A stretch of DNA of 9,357 nucleotides, from IMG/VR virus record IMGVR_UViG_2537562195_000004, one strand, 5' to 3'. The position numbers were made by a program, and so were the translations under genes. Each line of letters starts with the position of its first letter. Positions within the stretch are counted from its first letter, which is position 1. The notes under the pieces are model-generated. The model had not been told where the DNA came from. It was given only the letters and a program-made list of their open reading frames with translations, and made no database searches. Of this stretch, positions 1 through 9,357 are shown piece by piece. The stretch is from a virus. Taxonomy: Duplodnaviria > Heunggongvirae > Uroviricota > Caudoviricetes.

Positions 1-1242
1 ATGGCGAGAAAAACACCCCCATTAACCACAGTACAGATCAAAGCAGCCAGACCAGCAGAAAAGGAATACACCCTACAGGACGGCGGAGGGCTTTTTCTCC
101 TGATCAAACCGTCCGGATCAAAACTCTGGAGATTTTCCTACTACCGACCATCGGACAAAAAAAGAATATTGCTGAGTTTTGGATCGCTTGATGATGTTTC
201 CCTGGCTGATGCCAGAAAACGCCGTAGCGAGTACAGGGCGTTAATTCGTGCCGGAACTGACCCGCAGGACCACGAGAGGCAAAAAAGAGAGACAGAGGCC
301 CGAAGACAAGGGAACACGTTCGAAAATGTGGCAACAGCATGGTACCAGGTGAAAATCAGCCAGAATCTGGCCCCCAATACGATTAAAGACATCTGGCGAT
401 CGCTGGAAAAATATGTATTCCCGTTCATCGGCAACACGCCAATAGACACCCTGACCGCTCGCAGGTTCGTTGAGGTGCTTACCCCCATCAAGGAACGTGG
501 CAACCTGGAAACGCTCAAGCGAGTTTTACAGCGTATAAATGAGGTAATGGATTACGCCGCCAATAGTGGGATGATTGATGCCAATCCGGCTATGAATGTG
601 CGTAAGGCGTTCCCCTCCCCTGTAAAAAAACATATGCCAACAATCCGCCCCGAACAGCTGCCGGAGCTTATGCAGGCTTTATCAGTATCGGCAACAGAAC
701 GGCAGACCAGATTACTGATTGAATGGCAGTTACTGACCGTAACCCGTCCCGTTGAAGCATCGTCGGCACGCTGGGAAGAAATCGACATGGAAGCGCAACG
801 CTGGACCATACCCGCCGGACGCATGAAGATGCGCCGCGACCACGTTATCCCGCTTTGTGACCAGGCTATGGCAGTGCTGGAGGCTATGAAACCAATCAGC
901 CACCACCGCGATTATGTTTTCCCGAGTCTGAAAGACCCACAGCAGCCGATGAACAGCCAGACCGCTAACGCAGCATTACGACGCATGGGATTCGCTGGCG
1001 TGCTGGTGTCTCATGGATTACGCGCCATATTCAGCACAGCAGCGAACGAAGAAGGCTTTGAGCCGGACGTAATAGAGGCCGCACTTGCCCACGTCGACAC
1101 CAACGAAGTCAGACGGGCATACAACCGGAGCAACTACATAGAAAAACGCATCGTGCTTATGCGCTGGTGGGGCGAATTTGTCGAGGCTGCGGCGACGGGC
1201 GTAACCCTCGCCAGTGGTAAAAGGGGTATCCGAGCCGTTTAG
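1..1242 (+). CDS. int: Tyrosine recombinase, P4-type integrase family (IntA/IntS-like)
   Basis: 413-aa ORF. N-terminus MARKTPPLT..IKAA.P..KEY.L.DGGGL.LLIK.SGSKLWRFSYY is the characteristic P4-type integrase N-terminal arm-binding domain. C-terminal region has HGLR and RAYNRSNY, consistent with the catalytic His/Arg and Tyr. Recognised from memory of the family. Confidence 0.93.
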   Translation: MARKTPPLTTVQIKAARPAEKEYTLQDGGGLFLLIKPSGSKLWRFSYYRPSDKKRILLSFGSLDDVSLADARKRRSEYRALIRAGTDPQDHERQKRETEARRQGNTFENVATAWYQVKISQNLAPNTIKDIWRSLEKYVFPFIGNTPIDTLTARRFVEVLTPIKERGNLETLKRVLQRINEVMDYAANSGMIDANPAMNVRKAFPSPVKKHMPTIRPEQLPELMQALSVSATERQTRLLIEWQLLTVTRPVEASSARWEEIDMEAQRWTIPAGRMKMRRDHVIPLCDQAMAVLEAMKPISHHRDYVFPSLKDPQQPMNSQTANAALRRMGFAGVLVSHGLRAIFSTAANEEGFEPDVIEAALAHVDTNEVRRAYNRSNYIEKRIVLMRWWGEFVEAAATGVTLASGKRGIRAV

Positions 1243-1326
1243 CTGTACAGAAAACCAGTAAAAACTACGAAACCCATTTAAAACCGTCGTATAATTGCAT
1301 CACATTTAACGACGAGGCCTTGAAAA

Positions 1327-1571
1327 ATGAAACTGTTAAGATGCAAACAAATTTCAGATGCAATTGCGACGGGCTGCAACTGGCCCTGATGGTTCAGCAT
1401 GAATTTTGGTCAACCTACGATCCGGAGGACAGAACGACGGCCCCATCAAAAAAACAGGTAGTAGATTTCCTGGTATCCCGTGGGGCTTCCAGAAATCTGG
1501 CTGTAAGTATTGATAAGGTTGTACGTCCGGCATCCATGAAGACCGGAGGCAGGCCAAAAAAATGGCGGTAA
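1327..1571 (+). CDS. Hypothetical small protein between int and alpA
   Basis: ATG at 1327 preceded by GAGG (1313-1316); track ORF 1320-1571. Followed by a clean intrinsic terminator. No family recognised. Confidence 0.4.
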
Positions 1572-1581
1572 CAATCCTGAA

Positions 1582-1606
1582 AGCGGCAGAAATGCCGCTT
1601 TTTTTA
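1582..1606 (+). terminator. Rho-independent terminator
   Basis: Stem AGCGGCA (1582-1588), loop GAAA, stem TGCCGCT (1593-1599), then T7 run (1600-1606). Confidence 0.6.
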
Positions 1607-1631
1607 TAAATCCCTTTCAAATCATCAATAT

Positions 1632-1662
1632 AAAAAACGGTGTATACCGTTTAAAAACGGTG
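1632..1662 (+). promoter_or_regulatory. Repeat-containing putative regulatory region upstream of alpA
   Basis: Direct repeats AAAAACGGTG at 1633-1642 and 1653-1662 (about two helical turns apart). Inverted repeat ACGGT-gtat-ACCGT at 1637-1650. AT-rich flank TATAAAAAA. Confidence 0.3.
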
Positions 1663-1738
1663 AGTACTGTTTTTCCCTGCATCCGATGATTTACCGTATT
1701 TCTCACCGGAATACACCGGATTAATGAGGTAAATCACG

Positions 1739-1945
1739 ATGGAAGCAATCAAAAAAGTCATCTTTCGCCAGGAAGTAAAAAAACTTATCCACATTAAGGC
1801 AGACAGCACGCTGCAAAGCATGATCAACGCCGGAGAATTCCCGCAGGGTTTTCGTGTCGGTTTGCGCCGTCGCGGATGGTATGAGGAAGACGTAATCGCA
1901 TGGATGAAAGAACGAGAACAAGAAGCGCGCGGAACGACCGCTTAA
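1739..1945 (+). CDS. alpA: AlpA-family phage regulatory protein (Vis/excisionase-like helix-turn-helix)
   Basis: 68 aa; pattern ..L..MI.AGEFP.G...G.R.RGW.E.DV..WM is typical of AlpA/Vis proteins next to P4-type integrases. GAGG RBS at 1726-1729. Confidence 0.85.
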   Translation: MEAIKKVIFRQEVKKLIHIKADSTLQSMINAGEFPQGFRVGLRRRGWYEEDVIAWMKEREQEARGTTA

Positions 1946-2066
1946 CATATATAGGGCAAATGATGAACATAAAAAAAGCGGCCCCGAAATGGAGCCACCT
2001 TTCTGAACAATTAACCCGCTGCGCCGTATGTGTCAACAATCATAAGCTTGGGCATGATAACCGCGA

Positions 2067-2270
2067 TCAGGCTGGTGGGCAATTATCTTTCTTGTTGGGG
2101 CCGTATTGTGCTGCCATTTTCATCCGTTCAGAACGTGAATATTTTTTTAGAAACTCATCAAGGACAAAAGCGCATGGTGCGAATCTTTCTGATTCATGCT
2201 CGAGCGCCATATTTTCGTGCTCTCTGTTCGTTTTTTGCGATGGTGTATCGGTTGATTCTTTATTGGTCAT
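2067..2270 (-). CDS. Hypothetical small protein, 'MTN' paralogue C (second gene of RHH cassette 1)
   Basis: 67 aa. Paralogous to 2721-2948: both start MTN + S/T/Q-rich N-terminus and share C-terminal motif F.L(D/E)(E/D)F(L/V).KY(S/P)R. Start preceded by conserved ACAGG. Family unknown. Confidence 0.45.
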   Translation of the reverse strand: MTNKESTDTPSQKTNREHENMALEHESERFAPCAFVLDEFLKKYSRSERMKMAAQYGPNKKDNCPPA

Positions 2271-2278
2271 TGTGTGTA

Positions 2279-2322
2279 CCTGTAAAGCAATGCGCCGTAG
2301 TACCTCACGCCACGGCGCTGAT
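2279..2322. repeat. 44-bp conserved palindromic intergenic element, copy 1
   Basis: cctgtaaagcaatGCGCCGTagtacctcacgccACGGCGCtgat; 43/44 identical to 2957-3000. 7-bp inverted repeat GCGCCGT (2292-2298) / ACGGCGC (2312-2318) with 13-nt loop. The single difference (2309) is in the loop. Confidence 0.8.
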
Positions 2323-2327
2323 GTTTT

Positions 2328-2501
2328 TTATCCTTTGGGTTCAATACCGCGTTGCTGTAATTCTTTTCGGAGTACTCGCTTGATCCAGGTGGCTAAAGAA
2401 GTGTCACCGTCTGCTTTCGCTGCCTCTTCAAGTTGTGCTCTGAATTCTTCTGGTAGCCGCATTTGGTATGGAGGCGATCGCTTTTCCAATGGTGTTGACA
2501 T
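2328..2501 (-). CDS. Ribbon-helix-helix (Arc/Mnt/MetJ-type) DNA-binding protein; not in the supplied ORF track
   Basis: Hand translation of the minus strand: MSTPLEKRSPPYQMRLPEEFRAQLEEAAKADGDTSLATWIKRVLRKELQQRGIEPKG (57 aa, stop at 2328-2330). Fits the Arc/Mnt beta-strand/helix/helix pattern (P.x.hRhP.E.....A...G.S.N..I...L). AGGG RBS; start abuts palindromic operators. Confidence 0.7.
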   Translation of the reverse strand: MSTPLEKRSPPYQMRLPEEFRAQLEEAAKADGDTSLATWIKRVLRKELQQRGIEPKG

Positions 2502-2543
2502 GGTAATTACCCTTAATTACTATAGTTACATGGTAATTACCAT
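2495..2543 (+). promoter_or_regulatory. Divergent promoter/operator region I: sigma70-like promoter overlaid by two GGTAATTACC palindromes
   Basis: -35 TTGACA (2495-2500), 17-bp spacer, -10 TACTAT (2518-2523). Perfect palindromes GGTAATTACC at 2502-2511 and 2532-2541 (second extends to ATGGTAATTACCAT, 2530-2543); centres 30 bp apart. A possible minus-strand -10 TATAGT for the RHH gene lies in the same region. Confidence 0.5.
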
Positions 2544-2568
2544 TGTACTTACCGTTATACAAAAAACA

Positions 2569-2680
2569 ACGCCCCGCAGTGGTGGCTCACATATGGGGCG
2601 TCTAACCAAACCATTAATTGAGGTAACGATTATGGCTATAAAAGAGCATAGCTTACTCTTTATACACACACAAACGCCCC
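2569..2680 (+). repeat. Leader module copy 1 (orphan): hairpin, RBS, ATG and ~16 codons homologous to the Icd-like gene leader
   Basis: Hairpin cgcccc (2570-2575) / ggggcg (2595-2600), then tctaaccaa, GAGG, ATG at 2632 encoding MAIKEHSLLFIHTQTP (compare MVAVNHIPHLVHTQTA at 3378). Similarity then ends. On the minus strand the hairpin is followed by TTGTTTTTT, so it is terminator-like for minus-strand transcription. Confidence 0.6.
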
Positions 2681-2681
2681 G

Positions 2682-2701
2682 GAAACGGAATAATCCGTTT
2701 C
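2682..2701 (-). other. Perfect 8-bp hairpin just 3' of the upstream MTN gene (putative RNA 3'-end structure)
   Basis: GAAACGGA-ataa-TCCGTTTC, 20 nt downstream of the stop of the 2721-2948 minus-strand ORF. Confidence 0.4.
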
Positions 2702-2720
2702 ATGGTTCCGTCTTGTGCAC

Positions 2721-2948
2721 TCATCCTGGCGGTCGGTTTTTGCCGGATTTAAGCCGCCGTGGGTATTTATCGACAAAATCTTCAAGGGCAAATTTTTCTG
2801 GTGGCACTAAGCGCGGCGCTGGTGGTGGTATTTTTGTTCTGGTTAGTTCTTCCTCAAGTCTGGCGCAGGCTTCTGACTGCCTTTGCCGGATGATTTCATC
2901 ATCTTGCGTTTGCGTGTCTTGTATTGGTGATAGTGTGTTGTTGGTCAT
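2721..2948 (-). CDS. Hypothetical small protein, 'MTN' paralogue B (second gene of RHH cassette 2)
   Basis: 75 aa, paralogous to 2067-2270. Preceded by conserved ACAGGG and the 44-bp element. Family unknown. Confidence 0.45.
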   Translation of the reverse strand: MTNNTLSPIQDTQTQDDEIIRQRQSEACARLEEELTRTKIPPPAPRLVPPEKFALEDFVDKYPRRLKSGKNRPPG

Positions 2949-2956
2949 GATACTGC

Positions 2957-3000
2957 CCTGTAAAGCAATGCGCCGTAGTACCTCACACCACGGCGCTGAT
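2957..3000. repeat. 44-bp conserved palindromic intergenic element, copy 2
   Basis: 43/44 identical to 2279-2322. Same position in a 57-bp spacer between an RHH gene stop and an MTN gene start. Confidence 0.8.
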
Positions 3001-3005
3001 AGTGA

Positions 3006-3185
3006 TTATTCTGATTCTTTGGCCTTGCGACGCTGGCGGCGTTTGATTTCGCCGCGCATGGCTGCGTTTATAAACTGCCCCGTGCTTTCACCTTCTTCTT
3101 TCACGTTCTCCATGCCTTCAATAATTTCATGGGCAATACGTGCAGTTACAGATTGTGATTTTGCATTCTTTGGCCCCGTTGCCAT
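3006..3185 (-). CDS. Small RHH-like DNA-binding protein (putative repressor of the Icd-like/rep operon promoter)
   Basis: Preferred start is the ATG at 3185 (MATGPKNAKSQSVTARIAHEIIEGMENVKEEGESTGQFINAAMRGEIKRRQRRKAKESE), preceded by GAGGGG at 6-nt spacing; the track start at 3224 lacks an RBS and would place operator copy O1 in coding sequence. Pattern VTARIAHEII....GES.GQFINAAM resembles Arc/Mnt. Fold assignment is by eye. Confidence 0.5.
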   Translation of the reverse strand: MATGPKNAKSQSVTARIAHEIIEGMENVKEEGESTGQFINAAMRGEIKRRQRRKAKESE

Positions 3186-3206
3186 GTTTAACCCCTCATG
3201 TTTTTG

Positions 3207-3287
3207 GTGTAAGACAATATACACGAAAAAAAAATATTTTGAAGGGTTGACGTGTAAGACACCGTTATTTTACATTGTGTCTTACAC
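3207..3287 (+). promoter_or_regulatory. Divergent promoter/operator region II: three copies of GTGTAAGACA(C) around a + strand promoter
   Basis: GTGTAAGACA at 3207-3216, GTGTAAGACAC at 3252-3262, inverted GTGTCTTACAC at 3277-3287 (the last two form an 11-bp perfect inverted repeat with 14-bp spacer). -35 TTGACG (3247-3252), 17-18 bp spacer, -10 TTACAT/TACATT (3270-3276). Same architecture as region I with different operator sequence. Confidence 0.5.
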
Positions 3288-3318
3288 CTTGTTGATGCAA
3301 GGTACAGAAAAGACGAAA

Positions 3319-3431
3319 CCCCGCAGTGCTGGAACACATACGGGGCTTCTAACCAACAACGTAAACGAGGAGCCGTTATGGTTGCCGTAAATCATATACC
3401 ACACCTTGTACACACACAAACTGCCTTTGTG
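3319..3431 (+). repeat. Leader module copy 2 (functional copy, upstream of and overlapping the Icd-like gene start)
   Basis: Hairpin ccccg (3319-3323) / cgggg (3341-3345), tctaaccaa, GAGGAG RBS, ATG at 3378. 33/39 identical to copy 1 over the hairpin core by manual alignment. On the minus strand the hairpin is followed by a U-rich stretch. Confidence 0.6.
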
Positions 3432-3578
3432 TGGCGTTTTCTGGCACTGAGTGCCGGAGAATCTCAAATCATCCACGTAACCGCCTGGACGGAACGCGAA
3501 GCGCGTAGCCGTTGCCCGTCCGGTTGTGTTGCTGTATTCGCTGCCCGTATTCGTCAGGGGGAAACCTATGCACAATAA
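3378..3578 (+). CDS. Small protein, probably Icd-like (host cell division inhibitor-like, as in P1 icd / P4 kil region)
   Basis: 66 aa; pattern F.WRF.A......II.V.A.TEREAR...P.G.V.VFAARI matches my recollection of Icd-like proteins annotated in P4-like prophages. Strong RBS. Family assignment from memory, not a search. Confidence 0.5.
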   Translation: MVAVNHIPHLVHTQTAFVWRFLALSAGESQIIHVTAWTEREARSRCPSGCVAVFAARIRQGETYAQ

Positions 3579-3798
3579 AACCACACCGGACGCAGCAGAA
3601 GAAGCAATGCAAATACTGATACGTGCGCTCGTTGATGTTACCCACATGGTGGAGATTATGGAGAGAAAATCACAGTCGGAGCACGACAAAAGAAAACTTA
3701 AAACAATAAAAATAATTGCCAAAAACTCGCTGATAAAAGTTACAGACATCCTTAATGAGGACATTAAAAGAATAAGGGAGAAAATTTGTGATGCATAA
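3568..3798 (+). CDS. Hypothetical small basic helical protein X1 (in AT-rich insert)
   Basis: ATG at 3568 with AGGGGGA RBS; overlaps the Icd-like stop by 11 nt. 76 aa, K/R-rich. Local GC about 33% against about 50-60% in flanks. No family recognised. Confidence 0.5.
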   Translation: MHNKTTPDAAEEAMQILIRALVDVTHMVEIMERKSQSEHDKRKLKTIKIIAKNSLIKVTDILNEDIKRIREKICDA

Positions 3799-4018
3799 AA
3801 TCCCTTTTGAAGTATTAATCCACTCTGAAAACGCATTAATTAAAGCACGCGAAATGAATGCGTTGTTAATTAAATTAATTGAAGTGCCGGAAGGTGGTGA
3901 GGAATCAGGTGTATTAATGTTTGCAGCCATTCAGACATTACTATCGCCTGTTATTGATGAACTGGATAAGGCAATGGCAATTCACGAAAATAATAACGCG
4001 CCCCACACCGGAGAATAA
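3791..4018 (+). CDS. Hypothetical small acidic helical protein X2 (in AT-rich insert)
   Basis: ATG at 3791 with AAGGGAG RBS; overlaps X1 stop by 8 nt (translational coupling). 75 aa, E/D-rich. No family recognised. Confidence 0.5.
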   Translation: MHKIPFEVLIHSENALIKAREMNALLIKLIEVPEGGEESGVLMFAAIQTLLSPVIDELDKAMAIHENNNAPHTGE

Positions 4019-4023
4019 AAATA

Positions 4024-4323
4024 ATGAAACTTAAATATTCTGGCTTAACTGCCAGTGGCAACACTCACCCTAAATTTACGCGCGGTGATATTTACCGCGA
4101 CCAGTACGGCGGCACGGTAATGATTAAGGGCGTGGCGGGACGGTGCGTAACTTACCGCCGTGAAGGTTACGAATATGATTGCGTGATGCCTGTTTATCAG
4201 TTCCGGCGTGATTTTTCTCTGGTACAGACCGCGCCGCATAACGTGCCCACCAGCAACGCCAGGGCACGGGCAAACATCCAGAAGCTGAAAACCATGATTA
4301 ACGGATTCAGGGGTAAAAAATGA
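4024..4323 (+). CDS. Hypothetical protein X3
   Basis: 99 aa; GGAG upstream. Stop TGA overlaps the rep ATG (ATGA at 4320-4323). No family recognised. Confidence 0.5.
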   Translation: MKLKYSGLTASGNTHPKFTRGDIYRDQYGGTVMIKGVAGRCVTYRREGYEYDCVMPVYQFRRDFSLVQTAPHNVPTSNARARANIQKLKTMINGFRGKK

Positions 4324-5729
4324 AACTGGCACCGAACGTAAAACTATTACCGAAAGACAAATACACCGATGCGATTATTTTTGCGGGTATTGATGCTCAC
4401 TCATTCGCAGAGCATTACATCATTGCACAGGCAAAAAAAGCAGGAGATCCAGTCCCTCCCGTTTATCTGGGGCGTTATCAGTTAAGCGAACTGGATAACC
4501 TCCAGATTGTTGATGATGGGCGATACAGGGCGACGGTGATACGCGCCGGAAATATTGAAGAGCCGCAGCTGTTAACCATCGCCACGAAACTGGCGATCGC
4601 CGGAGTCCAGGAGGCGCGGCTACTTTCTGAAAATTTCGAATTGCTGGAGGAATGGAGCGACCAGCTTCCACGGCTTAGGGAGGCATGGGAACGCGGGGAA
4701 AGCCTGGTCATGAAAAAAATCCCCCAGCGAAAAACCACGCTACCGATGAGCGTTGGATCTACCGGATACGACACACAGCTTGATTACGTGGTAAAGGGGA
4801 TTATTCCGGCATCGTCGCTTTGCAGCATATACGGGGCGAGCGGTTCCTATAAATCATTCCTTGCCGGATCGTGGGCGTGTCACGTTTCCACGGGCCGCCA
4901 GTGGGGAGGCCGCAGGGTGGCGCATGGCGCTGTTCTCTATGTGGTTGGTGAAGGCGGTATCGGCGTTCCGCGTCGTGTAAAAGCCTGGGAGGTTGTACAC
5001 GGGGAGCAGGTGAAAAATCTGTATCTGGTAAACCGTCCGGTCTTTCCGGCTGTCCCGCTTGATGTTGATGAACTGGTTATCGCTGCCCGTCAGGTGGAGC
5101 GGGAAACGGGTAAACCTGTACGCATGATTATTCTGGATACGCTGGCGCGGTGCTTTGGTGGCAATGATGAAAATGATTCCCGTGATATGGGGGCGTTTAT
5201 CCGTGGTTGTGACGAACTGAAACGGCGCACAGGGGCCACGGTGCTGGTGGTTCACCATTCCGGCAAGGATGAGACGAAAGGCGCGCGCGGTTCCAGTGCA
5301 TTTCGTGCTTCGCTGGATGCTGAATACCGGATACGCAGAGAGGACGCAGGCAGCGAAGCGCTGGTTATCTCATGCACCAAAATGAAGGACGCGGAGGAAC
5401 TCAAAGAAGCCGCATATGACTTACGCGTGGTGGAGCTTTTTACCGACGCTGACGGGGAGTTAATTACGTCGCTGGTGGTGGTGGATAAGCCGCGCCCTCC
5501 CGTTGAACTGGAGCGCATCGAGGAGGCAGGCAACAAGACGGAAAACCATACCGCGCTATGGGGGTGCATACGTTCACGCACACAGCACGGCGACAAGTGC
5601 ACGATCCCGCTGTTACGTGACGATATGAAAAAGCTGGGGTATGACACAAAACACCTTAAACGATGGTTAGCCAAACTGGAAAAAGACGACGTGATCTACA
5701 TTGACGGTGATGATGTAGGACCACTGTAA
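4320..5729 (+). CDS. RepA-like replicative ATPase/helicase (RecA-fold, AAA_25-type) with a C-terminal putative origin-binding domain
   Basis: 469 aa. Walker A GASGSYKS, Walker B RMIILD, and VLVVHHSGKD motif typical of AAA_25/RepA-like phage and plasmid helicases. Lies immediately upstream of the iteron array. Confidence 0.8.
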   Translation: MKLAPNVKLLPKDKYTDAIIFAGIDAHSFAEHYIIAQAKKAGDPVPPVYLGRYQLSELDNLQIVDDGRYRATVIRAGNIEEPQLLTIATKLAIAGVQEARLLSENFELLEEWSDQLPRLREAWERGESLVMKKIPQRKTTLPMSVGSTGYDTQLDYVVKGIIPASSLCSIYGASGSYKSFLAGSWACHVSTGRQWGGRRVAHGAVLYVVGEGGIGVPRRVKAWEVVHGEQVKNLYLVNRPVFPAVPLDVDELVIAARQVERETGKPVRMIILDTLARCFGGNDENDSRDMGAFIRGCDELKRRTGATVLVVHHSGKDETKGARGSSAFRASLDAEYRIRREDAGSEALVISCTKMKDAEELKEAAYDLRVVELFTDADGELITSLVVVDKPRPPVELERIEEAGNKTENHTALWGCIRSRTQHGDKCTIPLLRDDMKKLGYDTKHLKRWLAKLEKDDVIYIDGDDVGPL

Positions 5730-5730
5730 A

Positions 5731-5928
5731 AAGTGGGCATTAAAAGTGGGAAAGGTGGGAGATTTAACGTAATTTTAACAAAATTACCCACTTTCCCACG
5801 TGTATATATCCCAAAAAGTGGGCACTAAAAAAATACCTATGAAACAAGATGATATAAATCCCAAATTTCCCACGTTGGACGAAGTGGGAAAACGTAAAAA
5901 GTGGGCGAAAAAAGTGGGTAGAGGTGGG
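5731..5928. repeat. Iteron array, putative origin of replication
   Basis: Eight direct copies of AAGTGGG/AGGTGGG (starting 5731, 5744, 5753, 5816, 5882, 5899, 5912, 5922) plus inverted copies (CCCACTTT 5787-5794, CCCAC 5795-5799 and 5869-5873), interspersed with AT-rich segments (5761-5786, 5823-5865). Begins 2 nt after the rep stop. Confidence 0.65.
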
Positions 5929-5931
5929 CAA

Positions 5932-6189
5932 ATGACTCAAAAACACAGAGACAGAACAGAGCCAAAATATAAAGCGTTAGACATGACAGAGCACGCCTTA
6001 AAGGTGGCAATCAGAACGATAGACCGCCACGCGGGGGAAGGATACGCGAAAGAACATCCCGACCTGATAAGCGCATTCATGACCACAGCAGCGGCAAACT
6101 TTGCCACGCTGACAGAACGTGAGATTGCCGAAGCGGAACAGGTAACAACCATCAACGTAAAAACCGGAGAGTCAGGCGATGATACATGA
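5932..6189 (+). CDS. Hypothetical protein downstream of the origin
   Basis: Preferred start ATG 5932 with GAGGTGGG RBS (the last iteron). The longer track ORF from 5800 translates the iterons (KKWAKKVGRGG) and is probably not real. Overlaps the PerC-like gene start by 11 nt. Confidence 0.45.
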   Translation: MTQKHRDRTEPKYKALDMTEHALKVAIRTIDRHAGEGYAKEHPDLISAFMTTAAANFATLTEREIAEAEQVTTINVKTGESGDDT

Positions 6190-6451
6190 CCGCATAGCGG
6201 AGGAACTCGAGGCGAAAGGATTTTACCGGAGGGCGGCGGCGCGATGGGGTGAAGTCATGCAGCTGGTGGAGACAGACAAGGAACGGCATCAGGTTACGAT
6301 GCGACGGCTGGAATGTTCCAGGAAAGCACAGAGGCAACCGGAGCCGCCGGATAACTTCGGAGACCTGAGAAAGGCAGTAGATCGCACTTATGCTGAAATG
6401 GGTATAGATGGTGTAAGCGATGAAATATGGTGTAATTACCAGGACAGCTAA
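6179..6451 (+). CDS. PerC-family transcriptional regulator (PerC/Pch-like)
   Basis: 90 aa; N-terminal DRIAEELEAKGFYRRAAARWGEVM matches the PerC-family signature (AE.LE.KG.WRRAA.RW) as I recall it. Followed by an intrinsic terminator. Confidence 0.6.
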   Translation: MIHDRIAEELEAKGFYRRAAARWGEVMQLVETDKERHQVTMRRLECSRKAQRQPEPPDNFGDLRKAVDRTYAEMGIDGVSDEIWCNYQDS

Positions 6452-6458
6452 TCACACA

Positions 6459-6480
6459 GCCGGAGCAATCCGGCTTTTTT
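6459..6480 (+). terminator. Rho-independent terminator
   Basis: GCCGGA-gcaa-TCCGGC followed by TTTTTT (6475-6480). Confidence 0.6.
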
Positions 6481-6909
6481 GTAGGTACTCCTGGTGGGGG
6501 GGCCTGTCCACGGGGCGGAGGGGCGCGGAAAAAGGCGCATTTTTTGATTTTTATGGCACCATCACCACCACTATAAGCTATTGATATATTGAGGAATAAA
6601 AATTTTTAGTGGCGAATAAGGTTGTTTTTTGTTCATCACTGGAACGTTCCCGAAAACATTTACAAAAAAACAGGCGCAAAAAAAAGCGCCCCCGATTGCT
6701 GTTACCGGAGGCGCTTTTACACGACAAAGGAGTTTTTATCGCCAGGATGACGAGTCTTAATATTGCTTCAATAGCAAAAATGCGTCAATGGCTTTGCCTC
6801 TCTGAGAATAATCAGAAAAAACATAATCTGATTTTCAGGTAGAAAATGATTTATCTATTACTTTTATCGATCAATAATGATGCCCGTTAATCAAAACGGA
6901 GGCGGATTT

Positions 6910-7104
6910 ATGCCAGAGAACAACACCAGAAAGCCGGATAAAAGTGCCACGGTACACATAGACGCCGGAACTATGGAGAAGATCGAACGCTATCAGCAGT
7001 TCATCAAAGATAATCACCCGGGTATGCCGGTACCCACGAAAGGACAAATCACACGCAGCGCGGTTGAATACTGGTACCAGGCAACGTTAGGAGCCTGGCT
7101 ATGA
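6910..7104 (+). CDS. Small protein, possible RHH-like DNA-binding protein, translationally coupled to the protease-capsid gene
   Basis: ATG at 6910 preceded by GGAGG (6897-6901). Stop TGA overlaps the next ATG (ATGA at 7101-7104). Pattern TVHIDAGTMEKIERYQQFI...TKGQITRSAVEYWYQ is compatible with strand-helix-helix. Weak call. Confidence 0.4.
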   Translation: MPENNTRKPDKSATVHIDAGTMEKIERYQQFIKDNHPGMPVPTKGQITRSAVEYWYQATLGAWL

Positions 7105-8990
7105 AAACATGGTTTTCCATTAAGGCTATGGCAGATGTTGTCTATGTGCGTATTTATGACGAGATCGGCGGGTACGGTGTAAAAGCATCGACACTTACTG
7201 ACGAGATCAACGCGTGCGGTAATGCGTCTGAAATCCATCTTCGCATCCATTCACCTGGTGGCGACATCTTTGAAGGGCTGGCTATCTATAACGCCCTGAA
7301 AAATCATCCGGCAAAGAAAATTGTACACATTGAAGGCATGGCGGCTTCTATGGCCTCGTTTATTGCCATGTGTGGCGATCACATCGTTATGCCTGAAAAC
7401 GCGATGATGATGATACATGCCCCCCGTGGTGTTACTGCCGGAGTGTCGGGCGACGTTCGCCGCTTTGCTGACCTGATGGACAAGCTGGGCGACACGATGG
7501 CGGAAACCTACGCCGGAAGAACGGGCAGGAGCAAACAGGAGATCACCTCAATGATGGAGGCGGAAACCTGGATGGATGGCAATGAGTGTAAGGCTAACGG
7601 CTTCGCAGATGAGGTTATACCCGCGATTACAGCAATGGCCCGAATTGAATCAAAACGAATCGGAGATTTTTCAAATATGCCGGAAAAAATTAAAAGCATG
7701 ATCAGCCAGAAAACTGGCAGTGGCGAACAGGAACGACTTAACGGAATCCGTGAATTGTTTGGCACCTTCAACGGAAGATATAACGACCTGGCTATAAGTT
7801 GTCTTGCGGATTCAGAATGTAGCGTTGAGAATGCACGCGAACGCCTTTTACTCGCTATGGGTAAAGAATCAACGCCAACAAACAAAACCACCCCCGCAAA
7901 TCTTTACTACGCGTACACGGATAACGGCAATATAACCGGCGATGCCATGCGTCAGGGGCTTAATGCGCGTCTTGGTCACGAACGGGCCGAACGCGGTAAT
8001 CCTTACGCCATGATGAGCCTTTTCGATATGGCACAGGCATCATTAACCCATCGTGGTATAAGCACGGGCAGCTACAGCACACGCTCGCAGATAGTAAACG
8101 CGGCATTCACCCACAGCAGCAGCGATTTTACCGATATCCTTGCTGGTGGCGCTGAAAAATCAGTGCTTGCAGGCTGGGAGCACAGCGGCGAAACATTCCG
8201 CCAGTGGACGAAAAAAGGTTCCCTTTCAAACTTCCGGGAAGCCCGCCGCGTTGGTATGAATGGCTTCTCAACGTTAAACAAAGTGCCGGAAGGGGCAGAA
8301 TATAAATACATTACCACCAGCGATCGCGGTGAACCCATCGCGCTGGCTACTTACGGGAATATTTTCAGCATTACCCGCCAGGCGATAATCAATGATGACC
8401 TTGATCAGTTATCAACGGTGCCAATGGCTATGGGCCGTGCAGCATCAAGAACGGTGGGAAATCTGGTTAATCTGGTGCTTACAGGCAACGTAAAACTTTC
8501 TGACGGAATAGCGCTGTTTGACAAAAAACACAGCAACCTGATTGAAGCAGGACTGACAACACCGGGACTTAGTGCAGCACGTCACCTGATGCGCACACAG
8601 AAGGACAAAAATGGCGAAGTGCTGAATATTGCGCCTAAATTCCTTTTAGTTCCGGCAGCACTGGAAGATCGCGCGTTGCAGATGATTAACTCAACCGCAC
8701 CTTTCGGGGCTGATAAAAACAGCGGGATCTTTAACCCGTATCACAAGCTACTTGATATCATCGTCGATCCCCGCCTTGATGATATCAGCGAAAAACAATG
8801 GTACATGCTTTCCGCACAGGGAACAGACACAATCGAGGTGGCTTATCTTGATGGCAATGACGAGCCTTACCTTGAACAGCAGGAAGGTTTTATCGTTGAC
8901 GGCGTGGCCTGGAAAGTCCGTATTGATGCAGGTGTGGCAGCTCTGGATTATCGCGGTATGGTCAAATCAGGCGGGACAGATTCACTATGA
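7101..8990 (+). CDS. Prohead protease (ClpP-like, S14 family) fused to a large C-terminal capsid-like domain
   Basis: 629 aa. N-terminal ~190 aa has ClpP-type motifs: GMAASMAS (catalytic Ser context, compare ClpP GQAASMG) and MMIHAPRG (compare MIHQP). The ~440-aa C-terminal part is of capsid-protein size and is followed by a strong terminator; the capsid assignment is an inference (confidence about 0.55), the protease assignment is stronger. Confidence 0.8.
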   Translation: MKTWFSIKAMADVVYVRIYDEIGGYGVKASTLTDEINACGNASEIHLRIHSPGGDIFEGLAIYNALKNHPAKKIVHIEGMAASMASFIAMCGDHIVMPENAMMMIHAPRGVTAGVSGDVRRFADLMDKLGDTMAETYAGRTGRSKQEITSMMEAETWMDGNECKANGFADEVIPAITAMARIESKRIGDFSNMPEKIKSMISQKTGSGEQERLNGIRELFGTFNGRYNDLAISCLADSECSVENARERLLLAMGKESTPTNKTTPANLYYAYTDNGNITGDAMRQGLNARLGHERAERGNPYAMMSLFDMAQASLTHRGISTGSYSTRSQIVNAAFTHSSSDFTDILAGGAEKSVLAGWEHSGETFRQWTKKGSLSNFREARRVGMNGFSTLNKVPEGAEYKYITTSDRGEPIALATYGNIFSITRQAIINDDLDQLSTVPMAMGRAASRTVGNLVNLVLTGNVKLSDGIALFDKKHSNLIEAGLTTPGLSAARHLMRTQKDKNGEVLNIAPKFLLVPAALEDRALQMINSTAPFGADKNSGIFNPYHKLLDIIVDPRLDDISEKQWYMLSAQGTDTIEVAYLDGNDEPYLEQQEGFIVDGVAWKVRIDAGVAALDYRGMVKSGGTDSL

Positions 8991-8994
8991 CAAC

Positions 8995-9018
8995 AAGGCG
9001 GCACCAGCCGCCTTTTTT
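8995..9018 (+). terminator. Rho-independent terminator after the protease-capsid gene
   Basis: AAGGCGGC-acca-GCCGCCTT followed by TTTTTT (9013-9018). Confidence 0.6.
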
Positions 9019-9075
9019 GCGGGTTCTTTACAAAAAATCTGAGCTTGTTTTCTTCACCAGCGCGATGGGGGCACA

Positions 9076-9357
9076 ATGACAGAAGCCGAACTACTGGGAT
9101 TAATCCGCCGCGTTACCGGAATCAGCCAGCAGCATGACGAACAGGCCACGCAGCCGGACAGCGTGACCGCCGAAAATTATGTGCGTGTTGTTGCTGAGGT
9201 GATGCGCCGTGATGGTATCCAGCTTAATGATGTGGATATGCGCAACATACGGATCCGCGTTCTTGAAATGCTGGCCTACAATCGCCGCGTTGAACTGTAT
9301 CGGGAGAAAGATAAAATTACGTACCACTGGAAGAAGCCGGAGCGGTTACGGCGTTAA
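9076..9357 (+). CDS. Hypothetical phage protein (possibly head-completion or packaging-associated)
   Basis: 93 aa; GGGGG RBS; complete ORF ending at the window edge. Functional guess is from position after the capsid gene only. Confidence 0.45.
   Translation: MTEAELLGLIRRVTGISQQHDEQATQPDSVTAENYVRVVAEVMRRDGIQLNDVDMRNIRIRVLEMLAYNRRVELYREKDKITYHWKKPERLRR

Follow-up and report, generated by a model that had tools for sequence, protein, structure and literature searches.

Two candidate ribbon-helix-helix repressor cassettes in series upstream of the replication operon of an Escherichia coli phage satellite

The island and its two minus-strand cassettes

The stretch of DNA analyzed here (the window, 9,357 nucleotides) is a 9.4-kb island between tRNA-Pro and yejO. 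Its size and site are those of Gram-negative PICI-type elements (about 10 kb, at a tRNA/att site), which we define by int, alpA, and a primase or replicase at such a site without a full structural or lysis set; its genes include int, an alpA-like gene, DUF4222, a RepA helicase, PerC, and one ClpP-capsid fusion gene, and its zones agree with those in PMC10111431. We conclude that the window is an E. coli PICI-type phage satellite at tRNA-Pro; induction and packaging by a helper phage are predicted from its type only. Up to 7 such islands occur per E. coli genome, and strain 4 has 5 matching places. Neither the window DNA nor MTN2 or RHH1 had a match in the phage-record collection, and PADLOC found no defence system in the window, a Cas8g match of 17.6 bits being dismissed as noise. 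The alpA-like gene is the last of the integration zone, and both minus-strand cassettes sit between this upstream neighbor and the icd-rep operon. The features of the region are as follows.

1739-1945, plus strand: alpA-like helix-turn-helix gene (Pfam Phage_AlpA, E 0.003; PGAP: 'helix-turn-helix transcriptional regulator')
1885-3390, plus strand: stop-free frame antisense to both cassettes, ending 13 nt inside icd, with the orphan-leader ATG (2632) in frame
1971-1999, minus strand: intrinsic terminator of the left RHH2-MTN2 operon, GGCUCCAUUUCGGGGCC then U7 (alignment and sequence)
2067-2270, minus strand: MTN2, 67 aa, fast-evolving, motif FVLDEFLKKY (phrog_21027, E 3e-12; dN/dS 0.17-0.39)
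2271-2327, minus strand: spacer 2, hairpin at 2292-2318 (repeat D1; RNA fold of -16.9 kcal/mol on the minus-strand transcript)
2328-2501, minus strand: RHH2, 57-aa Arc-like RHH repressor candidate (Pfam Arc, E 0.008; phrog_228 'Arc-like repressor', 5e-7)
2495-2556, plus strand: left control region with promoter P2, TTGACA at 2495-2500, 17-bp spacing, TACTAT at 2518-2523 (promoter scan; consensus match)
2569-2631, plus strand: leader 2, hairpin at 2569-2601, tail CUAACCA at 2602-2608, and a small SD-presenting stem (repeat D2, covariation, fold)
2632-2720, plus strand: truncated icd start and junction, 15 homologous codons, MAIKEHSLLFIHTQT (sequence comparison with icd)
2721-2948, minus strand: MTN1, 75 aa, conserved C-terminus KFALEDFVDKYPRRLKSGKNRPPG (17 clusters, all E. 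coli; dN/dS 0.35)
2949-3005, minus strand: spacer 1, terminator-like hairpin at 2970-2996 (fold of -24.3 kcal/mol, z -3.3)
3006-3185, minus strand: RHH1, 59-aa YlcI/YnfO-family RHH repressor candidate (NF041551, 64.8 bits)
3206-3287, plus strand: right control region with promoter P1, TTGACG at 3247-3252, 18-bp spacing, TACATT at 3271-3276 (promoter scan; consensus match)
3315-3377, plus strand: leader 1, hairpin at 3315-3349, tail UCUAACCA, and SD stem (repeat, covariation, fold)
3378-3578, plus strand: Icd-like gene, first of the replication operon (NF033153, E 6e-18)
3′ of the Icd-like gene, plus strand: two small ORFs, DUF4222 (4024-4323), and a RepA-family helicase (4320-5729) (annotation; Pfam DUF4222)

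A preliminary description of this DNA had placed four minus-strand ORFs at 3185-3006, 2948-2721, 2501-2328, and 2270-2067, and these hold (59, 75, 57, and 67 aa); their starts differ by multiples of 3, and the genes therefore share one reading frame, as it had said. The two cassettes also have the identical layout claimed for them, an RHH gene, a hairpin spacer, and a small MTN gene; the spacer is exactly 57 bp in both cassettes of the window, and the same spacing is exact in every copy examined (>15 copies at 13 loci). Repeat and promoter scans bear out the arrangement opposite each cassette: a sigma-70 promoter on the plus strand, dyad operators particular to that cassette, and a leader homologous to the other one. 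Compared between the cassettes, repeat D1 (spacer and MTN start) matches at 81% over 75 nt and includes a 44-nt core with just 1-2 mismatches, repeat D2 (leader) matches at 80% over 54 nt, and the flanks of the RHH genes are 80-96% identical. Spacer 2, whose sequence recurs in 1,671 E. coli genomes, at 2,729 places in all, is read as a probable leaky terminator or attenuator and recombination joint; spacer 1 has a second small hairpin over the MTN1 ribosome-binding region. Read on the plus strand, the terminator at 1971-1999 has a C-A mismatch in place of one pair and is weaker; it is kept in L002-L004 and L075-L077. Complementarity between the leader loop and the region 3′ of MTN2 (repeats I3 and I5) was rejected as a chance resemblance to the terminator hairpin. 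PGAP often overlooks the RHH and MTN genes and annotates plus-strand 'Icd-like' or 'ash' pseudogenes instead.

The leader is a covariation-supported RNA motif without an Rfam entry: Rfam searches of the whole window (E<=1) and of 2480-3460 (E<=10) returned no family for the leaders or spacers, and C4/IsrK (RF01695, RF01394, RF03163) and a1b1 had no match in the window, even at E<=10 over 2480-3460. Applied to other loci, the same search did detect these RNAs: L002, L004, and L078 have C4 matches of 69-78 bits, and L002 and L004 also have IsrK matches that exceed the gathering score. The left leader had been called an orphan, which is correct insofar as Icd homology downstream of it extends for only 15 codons, but the ORF that begins there stays open for 252 codons, to 3390. 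The segment that follows this leader, 2632-2720, also holds, on the minus strand, the 3′ end and a terminator-like hairpin of the MTN1 operon (site 2690-2677), and is 95-97% identical in L002, L003, and L075; its 88-nt junction is common to all two-cassette loci and is present in about 110-125 of the 5,426 E. coli genomes searched.

Candidate repressors and candidate operators

Both RHH proteins model as ribbon-helix-helix, as the preliminary description had supposed. The strand-helix-helix of about 45 residues that defines the fold is present; the AF2 model of RHH2 has Foldseek matches to RHH proteins; and the fold neighbors of both candidates include Arc and many RHH antitoxins. RHH proteins share a G-x-S/T/N turn between helix A and helix B, which appears as E-G-E-S-T in RHH1 and D-G-D-T-S in RHH2, with the turn residues (GES and GDT) invariant or nearly so in the respective alignments (A3 and A2). 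Sequence searches of the PDB with RHH profiles gave only spurious matches, to designed helical repeats.

The two proteins touch one NCBIfam model, NF041551 (cut-off 30 bits), which RHH1 exceeds at 64.8 bits; RHH2 is not placed in the YlcI/YnfO family because its 20.1 bits (E 5e-4) fall below that cut-off. RHH1 does not match Pfam Arc (PF03869, gathering threshold 20.4 bits), and RHH2 reaches 16.5 bits (E 0.008); as RHH2 matches phrog_228 at 5e-7, we call it Arc-like without assigning it to the Pfam family. BLASTP gives no alignment between RHH1 and RHH2, and hhalign only a weak in-register match (probability 31%).

All four ORFs evolve as coding sequence, with dN/dS of 0.01-0.27 for the RHH genes and 0.17-0.39 for MTN, indicating purifying selection. 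The RHH2 type forms 93 clusters across Gammaproteobacteria and keeps 65-96% amino-acid identity across Enterobacterales, Pasteurellaceae, Aeromonadaceae, and Orbaceae; in Xenorhabdus and Pasteurella the context is int, alpA, RHH, then divergent small ORFs, DUF4222, and primase.

Operators lie over the -35/spacer and at +1 of both plus-strand promoters. On the left, ATGGTAATTACC dyads occupy 2500-2511 and 2532-2543, the operator ATGGTAATTACCAT spans 2530-2543, and a degenerate third copy covers 2540-2556; a candidate -10 of the minus-strand RHH2 promoter, TACAAT (ATTGTA on the plus strand), lies within 2540-2550, read by eye only. This layout recurs near base-for-base in Xenorhabdus and is recognizable in Pasteurella. 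On the right, GGTGTAAGACA at 3206-3216 overlies the -10/+1 of the RHH1 promoter, which a promoter scan places on the minus strand at 3243-3216; GTGTAAGACAC at 3252-3262 lies at the -35/spacer of P1; and the inverted copy GTGTCTTACAC at 3277-3287 lies at its +1. The same three positions hold allele-specific sequences in L002, L003, L075, L076, and L079-L084.

The operators of the two cassettes had been said to differ; they do, and across about 80 related loci (roughly 10 allele classes) operator sequence co-varies with the ribbon residues of the RHH allele. Specifically, i) in the RHH2 family, ribbon KRSPQYQM is paired with GGTAATTACC, K[ST]xQYQI with TGTAATTACA, RSPQFPM with GGTATATACC, and RRGNPPFQF with GTGTAATTACAC-like dyads; ii) five YlcI ribbon alleles are matched to five operator sequences at the same three positions; and iii) two YlcI ribbon/operator pairs recur on different backbones, one in the window and L082, the other in L075 and L080. 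Dyads at the promoters and ribbon co-variation lend indirect support to RHH dimers that would bind these operators via the N-terminal ribbon, and the approximately 10 natural ribbon/operator pairs constitute a ready specificity table for RHH-DNA recognition.

Two probable switches in series: proposed role, origin, and accessory features

We consider it likely, from the sequence comparisons above, that the window carries, ahead of its replication operon, a series of two repressor-operator switches, each complete and heterologous to the other. In each, the gene of a 57-59-aa RHH protein would be read leftward and diverge from a strong predicted sigma-70 promoter that points rightward, and 2-3 allele-specific dyads lie over the -35/spacer and +1 of that promoter as well as over the repressor's own predicted promoter. 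From the position of these dyads and their co-variation with the ribbon, we infer that bound RHH would shut the rightward promoter and autoregulate; when active, the promoter would feed the structured leader and then icd-like, DUF4222, and RepA helicase genes. The right switch (YlcI/YnfO-type RHH1 with GTGTAAGACAC) would control the operon directly; the left (Arc-like RHH2 with ATGGTAATTACCAT) appears to be a complete version of the module by which single-cassette islands, and those of many other genera, would control this operon. Published work on E. coli PICIs makes AlpA, rather than a repressor, the key to induction; AlpA was described in 2018 as an activator, and the global repressor in Gram-negative PICIs as unclear (PMC6092414). 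A candidate for that master repressor is the divergent RHH gene, which is conserved with its matching operators in hosts that range from E. coli to Pasteurella and Gilliamella.

Whether the left promoter is still functionally connected to the operon is a matter on which we lean slightly toward doubt. Its transcript would run antisense through the right cassette, and the ORF that begins at the leader ATG has no stop before the icd start; such read-through might end at the spacer-1 hairpin. If the connection holds, the replication operon would be switched on by relief of one repressor or the other, and left transcription would oppose RHH1 expression.

The left module could instead be a dead leftover of recombination with no role in cis, and at most trans-immunity against islands with the GGTAATTACC operator. 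Its downstream ORF does retain just 15 icd codons, which speaks for a remnant; moreover, a genome may harbor several such islands (as noted for strain 4), so a role in trans is plausible. We nevertheless regard a dead remnant as unlikely, since RHH2 has a dN/dS of 0.01 against single-cassette copies over 24-25 synonymous changes; its palindromic operators have no mismatch and its promoter has a consensus -35; allele and operator have been exchanged together, as a block, at the left position (L002, L075); the stacked form is found in about 110 genomes at 90-100% identity; and in all four two-cassette loci, which carry three different right-hand alleles, no stop interrupts the leader ORF over the roughly 245 codons before the icd start. 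Trans-immunity and cis roles of the left cassette could also coexist.

One- and two-cassette variants both exist, as expected from the proposal that the pair is a duplicated switch whose specificity has diverged, but the proposal itself fails. In-situ tandem duplication of one immunity module followed by repressor and operator divergence would account for the identical architecture, the exact 57-bp spacers, the homologous leaders and spacers, and the common NCBIfam model, and would make the stacked RHH1-type and RHH2-type modules mutual closest relatives; the opposite is seen. The RHH genes cannot be aligned by BLASTP while their flanks remain 80-96% identical, a mosaic rather than uniform divergence; each allele is also found by itself, in single-cassette islands (L004, L077, L076, L079-L084) where it drives a complete icd-rep operon, and the RHH2 type is present with its own operator in many genera; and the one shared 88-nt junction cuts icd after 15 codons, identically in all stacked loci. 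Duplication is thus highly improbable, and the arrangement is, to judge from these comparisons, the product of stacking by recombination of two old, heterologous, heteroimmune modules. The second module would have joined by recombination after codon 15 of the first module's icd, and RHH-plus-operator units would later have been swapped whole, the conserved 57-bp spacer bounding them on one side and the conserved leader on the other. Heteroimmune stacking, whether RHH with RHH or RHH with C4 RNA, suggests how satellites may widen or tighten their induction logic.

The MTN proteins had been called paralogues. BLASTP does not align MTN1 with MTN2, and hhalign gives a weak in-register match (probability 29%), but a common short motif, F-A-L-E-x-F-[LV]-x-K-[YHC], connects them via other loci. 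An exhaustive search with MTN2 of 1.84 billion representatives gave 4 matches, only 2 of them credible. Could each RHH-MTN pair be a type II toxin-antitoxin module? The gene order (RHH first, small gene second), the source label 'HicB family antitoxin' on some RHH2 homologs, and the many RHH antitoxins among the fold neighbors might suggest so, but we think it very improbable indeed: all 66 RHH2 loci examined in other species lack both an MTN-like gene and the spacer; the MTN proteins had no toxin match in Pfam, NCBIfam, PHROGs, or PADLOC; the RHH proteins are minimal (57-59 aa), without a C-terminal toxin-binding extension; a 57-bp hairpin separates the genes; and MTN type reassorts freely against RHH type among the loci compared. 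The MTN genes would rather be E. coli-level additions behind the leaky terminator hairpin of the repressor operon, and our guess, made with low confidence and by analogy with the P22 arc-ant operon, is that MTN may serve in establishment or as an accessory factor and that RHH autoregulation limits its expression.

The plus strand opposite both cassettes has no stop codon in one frame over 1.5 kb including non-coding DNA (0 observed, 11.6 expected). In 13 of 13 E. coli loci examined this frame is stop-free for 1.0-1.8 kb and joins alpA and the orphan-leader ATG to icd; in distant genera it is open by contiguous extension from the ORF1 ATG in 13 of 54 loci, or 29 of 54 when frames ending just before the ATG are counted. 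That it encodes a real 'Icd-like/Ash' protein and the minus-strand ORFs are spurious is hardly credible, despite its length in 13 loci, the plus-strand 'Icd-like' pseudogenes of PGAP, and phrog_29966 (a 188-aa profile with an Icd C-terminus), since its translation matched no family, its substitutions are spread evenly over codon positions (84/87/77), it passes through promoters, operators, and RNA hairpins, and the minus-strand RHH genes, with the low dN/dS given above, encode proteins of RHH fold from large conserved families.

We offer tentatively, with more doubt than conviction, the proposal that the frame is kept stop-free for translation as such, not for a protein, as protection against Rho-dependent polarity. 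Transcripts from an AlpA-activated alpA promoter or from the left promoter would be followed by ribosomes over 0.7-1.8 kb to the icd start; so protected, they would turn on the replication operon, and convergent transcription would turn off the repressors. If true, the view that AlpA is the inducer and the presence of a protein repressor would be reconciled, and the frame would be a case of selection for translation itself. The stop-free antisense frame and the leader absent from Rfam are new features which, if functional, would tie induction to transcription-translation coupling.

Comparison with known systems

The cassettes resemble Stl/Rpr of SaPIs and Gram-positive PICIs in position and logic: there a repressor gene next to int is divergent from the replication operon (xis-pri-rep) and keeps the island quiescent (PMC6092414). 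Stl/Rpr, however, are larger HTH proteins relieved by binding helper-phage proteins, whereas here the candidates are 57-59-aa RHH proteins, two of them stacked, and the published E. coli PICI inducer is AlpA.

With P1 immI (c4 RNA-icd-ant) and P4 CI RNA immunity the window shares an Icd-like first gene after a structured leader, and relatives of the island carry genuine IsrK and C4 RNA modules, described in Gram-negative PICIs (PMC10111431), at the same place. The window itself is without C4, IsrK, or a1b1; control would be by putative protein repressors, and the leader hairpin is another motif.

RHH1 is a member of the YlcI/YnfO family (NF041551), which includes DLP12 and Qin prophage proteins and for which no assigned function was found in the sources searched; to this family the present analysis adds a fold (RHH), a proposed genomic role, and candidate operators.

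P22 immI has two RHH repressors, Arc and Mnt, with different operators around divergent promoters, and an arc-ant operon. The likeness, seen also in the fold matches to Arc, lies in two small RHH repressors of different specificity side by side and in an autoregulating RHH gene followed by a second gene, although MTN has no similarity to P22 Ant. Both P22 repressors act on one promoter pair controlling an antirepressor, whereas here each repressor would have its own promoter, operators, and leader, in series before the replication operon.

Lambdoid phage immunity regions exchange modules as mosaics at conserved joints, and the swaps of allele plus operator between conserved flanks, with heteroimmune variants on one backbone, are of the same kind; here, however, modules are also stacked in series (RHH with RHH, or RHH with C4 RNA), up to three layers in L002.

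The island and its cassette region

The window (9,357 bases) is identical to bases 3170244-3179600 of E. coli strain 4 (NZ_CP045209.1), where the island lies between tRNA-Pro (after yejM) and yejO; it matched nothing in the phage-record collection. The whole analysis is computational, and the promoters below are consensus matches.

Genes and predicted control elements of the island (coordinates, strand, feature)
Start of island: integrase, then a small ORF
1739-1945: alpA-like HTH gene, third in gene order
2270-2067, minus: MTN2, small second gene of the left cassette
2271-2327: spacer 2, 57 bp
2501-2328, minus: RHH2, Arc-like ribbon-helix-helix candidate, 57 aa
2495-2523, plus: predicted left promoter, TTGACA-17-TACTAT
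2569-2631, plus: leader 2
2948-2721, minus: MTN1, small second gene of the right cassette
2949-3005: spacer 1, 57 bp
3185-3006, minus: RHH1, YlcI/YnfO-family ribbon-helix-helix candidate, 59 aa
3243-3216, minus: predicted RHH1 promoter (consensus scan)
3247-3276, plus: predicted right promoter, TTGACG-18-TACATT
3315-3377, plus: leader 1
3378-3578: Icd-like gene, followed by two small ORFs, DUF4222, and a RepA-family helicase
6179-6451, plus: PerC/ANR-like gene
7101-8990, plus: ClpP-protease/major-capsid fusion, then one more small ORF

This gene order is that of Gram-negative phage-inducible chromosomal islands (PICIs), and the cassette region occupies the place of the "dynamic zone" that a comparative study (PMC10111431) describes as separating the integration zone from the replication zone. 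The 9.4-kb island carries the ClpP-like prohead protease/major capsid fusion without portal, terminase, or connector genes; the fusion may be a captured late gene, or the island a reduced capsid-forming PICI. The "PerC family" gene also weakly matches the ANR (AraC negative regulator) model (E 0.002), and a paper from 2025 reports repression of the LEE by a PICI PerC-like protein (PMC11773190).

All features of the preliminary description were recovered at the coordinates it gives: four minus-strand ORFs in a shared frame form two copies of one layout around spacers of exactly 57 bp, divergent plus-strand promoters with dyads are recovered by a consensus scan, and the operators, all perfect dyads, differ between cassettes (ATGGTAATTACC twice on the left versus GTGTAAGACAC three times, one inverted, on the right). 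Each plus-strand promoter has one operator over the -35/spacer and another at +1; the third right-hand operator covers the -10/+1 of the predicted RHH1 promoter, and an RHH2 minus-strand promoter seen by eye only (TTGTTT, 16 bp, TACAAT) would start within the second operator. The leaders are indeed homologous (80% identity over 54 nt) and the left one lacks an intact operon: ATG 2632 is followed by 15 codons homologous to the Icd start (MAIKEHSLLFIHTQT versus MVAVNHIPHLVHTQT), where the homology ends.

The leader is a conserved RNA element with no matching family in Rfam. Among 35 aligned non-identical sequences, from E. coli to Oceanimonas, its 13-pair hairpin is 84% paired, whereas shifting the 3′ partners by 1-3 columns lowers this to 28-47%; compensatory changes occur in 10 of the 13 pairs, and none of 500 shuffles reached the observed values. 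RNAalifold independently predicts the same helix. The apical GUG...CAC and the single-stranded tail UCURACCA are nearly invariant, and a second small stem (CAUUA/UAAUG, CGUUA/UAACG, UCUUA/UAAGA) holds the Shine-Dalgarno sequence in its loop.

Spacer and MTN start are likewise repeated: 75 nt are 81% identical, and a core of 44 nt, in which the hairpin GCGCCGTAGTACCTCAC[G/A]CCACGGCGC lies, is almost the same in both copies. The spacer, exactly 57 bp in all copies examined, is found in 1,671 E. coli genomes (2,729 places), usually beside YlcI/YnfO genes; there are up to 7 copies per genome, and parts of the cassette region match at 5 places in strain 4, so that related islands can co-reside and cross-repression between them is possible. 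Its minus-strand RNA folds into a G+C-rich hairpin of 9-11 bp (-16.9 and -24.3 kcal/mol), after which comes AUUGCUUU; spacer 1 has another small hairpin, over the weak ribosome-binding site of MTN. The spacer may be a leaky terminator or attenuator that holds MTN expression below that of the repressor, and also a homology arm for module exchange.

Ribbon alleles, operators, and coding status

A comparison suggested by the preliminary description, whether RHH and operator co-vary among related islands, reveals co-variation in both the RHH2 and YlcI families. We examined 66 loci from other species encoding RHH2 relatives and 13 E. coli loci (individual loci carry L numbers below); the E. coli loci have modules in common and are not fully independent. 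In the RHH2 family the dyad varies with the residues at the ribbon start; in the YlcI family five ribbon alleles are paired with five operator sequences (same three positions).

Ribbon sequences and the dyads or operators found with them
RHH2 family, KRSPQYQMRL: (AT)GGTAATTACC(AT)
RHH2 family, K[ST]xQYQ[IL]RL (Pasteurellaceae, Pectobacterium, some Yersinia, Cedecea): (T)TGTAATTACA(A)
RHH2 family, EKRSPQFPMRL: GGTATATACC
RHH2 family, RRGNPPFQFRL: GTGTAAT[TG]ACAC-like dyads
YlcI family, KSQSVTARIAHE: GTGTAAGACAC (window; also L082, on a different backbone)
YlcI family, KSQSLTARIPHD: [AG]TGTAAG[AC]CAC
YlcI family, KSQTVAARVPHE: GTGTT[CT]AACAC
YlcI family, KSKKLEARVPHA: GTGGCTGACAC (L075 and L080)
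YlcI family, KSQLTTVRVPLD: GTGTGTTTCA

Short of binding assays, this co-variation is the strongest evidence at hand that the putative RHH proteins read their dyads. The RHH structures were modelled as monomers, whereas the proteins act as dimers.

The RHH and MTN ORFs evolve as coding sequence, as first proposed (dN/dS 0.01-0.39): RHH2 at 0.01 (window versus single-cassette copies: 24-25 synonymous changes, 1 non-synonymous), RHH1 at 0.05-0.08 within and 0.12-0.27 between alleles, and the MTN genes at 0.17-0.39 (MTN2-type) and 0.35 (MTN1-type), indicating that the latter are real but fast-evolving. All 17 clusters of MTN1 come from E. coli, and for MTN2 a search of 1.84 billion representatives gave two credible relatives. 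The window's two MTN proteins give no BLASTP alignment with each other, and are bridged by those of other loci, which have in common the motif F-A-L-E-x-F-[LV]-x-K-[YHC] behind a frequently basic N-terminus rich in S/T/P; none of the libraries searched gave them a function.

Several variants deserve mention. Some YlcI/YnfO alleles are 101 aa long (L003 3607-3912, L076 3062-3367, L079, L081, L084), in which ~42 inserted residues separate the RHH core from the conserved basic C-terminus (RRKAKESE). In an uncultured Enterobacterales (L019, ~4180-4360, plus) a second RHH-like ORF (MQEKRTKRNFDRLNSTAKNIRFEDELLEQIDTAAGSGKFSSWVKEACREKLERQEIEPKG) begins 6 nt after the RHH2 homologue. L078 has two tandem MTN-like genes without an RHH gene (3258-3737, plus) behind degenerate spacer remnants, divergent from a 195-aa "Phage_ASH" ORF with an Icd-like C-terminus.

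Origin of the tandem

We reconstructed the history of the tandem by module-by-module BLAST and ORF extraction. One- and two-cassette variants both exist among related islands, a possibility raised in the preliminary description, but its account of one switch duplicated and then diverged was not borne out. Specifically, i) the alleles occur singly: in L004 and L077 an RHH2-type module, 85% identical in nucleotides and with one amino-acid change, is predicted to drive directly an intact icd 97% identical to that of the window, and L076 and L079-L084 have single cassettes with YlcI-type or RRGN-type alleles; ii) all four two-cassette loci (window, L002, L003, L075), despite two backbones and three right-hand alleles, have one junction in common, consisting of leader 2 and 88 nt (2633-2720; 95-97% identity), which is present in 110-125 of 5,426 complete E. 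coli genomes; and iii) in L002 and L075 the left position is occupied by another allele, accompanied by the operators that belong to it. We conclude that the tandem most probably represents two old heteroimmune modules stacked at the 5′ end of icd, rather than local duplication and divergence.

The RHH2 module extends to Xenorhabdus and Pasteurella, where promoter, operators, leader, and start codon are kept nearly base for base and the module is predicted to drive the small-ORF, DUF4222, primase operon of PICI-like islands; the spacer hairpin and an MTN-like gene were found in none of the 66 other-species loci. The unit of exchange is the RHH-plus-operator block, with the conserved spacer on one side and the conserved leader on the other. 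L084 has its backbone in common with L003, but in L084 (2289-2855, compared with L003 2668-3912) MTN2 is joined straight to the right-hand RHH (a 101-aa YlcI allele), as would be expected if the two 57-bp spacers had recombined with each other. Across the spacer, MTN and RHH types occur in free combination, which argues against a specific MTN-RHH partnership or toxin-antitoxin pair.

Stacking is a general habit of the dynamic zone. L002 (4053-4238) and L004 (3353-3538) carry a genuine IsrK + C4 immunity RNA module (P1 c4 / P4 CI-type) between an RHH module and icd, once more following a duplicated icd 5′ end; L002 thereby has three control layers, and L078 (2329-3089) has two such RNA modules.

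A stop-free antisense frame and a proposed switch

One plus-strand frame has no stop from 1885 to 3390, antisense to all four genes and crossing the promoters, operators, leaders, and spacers of both cassettes; over this stretch the remaining plus frames contain 36 and 23 stops. Where the minus strand is non-coding (646 nt), the frame has 0 stops versus 11.6 ± 3.1 expected (dinucleotide-preserving shuffles; 0/3,000), and the coding part 0 versus 3.2 ± 1.4 (synonymous-codon permutation, P = 0.018). Each of the 13 E. coli loci examined has such an open frame, and at least seven different operator regions are represented among them (L003 2486-4309; L004 2486-3784; L076 2640-3767; L077 2553-3554; also L079-L084). 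In eight it is the icd frame itself, open for 0.96-1.8 kb as far as the stop codon of icd; its end in the remaining five lies between 26 nt before and 13 nt after an icd or leader ATG. The "orphan" leader ATG opens ~245 codons up to the icd start in all four two-cassette loci, and most loci have an in-frame ATG 11-15 nt past the alpA stop, in several cases with a good Shine-Dalgarno sequence; the frame links alpA, and also the leader ATGs, to icd. Its three codon positions carry similar numbers of substitutions (84/87/77), the larger indels have lengths divisible by three, and its translation matched no family; it is maintained open, yet not conserved as a protein. Of 54 loci from distant genera, 29 have an open frame in the operon sense that covers the antisense RHH gene, operators, and leader and reaches within 30 nt of the ORF1 ATG. 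Because of this frame, PGAP calls plus-strand pseudogenes and often misses RHH and MTN: RefSeq/PGAP annotates "Icd-like" and "ash family" pseudogenes at L004 2555-3070 and 3092-3562 and L077 2610-3203, and leaves uncalled the intact minus-strand RHH2 and MTN, whose proteins are nearly identical to the window's.

Sequence and comparison establish two predicted RHH proteins, allele-specific operator/ribbon pairs, a conserved leader, and stacking attributable to recombination, with operators placed where they would block both the rightward promoter and the repressor's own promoter. RHH binding would repress the icd-rep operon and hold the island quiescent. With lower confidence, the left promoter may still feed the operon via the translated bridge, which would make the pair of switches an OR gate; and, also less securely, upstream transcription may oppose repressor expression by convergent transcription. 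AlpA is the published inducer of E. coli PICIs, and the global repressor in Gram-negative PICIs "is unclear" (PMC6092414), a gap that RHH repression of icd-rep, if true, would fill. Our literature search found no paper on an RHH or YlcI/YnfO repressor in PICIs, and only one naming YlcI/YnfO in satellites, as a "prophage-associated protein".

Divergent repressor/operator switches and RHH repressors are already well known; what might turn out to be genuinely new is the stop-free antisense frame. We favour, without certainty, the reading that its translation shields read-through transcripts from the alpA or left-module promoter from Rho-dependent polarity. The effect of icd on ant in the P1 immI operon is Rho-dependent. 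In that related operon, expression of the downstream ant genes needs icd expression (PMC8201110). The logic of translation protecting read-through is already known in P1 immI, and we propose it here for the stop-free frame of the island.

Follow-up and report, generated by a model that had tools for sequence, protein, structure and literature searches.

A 44-bp element, termed D1, is present twice in the window (the whole 9,357-nt stretch of viral DNA analysed here), and it acts as an RNA of the minus strand: substitutions among its variants retain a stem by G-U pairing on that strand only. Each copy lies between a ribbon-helix-helix (RHH) repressor gene and a small downstream gene, MTN. D1 probably tunes MTN expression. 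The form proposed for it, tentatively and with somewhat less than an even chance of being right, is a cis-acting intercistronic stem-loop with a ribosome binding site (RBS), which would set MTN output relative to that of the repressor.

The two copies, at positions 2279–2322 (copy A) and 2957–3000 (copy B) of the minus strand, form a direct repeat with 43 of 44 positions identical. The sole mismatch is a loop base, G at 2309 and A at 2987. In the repeat finder, no direct repeat of the region is longer than that of 2260–2334 and 2938–3012 (81% identity over 75 nt). A covariance model of D1 has only two matches in the window, at 2956–2999 (72.7 bits, E-value = 6e-20) and 2278–2321 (71.4 bits, E-value = 1e-19), and the third-best score is 8 bits; a chance origin of the pair is thus excluded. 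Both methods agree with the original prediction, which placed the element at the same site in two RHH-MTN spacers with one mismatch in the loop; the spacers are each exactly 57 nt long (2271–2327 and 2949–3005).

The 7-bp inverted repeat GCGCCGT/ACGGCGC noted earlier is found in both copies (2292–2298/2312–2318 in copy A and 2970–2976/2990–2996 in copy B). Read along the minus strand, copy A shows AUCA, a 9-bp stem GCGCCGUGG/CUACGGCGC with one G-U pair (2310–2318 with 2292–2300), a 9-nt loop CGUGAGGUA (2301–2309) and a tail AUUGCUUUACAGG. In copy B the stem (2988–2996 with 2970–2978) can be extended to 11 bp, with a loop UGAGG, and the 3′ end of the tail is CAGG (2957–2960). The stem is therefore GC-rich and 9–11 bp long, with an energy of −14.9 to −17.8 kcal/mol, and the loop is purine-rich and Shine-Dalgarno-like (UGAGG). 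The D1 stem starts 9 nt past the RHH stop codon, and 3′ of it lies a U-rich single-stranded stretch of 13 nt with the weak Shine-Dalgarno sequence CAGG at its end; both copies terminate in ACAGG, as had been predicted, and the MTN ATG is 8 nt further. The position of D1 is invariant, with zero indels, across 62 distinct spacer variants. Conservation of the loop equals that of the stem, which is beyond the needs of a plain structural hairpin and hints at a sequence-specific partner.

The strand on which D1 functions is indicated by the pattern of substitutions. Among D1 variants, 92.1% of the stem cells are paired on the minus strand versus 80.3% on the plus strand, and there are 49 G-U cells on the minus strand versus 9 on the plus strand. 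The minus-strand hairpin is the more stable one in 40 of 43 variants (−14.9 vs. −11.0 kcal/mol, Wilcoxon 4e-8). This pattern fits an intercistronic RNA hairpin, one of the roles listed in the original prediction. As a G-U pair on the minus strand is an A-C mismatch on the plus strand, the late, eta-like transcript of the opposite strand (see below) and the ribosomes on it meet a weaker structure. Covariation is thin: only 2 of 10 stem pairs change on both sides, these double compensatory changes (G-C to U-A and C-G to U-A) both occur in a single lineage, and the common variant CUCCGG disrupts pair 10-24. All variants come from one genus, so that recent ancestry may account for much of their conservation.

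The inverted repeat had also suggested a protein-binding palindrome, i.e. D1 as a double-stranded DNA site (an operator or a recombinase site) for a protein common to the satellites, such as AlpA or an integrase/excisionase. The perfect 7-bp repeat and its conservation across satellites with different RHH alleles are in keeping with such a site, but the substitutions preserve one-strand RNA pairing, including wobble pairs, and break the DNA symmetry. In addition, the arms are separated by 13 nt that are asymmetric but conserved, conservation reaches asymmetrically to the Shine-Dalgarno sequence, and D1 is tied to the presence of MTN, not to that of alpA or int. Each RHH gene has separate and different candidate operators in its own promoter region. 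For RHH-A these are two copies of the palindrome ATGGTAATTACCAT at 2500–2543 (4 matches vs. 0.04 expected), and for RHH-B three perfect GTGTAAGACA boxes at 3207–3287 (3 matches vs. 0.39 expected), which surround divergent promoter-like sites. A DNA site is thus very improbable, and the protein-binding role is not supported.

RHH-A (2328–2501, minus strand) encodes an Arc-like repressor (Pfam Arc, 0.008; PHROG Arc-like repressor, 5e-7; NCBIfam YlcI/YnfO, 5e-4), and RHH-B (3006–3185, minus strand) a repressor of the YlcI/YnfO family (NCBIfam NF041551, 5e-18; PGAP annotation). MTN-A (2067–2270, minus strand; phrog_21027, 3e-12) and MTN-B (2721–2948, minus strand), whose leader is copy B, are small genes with function unassigned. 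MTN-B has 17 homologue clusters, all in E. coli and all hypothetical; its structure model, one long helix plus a short one, is uninformative (pLDDT 75, pTM 0.35). Every MTN gene starts with ATGA. In the minus frame, codon-position diversity follows the order position 2 < position 1 < position 3, as also seen for MTN-A, and the minus-strand cassette genes are therefore taken to be real. The strong divergence of the flanking genes that had been described is borne out by BLASTP, which gives zero alignments between RHH-A and RHH-B or between MTN-A and MTN-B. The only motif common to the cassette proteins, detected by eye, is a short F-x-L-[ED]-x-F-x-K-Y. A PADLOC search yielded no defence-system match.

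The minus-strand RHH-MTN unit ends in a canonical intrinsic terminator at 1971–1999 (hairpin and U7; discriminant score +37). D1 has the GC-rich hairpin of such a terminator, of 9–11 bp, but not the U-tract, its tail being AUUGCUUUAC. A d'Aubenton-Carafa-type discriminant gives −27 and −37 for the two D1 copies versus +37 for the operon-end terminator; a simple consensus scan flagged copy B only as terminator-like. Some D1 variants have a U-poor tail, ACAGGGUUAC. With the negative discriminant and such tails, strong termination at D1 is unlikely. A terminator on the plus strand was also considered and rejected: a T-run is present in copy A only, and the score, calculated by hand, is negative.

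The proposed stem-loop would uncouple MTN output from repressor output. The hairpin may be a leaky attenuator and/or a 3′-end-forming hairpin that stabilises the RHH message, and the open U-rich tail with its weak Shine-Dalgarno sequence may give a low, fixed rate of MTN translation. Under attenuation or processing, 3′ ends would be expected at ...GCGCAUUGCUUU, or 5′ ends just past the stem. Intercistronic stem-loops or leaky attenuators of the papBA and malEFG type set differential expression inside operons. D1 resembles these in that a stable GC-rich hairpin directly past the upstream stop codon leads into U-rich single-stranded RNA and then the RBS of the next gene, and in being orientation-specific. 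It differs in that its sequence, including the loop, is conserved far beyond need, and in being embedded antisense in an open reading frame that is kept stop-free.

Genome searches show D1 to be specific to this type of cassette. It is present in 1498 of 5426 complete E. coli genomes, with a median of 1 copy per positive genome and a maximum of 7, and its copies are always within a satellite RHH-MTN context. Among 185,579 species representatives the D1 core is found in Escherichia/Shigella only, besides ~30 single hits scattered over unrelated taxa and presumed to be due to chance; D1 is absent from 50,697 phage records. A dispersed repeat of the REP/BIME type is rejected on the basis of copy number, context and restricted range, and the strong constraint that had been proposed is supported, here for a cassette-specific intercistronic element. 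The possibility raised with the original prediction that homologous islands lack the element is not borne out among the MTN relatives found, all 26 of which carry D1. YlcI/YnfO genes that lack an MTN neighbour are without it, and RHH homologues of other lineages often have an unrelated hairpin or a true terminator directly 3′. A full-text literature search with the D1 sequence gave no match. The alternative to constraint offered earlier, a recent gene conversion linking the cassettes of the window, is unneeded: ~1500 E. coli genomes share the conserved sequence, and the one base at which the copies differ is commonly polymorphic.

RHH and MTN classes assort freely across D1. Where columns of D1 vary, they do so in step with the downstream gene (MI/H = 1.0 for the tail columns), and in two recombinant loci, L215 and L191, the breakpoints are right 3′ of the hairpin. 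By these sequence patterns, D1 is a homologous joint for the reshuffling of RHH and MTN alleles. Of the recombination site suggested earlier, this homologous form stands; nothing points to a site-specific one. D1 might then have no regulatory role beyond its RBS and be conserved as a young, E. coli-confined and homogenised crossover zone, to which the open antisense frame described below adds constraint. Consistent with this are the limitation to Escherichia/Shigella, the free assortment and the breakpoints, and also the fairly conserved RHH 3′ and MTN 5′ ends adjacent to D1 (0.6–0.75 column identity). However, D1 is 43/44 identical in a window where the adjoining MTN coding sequences have diverged too far for BLASTP to align them, the strand-asymmetric wobble pairs and stability bias would be unexpected, and a GC stem of 9–11 bp with fixed spacing to the stop as well as the start codon is unlikely to be accidental. 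This explanation is therefore considered rather unlikely.

A long open reading frame, termed eta-like, runs along the plus strand from 1960 to 3390. It starts 15 nt past the alpA stop codon, crosses the two cassettes with their D1 copies in antisense, and extends 12 nt into an Icd-like (P4 kil-like) gene (3378–3578, plus strand; NCBIfam NF033153, 6e-18; PGAP), the first gene of the rightward replication operon. The spacer that had been held to be intergenic is thus actually inside a long, selectively open plus-strand open reading frame. The plus frame is open at 95% of 104 loci, with 0 and 0.02 stop codons observed per open reading frame vs. ~1.2 expected. Of 103 related loci, 61 have it running in frame into the Icd/kil-like gene; here it ends at 3390 and its frame differs from that of the Icd-like gene. 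RHH and MTN share one frame and the spacer between them is stop-free, which is attributed to phase-locking to the plus-strand frame. Keeping the eta-like frame open and in phase places an added constraint on D1.

The P4 eta/kil precedent is a long nested open reading frame that is stop-free through the immunity region (Forti et al. 1999, as summarised in PMC10111431). In that description, as here, the long frame begins just past the alpA/vis homologue and crosses the immunity region. The frame in this window is unlike P4 eta/kil in running antisense through protein-repressor cassettes, and the likeness is one of context, not of D1 itself.

Pfam and NCBIfam searches with the plus-strand open reading frame gave zero matches, and its codon-position diversity is reversed, its own position 1 being below position 2. 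The frame is kept stop-free, but its amino acid sequence is unconstrained. This bears on the reading that D1 owes its conservation to plus-strand coding (CKAMRRSTSHHGAD) in a long ‘Icd-like/ash/Bro’ open reading frame. The openness of the plus frame over D1, often in frame with the Icd-like gene, is what such a reading predicts, and PGAP marks pieces of the frame, over D1 in other genomes, as Icd-like, ash or BRO-N pseudogenes while often missing the minus-strand genes. Most D1 variants are, however, non-synonymous in that frame (K>I, S>N, T>S, S>L, H>R, G>S, R>H), and the remainder of the open reading frame has diverged between the cassettes. Together with the lack of family matches and the reversed diversity, this makes plus-strand coding extremely improbable.

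The strong conservation of D1 may be explained by its being young and Escherichia-confined, by stacked constraints (which would be the RNA stem, the RBS, the open in-phase antisense frame and the exclusion of indels) and by its use as an allele joint, an account that is partly observed and partly inferred.

A possible but doubtful alternative to the stem-loop with RBS is that D1 is a recognition site for an antisense RNA, by the logic of P1 c4 or P4 CI; on satellite induction, the paired RNA would either keep MTN from being translated or cause the RHH-MTN message to decay. The boxes would be GUGAGG in the hairpin loop and the single-stranded UUUACAGG overlapping the Shine-Dalgarno sequence. 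The partner would be either a trans RNA of a helper or co-resident element, or the perfectly complementary, alpA-driven eta-like transcript, whose loop ACCUCAC bears a YUNR U-turn motif. The conserved loop sequence and the position of the whole cassette antisense to a transcribed, translated plus-strand open reading frame are in line with this. The architecture also resembles that of P4 seqA/seqC, in which a loop CGUGAGAA is followed by UUCACAGG at the Shine-Dalgarno sequence. Like the C4/CI targets (P4 seqA/seqC; c4-a1b1, RF03163; isrK, RF01394), D1 lies within the satellite immunity (‘Bro’) zone in E. coli and has a hairpin loop with CGUGAG..., then a single-stranded ...ACAGG box at the Shine-Dalgarno sequence of the next gene. 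Rfam C4 and isrK are found directly beside the cassette in some D1-bearing satellites.

Unlike those targets, which share the kil/icd transcript, D1 functions on the strand opposite to kil/icd, and covariance models fail in both directions. An Rfam scan gave no family match to D1. The Rfam models for C4, c4-a1b1, isrK and sar gave no match at E ≤ 1 in the window or at E ≤ 10 in the segment 2230–2660 (431 nt), with P4 itself scoring 44–61 bits for the C4-type families in the same tool, and the D1 model gave no match to P4 seqA or seqC. None of 20 distinct C4 variants from 210 related loci is complementary to the D1 boxes GUGAGGUA and UUUACAGG, and no complementary site to D1 was found elsewhere in the window. 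When viral contigs were scanned with a gapped pattern of a C4-like RNA (CCTGTAAA..CCTCAC), the only matches were chance ones in unrelated metagenomes. The exposed segment of P4 CI pairs with both D1 boxes at −28.4 kcal/mol, a value equalled by 2–3% of shuffles. P4 CI was rejected as the regulator of D1: its duplexes with the P4 targets are stronger (−35 and −39), and pairing with the commonest D1 variant is not significant (p = 0.25). Loop-loop pairing between D1 and D2 was likewise rejected, reaching 5 bp at most, and the loop types of D1 assort freely with the types of D2.

One of the closest known systems is the immI region of P22, where the arc-ant intercistronic region is under the control of sar antisense RNA, a 69-nt sRNA. 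The two share an Arc-type RHH repressor gene, a short spacer, a second gene whose RBS is in a regulatory RNA region, and control from the opposite strand. In contrast to sar, D1 is flanked by no sar-like promoter or terminator on the plus strand, and the opposite-strand RNA would be a long translated transcript. No promoter-like site was found on the plus strand beside D1; with the failed Rfam sar match and the T-run in copy A only, a sar-type cis-antisense sRNA locus was rejected. Moreover, a cis-antisense RNA is complementary whatever the sequence, so that conservation would be unexplained.

Several further candidates were examined and rejected. A lambdoid nut site consists of a boxA a few nt upstream of a boxB with a 5-bp stem and a GNRA-like pentaloop. 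At D1 there is no boxA-like (CGCUCUUA-like) sequence within 20 nt upstream, and a stem of 9–11 bp carries a loop that is either UGAGG or 9 nt long. A SECIS or RHH-MTN readthrough was rejected as the stop codon is mostly TAA, with TAG or TGA in a few variants. An upstream mini-open reading frame (UUG...UGA) overlapping the AUGA start is lost in several variants (UUG to UCG, UUA, CAG or an early stop). For N/boxB-like autoregulation through an arginine-rich MTN N-terminus, RKRRRRK is missing from MTN-A and MTN-B with D1 unchanged. The GGA core of a CsrA site is present in some D1 variants only, and a plus-strand frameshift site (AAA G and hairpin) is lost in TGC ATA variants. The P. aeruginosa AlpA and its ABE site (GGGACG) concern a different, Q-like protein and are irrelevant to D1.

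One specific form of antisense control, which is quite unlikely, may be mentioned for what it would imply. D1 might be the nucleation (kissing) site of a cis-antisense switch, in which, once a helper phage has switched on alpA, the hairpin of the translated eta-like transcript (loop ACCUCAC, YUNR turn) pairs rapidly with D1 and silences the RHH-MTN operon. If true, such a switch would represent the counterpart, for a protein repressor, of the RNA immunity circuit P4 CI/seqA-seqC, and one induced satellite or cassette could cross-silence others in the cell as a result of the near identity of D1 across these satellites.

If the logic of P4 eta applies, the eta-like open reading frame would be a translated ‘anti-Rho’ spacer. 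Real genes lying antisense inside an openness-selected open reading frame are also a test case for the evolution of overlapping genes and for genome annotation.

The cassettes occupy the least understood zone of the phage satellites of Gram-negative bacteria (PICI and P4-like elements), between alpA and the replication genes, where silence versus induction is decided. About a quarter of complete E. coli genomes have such a protein-repressor cassette with an invariant RNA leader, and the D1 leader is a concrete target for the study of satellite silencing and of swaps in repressor specificity.

The window is 100% identical to an island of E. coli strain 4 beside tRNA-Pro/yejM. The plus-strand genes of the island are int (positions 1–1242), alpA (1739–1945), an Icd-like gene (3378–3578), a DUF4222 gene, RepA helicase, PerC and a ClpP-protease/major-capsid fusion. 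The island is a capsid-forming phage satellite of the PICI type.

Between alpA and the Icd-like gene are two minus-strand cassettes in tandem; in each, a spacer of 57 nt separates a ribbon-helix-helix (RHH) gene from a small downstream gene termed MTN. RHH-B (3006–3185, minus strand) is of the YlcI/YnfO family (5e-18) and RHH-A (2328–2501, minus strand) is Arc-like. A divergent promoter region faces each RHH gene and carries cassette-specific repeated boxes, i.e. two copies of ATGGTAATTACCAT in cassette A (2500–2543) and three of GTGTAAGACA in cassette B (3207–3287). Because each RHH gene has its own repeated boxes opposite it, we infer that the RHH proteins are local repressors. The boxes are probably operators of the two different RHH repressors, which would give two immunity specificities to one island.

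Upstream of alpA (1633–1672, 1687–1736) are two 20-nt direct repeats, AAAAACGGTGTATACCGTTT and AAAAACGGTGAGTACTGTTT, each partly palindromic. An inverted repeat, TGATTTACCGTATT/AATGAGGTAAATCA, occurs there as well, and all of these are candidates for regulatory sites of the alpA promoter. A strong intrinsic terminator (1971–1999, minus strand) closes the minus-strand operon. It lies 26 nt past the alpA stop and within the first codons of a plus-strand open reading frame; its weak, sub-threshold Rfam match to Atu_C8 is taken as chance.

Each spacer contains a 44-bp element, termed D1 (2279–2322 and 2957–3000). As originally noted, the two copies are a genuine pair, 43/44 identical with the sole difference within the loop, and the flanking genes have diverged: BLASTP gives no alignment between the two RHH or the two MTN sequences. 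A covariance model built from D1 variants finds these two sites alone in the window (72.7 and 71.4 bits). A 75-nt query detects D1 in 1498 of 5426 complete E. coli genomes, nearly always on the chromosome, with a median of one and a maximum of 7 copies per genome. There are eight matches in plasmid records and none among 50,697 phage records. An exact scan with the degenerate core in one genome per species (185,579 species) yields only Escherichia coli and Shigella flexneri, apart from about 30 single matches scattered over unrelated taxa, presumed to be chance. The surroundings are the same in every annotated example: int and alpA come first, MTN and RHH follow in the opposite orientation, and after them stand the Icd-like gene and the replication genes. 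This distribution and constant context indicate that D1 is specific to this cassette type. D1 is confined to Escherichia satellites and, within them, to RHH-MTN cassettes; it is not a common repeat of the REP/BIME type.

The spacer was compared in 62 distinct variants (43 distinct cores), all from one genus and closely related, and no indels are present among them. The 10-pair stem is paired in 92.1% of cells on the minus strand and in 80.3% for the same columns on the plus strand. Most stem changes lead to G-U pairs; the minus strand has 49 G-U cells, the plus strand 9. Double-sided changes are found at two pairs, both within a single lineage (UUGCCGUAG/CUCCGGUAA), and pair 10–24 is broken in a frequent variant. 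The minus strand forms the more stable hairpin in 40 of the 43 variants (−14.9 vs −11.0 kcal/mol, p = 4e-8). This pattern favours a stem in RNA, on the strand transcribed as RHH-MTN mRNA. Of the roles originally proposed, an intercistronic RNA hairpin is thus favoured by the minus-strand pairing and stability, and the same strand bias argues against a symmetric, protein-binding DNA site.

All 26 MTN relatives retrieved by protein search have D1 upstream. YlcI/YnfO genes without a downstream MTN show no D1; behind many of them stands an unrelated hairpin or a true terminator. Nearly all combinations of RHH class (Arc-like and two YlcI types) with MTN class occur. The variable columns of D1 track the downstream gene, and rare recombinants (L215, L191) have their breakpoint directly after the hairpin. 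D1 is therefore the leader of the MTN module, a minus-strand stem-loop with the ribosome-binding site of the MTN gene, and its left edge is the crossover zone for repressor swapping, which makes D1 a recombination joint. The MTN homologues are all E. coli ORFans, and the MTN structure model has one long and one short helix. Many YlcI/YnfO genes, as in L164, L174, L190 and similar loci, are directly adjoined (TAG CCCACCAGC...) by sequence resembling that downstream of MTN. These loci look as if MTN and D1 had been precisely deleted; if so, MTN would be dispensable to the satellite.

Rfam gives no match anywhere in the window; the same tool detects C4, isrK and c4-a1b1 in P4. By eye, D1 resembles the seqA/seqC targets of P4 in having a CGUGAG... 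loop followed by a single-stranded ...ACAGG at the Shine-Dalgarno position. P4 CI can pair with both D1 boxes at −28 kcal/mol, a value matched by 2%–3% of shuffles. For its own targets P4 CI reaches −35 and −39, which is stronger, and its pairing with the commonest D1 variant is not significant. The D1 covariance model finds no match in P4, and C4 with isrK adjoins the cassette in 2 of 13 D1-bearing satellites. D1 thus fails as a member of the C4-target family, and the P4 resemblance is a lead only. D1 may still pair with an antisense RNA partner, possibly the plus-strand transcript itself, since its loop is as conserved as its stem; against this, none of 20 C4 variants (210 loci) fits the D1 boxes, and the window has no complementary site elsewhere.

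Some satellites (L023, 2958–3621; L077, 10704–10889) carry, besides the RHH-D1-MTN cassette, an isrK (Rfam) as well as one or two genes for C4 antisense RNA. Each of these precedes another Icd-like gene, so that protein-repressor and RNA-immunity modules are joined in tandem arrays. Over the 20 variants seen, C4 is highly variable in its a′ and b′ loops.

A simple scan flags copy B of D1 as terminator-like. The classical terminator discriminant is −27 and −37 for the D1 copies and +37 for the operon-end terminator. D1 is at most a leaky attenuator.

The two cassettes share a second conserved element, D2 (2556–2609 and 3303–3356, plus strand), at 80% identity. D2 lies within the leader of the Icd-like gene and consists of an imperfect hairpin and, after it, an invariant UCUAACCA tail. 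Double-sided changes occur at five pairs (25 variants; covariation 0.191 vs 0.057 shuffled, 0/500). D2 has no Rfam match, and its minus strand resembles a hairpin with a U-run (z −3.2 and −4.9). It is a candidate structured RNA in the position of C4/isrK in P4. After cassette A a mere remnant of the Icd-like gene start is found (2632–2720, plus strand; MAIKEHSLLFIHTQT... vs MVAVNHIPHLVHTQT... at 3378), from which it follows that the two cassettes arose when a D2-icd′/MTN-D1-RHH-promoter unit was duplicated in tandem or recombined. Tandem cassettes are also present in satellites L072, L077, L079, L120, L166 and L226. A conserved box, TTTGTGTGTGTAYAA in minus-strand reading (2660–2676 and 3405–3420), sits shortly after the start of the Icd-like reading frame; its conservation is probably due to conserved HTQT codons. 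On the minus strand it resembles an extended −10 element, which could drive an antisense RNA to the icd ribosome-binding site ending at D2.

The plus frame is open from 1900 to 3390. The start is probably the ATG at 1960, 15 nt past the alpA stop, and the open reading frame (1960–3390) runs antisense through both cassettes to end 12 nt inside the Icd-like gene. Of 104 distinct loci, 95% have the frame open over the entire 644 nt sampled, irrespective of the alleles on the opposite strand. The plus open reading frame and the minus-strand genes have their third codon positions in common, and because of this the four minus-strand genes are in one frame and the spacers measure 57 nt (19 × 3). Plus-frame stops number 0 per RHH and 0.02 per MTN open reading frame vs about 1.2 expected from codon-order shuffles, counts that are phylogenetically non-independent although the avoidance is nearly absolute over about 100 related loci. 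A His/Gln codon after a T-ending codon is found in 0/287 and 1/258 cases, and a Tyr-type codon never follows a pyrimidine. Minus-frame diversity is lowest at codon position 2, then 1, then 3; the amino acid constraint is thus on the minus-strand proteins, and the plus frame is kept open but has no such constraint. D1 is embedded in an antisense open reading frame that is required to be open and in phase.

In 61 of 103 loci the plus open reading frame shares the frame of the Icd-like gene, reads on into it and finishes at the stop of that gene; in 33, the window included, it stops at the leader or start of icd. PGAP labels fragments of it in other genomes as Icd-like, ash or BRO-N pseudogenes. 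The layout in the window and its relatives resembles that of P4 eta/kil: a passage in PMC10111431 describes kil as nested in eta, and eta translation as blocking termination so that late transcripts pass the immunity region. By analogy, the plus open reading frame, which has the look of a P4 eta-type “translated spacer”, may play an eta-like role. No published description of repressor cassettes antisense within an eta-like open reading frame was found in the literature.

D1 may set the MTN:RHH expression ratio by leaky attenuation, by 3′-end formation or stabilisation, and by presentation of a weak ribosome-binding site. Its orientation-specific action would let late plus-strand transcription and translation pass.

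Follow-up and report, generated by a model that had tools for sequence, protein, structure and literature searches.

Does a 57-codon stretch of the minus strand, overlaid by a long open frame on the opposite strand, encode a protein, and could this protein be a repressor of the phage-satellite island in which it lies? We addressed this question for the locus termed RHH_A within a viral sequence of 9,357 nucleotides, hereafter the window. The window region matches E. coli strain 4 (NZ_CP045209.1; window = L001 6102–15458) with 100% identity, and there it belongs to an island of ~9.6 kb located beside tRNA-Pro between yejM and yejO. The island comprises, in order, an integrase, an AlpA-like HTH, four small leftward genes, an icd-like gene, DUF4222, a RepA-type helicase, PerC and a ClpP-protease/major-capsid fusion, a repertoire described for Gram-negative PICI-type and capsid-encoding PICI-type phage satellites (PMC6092414; 10.1101/2022.09.08.507074). 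For Gram-negative PICIs, induction has been ascribed to the activator AlpA, with no repressor identified (PMC6092414).

Portal, terminase and connector genes are absent from this ~9.6-kb island with its protease/major-capsid fusion, so that it departs from the full gene set published for capsid-forming PICIs. An O157:H7 relative (L074) carries capsid, decoration protein and TerS only. An identity of the O157:H7 island L068 with the published EcCIEDL933 was considered but is not claimed, as L068 carries capsid, decoration protein and TerS only and measures ~10.7 kb compared with the published 15.4 kb.

A conserved 57-codon gene on the minus strand

ORF listing with a 30-aa cut-off recovered an ATG-initiated frame of 57 codons, the product of which is MSTPLEKRSPPYQMRLPEEFRAQLEEAAKADGDTSLATWIKRVLRKELQQRGIEPKG (Table 1). 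As the default of the listing is 60 aa, this frame was absent from the ORF track available to the earlier note, whose proposal of a short minus-strand ORF below the track cut-off was borne out, including the peptide that it quoted. Protein searches identified homologues in 93 clusters with 56–96% identity, mostly 56–58 aa in length, from Enterobacterales, Pasteurellaceae, Aeromonadales and Orbales. Residues R21, Q23, E25, D31, L36, A37, W39 and K46 are invariant in an alignment of 53 sequences of the family, and the carboxy-terminal motif RRGIEPKG is kept even by remote members. The family is nevertheless small, as an exhaustive profile search of 1.84 billion representatives returned only 36 RHH_A-family clusters.

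Table 1 Features of the RHH_A locus and of the adjoining paralogous module in the window (residue numbers where indicated)
Feature	Position	Strand	Description
RHH_A	2328..2501	−	57-aa gene of a predicted ribbon-helix-helix repressor; from ORF listing, homologues, substitution pattern and structure model
RHH_A predicted parts	residues 10–57		β-strand ~10–16 (PYQMRLP), helix A 18–31, turn G32-D33-T34, helix B 36–50, tail RGIEPKG
67-aa gene	2067..2270	−	PHROG 21027; downstream of RHH_A
Hairpin D1	2292..2318		between RHH_A stop codon and 67-aa gene; repeated at 2970–2996
P_R	2495..2523	+	predicted sigma-70-type promoter; −35 TTGACA 2495–2500, 17-nt spacer, −10 TACTAT 2518–2523
O1	2502..2511		perfect palindrome GGTAATTACC, predicted operator; abuts RHH_A start codon, at −10..−1 in nearly all related loci
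Shine-Dalgarno of RHH_A	2510..2514	−	AAGGG, 8 nt upstream of ATG
O2	2530..2543		perfect 14-bp palindrome ATGGTAATTACCAT, predicted operator; contains GGTAATTACC at 2532–2541
Third palindrome copy	2544–2553		degenerate, TGTACTTACC
P_L	2542..2569	−	predicted RHH_A promoter; −35 TTGTTT (complement 2564–2569), 16-nt spacer, −10 TACAAT (complement 2542–2547)
Hairpin D2 with U-run	2561..2601	−	hairpin 2570–2600; predicted intrinsic terminator on RHH-sense strand
icd' remnant	2632..2680	+	Shine-Dalgarno GAGG 2620–2623, ATG, ~16 codons homologous to the N-terminus of the icd-like gene at 3378
Putative −10 of cis-antisense RNA	2645..2650	−	TATGCT; position of TAnnnT hexamer in relatives
Module B (paralogous)	2721..3377	−	adjoins intact icd-like operon at 3378
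Module B 75-aa gene	2721..2948	−	
Module B YlcI/YnfO-family gene	3006..3185	−	NF041551, 64 bits
Module B repeats	3206–3216, 3252–3262, 3277–3287		GTGTAAGACAC; inverted at 3277–3287
Module B rightward promoter	3247–3276	+	TTGACG-18-TACATT
Module B hairpins	2970–2996; 3318–3348		D1; D2

To determine the frame under selection, substitution patterns were derived from 27 distinct 57-codon genes out of 66 genomic loci. The RHH_A frame exhibited a pS of 0.72 and a pN of 0.15, corresponding to a pN/pS of 0.20, whereas the three antisense frames over it ranged from 0.40 to 2.6. Variable columns at codon positions 1, 2 and 3 amounted to 33, 22 and 53 of 57, respectively. Together, pN/pS and third-position variation indicate that the minus-strand frame is the selected one, and, judged from these comparisons, the 57-codon frame is a real and widely conserved gene, in agreement with the conservation of the ORF on which its proposal had been made to depend.

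The opposite strand contains a 496-codon frame (1900–3390, +) that lies antisense to each of the four leftward genes and also spans every spacer, with one stop in 1491 nt versus 37 and 24 in the other plus-strand frames and with spacers whose openness has a shuffle p of ~3e-6. One could hence regard the minus-strand ORF as spurious and the long plus-strand ORF, or the 'Icd-like' extension called in O157:H7, as the real product, the more so as an overlapping 'Icd-like' pseudogene appears among the PGAP calls for O157:H7 and O26. We consider this exceedingly unlikely, since the long-ORF frame has a pN/pS of 0.40 compared with the 0.20 of the minus frame, in which nearly all third positions vary, since it contains 8–9 stops in L071–L073 and is broken in roughly half of the loci belonging to other genera, and since its Cys/Ser-rich translation has no homologue evidence of its own. 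The long frame is intact in L070, and in L071–L073 the ~800 nt from the ATG of the icd remnant to icd are still open; its O157:H7 equivalent (L068 3558–4502, +) is a 314-codon frame in phase with icd. This openness may keep read-through transcripts translated, or may be an effect of composition.

In E. coli strain 4, PGAP annotates RHH_A as WP_000106747.1, 'hypothetical protein', so that the expectation that automated annotation would miss the gene fails for this genome. It holds for the inspected O157:H7 (strain 2149) and O26 (RM8426) genomes, where the same protein, with one E-to-D change, is intact and unannotated by PGAP, the gene being covered by the 'Icd-like' pseudogene call on the opposite strand. 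This pattern was found in 10/30 sampled rows, and the feature lists of other Shiga-toxin-producing E. coli suggest that RHH_A is likewise replaced there by an opposite-strand pseudogene call, making its displacement a practical annotation problem in these strains. At L068 3558–4151 and L075 536–1051 (O157:H7, O26) the call opposite the intact RHH gene reads 'Icd-like protein, incomplete', and the small gene downstream of RHH is without PGAP annotation as well.

The product is predicted to adopt a ribbon-helix-helix fold

The Pfam profile check suggested by the earlier note gave a divided answer. Arc (PF03869) is the family most often matched, by 20 of 53 RHH_A family members at E ≤ 0.1 with a best value of 1.5e-4, but RHH_A itself reaches 16.5 bits (E 0.0079) over residues 9–32 only, below the gathering threshold of 20.4. 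Likewise, the NCBIfam profile YlcI_YnfO_N (NF041551) scored 20.1 bits (E 4.8e-4), the curated cut-off being 30. PHROG 228, 'Arc-like repressor', matches RHH_A with an E of 4.9e-7, and remote relatives match HicB, RHH_1, RHH_5 and Arc. A weak hhalign alignment (E 0.0015) paired RSPPYQMRLPEEF of RHH_A with KMPQFNLRWPREV of P22 Arc.

A PDB sequence search with the family profile resulted in only spurious matches to designed helical repeat proteins, and fold comparison was therefore used instead. The AlphaFold monomer model (pLDDT 77) shows an extended amino terminus and two helices spanning residues 18–31 and 36–50, the β-strand not being formed in the monomer. RHH proteins make up nearly all of the top Foldseek ranks, Arc reaching TM 0.64–0.68, although none of the matches is significant (all E > 1). 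The predicted succession of an amino-terminal β-strand and two helices within ~45 residues corresponds to the RHH topology, and D31-G32-D33-T34-S35 at the amino terminus of helix B provides the Gly-x-Ser/Thr/Asn turn, D31 being invariant and G32 and D33 at least 90% conserved among the 53 sequences. Based on PHROG 228, the family and remote Pfam matches, hhalign, the AlphaFold model, the Foldseek ranks and the turn motif together, we treat the predicted RHH fold as established. The Arc/Mnt-type pattern that had been recognized in the 57-aa protein is thus corroborated by the structure model, the Foldseek ranks and PHROG 228, and RHH_A is an uncharacterised RHH subfamily that by score lies outside the curated Arc and YlcI/YnfO families.

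The tail RGIEPKG (residues 51–57, window 2331–2351, −) extends beyond the predicted helix B and is kept even in remote relatives with different DNA-reading residues, rendering it a candidate partner-binding, helper-contact or degradation signal. We found no description of the RHH_A gene in the searched literature on YlcI/YnfO, satellite RHH proteins, cf-PICI repressors and SpLE2.

Palindromes and promoters upstream of RHH_A

The window contains two exact copies of GGTAATTACC, at 2502–2511 and 2532–2541, against a chance expectation of ~0.009. At up to two mismatches 11 matches were obtained, compared with a shuffle mean of 3.9, and 0/200 shuffles reached this number. The two perfect palindromes, O1 and O2, have a centre-to-centre distance of 30 bp. 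The earlier note had located the start codon within this pair of palindromes; the palindromes themselves are perfect, but the codon, CAT on the plus strand at 2499–2501, abuts the proximal copy and both copies lie upstream of the gene, with an extended 12-nt repeat (2500–2511) taking in only the 'AT' of the codon. A single one-mismatch copy, TGTAATTACC, at 6431–6440 in the 3' end of the PerC-family gene is probably due to chance.

The proximal palindrome overlaps the Shine-Dalgarno sequence of RHH_A and lies inside the 17-nt spacer of P_R, a near-consensus promoter with 10/12 matches in the promoter scan and a predicted start at ~2530. The −35 element of P_R is the complement of RHH_A codons 1–3 (ATG TCA ACA). 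This overlap is retained: TTGACA is found in all 50 unique loci with the TGTCAA start motif, which is missing from only 3 full-length homologues and is kept in almost all loci, even where the start codon is GTG or TTG. A −10 element with at least 4/6 matches at a distance of 16–18 nt is present in 46/50 loci, and GGG/GGAG is kept at the Shine-Dalgarno position in related loci. P_L is weak, with 8/12 matches and a predicted start at ~2535, and in most class I loci the corresponding TTGnTT/TAnAAT pair has its end at −40 or −41. P_R and P_L are predicted to face each other with starts a few nucleotides apart, both under O2; the start sites and the repression at these promoters are putative, derived from sequence comparison.

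Across ~50 distinct upstream regions from many genera the position of the palindromes is fixed, O2 usually lying ~30 bp (28–35) upstream of O1 and being degenerate in some loci. The common order towards the RHH gene is a hairpin with T-run, TAnAAT, the distal palindrome, ~16 nt, GGG, the proximal palindrome and the start codon. The sequence of the palindrome changes with that of the β-strand: RSP(Q/P)(Y/F)QM(RL) pairs with GGTAATTACC, RSPQFPM(RL) with GGTATATACC, KTDQYQ(I/L)(RL) with TGTAATTACA, GNPPFQF(RL) with GTGTAATTACAC and, in Pasteurellaceae, KS(Q/T)QYQ with (A/T)GTAATTACA. These covariation classes are few (about five) and phylogenetically clustered. Independent of this clustering, the link between operator and protein is supported by joint replacement, as in the E. 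coli islands L071 and L072 the 5' half of the RHH gene and the operators are swapped together between flanks that are 96–98% identical to the window; in L070 the neighbouring YlcI/YnfO gene is replaced along with its own operators. On comparative grounds, joint replacement of this kind corresponds to the mosaicism that an immunity-specificity cassette would produce.

The suggested check of palindrome conservation in homologous islands thus gave a positive outcome, with a position fixed in ~50 loci and a sequence that co-varies with the β-strand. Repeated palindromes placed on predicted promoter elements and co-evolving with the putative DNA-reading residues are what an autoregulated repressor would display, and we infer that the GGTAATTACC palindromes behave as RHH_A operators. 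In Photorhabdus (L033, L035–L038, ~3770 and ~4990) two tandem RHH copies ~1.2 kb apart each have GGTATATACC operators, with an HTH/toxin-like gene pair in between, representing another form of module stacking.

Weak matches to PHROG 'partition protein' families (E ~1e-3, residues 8–32) would also be compatible with a centromere-binding ParG/omega-like protein serving the partition of the excised satellite. This reading is scarcely credible, as the island has no ParA/ParM-type ATPase gene and the sites are only two, positioned exactly on promoter elements and forming no repeat array.

The 67-aa gene downstream is probably co-transcribed with RHH_A. An RHH gene followed by a small gene, with a palindrome over promoter and ribosome-binding site, resembles CopG/ParD/RelB-type operons, and some sources label homologues 'HicB family', so that RHH_A might be the antitoxin of a type II pair with the 67-aa protein as toxin and autoregulatory palindromes. 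We regard this as very improbable: the 67-aa protein yielded no toxin-family match in Pfam, NCBIfam and PADLOC, PADLOC gave no defence-system match for RHH_A or its neighbours, and the conserved adjacent toxin gene of a type II antitoxin is lacking, since the 67-aa gene is not kept beside RHH homologues in other genera, where integrase or alpA directly follows, and the conserved partner is instead the divergent icd leader with its promoter.

Hairpins and a putative antisense RNA

Hairpin D2 exhibits strong covariation, with compensatory changes in 10/12 pairs and 94% of cells paired, which 0/500 shuffles matched and for which slid controls were far lower. G-U pairs number 39 on the RHH-sense strand compared with 10 on the opposite strand; this bias together with the U-run identifies D2 as a terminator for a transcript in the RHH direction. 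The other strand of D2 is part of the 5' leader of the icd-type gene, and the icd 5' end is all that lies upstream of D2 in single-module islands. A TAnnnT hexamer that terminates exactly 13 nt ahead of the end of the divergent start codon is present in ~28/55 loci; its position suggests a cis-antisense RNA of ~75 nt with a predicted start at ~2638 (−), covering the start codon and Shine-Dalgarno sequence of icd' and ending at D2. Since the individual promoter scores are modest, we put this RNA forward as a hypothesis only. An Rfam scan of the whole window at E ≤ 1 revealed no C4/CI-type or relevant RNA, with two sub-threshold matches at chance level only.

Two further sequence elements were observed. 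A 75-nt direct repeat (2260–2334 and 2938–3012, 81% identical) includes a GC-rich hairpin between repressor gene and small gene as well as the first codons (MTN) of both small genes, and may be a recombination joint or a partial terminator. A terminator-like hairpin with T-run, CACACAAAC(T/G)GCCTTTGTGTG GCGTTTTCTG, is located at 3413–3442 (+) and in L068 at 4340–4369 (+). It lies within codons 12–19 of the icd-like gene, the icd remnant (2632–2680) breaking off in its left arm, and may serve as an attenuator linked to the translation of icd.

The outer of two stacked modules

The RHH_A module is the outer of two stacked modules in the window, and P_R faces a 16-codon icd remnant, in which MAIKEHSLLFIHTQT aligns with MVAVNHIPHLVHTQT of the intact icd before the homology ends. 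The inner module B has the same kind of parts, its leftward promoter being back to back with TTGACG-18-TACATT, and its YlcI/YnfO-family protein probably has the same repressor role with another specificity; BLASTP of RHH_A against this protein (3006..3185) gave no alignment. At least 38 E. coli genomes, with 85–100% identity, share this arrangement of two modules.

In other islands the RHH gene directly adjoins the replication side. An alignment of 16 diverse loci displays a nearly invariant ...CGTTACCTC...TAGCCAT upstream of the hairpin, the complement of a Shine-Dalgarno sequence and ATGGCT, with which the icd-like gene or a primase begins in other islands. The RHH gene and icd or primase are transcribed divergently in L005, L049, L053, L055, L068, L076 and Pmp8, the partner being primase in L005 and icd in L049, L053 and L055. 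In the O157:H7 island L068 P_R faces icd, the order in QDFD216 is alpA, RHH, icd, and in the 15-kb satellite-like genome of Pasteurella Pmp8 the RHH gene is opposed to the icd/primase side. P_R would hence lead directly into the icd/primase operon in E. coli O157:H7, O26, Xenorhabdus, Cedecea, Pasteurella and others. A position opposed to and directly adjoining the replication operon next to int, as for Stl/Rpr, is seen for the RHH gene in related islands, whereas in the window module B and the icd remnant intervene. The Pmp8 genome (L069, OR544139.1, 'Pasteurella phage Pmp8', 15.3 kb) carries an integrase remnant, primase, Icd-like, an RHH homologue (81% identical), AlpA-type, TerS, TerL and HNH genes, and looks like a capsid-forming satellite rather than a phage.

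The arrangement in the window raises the alternative that RHH_A is intact but orphaned, a recombination relic of heteroimmune satellites left with only autoregulation or immunity in trans against satellites with GGTAATTACC operators. This would account for a P_R that faces only the 16-codon remnant, for the inner YlcI/YnfO module adjoining the intact icd with its own operators and promoter, and for the different RHH alleles held at this position by otherwise near-identical islands. Yet RHH_A and its operators are 100% identical to those of L070 although the neighbouring segments differ, the layout of two modules is maintained over the whole identity range of the genomes that share it, and the plus-strand frame is open from the icd' ATG (2632) to 3390, beside the intact icd start, so that P_R transcripts could be translated up to the operon. 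We therefore consider the orphan state unlikely.

Proposed role of RHH_A

The toxin–antitoxin, partition and long plus-strand ORF readings were rejected on the evidence against each. We propose that RHH_A is probably a small Arc/Mnt-type repressor in the regulatory region of a PICI-type satellite that would shut off rightward transcription, with an outer lock or immunity role in the window. RHH_A dimers would bind both palindromes. Occupancy of O1 would fill the P_R spacer next to the −35 element shared with the first RHH_A codons, and occupancy of O2 would cover the predicted starts of P_R and of the weaker P_L. Through these two sites, the bound repressor would block transcription from P_R towards the icd-type leader and the replication genes, and at higher concentration it would limit its own synthesis from P_L. 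DNA binding, transcription starts and the direction of regulation are predicted here from sequence and model.

Since P_R faces the icd remnant in the window, while an inner module with other operators adjoins the intact operon, RHH_A would here most likely act as a second lock or immunity determinant, either on transcription reading through into the operon or, in trans, on satellites related to this one. Control of the island's own operon is uncertain, as no intact gene lies behind P_R in the window. The designation as a key regulator accordingly applies in part: from gene order it is likely for the family, as the gene sits against the icd/replication operon in other islands, and uncertain for the copy studied here.

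More tentatively, and with considerable doubt, the RHH family might provide the missing repressor, or the immunity determinant, in satellites of the Gram-negative PICI and capsid-encoding PICI type, organized as an immI-like four-part switch in exchangeable, stackable cassettes. The parts of such a switch would be the RHH repressor, the face-to-face promoters with the −35 of the strong one embedded in the repressor's start codons, the ~75-nt cis-antisense RNA over the icd ribosome site and the icd leader with its internal terminator. The specificity cassette would consist of the β-strand-coding half of the gene and the operators, swapped between islands and stackable in tandem as in the window. 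RHH_A is a candidate off-switch for a satellite island type without an identified one and would give a testable handle on how satellites are kept silent, by what means AlpA or a helper phage lifts this silence, and what makes heteroimmunity possible among closely related islands.

Comparison with known systems

The closest resemblance in kind of protein is to Arc and Mnt of the P22 immI region, small RHH repressors (~53–83 aa) with palindromic operators read by the amino-terminal β-strand; there the operators overlap closely spaced opposed promoters and serve autoregulation, as predicted for RHH_A from its sequence. In P22 immI, sar is a small antisense RNA over the ribosome site of the neighbouring gene, and an RNA of this type is plausible for the RHH_A island. 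Similarity to Arc in sequence is sub-threshold (Pfam Arc, 16.5 bits), and the conserved carboxy-terminal tail RGIEPKG has no Arc counterpart. Unlike P22, the module has a single repressor with two 10–14-bp palindromes 30 bp apart, compared with the 21-bp Arc operator, its target is an icd-type leader followed by replication genes instead of the antirepressor, and its host element is a satellite, not a phage.

With immI of P1/P7 (c4, icd, ant), these islands share an icd-like small gene heading the operon and a conserved structured RNA element directly upstream of the ribosome-binding site. The RNA predicted here would be cis-antisense and hairpin-terminated, whereas the P1/P7 RNA is processed and from the same strand, and the RHH_A island in addition has a protein repressor. 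In coliphages 186 and P2, the repressor gene has a weak promoter directed towards a strong 'lytic' promoter, an arrangement also predicted for RHH_A; in 186 (pR and pL), repressor expressed from the weak promoter results in a block of the strong one. In contrast to 186/P2, the predicted starts at RHH_A are only ~5 nt apart, so that polymerases at P_R and P_L would be directly mutually exclusive, the first codons of the repressor gene contain the −35 of the strong promoter, and the repressor is an RHH protein and not a helix-turn-helix CI.

In Gram-positive PICIs (SaPIs), the gene for the repressor Stl/Rpr lies next to int and opposed to the replication operon (PMC6092414). Position and presumed role of the RHH gene match this in related islands; fold and size are unrelated, and no helper-phage antirepressor is known for RHH_A. 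The YlcI/YnfO module (NF041551) next door shares with the RHH_A module a small protein, repeated operators over a TTGAC(A/G) rightward promoter, both hairpins D1 and D2 and a small downstream gene, and weak profile cross-matches of RHH_A link the two (NF041551, E 4.8e-4; PHROG 949, E 0.008). They differ in the lack of BLASTP similarity and the score of 20.1 against a cut-off of 30, in the operator, GTGTAAGACAC in module B versus GGTAATTACC for RHH_A, and in promoters that are back to back in module B and face to face at RHH_A. RHH_A is an uncharacterised addition to a well-known kind of repressor.

Follow-up and report, generated by a model that had tools for sequence, protein, structure and literature searches.

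A truncated kil/icd-type gene start within a duplicated regulatory module of an Escherichia coli satellite-like island: a minus-strand hairpin, a candidate cis-antisense RNA and a long open frame

The window analyzed here, a stretch of 9,357 nucleotides in its entirety, is a 9.4-kb E. coli island of phage-satellite-like character. Between an alpA-like gene and the replication genes it contains two diverged tandem copies of a regulatory module, each of which comprises a leftward YlcI/YnfO-type regulator with a small ORF, divergent promoters with operators of their own, and a rightward leader running into the beginning of a small Icd-like (P4 Kil-like) gene. The leftward genes form two paralogous pairs, 2067-2270 with 2721-2948 and 2328-2501 with 3006-3185, both members of the latter being YlcI/YnfO-like, and a further repeat, D1, relates 2260-2334 to 2938-3012 (81% identity). 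The leftward operon of module 2 (2721-3185, minus strand) consists of the YlcI/YnfO-family regulator at 3006-3185 (NCBIfam NF041551, 64.8 bits), the conserved hairpin D1 (2953-3008) and an ORF of 75 aa at 2721-2948, an assignment also supported by the RefSeq annotation and the repeats. Pfam and NCBIfam searches with the two small leftward ORFs gave no match; the 57-aa leftward protein shows a weak match to Arc. The module 1 rightward promoter (TTGACA-17-TACTAT, 2495-2523, plus strand; 10/12 matches in a consensus scan) is overlapped by operator-like repeats ATGGTAATTACC at 2498-2514 and 2528-2544, and the inverted repeat present at this promoter (2500-2511/2532-2543) is 100% complementary. The intact Icd-like gene at 3378-3578 (plus strand, 66 aa) was identified by NCBIfam NF033153 (64.6 bits). 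Its product weakly resembles both P4 Kil (hhalign P = 0.0045, 32% identity over 44 columns) and the Icd protein of P1 (tblastn, 41% over 46 aa); tblastn of this protein against phages recovered one satellite-like record and weak P1 Icd matches, nothing more, with P4 absent among the matches at E<=10.

The segment at 2561-2701, which the module 1 rightward promoter is predicted to transcribe, is what is left of the 5' part of a truncated kil/icd-type gene in the upstream module (hereafter the orphan), and its resemblance to the icd leader belongs to a larger tandem duplication, now diverged, that encompasses the whole ~700-bp regulatory module. An initial annotation had recognized here a second copy of the leader and 5' end of the Icd-like gene, and this is borne out by pairwise alignment, in which 84/123 positions are identical between 2556-2678 and 3303-3424; a repeat search recovered 2556-2609 versus 3303-3356 at 80% identity. 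The same annotation correctly singled out the hairpin core as the best-conserved part, the hairpin and the CTAACC after it being identical at 32/40 positions as against 13/24 in the spacer and SD and 30/47 in the first 16 codons. Beyond codon 16 the identity drops to 44%, which is background, and the orphan meets the 3' end of gene 2721-2948 on the minus strand, again as had been described. The icd similarity stops after ACAAACG, with CCCCGG following, and the cut probably came about by recombination at a short similarity (icd ACAAACG(G/C)CC versus AACAACGCCCC) beside a terminator. What was reported as a ribosome-binding site and start is readily read from the sequence as a translation initiation region (2620-2634, plus strand), with an SD GAGGT at 2620-2624 and an ATG at 2632-2634. 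The core of NCBIfam NF033153 (profile positions 1-48, residues ~17-60) is not matched by the orphan, as just 16 pre-core codons are left, and the 53-residue translation from its ATG has no match in Pfam.

The hairpin of the orphan (2559-2602) has its stem at 2568-2602 and, on the minus strand, a U-rich tail at 2559-2567 (GUUUUUUGU); the paralogous hairpin of the icd leader (3306-3349) has its stem at 3315-3349 and its tail at 3306-3314. The T-run that had been noticed after the stem on the minus strand is thus present, and the stem itself is a structure of that strand. On the minus strand the icd-leader hairpin folds with -23.3 kcal/mol, and three of its G.U pairs are A.C on the plus strand; the 91-nt minus strand of this copy attains a z-score of -4.4 versus -1.5 for the plus-strand leader. 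The previously noted G-T/G-C difference lies at 2594, where the orphan has a T and the other copy a C, and this change weakens the orphan minus-strand stem by about 5 kcal/mol (-18.4 kcal/mol in the window versus -23.8 in orphans without it). Of the hairpin variants in related islands, 61/63 are more stable as minus-strand than as plus-strand RNA (by 6.1 kcal/mol on average), with G.U pairs accounting for 160/916 on the minus versus 27/762 on the plus strand. Folding across homologous islands, a check that the initial annotation had proposed, further revealed covariation: 91% of cells are paired and 9/15 pairs have changes on both sides, values reached by 0/500 shuffles, while slid controls show 40-50% pairing. 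Given these compensatory changes across many relatives, the hairpin is an RNA structure of the minus strand under selection and not a decaying remnant.

The stem spans 13-16 bp (mean -23.3 kcal/mol over 39 variants), and the 10 nt after it contain on average 5.4 U (range 4-8) against a background of 28%. The orphan hairpins possess the best U-tails of the set, with 7/10 U (GUUUUUUGUA), and some icd-linked variants have interrupted U-tracts (GUCGUUUC). Both hallmarks of an intrinsic terminator, a stable G+C-rich stem-loop and a U-rich tract directly 3' of it, are therefore found on the minus strand, where the hairpin probably acts as a transcription terminator; it would also halt the leftward module-2 operon ahead of the module-1 promoters. 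A standard promoter/terminator scan did not call the leader hairpins, due to a bulge, and these as well as the antisense promoter described below were assessed by a custom PWM and folding statistics. RNAalifold across three leader types recovered the terminator alone.

Between this hairpin and the gene start is a further structure, stem-loop 1 (2603-2638, minus strand). Its sequence is the complement of the RBS with the AUG, and it folds with -10.2 kcal/mol on the minus versus -5.5 on the plus strand. It bears an anti-SD CCUC in or next to its loop, and its 3' strand, GGUUAG, is the complement of the invariant CTAACC (2601-2607). In this region the minus strand is better in 44/44 variants, and dinucleotide shuffling yields a z-score of -2.6 for the minus-strand SD/AUG region versus -0.4 for the plus strand; for the whole candidate RNA the values are -4.9 (all 88 below -2) and -2.0, respectively. 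Folding thus reveals a structured antisense-strand RNA covering SD and AUG. Within any one leader type stem-loop 1 covaries little, and no common register could be assigned to it across leader types.

The strand preference bears directly on the view that the element acts in the plus-strand mRNA leader, be it as a decoy, a C4/CI-type RNA target or a binding site for a protein. While the hairpin does lie inside the rightward transcript, is followed by the invariant CTAACC and elicits a weak plus-strand match to the R1162 antisense RNA model (16.5 bits, E = 7.3), the latter score is far under the gathering score of 55 bits, selection operates on pairing in the minus strand, where many of the pairs are G.U and correspond to A.C mismatches in the plus strand, and the RBS region is unstructured in the latter; such a role is hence very improbable. 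The Rfam models C4 (RF01695, threshold 45 bits), c4-a1b1 (RF03163, 46.7 bits) and isrK (RF01394, 50 bits) likewise gave no hit at gathering score anywhere in the window, nor any in 2200-3500 at E<=10 with permissive filters, whereas P4 and related loci, serving as positive controls, scored 46-80 bits (P4: C4 74.9, isrK 60.8; related loci: C4 71-79, c4-a1b1 46.8-48.5, isrK 56-80). The initial annotation had suggested a comparison with the C4 family; membership in it was rejected, as the covariance model that detects P4 fails here and Rfam gave chance-level matches alone (mir-3156, mir-374 and R1162). Among the roles that it had listed, a minus-strand terminator or insulator and a small RNA fit best, and the plus-strand structured leader has to be given up.

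The 16 homologous codons also harbor a candidate antisense promoter on the minus strand (2645-2673), recognized with the PWM, with a -35 TTGTGT at 2673-2668, a 17-nt spacer, a -10 TATGCT at 2650-2645 and a predicted start at about 2638. Sequence and PWM place its counterpart in the first icd codons (-35 TTGTGT at 3419-3414, -10 TATGAT at 3396-3391, minus strand). This candidate is the best minus-strand PWM match, at the same relative position, in 57 leaders of types A and B, in which both hexamers are fixed while the spacer varies; type C leaders have TGGTATGAT, an extended -10, at this position. Among 109 hairpin-type leaders, 94% contain a minus-strand -10 of the form TATGAT/TATGCT, as against 3% of 34 other Icd-like genes. 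The candidate promoter is nevertheless weak, its -35 matching the consensus at 3/6 positions and its mean PWM score being 7.3 bits versus 6.3 in shuffles, and it was not called by the standard promoter scan. Since the same bases encode conserved residues (His6, HTQT), coding constraint could account for part of their conservation.

Because the complement of the SD and AUG is structured on the minus strand only, and because the -10 co-occurs with the hairpin, each copy can be read as a candidate gene for a ~80-nt cis-antisense RNA over the Icd/Kil start. In the orphan such a unit would combine a weak promoter in the first codons, a stem-loop over the RBS and AUG and a Rho-independent terminator, and its RNA would block translation from the start codon that it overlaps. 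This block is proposed by analogy to the CI and c4 RNAs, both absent from the island, which act in this way on kil in P4 and icd in P1. Literature searches by sequence and by name (including the Esr41/Pas sRNAs) found no description of the hairpin element. The orphan antisense RNA might conceivably also function in trans as an immunity RNA, pairing with the icd RBS region (3355-3385) to supply a second layer of repression, which would explain the survival of the orphan. The predicted duplex of orphan RNA and icd leader reaches -87 kcal/mol versus -38 +/- 5 for shuffles, the 5' 40 nt pair with the icd SD/AUG region at -30.4 versus -16.7 +/- 3, and in one locus (L052) the downstream icd leader is of type B like the orphan itself. 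However, these values are thermodynamic predictions, the spacer and SD are those poorly matching parts of the two copies noted above, the cross-duplex falls mostly in the terminator stems, which are folded, and orphans occur with downstream leaders of types A, A2, B and C alike, so that we consider a trans-acting role improbable.

In 12 distinct contexts with different flanks the orphan differs by two SNPs in total and contains no frameshifts or stops; its SD/ATG region is invariant in 12/12 except for one SNP between SD and ATG in a single context. About 110/5426 E. coli genomes carry it. These observations are hard to reconcile with a decaying pseudogene fragment that is functionless on both strands: although no more than 16 homologous codons are left, the window's copy has suffered a stem-weakening substitution and one relative has deleted the orphan, its reading frame stays open for >200 codons further, and we give this explanation scarcely any credence. 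The junction is invariant in every context and all orphans come from one junction event; as they are also near-identical, their intactness may reflect youth and recombinational spread instead of selection. The orphan is bracketed (2555-2681) by direct repeats D3, at 2555-2576 and 2660-2681, which are 82% identical and 105 bp, i.e. 35 codons, apart. In a natural relative (L072/L119) it has been lost by an in-frame deletion exactly as predicted for D3 recombination; this variant keeps both modules, and the long frame is still open across the deletion. In view of this one natural variant the orphan may be dispensable. The earlier claim of a functional RNA element rather than a pseudogene therefore holds insofar as the hairpin covaries and the orphan is near-invariant across its contexts, although the orphan may serve no essential function by itself.

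The leftward gene 2721-2948 is followed closely on its 3' side by a junction hairpin (GAAACGG-ATTATT-CCGTTTC, 2683-2701, minus strand; terminator-like call at 2690-2677), likely the first terminator of the module-2 leftward operon; in L072 it directly abuts the A-tract of the left D3 repeat. Its presence is pertinent to an altogether passive reading, wherein the orphan is a recombination scar, a by-product of module shuffling at ACAAACG/AACAACG microhomology, whose hairpin matters solely as the leftward terminator of module 2, with no antisense RNA being made and the start codon remaining unused. This would agree with the single origin and invariant junction, the natural deletion variant, the weakness of the predicted antisense promoter, and the position of the orphan hairpin with its superior U-tails, 120 nt past the 2721-2948 stop codon, at a point that calls for a terminator. 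Similar A-tract-plus-hairpin terminators end other leftward operons in these islands. Against it, a separate hairpin already serves the leftward gene at 2683-2701, the -10 and the leader hairpin occur together, the region from hairpin to AUG is structured on the minus strand too, and the hairpin is conserved with covariation before intact icd genes in single-module islands that have no leftward gene to the right and nothing else there to terminate. On this evidence a mere scar appears unlikely, albeit worth serious consideration.

The initial annotation further held that no gene lies behind the orphan start, which proves incorrect with regard to the reading frame: the orphan ATG opens an ORF of 252 codons plus stop (2632-3390, plus strand), antisense to 2721-2948 and 3006-3185. 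Its stop at 3388-3390 is situated 10 nt beyond the start codon of icd; the ORF is in the +1 frame relative to icd, without being fused to it, and belongs to a frame open from 1885 (1885-3390) within which the orphan ATG is nested. In 12/12 distinct contexts, which include six downstream module types, the orphan frame is open for 615-1065 nt and either terminates from -130 to +10 relative to the icd start codon or continues into icd as a fusion. More broadly, the icd frame is open for >600 nt upstream in 59/123 unique loci, whereas the two alternative frames reach this length in 5 and 0 loci; not every locus has the long upstream ORF, which occurs in about half of the unique loci and in 9/16 upstream sequence clusters. 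A null for the window, combining synonymous recoding of the minus-strand genes with intergenic shuffling, gave P of about 4e-4 for the long ORF, by which its origin as a side effect of an antisense frame with coinciding third codon positions was rejected. The 475-aa translation of the long ORF has no NCBIfam match and Pfam likewise finds none in the long plus-strand ORF, and for this reason no claim is made that it encodes a functional protein. The open frame is maintained: the orphan ATG is in frame with a long ORF running antisense through module 2 and ending on the true icd start, and ribosomes from it (or from further upstream, after alpA) would shield transcripts of the upstream promoter from premature termination, allowing these to reach icd and the replication genes in a manner analogous to P4 eta/kil.

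The nearest known counterpart of the architecture as a whole is the P4 left operon, in which a ~65-aa first gene (the toxic Kil in P4, the weakly similar Icd-like gene here) likewise lies where a long ORF ends, one that starts upstream of the gene's own promoter, beside an alpA/vis homolog, as seen in the eta/kil nesting. Control in P4 (promoters PLE/PLL) involves an RNA at the kil ribosome-binding site, the same site as that of the candidate RNA here, and transcripts of upstream promoters are believed to gain protection when ribosomes translate across this region (PMC10111431). However, P4 has the CI RNA (Rfam C4) and the seqA region (Rfam isrK) where the island instead has one or two leftward protein-regulator modules, the candidate RNA is on the opposite strand and would be cis-antisense, and the long ORF is antisense to annotated genes and terminates in a different frame just past the icd ATG. 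Icd-like genes without the hairpin have isrK and C4 upstream, like P4, and the same target is thus under antisense-RNA control in known relatives; the MATTPTL-type Icd-like genes lie behind C4 and isrK with an RBS near-identical to that of P4 kil. The primary source for the P4 mechanism is Forti et al. 2002 in J Bacteriol.

Comparable logic is encountered in immI of P1/P7 (c4 - icd - ant), where a small Icd is also the first gene of the operon. The Icd family takes its name from this locus, Icd being a small cell-division inhibitor. There the RNA reportedly blocks icd translation, thereby causing premature termination upstream of the downstream genes, in the work attributed to Biere et al. 1992 and Riedel et al. 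1993. The c4 RNA differs from the island element in being cut from the same transcript, in recognizing its target through short loop-target pairs and in belonging to Rfam C4, which the island element fails to match from the other strand. Another parallel in layout is sar of the P22 immI, a ~69-nt cis-antisense RNA that starts inside the 5' end of ant, covers its RBS and has a terminator just upstream, in a locus with divergent promoters and small Arc-like (Arc/Mnt ribbon-helix-helix) repressors. The island resembles it in the antisense layout of its candidate RNA and in the weak Arc match of the 57-aa leftward protein, but there is no sequence relationship, and the target of sar is an antirepressor whereas here it is a kil/icd-type gene in a satellite. 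Similarly, symE/SymR, a type I toxin-antitoxin system, features a ~77-80-nt antisense RNA over the RBS and AUG with an intrinsic terminator, as does the candidate here, but the Icd-like gene differs in being the first of a long operon and in lying within a larger ORF. The purpose of the Icd-like arrangement is likely operon gating and not addiction, the toxicity of the Icd-like protein being presumed.

Taken together, the explanation that we favor, with somewhat more conviction than doubt, is that of a kil/icd remnant with a minus-strand antisense-RNA unit and a maintained long ORF, subject to gating of the eta/kil kind; the proposed antisense RNA production and translational repression share this standing as parts of the whole rather than each on its own. 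More tentatively, and still short of being probable, an undescribed family of ~80-nt cis-antisense RNAs might replace the C4/CI immunity RNA in many E. coli satellites, working with a read-through ORF of 250-500 codons kept open antisense to the repressor genes, such that the orphan is a stand-alone copy whose start codon lets the upstream promoter override the downstream immunity module. Matches to the leader occur in about 875/5426 complete genomes, a blastn search with the icd leader against 50,697 phage records gave no match, and a profile search of genome contigs with the Icd alignment recovered two loci. Since IMG/VR and E. coli genomes were the sources of the diversity sampled, almost all of the relatives are from Escherichia/Shigella.

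The locus bears on how Gram-negative phage-inducible islands stay silent. It offers a candidate switch of four elements, namely small YlcI/YnfO-type regulators, an RNA antisense to the first (toxic) gene, a strand-specific terminator and a long ORF whose sole evident property is that it stays open. It also counsels caution in annotation, because standard pipelines miss or misread 'Icd-like' starts, their antisense strand and overlapping long ORFs. The same cassette also precedes a WYL/BREX defence locus on a plasmid, and on this account may be a portable regulatory unit. Such a switch would extend the principle known from P4 and P1, where the whole operon is gated through translation of its small first gene, by a second RNA solution, one apparently unrelated in both sequence and Rfam model.

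The 9.4-kb island, to which the sequence of E. coli strain 4 (NZ_CP045209.1) is identical, is inserted beside tRNA-Pro, with yejM and yejO on either side. It encodes an integrase, an AlpA-like HTH protein, a RepA-family helicase, a PerC-like protein and a ClpP-protease/major-capsid fusion; given this gene content and its small size it is a small phage-satellite-like element. The fusion of a ClpP-like prohead protease with the major capsid protein (7101-8990) is its sole evident virion gene, accompanied by a small upstream ORF and one downstream 93-aa ORF, a late region that is unusually minimal for a capsid-encoding satellite. Directly 3' of the RepA-helicase gene AAGTGGG(C/A/T) repeats are clustered in both orientations (5730-5935), and this cluster looks like an iteron-type replication origin.

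A repeat search recovers the duplication of the Icd-like leader reported in the initial annotation (2556-2609 versus 3303-3356, 80%), and pairwise alignment of 2556-2678 with 3303-3424 gives 84 of 123 identical positions, distributed as 32/40 in the hairpin and CTAACC, 13/24 in the spacer and Shine-Dalgarno (SD) region and 30/47 in the first 16 codons. After these codons identity is at the background level (44%), and the orphan copy (2561-2701), with its SD at 2620-2624 and start codon at ATG 2632, continues into the 3' end of a minus-strand gene (2721-2948), as had likewise been described. The repeat is one piece of a larger duplication, in which a whole ~700-bp regulatory module occurs twice. 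Each module contains a small leftward ORF (2067-2270 in module 1, 2721-2948 in module 2), the conserved hairpin repeat D1 (2260-2334 and 2938-3012, 81% identical), a leftward gene for a YlcI/YnfO-type regulator (2328-2501, 20 bits, a weak Arc match; 3006-3185, 64.8 bits) and a divergent promoter region, whose operator-like repeats differ, module 1 having two copies of ATGGTAATTACC and module 2 the inverted repeat GTGTAAGACAC. The rightward promoter of module 1 (2495-2523, plus strand, TTGACA-17-TACTAT) is a good match and would transcribe the orphan. Inside D1, separating the regulator gene from the small downstream ORF in each module, is a strongly conserved hairpin, GCGCCGT..ACGGCGC (2275-2330 and 2953-3008, 81% identical). 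Its module-2 copy has a minus-strand terminator-like call (2996-2970), and the hairpin may serve the leftward operon as an attenuator or processing site.

The leader hairpin is a structure of the minus strand. In the window the minus-strand stretches fold with z-scores of -4.4 and -2.4, versus -1.5 for both plus-strand leaders, and in a set of ~240 related loci from IMG/VR, supplemented with E. coli records, 61 of the 63 distinct hairpin variants are more stable on the minus strand (mean difference 6.1 kcal/mol). G.U pairs make up 160 of 916 predicted pairs on the minus strand versus 27 of 762 on the plus strand, where the minus-strand G.U pairs become A.C mismatches. Covariation across related islands, proposed earlier as a check, is evident: in a 39-variant alignment the 15-pair stem is 91% paired with changes on both sides at nine of the pairs, values that none of 500 shuffles matches, and pairing falls to 40-50% when the partners are slid. 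Downstream of the stem (13-16 bp, mean -23 kcal/mol), as read on the minus strand, comes a U-rich tail, with a mean of 5.4 U in 10 nt versus a background of 28% and 7 in 10 in orphan-type hairpins, in agreement with the T-run first noticed there; on the plus strand the stem is followed by CUAACCA without a U-run. The predicted fold is organized like a Rho-independent terminator of leftward transcripts. The G-T/G-C difference noted at first corresponds to T2594 in the window's orphan (C in other orphans and in the icd copy), which retains a G.U pair on the plus strand but gives a C.A mismatch on the minus strand and weakens the terminator from -23.8 to -18.4 kcal/mol. An obvious client of the putative orphan terminator is the leftward module-2 operon, with its stop codon 120 nt rightward of the orphan hairpin. 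Most relatives are single-module, with the hairpin between a rightward promoter and an intact icd-like gene and with leftward genes absent to its right.

Other hairpins are present in the vicinity. The leftward ORF 2067-2270 is separated from the convergent alpA-like gene by a canonical minus-strand terminator (1969-1993; GGCUCC-AUUUC-GGGGCC then GCUUUUUUU) downstream of the ORF; the equivalent site in other loci has a different hairpin (GGCGACC..GGTCGCC + UUUGUUUU), and these share with the icd leader hairpin the form of an A-tract followed by a hairpin. On the plus strand, codons 12-21 of icd contain a terminator-like hairpin (3413-3443; CACACAAAC-UGCC-UUUGUGUG then GCGUUUUCUG), which could be a translation-sensitive attenuator; the orphan retains only its left arm, and type C leaders, one of three classes (A, B and C) of hairpin-type leader, have a different hairpin, CCCGC..GCGGG, without a U-run. 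On plasmid pYuKOS15-2 (locus L241, 2764-3484; NZ_CP200249.1) the same leader cassette, comprising a YlcI/YnfO gene, divergent promoter, hairpin, CTAACC, SD and 'MAGSQHTQ..FTWRF', has been joined to an unrelated ORF of 136 aa, whose RefSeq start is placed 92 nt too far 3'; a WYL-domain gene and a BREX system follow this ORF directly.

Three results, namely the structure over the SD and AUG, the fold involving CTAACC and the co-occurrence of a -10 element, point to a short antisense transcript. For the hairpin-to-AUG stretch, 44 of 44 variants give the better fold on the minus strand, which alone is structured (dinucleotide-shuffle z of -2.6, versus -0.4 on the plus strand); the whole ~80-nt candidate RNA has a z of -4.9, with 88 of 88 variants below -2, versus -2.0 on the plus strand. 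In the predicted minus-strand fold CTAACC, as GGUUAG, forms the 3' strand of a stem-loop by pairing with the complement of the start-codon region, with the anti-SD CCUC in or next to the loop, which would account for the constancy of CTAACC over three otherwise different leader types. Of 109 distinct hairpin-type leaders, 94% have a minus-strand -10-like hexamer, TATGAT or TATGCT, within the first codons; among 34 distinct Icd-like genes without the hairpin the figure is only 3%. In types A and B this hexamer has TTGTGT as its partner at a distance of 17 nt, the hexamers being fixed and the spacer variable, while type C has TGGTATGAT, an extended -10. By consensus this promoter is weak (mean PWM 7.3 versus 6.3 bits in shuffles), and its conserved bases double as codons for conserved residues. 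From these features we infer a candidate antisense RNA over the Icd/Kil start, predicted to extend from ~2638 to ~2560 in the orphan and from ~3384 to ~3306 in the icd copy. The orphan RNA might act in trans on the real icd leader, with which a duplex is thermodynamically possible (-87 versus -38 ± 5 kcal/mol for shuffles), though we consider such a role improbable.

No Rfam family matches the whole window at gathering score, and a search for the suggested C4 family was negative, with neither a C4 nor an isrK match in 2200-3500 even at E<=10. As positive controls, P4 gives 74.9 bits for C4 (its CI RNA) and 60.8 bits for isrK, directly upstream of kil, and related islands give 56-80 bits with both models; a plus-strand leader or C4-like role of the orphan appears very doubtful. 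The C4/isrK-type leaders sit before 'MATTPTL'-type Icd-like genes, whose ribosome-binding site is nearly identical to that of P4 kil; given this and the weak alignments of the Icd-like protein with P4 Kil (hhalign P = 0.0045) and P1 Icd (41% over 46 aa), the Icd-like gene appears to correspond to kil of P4 and icd of P1. An RNA is reported to block icd translation in P1, and the block to halt transcription of the operon (Biere et al. 1992). The same holds for kil in P4 (PMC10111431). Certain orphan-bearing relatives also have a true C4 (L002, 4654-4741; L096/L099/L106, 2261-2446 and 2836-2925), accompanied by isrK and c4-a1b1 RNAs and preceding further downstream Icd-like/Ash-like paralogues, and thus some islands stack at least three kil-type cassettes; the window is without this extra segment.

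Contrary to the claim that no gene lies behind the orphan, ATG 2632 starts a 252-codon open frame, which runs antisense through both leftward module-2 genes to a stop codon (3388-3390) 10 nt beyond the icd ATG. It belongs to a 501-codon plus-strand frame (1885-3390) that begins shortly before the alpA-like gene ends and is antisense to four annotated genes, all in one shared frame, with the third codon positions coinciding on the two strands. ATG 1963 is a conserved possible start in this frame (MMNIKKAAPKW..., with similar peptides in other loci), and the equivalent in relatives is usually in frame with icd, like P4 eta/kil. Across 12 distinct orphan contexts, spanning six downstream module types, the frame behind the orphan is open for 615-1065 nt in 12 of 12, ending at -130 to +10 of the icd ATG or in an icd fusion, with stops in the two remaining frames after 6 and 15 nt; under a null of synonymously recoded minus-strand genes and shuffled intergenic DNA it is open in 0.04% of trials. 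Similarly, of 123 unique loci, 59 have an icd frame that stays open for >600 nt upstream, the counts for the two alternative frames being 5 and 0; this non-universal pattern is found in 9 of 16 upstream sequence clusters. On these sequence comparisons the long frame is kept open, and simple decay of the orphan seems most unlikely. The translation has no family match and resembles antisense translation; the claim is therefore limited to the frame being kept open, and no functional protein is claimed. In the loci whose icd frame is open far upstream the arrangement is that of P4, where kil is the end of the long eta frame and where termination is reportedly prevented when eta is translated from an upstream promoter (PMC10111431).

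The orphan block, which runs from CTAACC through the junction ACAAACG|CCCCGGAAACGG into the 75-aa leftward gene, is nearly invariant (two SNPs over 12 contexts) and is found with four upstream promoter/operator types and three hairpin types. Such near-invariance in varied contexts indicates, at the sequence level, a single junction event with later spread by recombination. The orphan is flanked by the 22-bp direct repeats D3 (2555-2576 and 2660-2681), 105 bp (35 codons) apart, and the related locus L072 (1680-1860; = L119; IMGVR_UViG_2531839661_000013) has both modules without the orphan, through a 105-bp in-frame deletion exactly as expected from recombination between the D3 repeats; its long frame remains open across the deletion (1121-2470), and the orphan can thus be lost. 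Among 5426 complete E. coli genomes the orphan is found in ~110 and the leader in any form in ~875. The main rival explanation is that the terminator alone matters and the remainder is a young recombination scar, which we regard as possible but rather unlikely.

We favor, with slightly better than even confidence, a mechanism combining a truncated kil/icd-type gene front with an antisense-RNA gene, a terminator and a gated in-frame start. The orphan would be the front end of the upstream module's kil/icd-type gene, its minus strand retaining a complete candidate antisense-RNA gene and its terminator shielding the module-1 promoters from the leftward module-2 operon. On the plus strand its start codon is fused in frame to the open frame leading to icd, and transcripts from the module-1 promoter might be translated across module 2 to reach icd and the replication genes, reminiscent of P4 PLL transcripts passing through eta; the antisense RNA would gate this start codon. 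The candidate RNA is absent from Rfam families and no description of it was found in the literature, which calls it unclear how Gram-negative PICIs are silenced. The logic itself, in which an antisense RNA overlaps a small toxic first gene and read-through depends on translation, is already known. In hairpin-type islands, which unlike P4 and P1 lack the C4 RNA, the cis-antisense RNA would by analogy be the natural candidate for C4's job.

Follow-up and report, generated by a model that had tools for sequence, protein, structure and literature searches.

A predicted cis-antisense RNA gene opposite the translation start of an Icd-like gene in a PICI-type phage satellite

The window, the whole 9,357-nt stretch of DNA analysed here (virus record IMGVR_UViG_2537562195_000004), is by its gene content an integrated PICI-type phage satellite with an integrase, an AlpA-like regulator, a RepA helicase and capsid genes. 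In an annotated genome comparison, an identical locus in E. coli strain 4 adjoins tRNA-Pro; its annotation begins with an integrase, a helix-turn-helix regulator and four small minus-strand genes (one of the YlcI/YnfO family) and continues with a plus-strand operon encoding an Icd-like protein, two hypothetical proteins, a DUF4222 protein, a RepA-family helicase, a PerC-family regulator and a ClpP-protease/major-capsid fusion. In the window the YlcI/YnfO-family gene, recognised by an NCBIfam match, occupies 3006-3224 on the minus strand and is divergent from an early promoter predicted by promoter scans on the plus strand (TTGACG-18-TACATT, 3247-3276), which is bracketed by three GTGTAAGACA operator half-sites located by a repeat search (3206-3216, 3252-3262 and 3277-3288). 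The Icd-like gene (3378-3578, plus strand, 66 aa) is the presumed target of the RNA proposed below and starts at AUG 3378-3380 behind the SD sequence GAGGAG (3367-3372). Its stop (3578) overlaps the start of the next gene (3568), and such overlapping starts chain on to the RepA-family helicase gene (4320-5729, plus strand). The protein matches NCBIfam family NF033153 over residues 17-60 only (64.6 bits against a cut-off of 25), the gene in the identical E. coli locus carries the same label, and we regard the family call as sound. A search yielded 113 homologues, and the first 16 residues differ in blocks. The product is probably toxic, and our literature search found no test of cell-division inhibition by this protein.

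Three other features of the window were recorded on the way. A strong G+C-rich hairpin at 6676-6718, between the PerC-like gene and the packaging genes, is flanked by an A run and, at the opposite end, by a T run, as a terminator working in both directions would be; the hairpin gives a weak ctRNA_p42d-like Rfam match of 24 bits. At 1963-2059 on the minus strand, a terminator-like hairpin with a U run, which also gives a weak Rfam match (Atu_C8, 25 bits), lies at the end of the leftmost minus-strand gene pair and is probably the terminator of the 2501-2067 minus-strand operon. Finally, a stop-free frame of 496 codons (1900-3390, plus strand) runs antisense to four real minus-strand genes, is left unannotated by PGAP and looks like low-complexity junk.

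Between the early promoter and the Icd-like gene, folding and covariation define a hairpin on the minus strand, SL2 (GAAGCCCCGUAUGUGUUCCAGCACUGCGGGGUUUC, 3315-3349). Its full minus-strand stem has 15 pairs, three of them G.U, built on a core CCCCG...CGGGG at 3319-3346, and it is followed by the U-rich tail GUCUUUUCU (3314-3306), the plus-strand counterpart of which is the A-rich tract AGAAAAGAC. Read on the plus strand, the same interval has three C.A mismatches, and the stem is followed by CUUCUAACC with no U tract; the arrangement of a Rho-independent terminator, a G+C-rich stem-loop and then a U-rich tract, is thus present on the minus strand only. A simple terminator scan missed SL2 because of a bulge in the stem. 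The folding energies mirror this asymmetry, as a 151-nt region containing the hairpin reaches -54.0 kcal/mol on the minus strand (z -3.5, 0 of 200 shuffles as good) and -38.5 kcal/mol on the plus strand (z -0.8, 40 of 200 shuffles as good). The original prediction had placed a conserved hairpin in front of the Icd-like gene (3319-3345) and called it terminator-like on the minus strand only, and both statements hold. Of 5426 complete E. coli genomes, 1374 contain a match to the 98 nt at 3303-3400, in up to six places each, and the genome annotations that we checked at these matches contain no RNA gene.

Comparison between islands gives the same picture. The minus strand is the more stable one in 19 of 21 distinct hairpin variants, with a mean of -23.5 kcal/mol vs -17.2 kcal/mol on the plus strand. 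In an alignment of 35 distinct sequences, 483 of 522 stem cells (92.5%) hold a standard pair on the minus strand vs 404 (77.4%) on the plus strand, and G.U cells number 88 vs 9. Three pairs of the stem have undergone double changes (AU<->CG, 19 and 15 sequences; GC<->CG, 26 and 9; CG<->GC, 2), the covariation score was reached by 0 of 500 shuffles, and partner columns slid out of register pair in only 38-54% of cells. The tail is U-rich in every variant, though the sequence further left is unrelated between islands: in 166 loci obtained via the Icd-like protein, many unrelated promoter and operator types lie to the left of the hairpin and an A-rich run always precedes the stem. Of the ∼1100 E. 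coli genomes with a match to the surrounding kilobase, most begin to match exactly at 3319. By its pattern of change SL2 is a minus-strand RNA structure under selection and, as predicted from its shape, an intrinsic terminator for leftward transcription. The inverted repeat could also act as DNA, bound by a protein as an operator, extruded as a cruciform or used by the island's primase/helicase as a single-strand initiation signal, and it does adjoin operator-rich DNA in an element encoding a RepA-family helicase. We consider this extremely improbable because it is the pairing, not the sequence, that is conserved: a change in one arm is matched by a change in the other, and only one of the strands tolerates wobble pairs, whereas protein sites conserve sequence, and the real operators are other repeats, GTGTAAGACA and GGTAATTACC.

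The interval between the terminator and the start codon also folds on the minus strand. The second stem-loop, SL1 (3351-3383), which would form the 5′ end of a leftward transcript, presents the anti-SD sequence CUCCUC in its loop (3362-3373) and holds CAU, the complement of the start codon, in its 5′ arm. Eight versions that differ in sequence (at least six clearly distinct island sequences, an orphan copy in the window and a Citrobacter copy, both described below) form this stem-loop, with z-scores of -2.0 to -4.6 on the minus strand and -0.4 to -1.4 on the plus strand. A compensatory series CGUUA/UAACG, CGUUA/UAAUG, CAUUA/UAAUG passes through a G.U intermediate. A formal covariation test of SL1 was dropped, as the classes differ in stem geometry and register and have no column pairing in common, and folding of each class against shuffles was therefore used in its place.

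Together, SL1, SL2 and the U-rich tail make up a predicted cis-antisense RNA of ∼79 nt, read from 3384 to 3306 on the minus strand and fully complementary to the SD (3367-3372) and AUG (3378-3380) of the Icd-like mRNA. The predicted RNA folds to -32.0 kcal/mol (z -4.7, 0 of 200 shuffles as good), and its complement has a z-score of -1.0. Whole predicted RNAs of five classes behave similarly, with z-scores of -4.1 to -6.2 (0 of 200 shuffles) and complements at -1.0 to -3.4, and the minus strand is the more stable one in all 56 unique full-length predictions (-30 to -42 vs -18 to -29 kcal/mol). A covariance model, R1, was built from an alignment of the unit that included the window copy 3306-3384, so that its score of 90.8 bits for this copy (minus strand) is that of a training sequence. 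Full-length matches to R1 were obtained for the two window copies and for every relative tested, always on the minus strand; plus-strand matches are partial, at 16-18 bits.

These results bear on whether the conserved element might instead serve the plus-strand leader, as a 5′ stabiliser, a processing site, a put-like antitermination site or the target of another island's C4-type RNA. The region does lie within the transcribed leader, 30-100 nt downstream of the early promoter, sister islands control the same Icd-like gene by plus-strand RNAs, and some versions are modestly stable on the plus strand, down to the z-score of -3.4 in one class. However, each minus-strand G.U becomes a C.A mismatch there, in keeping with the lower share of paired cells, the plus-strand z-scores of SL1 are near zero, R1 recognises that strand only in part, the conserved A-rich tract before the stem has no evident plus-strand role, and the c4-a1b1 target family has no match in the window. 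A leader function of this kind therefore seems very improbable to us.

Regarding the transcript itself, no report of an RNA from 3384-3306 was found in the literature and sRNA lists. E. coli O157:H7 Sakai carries the unit in prophage Sp7 (NC_002695.2, 1597426-1597506, minus strand), a 15.46-kb element that adjoins roxA, contains integrase, primase, pchE and capsid genes and, from its size and content, seems to correspond to EcCIEDL933, the prototype of the capsid-forming PICIs. The Hfq-CRAC sRNA list of the Sakai strain has no entry in Sp7, which is weak evidence against a transcript because that list holds Hfq-bound RNAs only. EcOnc33, a minus-strand RNA of ∼71 nt in the Sakai list, was ruled out as a candidate, as it is located in prophage Sp6 and not in Sp7.

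For the promoter of such an RNA, the original prediction had seen no convincing candidate by eye. A position weight matrix (PWM) scan, with frequencies after the classical promoter compilations, together with the equivalent position in relatives, now places a candidate within the Icd-like coding region: a predicted -35 TTGTGT (3414-3419, minus strand), 17 nt upstream of a predicted -10 TATGAT (3391-3396), with a predicted start near 3384. This site (3419-3391) is the top minus-strand site less than 400 nt from the terminator and ranks fourth on the whole minus strand of the window. Sites at least as good arise in 84 of 500 shuffles of the 401-nt region, so the PWM match is not significant by itself and the argument for the promoter rests on positional conservation. 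All unique sequences have TATGAT, TATGCT, TATAAT or TACTAT at the equivalent place. In classes A-C the hexamer at ATG+13 is TATGAT or TATGCT, and 34 of the 38 unique sequences of these classes have TTGTGT at a spacing of 17 nt upstream; class D shows an extended -10, TGGTATGAT and once TGGTATAAT, and the Citrobacter copy, which stands in front of an unrelated gene, has the extended -10 TGGTACTAT. T3395, the base paired with the -11A of TATGAT, is the silent third position of the His6 codon (CAT), and the bases opposite T-12, A-11 and T-7 are constant while the encoded residues change (N/Q/E, H/Y/S and I/T/S), a count that is partly circular as it was anchored on the hexamer. The conservation of these bases is confounded by coding constraint and shared ancestry. 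On balance, TTGTGT-17-TATGAT is probably a sigma-70-like promoter of the antisense RNA.

The limits of homology between islands agree with such a gene. The conserved, recombining unit has one end at the U tail and the other 3 nt beyond the -35, and the segment that is kept is therefore the predicted RNA gene. A perfect palindrome, CACACAAA-CUGCC-UUUGUGUG followed by GCGUUUU, occupies codons 12-21 of the Icd-like gene (3413-3440); read on the plus strand it resembles a terminator, and it shares positions with the minus-strand -35 of the predicted antisense promoter. A terminator scan flagged it, but the scan gave 3 sites in the region where 1.1 were expected, and taken by itself the palindrome is not significant. 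It is invariant across classes A-C and missing from class D.

As a separate observation, the perfect 8-bp palindrome CACACAAA/TTTGTGTG at 3413-3433 (codons 12-19) coincides with the right-hand recombination junction of the cassette, and class D islands have another palindrome, CCCGC-AAGG-GCGGG, at the equivalent place.

The window contains a second, orphan copy of the antisense RNA gene at 2559-2638 (minus strand), which was identified by a regular expression and by sequence and then aligned to the first copy and to the Sp7-like island. It has SL2 (2571-2606), SL1, a -10 TATGCT and a -35 TTGTGT, retains only ∼15 Icd-like codons in front, and its homology ends 3 nt past the -35. The minus-strand fold has a z-score of -3.2, and R1 scores it at 69.8 bits (E 8.6e-14). 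Eight other loci contain the same orphan unit, and the three different SL2 variants among them have all kept their pairing. It is preceded by the strongest sigma-70 match in the window (TTGACA-17-TACTAT, 2495-2523, plus strand), and its module also holds GGTAATTACC palindromes that resemble those of the O157 island. Plus-strand transcription of this module (2495-2720) would run antisense through the minus-strand orf75-ylcI operon (2721-3224), and the module might be a convergent-transcription switch between two repressor modules.

Taking these lines together, we propose, with a probability of about 0.6, that 3306-3419 on the minus strand is a small cis-antisense RNA gene with a sigma-70 promoter in Icd-like codons 5-14, ending at the terminator 3349-3315. 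An RNA that initiates within the 5′ coding region, covers the RBS and start codon and ends at the hairpin is what the original prediction had suggested, and selection on SL2, the SL1 fold, the promoter site and the minus-only matches to R1 now lend this layout comparative support, the transcript itself remaining a prediction. The simplest competing explanation dispenses with a dedicated small RNA: the hairpin would be an insulating terminator that shields the divergent repressor promoters (3295-3267 and 3243-3216, minus strand) from stray antisense transcription that leaves the early operon, and the promoter-like site would be a by-product of coding sequence. The terminator is indeed the best-supported feature of the locus, the antisense promoter match does not reach significance by itself, promoter-like sequences occur on the minus strand directly past the terminator, and the hairpin of the orphan copy, downstream of a minus-strand operon, could simply terminate that operon. 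However, insulation leaves unexplained why the 33 nt from the terminator to the start codon form a minus-strand stem-loop with an anti-SD in eight sequences, why T-12, A-11 and T-7 persist despite the residue changes, and why the conserved unit ends just past the -35. We judge it unlikely, though far from negligible.

With respect to distribution, the unit is present in Escherichia, Shigella and one Citrobacter; a plasmid collection yielded five matches and a phage collection none, and in a scan of one genome per species the Icd-like gene was found only in Shigella flexneri, E. albertii and E. ruysiae. In the Citrobacter freundii plasmid NZ_CP151862.1 (locus L169, 2440-2950) the unit (R1 70.5 bits) precedes an unrelated 121-aa hypothetical gene, next to a ccdAB pair and a small divergent gene; an Icd-like gene is therefore not a necessary partner of the cassette. 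The SL1 sequences fall into at least six classes that are shuffled against the SL2 variants. This shuffling, the up to six copies per genome and the persistence of an intact orphan copy without an intact cis target, in several islands and with three pairing SL2 variants, would also suit an RNA that is made but acts mainly in trans, on related leaders of co-resident islands or on host or helper-phage mRNAs, with the cis overlap secondary. Against this, the overlap with an RBS and start codon is perfect in every non-orphan copy and suffices for a cis role, and the orphan copy may be a recent recombination scar. We hold a mainly trans-acting RNA to be decidedly improbable.

To place the predicted cis-antisense RNA among known systems, Rfam was searched with the whole window and then with the 181-nt core 3280-3460 under lax filters, in both cases to E<=10. 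At this limit the window has no match to C4 (RF01695, gathering threshold 45 bits), c4-a1b1 (RF03163) or IsrK (RF01394, threshold 50 bits), and the original suggestion of a c4/CI-type RNA fails for this locus. The C4 model does work on sister islands, where the plus strand directly upstream of the Icd-like gene gives 69-78 bits for C4, serving as positive control, and 52-62 bits for IsrK, the biology of which has been described (PMC4825925). The P1/P7 c4 and IsrK-C4 systems share with the window unit that an RNA controls the RBS of an icd-type first early cistron. In contrast, c4/C4 RNAs are made from the same strand as their target, are cut from the leader and pair through two loops with short target boxes, whereas the window unit lies on the opposite strand, has its own predicted promoter and terminator and is fully complementary to its target. 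The arrangement that defines C4, a same-strand upstream location with a1b1/a2b2 target boxes, is absent from the unit.

Among ∼170 Icd-like genes examined, the antisense unit lies no more than 70 nt from the start in 139, all of which lack a C4 at that place, whereas 25 have a C4 directly upstream and lack an antisense unit there. C4 is found downstream of the gene in 31 of the 139, and about half of the C4-type loci keep an antisense unit and a truncated gene stub 370-440 nt further upstream; two unrelated RNA devices can therefore stack in one leader. In twelve stacked loci (L125-L127, L130, L132-L135, L137 and L139-L141) a complete unit lies at the 5′ end of the C4 leader. A MAFFT alignment of the hairpin to a GC-rich repeat that follows C4 in the C4-type loci proved spurious, as this stretch between C4 and the gene does not fold significantly on either strand (z -1.5 and -1.1) and lacks a minus-strand terminator. 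In a further observation on these loci, a PGAP pseudo-CDS for an 'ash family protein' (PF10554) at L003 3477-3815, found also in P0045, P0056 and P0112, covers both IsrK (3606-3682) and C4 (3704-3791), and some members of the ash family (PF10554) may be translations of RNA genes.

The analogy to the sar RNA of the P22 immI region, which had also been drawn in the original prediction, stands as a likeness of layout and fails as a family relationship. The sar RNA (68-69 nt) is likewise a short cis-antisense RNA over an RBS, of a gene downstream of a repressor-controlled promoter, and adds an RNA layer to small DNA-binding repressors. Sequence and structure are not similar, though, and the target is ant in a phage rather than an Icd-like gene in a satellite; the sar model (RF00262, threshold 43 bits) has no match in the window, and a variant from locus L083 matches it partially at 16.8 bits. 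A second likeness is to SymR (RF01809), the type I antitoxin RNA of symE/symR, which is ∼77 nt long, has its promoter just inside the target CDS, as predicted for the window unit, consists of two stem-loops of which the second terminates transcription, and overlaps a harmful gene at its SD and AUG. SymR is also the best Rfam match, in the 181-nt search only, over its full model length (3312-3383, minus strand, 22 bits, E 0.029). Membership was rejected, as 22 bits compares with a gathering threshold of 61 and the match is absent from the whole-window search and from two other sequence classes; the target protein and genomic context of SymR are likewise unrelated to those of the unit. The CI RNA of P4 is a small-RNA immunity factor of a phage satellite that acts on the early leader; it works by same-strand processing and by premature termination via seqA/seqC pairing, and nothing of the kind was found in the window. 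By these searches, the window unit is outside the C4, IsrK, sar and SymR families and has a layout as in P22 sar and SymR.

In the mechanism that we propose for the cis-antisense RNA, transcription would start near 3384, cross the start codon and the SD, and stop after 3349-3315 and the U tail, near 3306. The resulting RNA of ∼79 nt would pair with the leader of the early transcript that the promoter at 3247-3276 gives rise to and prevent ribosome binding at the Icd-like gene, and first contact would probably be loop to loop, as the SD also sits in a small loop in the predicted mRNA fold. Because the Icd-like gene heads the overlapping chain to the helicase gene, loss of its translation should lower the whole operon, which would come about through lost translational coupling and premature termination (polarity). 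The c4 RNA of P1 reportedly acts on icd-ant through the same two effects. By its shape alone, the palindrome with its U run at 3413-3440 suggests itself as a point at which ribosome-free transcripts might terminate. In a quiescent island the RNA would remove leaky early transcripts, and it would be outrun once the early promoter is derepressed. Since the GTGTAAGACA half-sites flank the early promoter beside the YlcI/YnfO-family gene, the RNA would form a second layer under a protein repressor.

In a bolder version, the segment from the -35 to the terminator, with the first ∼15 codons, would be a portable RNA immunity cassette that decides which satellite early operons are silenced and gives rise to RNA cross-immunity or incompatibility between satellites. 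The SL1 sequence classes would then be specificity types, and the retention of orphans such as 2559-2638 would serve to shut down, in trans, the early operon of competitors from a different class. We consider this extension quite unlikely; if it were true, the induction threshold of these islands, among them the cf-PICI prototype family, would depend on the cassette and not on AlpA alone.

Our search of the literature on Icd-like proteins, cf-PICIs, C4/IsrK, ECs1576/1577 and the RNA sequence found no report of the antisense unit, and the published account of induction of a Gram-negative island (EcCIEDL933) goes no further than AlpA. From its sequence and layout, the unit looks like an unannotated regulator of a familiar sort, comparable to sar of P22 or to SymR. 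If the proposal is correct, the replication operon would be subject, at its first gene, to a second level of control beside AlpA that has gone unrecognised, a conserved antisense RNA that about a quarter of the complete E. coli genomes would carry and that the annotations checked leave unmarked. Related islands would then silence an icd-type first cistron with unrelated RNAs, a cis-antisense RNA in some and IsrK/C4 in others, sometimes with both stacked in one leader.

Follow-up and report, generated by a model that had tools for sequence, protein, structure and literature searches.

The AT-rich region in the early operon of the satellite studied here holds two small genes, X1 and X2. They are local versions of two rapidly diverging families of two-helix-hairpin proteins of approximately 75 aa, located in a fixed slot that is shuffled by recombination. 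As a whole, our preferred reading, with X2 as the possible partner of an RgdR-like protein, is held tentatively and at somewhat less than even chances. The slot belongs to the early operon (Icd-like gene, small genes, DUF4222/RgdR gene, replicase gene) of enterobacterial PICI-type satellites.

The window, i.e. the whole stretch of 9357 nt that was analyzed, represents a small E. coli phage satellite of the PICI type with tRNA-Pro as its integration site: in the identical locus of E. coli strain 4 the element adjoins tRNA-Pro, with yejM on one side and yejO on the other. It contains an integrase gene, alpA, a replicase gene with adjacent origin-type iterons and a specific attachment site, has a size of approximately 10 kb and lacks a full set of virion genes, as is characteristic of Gram-negative PICIs. 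It resembles the PICIs of the EcCICFT073 and CP-933C (O-island 51) type in its tRNA-site integrase, its AlpA-type regulator, its replicase gene followed by iterons, and its PerC-family and capsid/protease genes, everything lying here within about 9.4 kb. The corresponding chain of CP-933C comprises an Icd-like gene, small genes, the X2-family gene Z1841/ECs1580, RgdR (ECs1581) and the replicase Z1842. The window differs from this type in having a RepA-type helicase as replicase, instead of a DUF927 protein or a primase, and in the alleles of the small-gene slot, a low-GC X1 and a 75-aa X2. No DNA match of the window was found in phage genomes. The coordinates of the features are given in Table 1.

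Table 1. Features of the early operon and of its surroundings in the window.
Feature	Position	Strand	Basis
Promoter-like site upstream of the Icd-like gene	3247..3276	+	TTGACG-18-TACATT, 9/12 consensus matches
Icd-like gene, 66 aa, first of the chain	3378..3578	+	NCBIfam NF033153 6e-18; PHROG 1743 1.8e-22
X1, 76 aa, pI 8.8, GC 0.377	3568..3798	+	PHROG 5146; N-terminal half of PHROG 2512
Low-GC allelic cassette, 36.1% GC	3597..3992	.	X1/X2 portion without DNA homology to L002
X2, 75 aa, acidic, pI 4.9, GC 0.382	3791..4018	+	PHROGs 2196/5796
GGAG ribosome-binding site of X3, within the last X2 codons (..HTGE)	4010..4013	+	sequence
X3, DUF4222, 99 aa, pI 10.2	4024..4323	+	Pfam PF13973 2.1e-23, 82.1 bits (cut-off 27)
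RepA-type helicase (AAA_25), satellite replicase (rep)	4320..5729	+	Pfam PF13481 2e-44, PHROG 2850; annotated 'helicase RepA family protein'
Iterons (AAAAAGTGGGC and inverted copies), AT-rich, downstream of rep	5726..5918	.	repeat families D3, D8, D13, I1

Five genes, from the Icd-like gene through X1, X2 and X3 to rep, are chained by stop and start codons that overlap or are separated by 5 nt only. The stop codon of the Icd-like gene (3578) and the start codon of X1 (3568) overlap by 11 nt, the X1 stop (3798) and the X2 ATG (3791) by 8 nt; the X2 stop (4018) and the X3 ATG (4024) are 5 nt apart, and an ATGA overlap (4320-4323) joins X3 and rep. The RefSeq annotation of the identical locus in strain 4 contains exactly these ORFs. 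The unbroken coupled chain up to rep, with overlapping X1/X2 stop and start codons, which had been noted in the preliminary description, is thus confirmed directly from the sequence. The last residues of X2, TGE, were invariant in the family alignment, which is due in part to the X3 ribosome-binding site embedded there. The promoter-like site of Table 1 is a possible, although weak, candidate for the promoter of the operon; promoter-like sites in the region were not more numerous than in shuffled sequence. The iterons downstream of rep were read as the probable origin of the satellite from the origin layout described for Gram-negative PICIs (PMC6092414). With this candidate placed downstream of rep, the AT-rich X1/X2 block would not be the origin, and the repeat search found no iterons within the cassette and no direct repeats flanking it.

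The GC content of positions 3580-3960 was 37.5%, compared with 48.8% over the entire window. Only 2.3% of all 381-nt segments of the window were as low; the lowest of them, starting at position 3655, had 34.6% GC, and among 200-nt segments the minimum was 32.0%, at 3701-3900. An earlier hand count of 33-35% over approximately 3580-3960 therefore applies to the core of the region and slightly underestimates the stretch as a whole. X1 (GC 0.377, GC3 0.403) and X2 (GC 0.382, GC3 0.329) are the lowest-GC genes of the window, as compared with rep (GC 0.536) and X3 (GC 0.503); with 36-38% GC, against 50-54% in the flanking genes, the region is the global minimum of the window. Across related loci, mean GC by family was 0.448 for X1, 0.544 for Icd, 0.488 for DUF4222 and 0.53-0.54 for the replicases. 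The X2 family was AT-rich in every island (mean 0.395, range 0.32-0.51, n=59 loci), so that low GC characterizes the family as a whole and does not point to a recent foreign origin. For X1 the low GC is partly specific to this copy, the other alleles having about 0.51.

The same architecture was found in 9 E. coli genomes and in approximately 200 IMG/VR loci, which were reached independently via X2, X1 and DUF4222; a profile search of genome contigs yielded just one further locus. In none of the approximately 200 related loci was the slot empty: one to four small coupled genes always lay between the Icd-like gene and DUF4222. Homologues of X1 were often found at the same position. An X2-family ORF was located directly upstream of DUF4222 in 78 of the 80 loci ascertained through DUF4222, with 45 distinct X2 sequences, and the spacer between the two genes was 5 nt in 77 of these 78 loci. 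X2 was deleted in loci L206 and L207, and an unrelated small gene took its place in L005.

When the window was compared by blastn with the sister island L002, which has the same backbone, DNA homology ended at 3596 and resumed at 3993; the cassette thus delimited begins in the conserved 5' portion of X1 and ends in the conserved 3' portion of X2. The alignments showed that alleles are exchanged as cassettes, with recombination breakpoints at conserved gene junctions (3543, 3596, 3775-3788, 3993 and 4396). Lambdoid phages are known for the mosaic exchange of genes at conserved gene boundaries. As in these phages, divergent alleles lie here between short conserved junctions and modules reassort independently; unlike in them, the exchanged units are single genes of 230 nt or gene pairs within one coupled satellite operon. 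The segment had previously been taken for a foreign insert in the replication operon. It is indeed a compositionally deviant and exchangeable unit, as the breakpoints relative to L002 indicate, but the slot was never empty and X2 was AT-rich in all islands. The survey of related islands for presence or absence of the insert, which had been suggested at the same time, gave a mixed answer: the homologous islands do carry a low-GC segment here, but its homology is to uncharacterized families and not to known replication proteins.

The dN/dS values, 0.37 for X1 and 0.21-0.26 for X2, indicate that both are real genes under purifying selection; the value for DUF4222 was 0.33. X1 was 32-36% identical over its full length to GC-richer alleles of its family; it is a divergent allele, rich in lysine and low in GC, of a family that is optional in these islands. 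AF2 models predicted two-helix hairpins for both proteins, with helices at residues 7-34 and 38-75 in X1 and at residues 6-30 and 36-69 in X2 (mean pLDDT 82 in each case). The expectation of two helical proteins of about 75 aa with opposite charge was thus borne out for the window (pI 8.8 and 4.9), but the contrast is not conserved across the X1 family: the other members are acidic (pI 4.5-6.0) and the basic charge of X1 is allele-specific. What is conserved is the pairing of acidic and basic neighbors further downstream, X2 having a pI of 4.2-5.7 and DUF4222 a pI of 9.9-10.7 across 101 distinct combinations.

The two genes are not always found together. X2 occurred without X1 in 11 of the 27 combinations carrying the 75-aa X2 subtype, and the X1 allele of the window type occurred only alongside 75-aa X2 alleles (13/13 combinations). 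In sister islands X1 was fused to a different acidic hairpin, forming a 150-aa protein. X2 subtypes, which include one of 75 aa and one of 77 aa, were found with all three replicase types, the RepA helicase, the P4-alpha-like primase and DUF927, and the comparison of loci showed X2 alleles to be assorted independently of the replicase type. Among phage genomes no X1 protein match was obtained, and the only X2 match was in the Klebsiella satellite vB_KppS-Ant, in which an X2 homologue is located directly before the primase and DUF4222 is absent. An exhaustive HMM search of 1.84 billion cluster representatives with the X2 profile yielded 31 clusters, all of short proteins except for two long ones; these matched over a short stretch and were taken to be chance hits. 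No informative X2 domain fusion was found among the 31 clusters.

It had been stated that none of X1, X2 and X3 matches a family. This was not upheld, as X3 belongs to Pfam DUF4222 (2e-23) and X1 and X2 match PHROGs 5146 and 2196, both of unknown function. X3 showed 78% identity to the CP-933C protein of O157:H7, which has the six residues listed for ECs1581 by Flockhart et al. (PMC3378721), and residues 19-22 of X3 are T-R-G-D, with the RGD motif at 20-22. With its 99 aa, matching pI, RGD motif and same gene neighbors, X3 is by sequence the orthologue of RgdR (ECs1581) of EHEC O157:H7. In that strain RgdR is encoded by a prophage and regulates type III secretion and motility; this small basic protein binds DNA non-specifically and acts on LEE1 as well as on motility, and an rgdR mutant was complemented by plasmid-expressed RgdR alone (PMC3378721). 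The likeness to RgdR concerns X3, and not X1 or X2. DUF4222 alleles at least 97% identical were paired with X2 alleles less than 50% identical in 19% of pairs, so that any contact between X2 and DUF4222 would need the few conserved positions of X2, which include L50/L51 and PVIxEL.

No function could be assigned to X1 or X2 by homology or fold match. Neither had a match in Pfam, NCBIfam or PADLOC, and in PHROGs only families of unknown function were matched. At E values up to 1, PADLOC yielded no defence family for the Icd-like gene, X1, X2, X3 or rep. Searches of PDB sequences with the X1 and X2 profiles and the X3 sequence gave nothing below E=1, and Foldseek comparison of the X1 and X2 models with PDB and BFVD returned only non-specific coiled or hairpin matches (E at least 0.15). 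By hhalign, X1 and X2 were related neither to each other nor to the other slot families, C73 and S63. In the literature nothing beyond 'hypothetical protein' was found on Z1841/ECs1580 or on the X1 and X2 families.

The left operon of P4 consists of ORF88, eta/cI, epsilon, ORF151, cnr and alpha. The P4 protein Cnr serves in copy-number control. Like P4, the window has an AlpA-like gene, an Icd-like homologue (PHROG 1743), a set of small genes and then a replicase gene; the Icd-like gene shares homology with the C-terminal portion of the P4 eta/'cI' ORF, which itself matched PHROG 1743 at 7.5e-21. Unlike P4, its small genes have no detectable homology to those of the phage (PF25738 and DUF5375 in P4, PHROG 5146, PHROG 2196 and DUF4222 here), and no C4/isrK-type immunity RNA, nor any other RNA family, was detected by Rfam in the window, including a search of 2450-3450 at relaxed settings. 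For the epsilon family (Pfam PF25738, Derepression), X1 and X2 gave no match at E up to 1, with hhalign probabilities of 0.8% for X1 and 0.3% for X2; for Cnr (DUF5375) the probability was 0.06%. The N-terminus of X1, MHNKTTPDA, resembles MRNKKAPQT of epsilon over 9 residues; the resemblance was not significant. X1 and X2 occupy the place at which P4 has its antirepressor gene, epsilon. For the suggestion that these genes are candidates for helper manipulation, with P4 epsilon as an example, the position agrees, but no homology to epsilon was detectable.

X1 and/or X2 might nevertheless act on the helper phage or the host as epsilon does, by binding a phage repressor or some other protein of phage or host origin; the diversity of alleles would then reflect different targets. 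This is an unlikely explanation, although the relative position of epsilon in P4 (AlpA-like gene, eta/Icd-like gene, epsilon, further small genes, primase), the high allelic diversity with cassette exchange, the absence of coupling to a replicase type and the retention of X2 in a satellite without DUF4222 all agree with it: besides the failure to match PF25738 and the hhalign values below 1%, overall dN/dS is well below 1, no fold match to known antirepressors was obtained, and Gram-negative PICIs have been described as being induced by the helper via alpA, and not as inducing it (PMC6092414, PMC11773190). An accessory role in satellite replication, such as Cnr-like copy-number control or loading of the helicase or primase, has a smaller chance of being correct. 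[quoted passage not shown]

We consider it slightly less probable still that X2 protects or de-silences the satellite, be it as an anti-restriction or anti-defence protein or by antagonizing a nucleoid protein. X2 is consistently acidic (pI 4.2-5.7), small, sequence-diverse and encoded early, between Icd and the replicase, and the neighboring genes RgdR and PerC act on loci controlled by H-NS/Ler (PMC3378721, PMC10877973). However, 75 aa and a net charge of about -7 make the hairpin a weak candidate for a DNA mimic, no match was found in PADLOC, Pfam or NCBIfam or by fold, and the H-NS consensus motif was not enriched in the window. The least probable alternative by far is a toxin-antitoxin or abortive-infection pair composed of a basic X1 and an acidic X2. 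Such a pair would fit two small overlapping genes of opposite charge, as in this allele, and the constant association of the window-type X1 with a 75-aa X2. Yet X1 alleles elsewhere are acidic, X1 in sister islands forms a fusion with another acidic hairpin, and the genes are embedded in a chain of five with no promoter of their own above chance. The frequent occurrence of X2 without X1, together with the lack of any match to a toxin, antitoxin or defence family, makes a toxin-antitoxin pair or an anti-phage module unlikely, contrary to what had been suggested. Toxin-antitoxin pair, defence module and replicase-specific accessory are all disfavored.

Within the preferred reading, that of two hairpin families in a recombining slot, X2 could be a small protein-binding partner of the RgdR-like protein, i.e. 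a chaperone, an antagonist or a DNA-mimic-like buffer; we regard this part as possible, but doubtful. X2 would be made in fixed proportion to the RgdR-like protein once the helper phage turns the operon on, and X1, as an accessory hairpin, would modify or extend the X2/RgdR-like module, possibly through a four-helix bundle with X2. Neither adjacency nor complementary charge predicts binding strongly. The loci lacking X2 (L206, L207 and L005), the vB_KppS-Ant satellite without DUF4222 and the complementation by RgdR alone were counted against a partnership of X2 and X3. It is less probable that X2-family hairpins and DUF4222/RgdR constitute a conserved two-protein satellite module, in which the acidic hairpin would bind and gate the basic DNA-binding regulator and the diversity of X2, together with X1, would tune it; we give this a low chance.

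The segment is thus a slot in which alleles recombine, rather than an insert, which removes the false lead of a foreign toxin-antitoxin or defence cassette. Beyond the link between X2 and RgdR, X1 and X2 are hypothetical early genes of the ordinary kind, in a satellite family that is already known. Satellite proteins of the RgdR family have effects on both type III secretion and motility in EHEC, and the rgdR-like genes are nearly always in translational linkage with a gene for an acidic hairpin. If the two proteins do form a module, the X2 alleles and the optional X1 would tune the rewiring of host virulence and motility genes by the satellite, or its own replication, upon induction by the helper.

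The preliminary description proposed that a foreign AT-rich insert of two small genes, basic X1 and acidic X2, lies embedded in the replication operon. Its observation of the AT-rich segment is correct: GC content is 37.5% over 3580-3960, falls to 32% in 3701-3900, and the 381-nt stretch of lowest GC in the entire 9357 nt begins at 3655. No other gene of the window is as AT-rich as X1 (GC 0.377) and X2 (GC 0.382, GC3 0.329); the GC values for X3 and rep are 0.503 and 0.536. The coupled gene chain was also found as described: the Icd-like gene and X1 overlap by 11 nt, X1 and X2 by 8 nt, X3 and rep share ATGA, and a single 5-nt gap separates X2 from X3, the Shine-Dalgarno GGAG of X3 lying within the final X2 codons. 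A weak terminator-like hairpin lies inside X2 (3847-3863).

The 9357-nt window is 100% identical to an island in the E. coli strain 4 chromosome that adjoins tRNA-Pro between yejM and yejO, and its gene order is that of the EcCICFT073 / CP-933C type of phage-inducible chromosomal island in Gram-negative bacteria (PMC6092414, PMC10111431).

Features of the island in window coordinates
Feature	Position	Strand	Remarks
Integrase	1-1242		
AlpA/HTH regulator	1739-1945		
Arc/YlcI-like genes		minus	duplicated block between AlpA/HTH regulator and Icd-like gene
Icd-like gene	3378-3578		5' of X1
X1	3568-3798		
X2	3791-4018		
X3 (DUF4222, RgdR-like)	4024-4323		
rep (RepA-type helicase)	4320-5729		iterons directly downstream
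PerC-family (Pch-like) regulator gene	6179-6451		
ClpP-like prohead protease/major-capsid fusion	7101-8990		single 629-aa gene

The iterons, AAAAAGTGGGC, occupy a 37% GC stretch directly 3' of rep (5726-5918), where three direct copies follow one another at intervals of about 84 nt and inverted copies also occur; this stretch is very probably the satellite origin of replication. Fourteen terminator-like hairpins were counted in 1600-6600, against 5.9 +/- 2.5 expected from shuffled sequence. A tandem duplication (2260-2609 and 2938-3356; spacing approximately 680-750 nt, 80% identity) comprises a minus-strand Arc/YlcI-like small gene and a GC-rich hairpin with the motif CCCCGCAGTG..ATA(C/T)GGGG, at 2572-2600 and 3317-3345, the second copy directly upstream of the Icd-like start. 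One of the terminator-like hairpins, a strong one on the minus strand with a 12-bp stem (2996-2970), is part of the same module. In other islands (e.g. L008) the Icd-like ORF has about 100 aa and reads through the module hairpin. The arrangement recalls c4/icd of P1 and CI/eta of P4, but Rfam gave no matching family (C4, isrK).

Of 5426 complete E. coli genomes, 1428 match the 1.1-kb region in part, chiefly via the Icd-like and DUF4222 genes, and at least 80% of it is present in only 33. Detailed reading of eight related islands showed a common frame in every one: an Icd-like gene, one to four small coupled genes, DUF4222 and a replicase. The replicase is a RepA helicase, a P4-alpha-like primase or DUF927, three types unrelated to one another. 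All-against-all comparison of these islands and the window placed the X2 family in 8/9 loci, always immediately 5' of DUF4222, and the X1 family in 5/9, immediately 3' of the Icd-like gene.

IMG/VR was scanned independently via X2, X1 and DUF4222. All 49 loci found with X2 were ordered Icd, a filler (X1 or the other small-gene families S70, S63 or S61), X2, DUF4222, replicase. Counting a more diverged X2 type, an X2-family gene lay downstream in all but 2 of the 74 loci found with X1, one of the two being a contig that ends before that position. For DUF4222, an X2-family ORF lay upstream in 78/80 loci (45 distinct X2 sequences); the spacing is 5 nt in 77 of these and 6 nt in the other. In the remaining two loci X2 is deleted. 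In L206 (2410-3300) and L207, X2 is almost wholly lost and about 78 nt remain between the longer X1-family gene and DUF4222, which shows that X2 is dispensable, at least in a resident island.

An empty slot between the Icd-like and DUF4222 genes was not found in any locus, neither in the eight islands nor in the three scans, and the segment is therefore not an insert; the slot is conserved, always filled and recombining. X2 and DUF4222 form a near-obligate gene pair, with the ribosome-binding site embedded in X2 and the spacing fixed at 5 nt.

The X2 family is AT-rich throughout (mean GC 0.395, GC3 0.355; 59 loci); in the X1 family the window allele, at 0.377, has the lowest GC and the highest value is 0.52. 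In the comparison with L002, a sister island that shares the backbone, DNA homology stops at 3596 and restarts at 3993, coinciding exactly with the low-GC block; in other islands it breaks at 3543, 3775-3788 and 4396. The exchanged units are thus alleles, which recombination swaps at short conserved junctions between genes. Among near-identical DUF4222 alleles, the partner X2 alleles were less than 50% identical in 19% of pairs. Window-type X1 was found only with 75-aa X2 alleles (13/13), so the low-GC pair travels together; 11 of 27 combinations with a 75-aa X2 carried no X1.

The longer X1-family gene of sister islands contains a poly-G tract of 6 to 11 G (e.g. L002:1982-2007, L003:2179-2205, L047:4722, L116:3196, L176:2517), absent from the window's X1 allele. 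Without de-duplication of loci, G8 occurred 49 times, G7 27, G9 26 and G10 5. A fused protein of 150-155 aa (X1-like hairpin plus acidic 73-aa hairpin) results from G7 and G10; with G8 and G9 the gene is split, yielding two ORFs or an 86-aa variant. The variation could reflect slipped-strand phase variation, programmed frameshifting or homopolymer sequencing error.

Pairwise Nei-Gojobori dN/dS was 0.21 for 75-aa X2, 0.26 for 77-aa X2, 0.37 for window-type X1, 0.33 for DUF4222, 0.19 for the Icd-like gene and 0.09 for RepA, indicating purifying selection on real proteins. Synonymous divergence between X2 alleles is deep (mean dS 0.6).

The statement that none of the three small proteins matches a family did not hold for X3, which matches Pfam DUF4222 (2e-23). 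X3 shares 78% identity with the CP-933C protein, which has the six residues given by Flockhart et al. for RgdR (ECs1581), and retains the RGD motif; by sequence, it is an orthologue of RgdR, which in EHEC O157:H7 regulates type III secretion and motility (PMC3378721). RgdR is small and basic and its DNA binding is non-specific; it is an activator of LEE1 and a repressor of motility (Flockhart et al., PMC3378721). Z1841/ECs1580, immediately upstream of rgdR, is the X2-family member of CP-933C. With the PerC-family gene, two known LEE-regulator families are present on one 9.4-kb satellite.

Across 101 combinations the charges of X2 (pI 4.2-5.7) and DUF4222 (pI 9.9-10.7) were consistently opposite. 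The contrast between basic X1 and acidic X2 stands for this allele and is peculiar to it, since other X1 proteins are acidic. We infer that X2 would be co-produced with the RgdR-like protein and may bind or buffer it, X1 being presumably an optional extra hairpin. Several findings speak against this. Alleles reassort, and some islands have lost X2. In the Klebsiella satellite vB_KppS-Ant, which lacks DUF4222, an X2 homologue lies immediately 5' of the primase. RgdR also functions by itself when supplied in trans (PMC3378721).

Among the alternatives we favour an epsilon-like factor aimed at helper or host. The P4 order is ORF88, eta/cI ORF, epsilon, ORF151, cnr, alpha, and PHROG 1743 is common to the C-terminus of the P4 eta/cI ORF and the window's Icd-like gene; X1/X2 therefore occupy the place of the P4 antirepressor and other small genes. 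No homology to P4 epsilon or Cnr was detectable. DUF4222 proteins showed weak repeated similarity to P4 ORF151 residues 8-52 (E 0.02-0.2, six-protein database), unconfirmed by Pfam. A replication accessory ranks second. Against it, the X2 subtypes mix freely with the types of replicase (RepA, primase and DUF927: 3, 11 and 1 combinations for window-type X2; 24, 23 and 2 for 77-aa X2).

An anti-defence or anti-silencing protein is placed third, and a toxin-antitoxin pair, last, is very unlikely; X1 and X2 gave zero matches in Pfam, NCBIfam and PADLOC. Each is predicted by AlphaFold2 to be a two-helix hairpin (mean pLDDT 82), and PDB sequence and fold searches returned generic hairpin matches only. 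Their PHROGs (5146/2512 for X1, 2196/5796 for X2) are all of unknown function. An exhaustive search of 1.84 billion representatives with the X2 profile yielded just 31 small clusters, and those that name a source are from E. coli/Shigella, E. albertii, Yersinia enterocolitica, Enterobacter/Citrobacter and Salmonella.

The X1/X2 sequences are already recorded in PHROGs and, as hypothetical proteins, in RefSeq; the type of element is known, and so is the characterised family of X3. In the literature searched, an allelic slot rather than an insert, the family-wide AT-richness of X2 and its near-constant pairing with rgdR-like genes were not found stated. The finding is modest: it corrects the reading of a foreign insert and offers one testable lead, the partnership of X2 with RgdR.

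Follow-up and report, generated by a model that had tools for sequence, protein, structure and literature searches.

A 202-nt gap between rep, a RepA-type helicase gene, and a gene encoding an 85-a.a. protein is filled with copies of a short repeat in a small island of the E. coli chromosome. Do these repeats form the replication origin of the island, and is the neighboring Rep the protein that reads them? The initial annotation had proposed an iteron-type origin of this kind. We addressed the question in the whole 9,357-nt stretch of DNA containing the gap (the window), together with sister islands of E. coli and related loci of other genera.

The window is 100% identical to positions 3170244–3179600 of the chromosome of E. 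coli strain 4 (NZ_CP045209.1), in which the island adjoins tRNA-Pro between yejM and yejO/narP. The genes are ordered as tyrosine integrase, AlpA-like regulator, small minus-strand genes, Icd-like gene, DUF4222 gene, rep, the repeats, 85-a.a. gene, PerC gene and a ClpP-protease/major-capsid fusion. The window is a satellite island of the PICI type and shows all of the hallmarks: int, a regulator of the alpA type, unidirectional transcription, an att site of its own and a size of about 10 kb. The yejM-luxR region is the attachment site of EcCIATCC25922, EcCIED1a.1, EcCI11128 and EcCI11368.1 (Table S1, PMC6092414). EcCI11128 shares the att site and the left half of the island, its AlpA and DUF4222 proteins are identical to those of the window, and its Rep is a sister allele accompanied by AAAGTGGGGAG iterons. 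Among the genes of the window's island we identified neither a primase nor terS or par genes, and the RepB and RepC genes of IncQ replicons were likewise absent. In the same chromosome, the origin query matched at two places and the whole window at six, indicating further related islands in the same cell.

The repeats were analyzed as matches to ARGTGGG. The window contains nine, all of which fall within 5731–5928: eight on the plus strand, starting at 5731, 5744, 5753, 5816, 5882, 5899, 5912 and 5922, and one on the minus strand at 5787–5793. Dinucleotide shuffles of the window gave 1.8 matches on average, and none of 200 shuffles reached nine. Two further minus-strand copies have the variant ACGTGGG (5795–5801 and 5869–5875), which bears out the previously reported count of eight direct and about three inverted heptamers. 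When the 202-nt intergenic region alone was shuffled, which preserves its A-rich and G-rich composition, seven copies of one 7-mer did not occur in any of 5000 shuffles (maximum, five). In extended form, the iteron consensus is (A)AARGTGGG, and the next base is C, A or T. Since the rep stop codon TAA occupies 5727–5729 and the first iteron begins at 5731, the first heptamer starts at stop+2, exactly where the initial annotation had placed it. The features of the region are as follows.

4024..4323, plus strand: DUF4222 gene (Pfam DUF4222) of the replication module, overlapping the rep start by ATGA
4320..5729, plus strand: rep, encoding a 469-a.a. initiator-helicase (N-terminal alpha/beta region, a.a. 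1–126; helicase core, a.a. ~150–320; predicted winged helix, a.a. ~400–469)
5517..5726, plus strand: region encoding the predicted winged helix (a.a. 400–469)
5652–5654, plus strand: CAC codon of His445, the specificity-linked residue
5655–5684, plus strand: predicted recognition helix, a.a. 446–455
5731..5759, plus strand: left iteron cluster (AAGTGGG, AAGTGGG, AGGTGGG; spacing 13 and 9 nt), in register in eight sister alleles
5760..5786: AT-rich spacer 1, about 85% A+T, a candidate unwinding element with a small palindrome (GTAATTTT/AAAATTAC)
5787..5801, minus strand: inverted iterons (reverse complements of AAGTGGG and ACGTGGG), left arm of the head-to-head core
5800..5809: GTGTATATAT core, flanked by the head-to-head iterons and kept regardless of iteron type
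5816..5822, plus strand: direct iteron, right arm of the head-to-head core
5823..5868: second AT-rich stretch, about 78% A+T, likewise a candidate unwinding region, with conserved TAAAAAA and AAACA blocks
5869..5875, minus strand: third inverted copy (reverse complement of ACGTGGG), forming a palindrome with 5884–5891
5882..5928, plus strand: right iteron cluster, four direct copies at 5882, 5899, 5912 and 5922 (spacing 17, 13 and 10 nt)
5921..5934, plus strand: Shine-Dalgarno sequence GAGGTG and ATG of the 85-a.a. gene, overlapping the last iteron
5932..6189, plus strand: conserved 85-a.a. gene (phrog_1231), right border of the origin

The DNA between the repeats has low duplex stability, at 5760–5786 and at about 5825–5860. 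Spacer 1 is the least stable duplex of the region (dG −24.9, compared with a window mean of −33.9) and ranks sixth in the window among the least stable 25-mer regions; the second stretch is low as well, and other island DNA is less stable still. The earlier description of iterons interspersed with AT-rich DNA was thus correct as to the AT-rich stretches, but it overlooked the core of the region, which is a conserved head-to-head pair around a TATATA element, spanning 5787–5822 in the window. In single-stranded folding, the left direct and inverted copies form a hairpin (z = −3.2), which merely reflects the inverted repeats. The overlap of the last iteron with the ribosome-binding site of the next gene, also reported before, was confirmed: AGGTGGG at 5922–5928 overlaps GAGGTG at 5921–5926, a 6-nt anti-Shine-Dalgarno match, with the annotated ATG following 5 nt later, at 5932. 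This start is backed by an end-to-end PHROG match and by the EcCICFT073 orthologue.

In a search of 5700–5960 for DnaA boxes and IHF sites, neither TTWTNCACA nor WATCAANNNNTTR was present, the best DnaA-like site having two mismatches, and searches of the same interval for Fis and GATC patterns found none. A scan of 5400–6300 for sigma-70-like promoters and terminators revealed no promoter-like site, and its sole terminator-like hairpin lies inside rep on the opposite strand.

The helicase core of Rep belongs to Pfam AAA_25 (E 2e-44), and a.a. 155–319 match the RSF1010 RepA helicase 1g8y (E 1e-3) as well as RecA/Rad51 folds; the core is therefore RecA-type, not SF3/AAA+. Pfam gave no Rep_3 match in Rep, and no matches even at E 10 for the isolated N- and C-terminal pieces. 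In the AlphaFold model of the full-length protein (mean pLDDT 66), the N-terminal alpha/beta region and the C-terminal domain were confident and the remainder was poor. Foldseek returned only weak RecA/Rad51 matches, owing to the poor quality of the modeled core. When residues 394–469 were modeled alone, the pLDDT increased to 87, and the model has three helices and a beta hairpin, so that Rep carries the C-terminal winged helix of a PICI/SaPI initiator as a predicted fold. Helix 3 of this model (a.a. 446–455) is capped by His445, which is predicted to stand where a base-contacting residue would be expected. Over its N-terminal 126 residues, Rep shares 46% identity with the N-terminal part of EcCICFT073 Pri-Rep, a protein to which it is not related elsewhere. 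This region (4320–4700) and the DUF4222 protein (4024–4323) may recruit a primase or a host factor.

In a phage collection, Rep had no full-length homologue, the matches being confined to the helicase core, so the Rep/origin architecture seems confined to islands. A few full-length Rep homologues sit on records filed as plasmids. One such record is CP018459.1 (K. pneumoniae pKp_Goe_795-4, 16,971 bp, circular), which has a KSFPRW-type Rep relative, AAGTGCGGCA iterons and a CTGTATACAC core common to related loci, with the origin at 4867–5080 on the minus strand. This element encodes an integrase, a capsid protein, a head-tail adaptor and both terminase subunits, resembling a cf-PICI, and was apparently sequenced as a free circle, which lends weak support to autonomous replication of such rep-ori segments.

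The origin region matched 657 of 5426 complete E. coli genomes, with 68–100% identity, and we compared eight E. coli alleles with the window. The gap is 192–202 nt long in the E. coli alleles, except in L004, where the downstream gene is truncated. The alignment revealed a common order: three direct iterons, an AT-rich spacer, two inverted iterons, a TGTATAYA block, one direct iteron, an A-rich stretch that keeps TAAAAAA and AAACA, and four or five direct iterons. The third inverted copy of the window (5869–5875) is lost in the sister alleles, which have a direct copy there instead. The iteron core changes between alleles in every copy at once, including the inverted copies at 5787–5801, which are kept in all of the E. 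coli alleles. The iterons are AAAGTGGG in the window and L003, AAAGTGGGGAG in L005, L006 and L009, AAAGTGAGTA in L004, and AAAGTGAGG in L007, L008 and L010.

In the alignment of the E. coli alleles, the Rep differences linked to the iteron type occur only in the last ~60 residues. For example, the Rep proteins of L006 and L007 are 96–97% identical to that of the window, and their C-termini differ along with matching differences in the iterons. Within the motif K-x-[FLM]-x-R-W, three residues ahead of the RW, His is found with GTGGG and Asn with GTGAG in nine of nine E. coli loci; the window allele combines His445 in a DTKHLK helix with AAGTGGG followed by a non-G base. An exception to this covariation, in which an Asn-type Rep stands beside a mixed iteron set, is L010. 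Its hybrid origin (2031–2231, NZ_CP141863.1) has left and central GTGAG iterons that fit its Asn-type Rep and a right cluster with GTGGGG copies resembling those of His-type alleles; this suggests that recombination had a breakpoint within the origin.

The initial annotation had called for a motif scan of homologous islands. With one genome per species, we found 80 loci with Rep relatives (46–72% identity) in Xenorhabdus, Pantoea, Kosakonia, Kluyvera, Serratia, Pectobacterium, Morganella, Erwinia, Dickeya and two marine gammaproteobacteria, including one of the Oceanospirillaceae. Where the gene was intact (about 70 loci), 3–12 copies of a short repeat lay within 240 nt past the rep stop, and this repeat was rare in the other ~5.7 kb of each locus. 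The architecture recurred in 85 related loci of many genera, in the order of two or three direct iterons, an AT-rich spacer, a head-to-head pair around TATATA, an AT-rich stretch, and three or four direct iterons. The head-to-head pair, in which a direct iteron comes after an inverted one, was present in 75 of 76 loci, and 65 of the 76 had TATA within its spacer. Measured between the 4–5-nt cores, this spacer was 26 nt in 49 loci of different genera and 28 nt in nine more, seven of which are Ser-type loci scored with a 5-nt core. GTATAYA, where it occurred, was located 55–73 nt past the rep stop in 29 of 30 loci, against a background of 0.02 per 260 nt. In the His-type E. coli loci, the short-core search for head-to-head pairs picked up spurious CCCA matches, and the alignment is the better guide there. 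The fixed distance corresponds to about three helical turns, centre to centre. Because this distance is fixed and the centre easily melted, the head-to-head core suggests, by analogy, an arrangement in which two Rep assemblies would face each other.

Covariation was then scored at the residue three positions before the invariant RW of Rep. His accompanied GTGGG (131 copies, with a single GTGAG, in 15 loci), Asn accompanied GTGAG (221 copies, with five GTGGG, in 27 loci), Lys accompanied TGGGGG (153 copies in 28 loci) and Ser accompanied GTGCG (37 copies in seven loci). The His/Asn switch occurred in at least four helix backgrounds (DTKHLK/DVKNMR, EMKHFR/EMKNFR, NTKHFT/NVKNFS and DTKHFA/DTKNLA). 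Across the compared loci, the iteron sequence tracks one residue at the start of the putative recognition helix of the predicted winged helix. The region encoding the winged helix abuts the iterons, and co-inheritance therefore inflates the correlation between residue and iteron, part of which could come from a single co-inherited cassette instead of independent co-evolution. Even so, for about ten copies at each locus to change in concert, selection by a single reader is needed.

Other proteins of the island were considered as this reader. An identical DUF4222 protein (WP_000770163.1) is found beside three iteron types; the 85-a.a. protein is 84% identical to the EcCICFT073 orthologue, whose iterons are unrelated; and the packaging modules of L005 and L006 differ, while the iteron type is common to both. 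Thus, the DUF4222 protein, the 85-a.a. protein and the packaging module are excluded as the reader, since their distribution, unlike that of the Rep C-termini, does not follow the iteron type.

How does this region compare with known origins? In E. coli PICIs, the origin lies directly 3′ of rep and has AT-rich DNA between two sets of iterons (Fillol-Salom 2018, PMC6092414). The rep-ori segment of EcCICFT073 maintains a temperature-sensitive plasmid at the restrictive temperature; maintenance is reduced without the origin, giving only fewer colonies, and abolished without rep (PMC6092414). The window resembles these Gram-negative PICIs in the type of island, gene order, att site and mixed-orientation iteron sets. 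The gap is occupied by the origin in EcCICFT073 as well, with the Pri-Rep gene on one side and, on the other, an 85-a.a. gene 84% identical to 5932–6189 of the window; this origin contains 11 GGTAGA copies in both orientations around AT-rich DNA. Unlike the window, EcCICFT073 has a primase-family Pri-Rep, related to Rep over the first 126 residues only, and the iteron GGTAGAY. The comparison indicates that the position and layout are conserved, and that the initiator core and the iterons were exchanged together.

SaPI origins likewise lie right after rep and have 6–12 penta- or hexanucleotide iterons in opposite directions, with at least two on each side of an AT-rich centre, and the SaPI Rep is a self-loading helicase with a C-terminal winged helix that reads the iterons (Qiao 2022, PMC9371898). 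Judged at the level of sequence, the region in the window has every feature of a PICI/SaPI origin: it is directly 3′ of the initiator gene (stop codon 5727–5729, first iteron 5731), iteron clusters (5731–5759 and 5882–5928) are combined with AT-rich DNA (5760–5786 and 5823–5868), and iterons run in opposite directions (inverted at 5787–5801, direct at 5731–5759 and 5816–5822). The SaPI Reps are AAA+/SF3-related, whereas the Rep of the window has a RecA-fold AAA_25 core like RSF1010 RepA; as there is no sequence homology between them, the likeness is convergent or modular.

The alpha protein of satellite P4 combines primase, SF3 helicase and origin binding in one polypeptide with a C-terminal winged-helix-type domain; its iterons are octamers, and P4 requires a second cis element, crr, several kilobases away. 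The window shares with P4 the satellite lifestyle, short iterons, and a single polypeptide with a helicase and a predicted C-terminal winged helix. A second cluster of the crr type is absent, every ARGTGGG match of the 9.4-kb island being in 5731–5928, and there is no alpha-like protein. The origin is therefore not P4-type, and the P4-type layout suggested earlier is reduced to a loose likeness. The PICI authors also regard P4 as a separate lineage (PMC6092414).

The RepA-type hexameric helicase is common to Rep of the window and the IncQ plasmid RSF1010. Initiation in RSF1010 is iteron-dependent and DnaA-independent. RSF1010 has a separate RepC for its 20-bp iterons and a RepB′ for priming; in contrast, the predicted binding domain in the window is fused to the helicase, and the iterons are 7–10 bp. 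Classical iteron plasmids (pSC101, R6K, RK2, F and P1) differ further, with iterons of 17–22 bp and a Rep_3/WH1-WH2 initiator lacking a helicase; the window has a 7–10-nt core, a helicase initiator and no DnaA or IHF sites, and does not belong with them. At site II of SV40 large T and at the papillomavirus E1 site, inverted short repeats flank a melting centre, on which two hexamers assemble head-to-head. These viral origins belong to another helicase superfamily without homology to Rep, and the likeness concerns only how they work; a double hexamer in the window would follow from this analogy.

Taken together, the genetic context, the synteny, the architecture recurring in 85 loci and the covariation between iterons and Rep support the proposal of an iteron origin read by the adjacent Rep, and the repeats in 5730–5931 are very probably the Rep-dependent replication origin of the PICI. 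If they were instead operator sites, through which Rep or another island regulator controls the downstream genes (85-a.a., perC and capsid), for instance by occluding the Shine-Dalgarno sequence, they would have no origin function. GAGGTG at 5921–5926 shares bases with the last iteron and precedes the ATG by 5 nt, so that control of the translation of the 85-a.a. gene may exist as a secondary effect alongside origin function. As the sole function, however, regulation is unlikely: 5400–6300 has no sigma-70-like promoter or terminator, eleven sites over 200 nt with a TATATA-centered pair and AT-rich spacers are origin-like, the predicted binding domain is fused to a helicase, and the syntenic region of EcCICFT073 acts as an origin.

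Satellites bear helper cos or pac sites, and the cosB and parS regions have short repeated motifs, which would suit a packaging or partition site (pac/cos-like or centromere-like) for a small terminase or a segregation protein. We consider this very improbable, since the island lacks terS and par genes, the search for lambda cosN found no similar sequence, only 3-mismatch matches at the chance level, and the iteron type follows the Rep C-terminus, remaining the same in L005, with terS and capsid, and L006, with a protease/capsid fusion. Upstream of the 85-a.a. gene, its frame has no stop for 153 nt in the window and in L003, as expected if the repeats were the translated low-complexity N-terminus of a protein starting at GTG-5800. 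In six other alleles, however, the same frame is closed by stops 3–75 nt from the start codon, the intergenic lengths of 192, 200, 201 and 202 nt differ by non-multiples of three, and the PHROG family and the CFT073 orthologue begin at the ATG. These comparative data refute the idea that the repeats are a conserved translated part of a real protein, and the ORF at 5800, already described as mostly iteron translation, is by this comparison an artefact. A chance or slippage product without function is contradicted by the enrichment far beyond shuffles and by the position and orientation kept across genera, and we give next to no credence to a translated or functionless origin of the repeats.

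For the Rep-dependent origin, we propose the following mechanism. After induction, Rep, as a hexameric helicase of the RepA/RecA type, would bind the (A)AARGTGGG iterons via its C-terminal winged helix, with His445 at the N-terminus of the recognition helix reading the fifth base of GTGGG. Rep oligomers would build on the direct clusters at 5731–5759 and 5882–5928, and Rep would assemble head-to-head on the inverted/direct pair at 5787–5801 and 5816–5822. The TATATA core at 5800–5809 and the adjacent AT-rich stretches would then melt, the GTGTATATAT core being the proposed first melting or loading point, and the helicase would load itself without DnaA or DnaC. Rep binding, melting, self-loading and the source of priming are steps that we infer.

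We also put forward, tentatively, a broader reading in which these Reps would constitute a class of their own among self-loading initiators, with a RecA-fold (SF4, RepA-like) helicase fused to a winged helix. Specificity would depend largely on one residue: His would select G, Asn would select A, and other cores would go with Lys or Ser. The winged helix would be exchanged as a cassette along with the iterons, and the 26-nt TATATA-centered spacing would mark the loading of two opposed hexamers. If this is true, islands could change their origin specificity fast, for example avoiding cross-talk between PICIs sharing a cell.

An iteron origin directly after rep has been known for SaPIs since 2007 (Ubeda 2007) and for E. 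coli PICIs since 2018. With the layout in print and sister Rep-ori alleles among the islands listed in 2018, the finding of the origin itself amounts to a correct annotation, which provides exact origin coordinates for a satellite family that is very common in E. coli. Two aspects may be new, namely the covariation between residue and base and the invariant geometry around the TATATA pair: our literature search found no paper describing either, and a text search for the iteron string found no paper, the iterons drawn in Fig. 2a of PMC6092414 being outside its reach. The natural allele series, in which one residue goes with one iteron base, offers a design for studying how satellite initiators choose their own origin, and the same series could show whether co-resident islands stay replication-independent.

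Several other features of the islands were observed. In most sister islands (L002, L003, L004, L006, L008, L009 and L010), an ssb gene directly follows the 85-a.a. gene; the window's island is without it, and perC comes next. The ClpP-like prohead protease/major capsid fusion of the window (7101–8990, 629 a.a.) resides in a 9.4-kb island without portal, terminase or adaptor genes, and sister islands carry terS and capsid, or capsid and a decoration protein, in place of the fusion. On the plus strand, 1900–3390 is a 496-codon stop-free frame opposite four small annotated minus-strand genes (2067–3185). Its translation is Ser- and Cys-rich, contains the internal repeat CKAMRRSTS.HGAD twice and has no PHROG match, and the frame is probably non-coding antisense. 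Finally, 3369–3578 has PHROG matches on both strands, with the plus-strand Icd-like gene matching phrog_29966/1743 and the minus-strand ORF 3282–3836 matching phrog_4106 (E 7e-46); one of these families was probably built from antisense ORF calls.

Follow-up and report, generated by a model that had tools for sequence, protein, structure and literature searches.

Satellite P4 remodels the capsids of P2 through an external scaffold and has no capsid gene. Among Gram-negative PICIs, a capsid gene is present in 21 of the 29 reference elements (PMC10111431), and the prototype, EcCICFT073, has genes for a capsid protein (c1499) and a decoration protein (c1500) and is packaged in capsids of phage size; deletion of either c1499 or c1500 left transfer and interference by this element unchanged (PMC6092414). 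Because these deletions were silent, PICIs do not as a rule need their capsid genes in the laboratory. PICIs with a CLP_protease domain in a late gene are on record (Nielsen et al. 2023, PMC10111431), and capsid and protease are also merged in cf-PICIs of Firmicutes (bioRxiv 10.1101/2022.09.08.507074; PMC10085698). A preliminary description of the locus studied here had started from the premise that PICIs encode no capsid, which fails for Gram-negative PICIs given c1499 and the 21 of 29 reference elements.

The locus is an island of ~9.8 kb in E. coli strain 4, inserted beside tRNA-Pro between yejM and yejO. The window, by which we mean the whole stretch of 9,357 nucleotides that was analysed (IMG/VR record IMGVR_UViG_2537562195_000004), holds almost the entire island, the end of which lies ~300 bp further on. 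Att-core repeats of the form TTTAGTTATACGTTT(A/G)GTTATACG are found at L001 13917-13940 and 23646-23671, with ~9.75 kb between them, and both the repeats and the insertion site agree with the yejM-site entry in Table S1 of PMC6092414. Host genes adjoin the island on both flanks (tRNA-Pro/yejM on one side, yejO on the other). Its features, in positions of the window, are as follows.

1..1242, + strand: tyrosine integrase of the P4/CP4-57 type (Arm-DNA-bind_3, Phage_int_M and Phage_integrase; Pfam)
1739..1945, + strand: AlpA-like HTH regulator/excisionase (weak Pfam matches to Phage_AlpA/HTH_17)
2067..3224, - strand: four small genes, one of the YlcI/YnfO family (PGAP), which together form a duplicated two-gene module
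3378..3578, + strand: Icd-like host cell division inhibitor (PGAP name), first gene of the rightward operon
4024..4323, + strand: DUF4222 protein (PF13973, 2.1e-23), immediately 5' of the replication gene
4320..5729, + strand: RepA-family (AAA_25) replicative helicase (Pfam AAA_25, 2.2e-44)
5728..5913, + strand: candidate replication origin with three iterons, AAAAAGTGGGCATTAAAA, 83-85 bp apart (repeat families D2/D5)
6179..6451, + strand: PerC-family transcriptional regulator (PF06069, 3.3e-43)
6470..6640, + strand: putative cos-like packaging region, conserved core 6476-6567 (GGGTACTCCTGGTGGGG...CCACGGGGCGGAGGGGCGCGGAAAAAGGCGCATTTTT)
6877..7104, + strand: small ORF, 75 aa from 6877 (PGAP: 64 aa from 6910; phrog_4934, 5.7e-51)
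7101..7625, + strand: part 1 of the fusion protein, ClpP-like prohead protease (residues 1-175)
7626..7931, + strand: part 2, linker, scaffold-like segment and disordered stretch (AlphaFold secondary structure, pLDDT)
7932..8990 including the stop codon, + strand: part 3, HK97-fold major capsid protein (MCP) domain (residues 278-629)
8995..9018, + strand: intrinsic terminator directly behind the fusion gene, 8-bp G+C stem and U6
9076..9357, + strand: 93-aa conserved PICI chassis gene (phrog_1561, 1.5e-57), last gene of the island

Most genes after the AlpA-like regulator are co-directional, and the rightward operon spans 3378 to 9357. At the left end, the integrase (NF007246, 556 bits) is near-identical to WP_000101907 of EcCI11128, which occupies the same site. 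The AlpA-like protein, which matches Pfam AlpA at E=0.003 and PHROG excisionase/regulator families at 1e-7, is identical in EcCI11128 (WP_000387403.1), and its equivalents in sister PICIs match PF05930. We regard the leftward genes at 2067..3224 as accessory or regulatory space of the PICI; their region contains a 75-nt direct repeat (2260-2334 and 2938-3012), they received no Pfam, PADLOC or Rfam assignment, and neither PADLOC nor Pfam detected a defence system among the small accessory genes. Around the 75-nt repeats and the Icd-like gene, a search with Rfam for an RNA resembling C4/IsrK gave nothing at gathering score and one sub-threshold match at chance level. The Icd-like gene holds the same position in EcCICFT073, EcCIIHE3034 and EcCI11128, and the DUF4222 gene is kept in every PICI locus examined. 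The RepA-family helicase, which also matches phrog_2850 and primase/helicase PHROGs and in place of which sister PICIs carry a D5-type primase, is the predicted replication initiator of the island. The candidate origin lies directly 3' of the replication gene, as the PICI ori rule has it, and PerC is a common accessory gene of Gram-negative PICIs (PMC6092414). The terminal 93-aa protein is 89-91% identical to the product of the last gene of EcCICFT073 and EcCIIHE3034 and 74-78% identical to that of clade-B PICIs. Its identification as Rpp was rejected: it has no sequence match in the PDB, and RppA is 144 aa long and stands elsewhere in the gene order.

The published EcCI family (Fillol-Salom 2018) comprises elements of ~7.5-15 kb with a terminal integrase and a specific att site, and the island has all of these, together with an AlpA-type regulator, a replication protein and candidate origin of its own, a cos-like packaging region, and no tail or lysis genes. 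Annotation from tRNA-Pro to yejO contains no portal, adaptor, connector, HNH, TerS, TerL, tail or lysis genes, and no tail or lysis module follows downstream because the island ends before yejO. Given its size, its tRNA-Pro site and the lack of portal, terminase, connector, tail and lysis genes, the element is in all likelihood a Gram-negative PICI of the EcCI family, and therefore belongs neither with cf-PICIs nor with P4-like elements or prophages. Where the preliminary description spoke of a "P4/PICI-like" chassis, the PICI part is right and the P4 part is not, except for the type of integrase and the AlpA-like regulator. Its comparison with cf-PICIs fails, since the island lacks portal, adaptor/connector, HNH, TerS and TerL genes, whereas the combination to which it drew attention, a single-polypeptide protease-capsid fusion with a P4-type integrase and a PerC-like regulator in a small island, is real (NF007246, PF06069). 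The inspection of the downstream sequence that it advised found no portal, terminase, connector, tail or lysis genes and hence no full prophage. The fusion does supply two cf-PICI core components, a protease and a major capsid protein, and one might on this account take the element for a cf-PICI that steals only tails, or for a prophage; however, the flanking annotation refutes this, with host genes on both sides, a length of ~9.8 kb and no other head, tail or lysis genes, and we give the idea almost no weight. A complete or defective lambdoid prophage, which would call for tail and lysis modules, a terminase and a length of ~40 kb or larger remnants, was rejected on the same grounds.

The fusion gene (7101..8990, + strand) is an intact ORF of 1.9 kb with an ATG start, encoding a single polypeptide of 629 aa. 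The whole protein matches the curated NCBIfam family NF045540 at 890 bits, above the cutoff of 475, and phrog_133 at E=1.8e-280 in a PHROG search; the title of NF045540, [quoted passage not shown], is also the name that PGAP uses in the source genome. By these matches the gene is a predicted member of the Gifsy-2-type tripartite capsid gene family (NF045540 scaf_prot_MCP1). This type of gene is reportedly the subject of Effantin et al. 2010, Virology 402:355 (cited in PMC8538268). The family is common in lambdoid phages, is found in 38% of complete E. coli genomes, and has NF045540-type members in mEp460, cdtI, CP-1639, VT1-Sakai and long-tailed Stx2 phages, so that the fusion is not the peculiarity of the island for which it had been taken.

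Several earlier observations on the gene were nevertheless correct, namely the ClpP-type Ser/His motifs of the 629-aa protein (Pfam, NF045540), its position downstream of the replication/regulation module (after the RepA helicase and PerC genes), and the strong terminator behind it. The terminator (8995-9018) has a fold energy of -15.1 kcal/mol (z=-2.3); it was missed by a consensus terminator scan and confirmed by direct reading and folding, and in mEp460 a terminator is annotated at the equivalent place behind the fusion.

Within the protein, residues 41-173 match Pfam CLP_protease (E=3.8e-33), the protease part matches NF045542 (NCBIfam, 5.4e-60), and solved ClpP structures match it by both sequence and fold, with a target-normalised TM of ~0.8. 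Ser83 (GMAASMAS; codon 7347-7349) and His106 (MMIHAP; codon 7416-7418) are invariant in an alignment of 70 diverse fusions, and the N-terminal part is probably a ClpP-fold serine protease with these as its predicted catalytic residues. In the AlphaFold model a helical scaffold-like segment (residues ~184-255) is followed by a disordered stretch (261-275), a candidate maturation-cleavage region. Pfam Phage_capsid_4 covers residues 330-623 (E=7.8e-55), and the capsid domain matches solved MCPs weakly by sequence. Foldseek with the full-length model returned ClpP matches only, and the capsid domain was therefore modelled separately (pLDDT 92.6, pTM 0.88). The top PDB matches of this model were all HK97-fold capsids or encapsulins, at probability 1.00, among them the HK97, LME-1, D3, T1, 80alpha/SaPI1 and JBD30 capsids. 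The fold comparison proposed in the preliminary description (structure prediction and Foldseek of the PDB) thus found an HK97 fold in the C-terminal region. The capsid-sized domain of ~440 aa claimed there does contain a capsid part but is not one domain, and resolves into the scaffold-like segment, the disordered stretch and an HK97-fold domain of ~350 aa (278-629).

The copies of the fusion borne by PICIs form one clade (199 of 200 bootstraps), which is split into lineages 64% identical to each other. Their identity to phage copies is ~54%; for the protein of the window it is ~51-55%, over 99% coverage in a protein search, and a PICI copy is 55% identical to that of a co-resident helper; megablast of the gene against 50,697 phage records gave no match, the phage relatives emerging only at the protein level. 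The linker between protease and scaffold is 31 aa here and 31-37 aa in PICI-borne copies, at the short extreme of the 25-100 aa (typically ~60) of diverse fusions. Relative to E. coli phage copies, in which the linker is rich in Pro and Ala, the PICI copies have in common a deletion that makes it ~30-35 aa shorter. The gene is present in 144 complete genomes, and at least 80% of it is covered in 143 of them. In each of the 12 contexts inspected the gene lies in a PICI; nine of these islands occupy three chromosomal sites, and the other three are embedded in prophages. The same late cassette is found with different integrases at no fewer than three insertion sites, which indirectly favours the predicted helper-dependent transfer. 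Between PICI fusions dN/dS is 0.084 at dS 0.57, indicating strong purifying selection; it is low in all three parts (0.118, 0.071 and 0.073), ranges from 0.08 to 0.15 among PICI copies (dS 0.3-0.6), and is as low as between phage copies (0.10-0.18). From the coverage, the dN/dS values, the conserved catalytic residues and the separate clade, we infer that the fusion is functional in satellites.

Upstream of the fusion, the context is unlike that of a phage head module: the gene is preceded by PerC, the cos-like region and the small ORF, and not by a portal gene. The cos-like core is 84% identical over 94 nt (E=2e-21) to the region upstream of terS in phage Stx2_95, and a five-way alignment indicates homology with the pre-terS region of lambdoid phages of the fusion type. 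In Stx-type prophages the block is 84-90% identical and lies at the expected distance from the fusion gene; in strain E2863, for example, a copy of 89.7% identity lies 4.3 kb upstream of the prophage fusion gene. The segment 6470..6640 is therefore best described as a putative cos-like packaging region through which the island would exploit a lambdoid helper. Annotation and sequence comparison found no Rpp or TerS-like gene in the island, whereas clade-B PICIs add a TerS 65% identical to that of mEp460. A second copy of the cos block is absent from the source strain, where no matched resident helper is therefore evident. Elsewhere, fusion copies 91-99% identical are found in PICIs embedded in the terL of prophages that carry a fusion of their own. 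The small ORF at 6877..7104, which overlaps the start codon of the fusion gene and has 38% identity with its counterpart in clade-B fusion PICIs, is a predicted cassette-specific partner of the fusion. BLASTP detected no similarity between it and the corresponding ORF of the lambda cassette, and its assignment as a gpW/head-tail adaptor was rejected for want of BLASTP similarity to lambda-like W or mEp460/Stx adaptors.

Taken as a whole, the locus is best explained as a Gram-negative PICI with a helper-type fusion cassette that acts by the mechanism outlined here, and we put the probability of this reading at roughly 0.55. A lambdoid helper with a fusion-type head module would induce the island, leading to its excision and replication, and the helper terminase would recognise the cos copy of the island and package its concatemers. 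The island fusion protein would assemble on the portal of the helper, either by itself or together with the homologous fusion of the helper; the tethered protease would then cut off the scaffold part and the protease itself, as happens in phages, and helper proteins for head completion, decoration and tails would finish the particle. The satellite would in this way have a private supply of shell subunits, which may in addition bias capsid size or poison helper heads. That the fusion forms a shell for the satellite, for which we count SaPIbov5 Ccm and the capsid homolog of PmCI172 as precedents (PMC6893505), is a serious possibility, if one short of an even chance. Against it stand the silent deletions of c1499 and c1500, the phage-sized capsids of EcCICFT073 and the lack of a second cos copy in the source strain.

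Other roles can be drawn from the same data. The fusion might act in interference only, as a dominant-negative mimic that co-assembles with the helper fusion or processes it prematurely, so that helper heads are spoiled and the host population is protected while no satellite particles are formed. Purifying selection across all domains, protease included, fits any function at the protein level, and helper interference is characteristic of PICIs (PMC6092414, PMC6739421). Because the island lacks Rpp, which in EcCICFT073 is known to act in interference and packaging, it is plausible that some other factor interferes in its place, and the protein may have become specialised as a poison subunit, as its 55% identity to the helper copy and the linker deletion specific to PICIs could indicate. 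However, a pure poison would also ruin the heads that the satellite needs, c1499 and c1500 are not interference factors in EcCICFT073, and a complete protease-scaffold-MCP protein that is catalytically intact by its residues exceeds what a poison subunit needs; we consider this role unlikely.

The shortened, satellite-specific linker and the scaffold might instead set a smaller capsid size. In such a Ccm-like redirection the truncated linker and diverged scaffold would direct capsids of T=4 or smaller, with room for one or two island genomes but not for the ~45-kb genome of the helper. Small capsids do result from the satellite capsid homolog Ccm of SaPIbov5 (PMC6893505) and are made by PmCI172, which also encodes a capsid homolog (PMC6893505, PMC6092414), and the deletion that leaves PICI linkers at 31-37 aa instead of the typical ~60 is common to the PICI copies. 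Yet EcCICFT073 has a capsid gene and phage-sized capsids, and linker length also varies in other fusions (25-100 aa), which makes size redirection quite unlikely in our estimate. We think it improbable that the fusion is dispensable cargo, left over from capture of late genes from a helper prophage and now without a role. The absence of a phenotype on deletion of c1499, the free exchange of late cassettes on the same chassis, and the proposal that PICIs pass through cycles of late-gene capture and loss (Nielsen et al., PMC10111431) would all suit such a relic, but dN/dS values of 0.08-0.15 over dS 0.3-0.6, full-length copies in 143 of 144 genomes with the catalytic residues kept, a satellite clade old enough to include 64%-identical lineages, and a closest sequenced phage at only ~52-55% identity all argue against one.

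The only Gram-negative PICI capsid gene to have been tested, c1499 of EcCICFT073, gave no phenotype (PMC6092414). The role of PICI capsid genes may be tested more cleanly with the fusion cassette, because one gene combines protease, scaffold-like and shell functions, so that a single point mutation (Ser83Ala) or deletion is a sharp test, and because the likely helper class can be recognised by the cos site that it shares with the island, by TerS homologs and by the embedded copies. Long-tailed Stx-converting phages of STEC strains belong to this class, and in such strains the satellites could alter phage yield and the transfer of genes. For annotation, this means that a "ClpP-like prohead protease/major capsid fusion" found singly next to an integrase marks a PICI and not a prophage remnant.

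Among known systems, the tripartite capsid genes of phages have the same three-part architecture as the island fusion and are homologous to it over the full length. The phage copies, however, directly follow the portal gene in the head module, whereas the island fusion has no portal gene before it and no decoration or tail genes after it, belongs to a separate, satellite-borne clade, and is without the ~30-35 aa of Pro/Ala-rich linker of the phage copies. EcCICFT073 and the EcCI family resemble the island in size, gene order, cos-type site and the presence of a capsid gene in the late cassette (PMC6092414, PMC6739421), and several chassis gene products are near-identical (Icd-like, DUF4222, PerC and the terminal 93-aa protein). 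The island is syntenic with EcCICFT073 (located by its coordinates in Table S1 of PMC6092414), EcCI11128 and EcCIIHE3034, and the late cassette differs. That of EcCICFT073 is of the lambda type, with a 351-aa MCP (c1499), the decoration protein c1500, c1501 and RppA; the island has in its stead one fusion gene and no Rpp or TerS-like gene, and the RepA helicase replaces the primase. EcCI11128 shares with the island the yejM/tRNA-Pro site, the DUF4222 protein and a RepA-family helicase, but its late cassette consists of TerS, a small ORF and a 307-aa MCP of another family. Since EcCIIHE3034 occupies the cspD-clpS site that clade-B loci also use, it was expected to hold the fusion, and it was rejected as a carrier when a lambda-type cassette was found there. 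The helper-embedded PICIs carry the near-identical fusion but lie inside prophage terL (PMC10111431), whereas the island in the window has a chromosomal site beside tRNA-Pro and a different integrase.

More distant satellites share parts of this arrangement. The island and P4 have in common the P4-type integrase, an AlpA-like regulator, small size and helper dependence (predicted for the island), and Pfam and PHROG searches found no homologs of Sid, Psu, Delta, Epsilon/Ash or the alpha primase among the island proteins. SaPIbov5 (Ccm) and PmCI172 encode, like the island, an MCP homolog in the absence of other head genes; Ccm, however, consists of the capsid homolog and nothing more (23% identity to the helper CP) and has been shown to yield small capsids (PMC6893505), whereas the island fusion adds a protease and a scaffold-like segment. 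The cf-PICI EcCIEDL933 likewise joins a PICI int/alpA/rep chassis to a capsid protein and a maturation protease of its own (bioRxiv 10.1101/2022.09.08.507074; PMC10085698), which the island has as one polypeptide, but cf-PICIs also encode portal, head-tail adaptor/connector, HNH, TerS and TerL, none of which is found in the island, and build complete heads. These comparisons raise the tentative, and in our view doubtful, possibility that a sizeable subfamily of enterobacterial PICIs follows a third strategy, making its own shell on a stolen portal from one 1.9-kb gene that provides protease, scaffold and capsid alike. If true, this strategy would be intermediate between the remodelling of helper capsids by classical elements and the complete head module that cf-PICIs carry, with terminase (via the copied cos), head completion and tails taken from a lambdoid helper of matching head type. 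The family of the fusion gene and that of the island are both already known; new here are the PICI-specific lineage of the fusion, the purifying selection on it, its unusually short linker, the cos homology and the near-identical copies embedded in prophages.

The open reading frame at window 7101-8990 (+) runs without interruption for 629 aa, and its product contains, by Pfam, a CLP_protease domain (residues 41-173, E=3.8e-33) and a Phage_capsid_4 domain (residues 330-623, E=7.8e-55). In PHROG this fusion protein matches phrog_133 over its full length (E=1.8e-280) as well as phrog_4523, named 'major head and protease protein', and with NCBIfam NF045540, 'ClpP-like prohead protease/major capsid protein fusion protein', it reaches 890 bits where the curated cutoff is 475. 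The catalytic residues are intact: Ser83 (GMAASMAS) and His106 (MMIHAP), together with Gly53-Gly54 (SPGG), show no variation across 70 aligned diverse fusions. Modelled in full with AlphaFold2 (mean pLDDT 87), the protein divides into four parts:

Residues 1-175: ClpP-like domain, confidently modelled
Residues ~184-255: all-helical segment
Residues 261-275: disordered stretch
Remainder: C-terminal domain with a long helix at 435-461

ClpP structures were the sole matches of the full-length model (TM ~0.8, target-normalised; rmsd ~2 Å). When residues 276-629 were modelled separately (pLDDT 92.6, pTM 0.88), the best PDB matches, at probability 1.00, were all HK97-fold shell proteins; matches of this portion comprise HK97, LME-1, phiXacJX1, D3, T1, the SaPI1/80alpha capsid, the JBD30 procapsid and encapsulins. 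Thus the capsid-sized C-terminal domain of ~440 aa proposed in the preliminary description does hold an HK97-fold capsid domain, but one of ~350 aa, the remainder being a scaffold-like segment. [quoted passage not shown] 2010) has the same tripartite layout. A GGAG lies 11 nt upstream of the codon for the conserved Met193 (…GDFSNMPE…; window 7662-7679, residues 188-193), and a Met inside the linker is also found in many fusions of other lineages; by analogy with lambda C/Nu3, an internal start at Met193 could conceivably yield a scaffold-capsid product devoid of the protease. The hairpin 3' of the gene (window 8995-9018; 8-bp G+C stem followed by U6, -15.1 kcal/mol) is a credible intrinsic terminator, and a terminator is annotated at the equivalent place in phage mEp460.

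Eighty phage records matched at least 80% of the fusion protein in a protein search, the best of them being long-tailed Stx phages, CP-1639, VT1-Sakai, mEp460 and cdtI (99% coverage, ~51% identity), in which the fusion adjoins the portal gene. The gene order in both mEp460 and Stx2_95 is TerS, TerL, a 70-aa adaptor, portal, fusion, decoration protein and tail genes, with no second capsid gene beside the fusion. Phage-type fusions occur in 2,070 of 5,426 complete E. coli genomes, and 5,682 proteins match at E<=1e-30 among 1.84 billion cluster representatives, the best 150 of these being nearly all fusions of 620-795 aa. Judged by this wide occurrence, the protease-capsid architecture is therefore common, and it is already curated.

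The window matches E. coli strain 4 (NZ_CP045209.1 3170244-3179600) at 100% identity, and the order there is yejM, tRNA-Pro, island, yejO, narP; its limits are the start codon of the integrase gene and the stop codon of the final island gene, and ~300 bp of the island lie beyond. Annotation of the island and its flanks revealed no portal, terminase, connector, tail or lysis gene, the fusion being the only virion gene. The element is therefore neither a full prophage nor a cf-PICI, and the satellite assignment made earlier holds. Repeats of TTAGTTATACG just inside both ends, which give an island size of ~9.75 kb, agree with the published att core of yejM-site PICIs. That core is a TTAGTTATACG repeat ~135 bp downstream of tRNA-Pro, and the PICIs at this site are EcCIATCC25922, EcCIED1a.1, EcCI11128, EcCI11368.1, SdCI1012 and SbCISb277 (Table S1, PMC6092414). 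A 9-nt match, CTCTCGTGC, between the tRNA-Pro 3' end (13766-13774 of L001, the locus with flanks in strain 4) and L001 23733-23741, ~70 bp past the right att-core repeat, may reflect chance or a remnant of an older boundary. The flanking autotransporter gene yejO (L001 23845-26436) is a pseudogene with an internal stop in the source strain and is a pseudogene in O111:H- strain 11128 too. Two further features lie 3-163 bp past the right end of the window, the first of them directly after the last island gene:

L001 23360-23420: five GTGACA repeats
L001 23501-23520: perfect 20-bp palindrome, GATATGGGGATCCCCATATC

These stretches are kept in other PICIs (92% identity in locus L010, 82% to the right end of EcCICFT073) and could represent a second cos-type site or binding sites for integrase/excisionase or a regulator.

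The window's gene, at ≥80% nucleotide identity, is present in 144 of the 5,426 complete genomes, many of them STEC strains, with at least 80% of its length covered in 143. The single other copy (hit H85, NZ_AP045176.1 2438758-2439791) is annotated in separate pieces, 'ATP-dependent Clp protease proteolytic subunit' and 'phage major capsid protein'; this split would fit an insertion like that at the helper-embedded PICI target site C:CLP_protease:110 of Nielsen et al. (PMC10111431). A second PICI clade (clade B; 637-638 aa, ~63% identical to the window's fusion, which belongs to clade A) is more frequent still. All 12 loci inspected had a PICI context: three were embedded in prophages, and nine lay in the chromosome at yejM/tRNA-Pro, at cspD-clpS or close to rpoD. 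Neighbour-joining analysis of 24 fusions united the two PICI clades in 199 of 200 bootstrap replicates, with E. coli lambdoid-phage copies as sister, and we found no sequenced phage copy closer than ~52-55% identity to a PICI fusion. The gene is under purifying selection: dN/dS is 0.084 at dS=0.57 for the window copy compared with one 91% identical (protease 0.118, middle 0.071, capsid 0.073), 0.154 between clade-B copies and 0.10-0.18 between phage copies. A Pro/Ala-rich linker of ~30-35 residues after the protease domain is present in E. coli phage copies and absent from both PICI clades; the linker segment spans 25-100 residues, typically ~60, in the 70 diverse fusions, 31 in clade A and 36-37 in clade B. 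From distribution, context, phylogeny, selection and linker we therefore conclude that the PICI fusion appears to be a functional, long-resident satellite lineage and not recent debris. This lineage, its selection signature and its shortened linker are an incremental addition to what is known.

A phage-like cos region lies in the non-coding interval that separates PerC from the fusion operon. Over 94 nt, window 6476-6567 shares 84% identity (E=2e-21) with a stretch of Stx2_95 just upstream of terS, and its core (CCACGGGGCGG.AG.GGCGCGG) resembles lambda cosN. The block is also kept in clade-B and embedded PICIs, and 2,264 of 5,426 genomes contain it; an 89.7%-identical copy in strain E2863 lies 4.3 kb upstream of the prophage fusion gene, the spacing that would be expected for cos, terS, terL, adaptor, portal and fusion. 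Most clade-B PICIs carry, 3' of the fusion, a DUF1441 protein 65% identical to mEp460 TerS. O157:H7 strain Z1835 has a lambdoid prophage whose terL is cleanly interrupted by a PICI bearing a 98.7%-identical copy of the window's gene, and the prophage's own fusion gene adjoins its portal gene; three further loci have the same arrangement with a 91%-identical copy:

L020 (NZ_CP062700.1 1788701-1809590) and L016-L018: helper-embedded PICIs, fusion 91-99% identical, terL split

Embedded and host prophage fusions are 55% identical, ~4-6 kb apart and in the same orientation. The cos/TerS match and the embedded copies, likewise an incremental advance, link PICI fusions to phages with fusion-type heads. 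We found no second copy of the cos-like block in strain 4, and its island therefore probably awaits an incoming helper.

These observations raise the possibility that a lambdoid helper with a fusion-type head would induce the island, that the helper terminase would package it via the copied cos site, and that the island's fusion protein would assemble on the helper portal, either by itself or together with the helper's protein, and undergo self-processing before the helper completes the particle. We give this shell-forming role a tentative probability of about 0.4. The main counter-evidence is experimental: in EcCICFT073, deletion of c1499 or c1500 left transfer and interference unchanged, with the DNA in phage-sized heads (PMC6092414). 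The same lack of effect favours the view that the fusion is dispensable cargo, which, given a lineage that appears functional and long resident, we consider improbable. An island fusion acting purely in interference is unlikely, though the likeliest of the other readings, and Ccm-like redirection of head size by the fusion somewhat less likely again. Our literature search found no paper testing a fusion-type PICI cassette, and such a PICI offers a clean system in which to study the role of PICI capsid genes by experiment.

Published work already describes such islands in general terms: 21 of 29 reference Gram-negative PICIs carry a capsid gene, a late gene with a CLP_protease domain occurs in some PICIs (PMC10111431), and SatelliteFinder counts 'Capsid morphogenesis' among its five PICI core components (PMC10085698). 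The combination of P4-type integrase, PerC and capsid gene that had been singled out as odd is therefore the standard PICI chassis; the single-polypeptide fusion itself was correctly recognized, and its interpretation is partly supported. The element belongs to the Gram-negative PICI family already published, with a late-cassette variant from a known phage gene family. Three iterons (AAAAAGTGGGCATTAAAA; window 5728-5913, 83-85 bp apart) directly follow the RepA helicase gene, where PICI replication origins are reported, and form a candidate origin; with these, the helicase and an integrase, the island is autonomous for integration and replication. Within 2067-3224 (minus strand), a module of two small leftward ORFs is duplicated in tandem (67+57 aa and 75+72 aa), as marked by a 75-nt direct repeat (window 2260-2334 and 2938-3012) with 81% identity and a spacing of 678 bp; one ORF is of the YlcI/YnfO family and another has a weak Arc-like match. 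One or two pairs of this kind are present in EcCICFT073 and EcCI11128. The mechanical 496-aa ORF overlapping this module (1900-3390, +) is not a gene.

The prototype, EcCICFT073, shares with the island the succession of int, HTH, YlcI/YnfO, Icd-like, DUF4222, replication gene, PerC, small ORF, late cassette and 93-aa gene, the last 89-91% identical between the window and EcCICFT073 or EcCIIHE3034. Its late cassette differs, consisting of the 351-aa lambda-type capsid protein c1499, decoration protein c1500, c1501 and RppA. c1501 (137 aa, 10584-10997 of the EcCICFT073 locus L004) weakly matches (1e-8) the C-terminal part of head maturation protease family phrog_53, the region equivalent to the lambda C/Nu3 scaffold; a scaffold-like piece may therefore accompany the capsid and decoration genes in the lambda-type cassette as well. 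EcCIIHE3034 has the same lambda-type cassette at cspD-clpS, a site used by fusion-bearing PICIs too. EcCI11128 resembles the island in its site, a near-identical integrase, an identical AlpA-like protein, the same DUF4222 protein and a RepA-family helicase, whereas its late cassette comprises TerS, a small ORF and a 307-aa capsid protein. What these comparisons add, again incrementally, is a three-way modularity of cassettes on one chassis.
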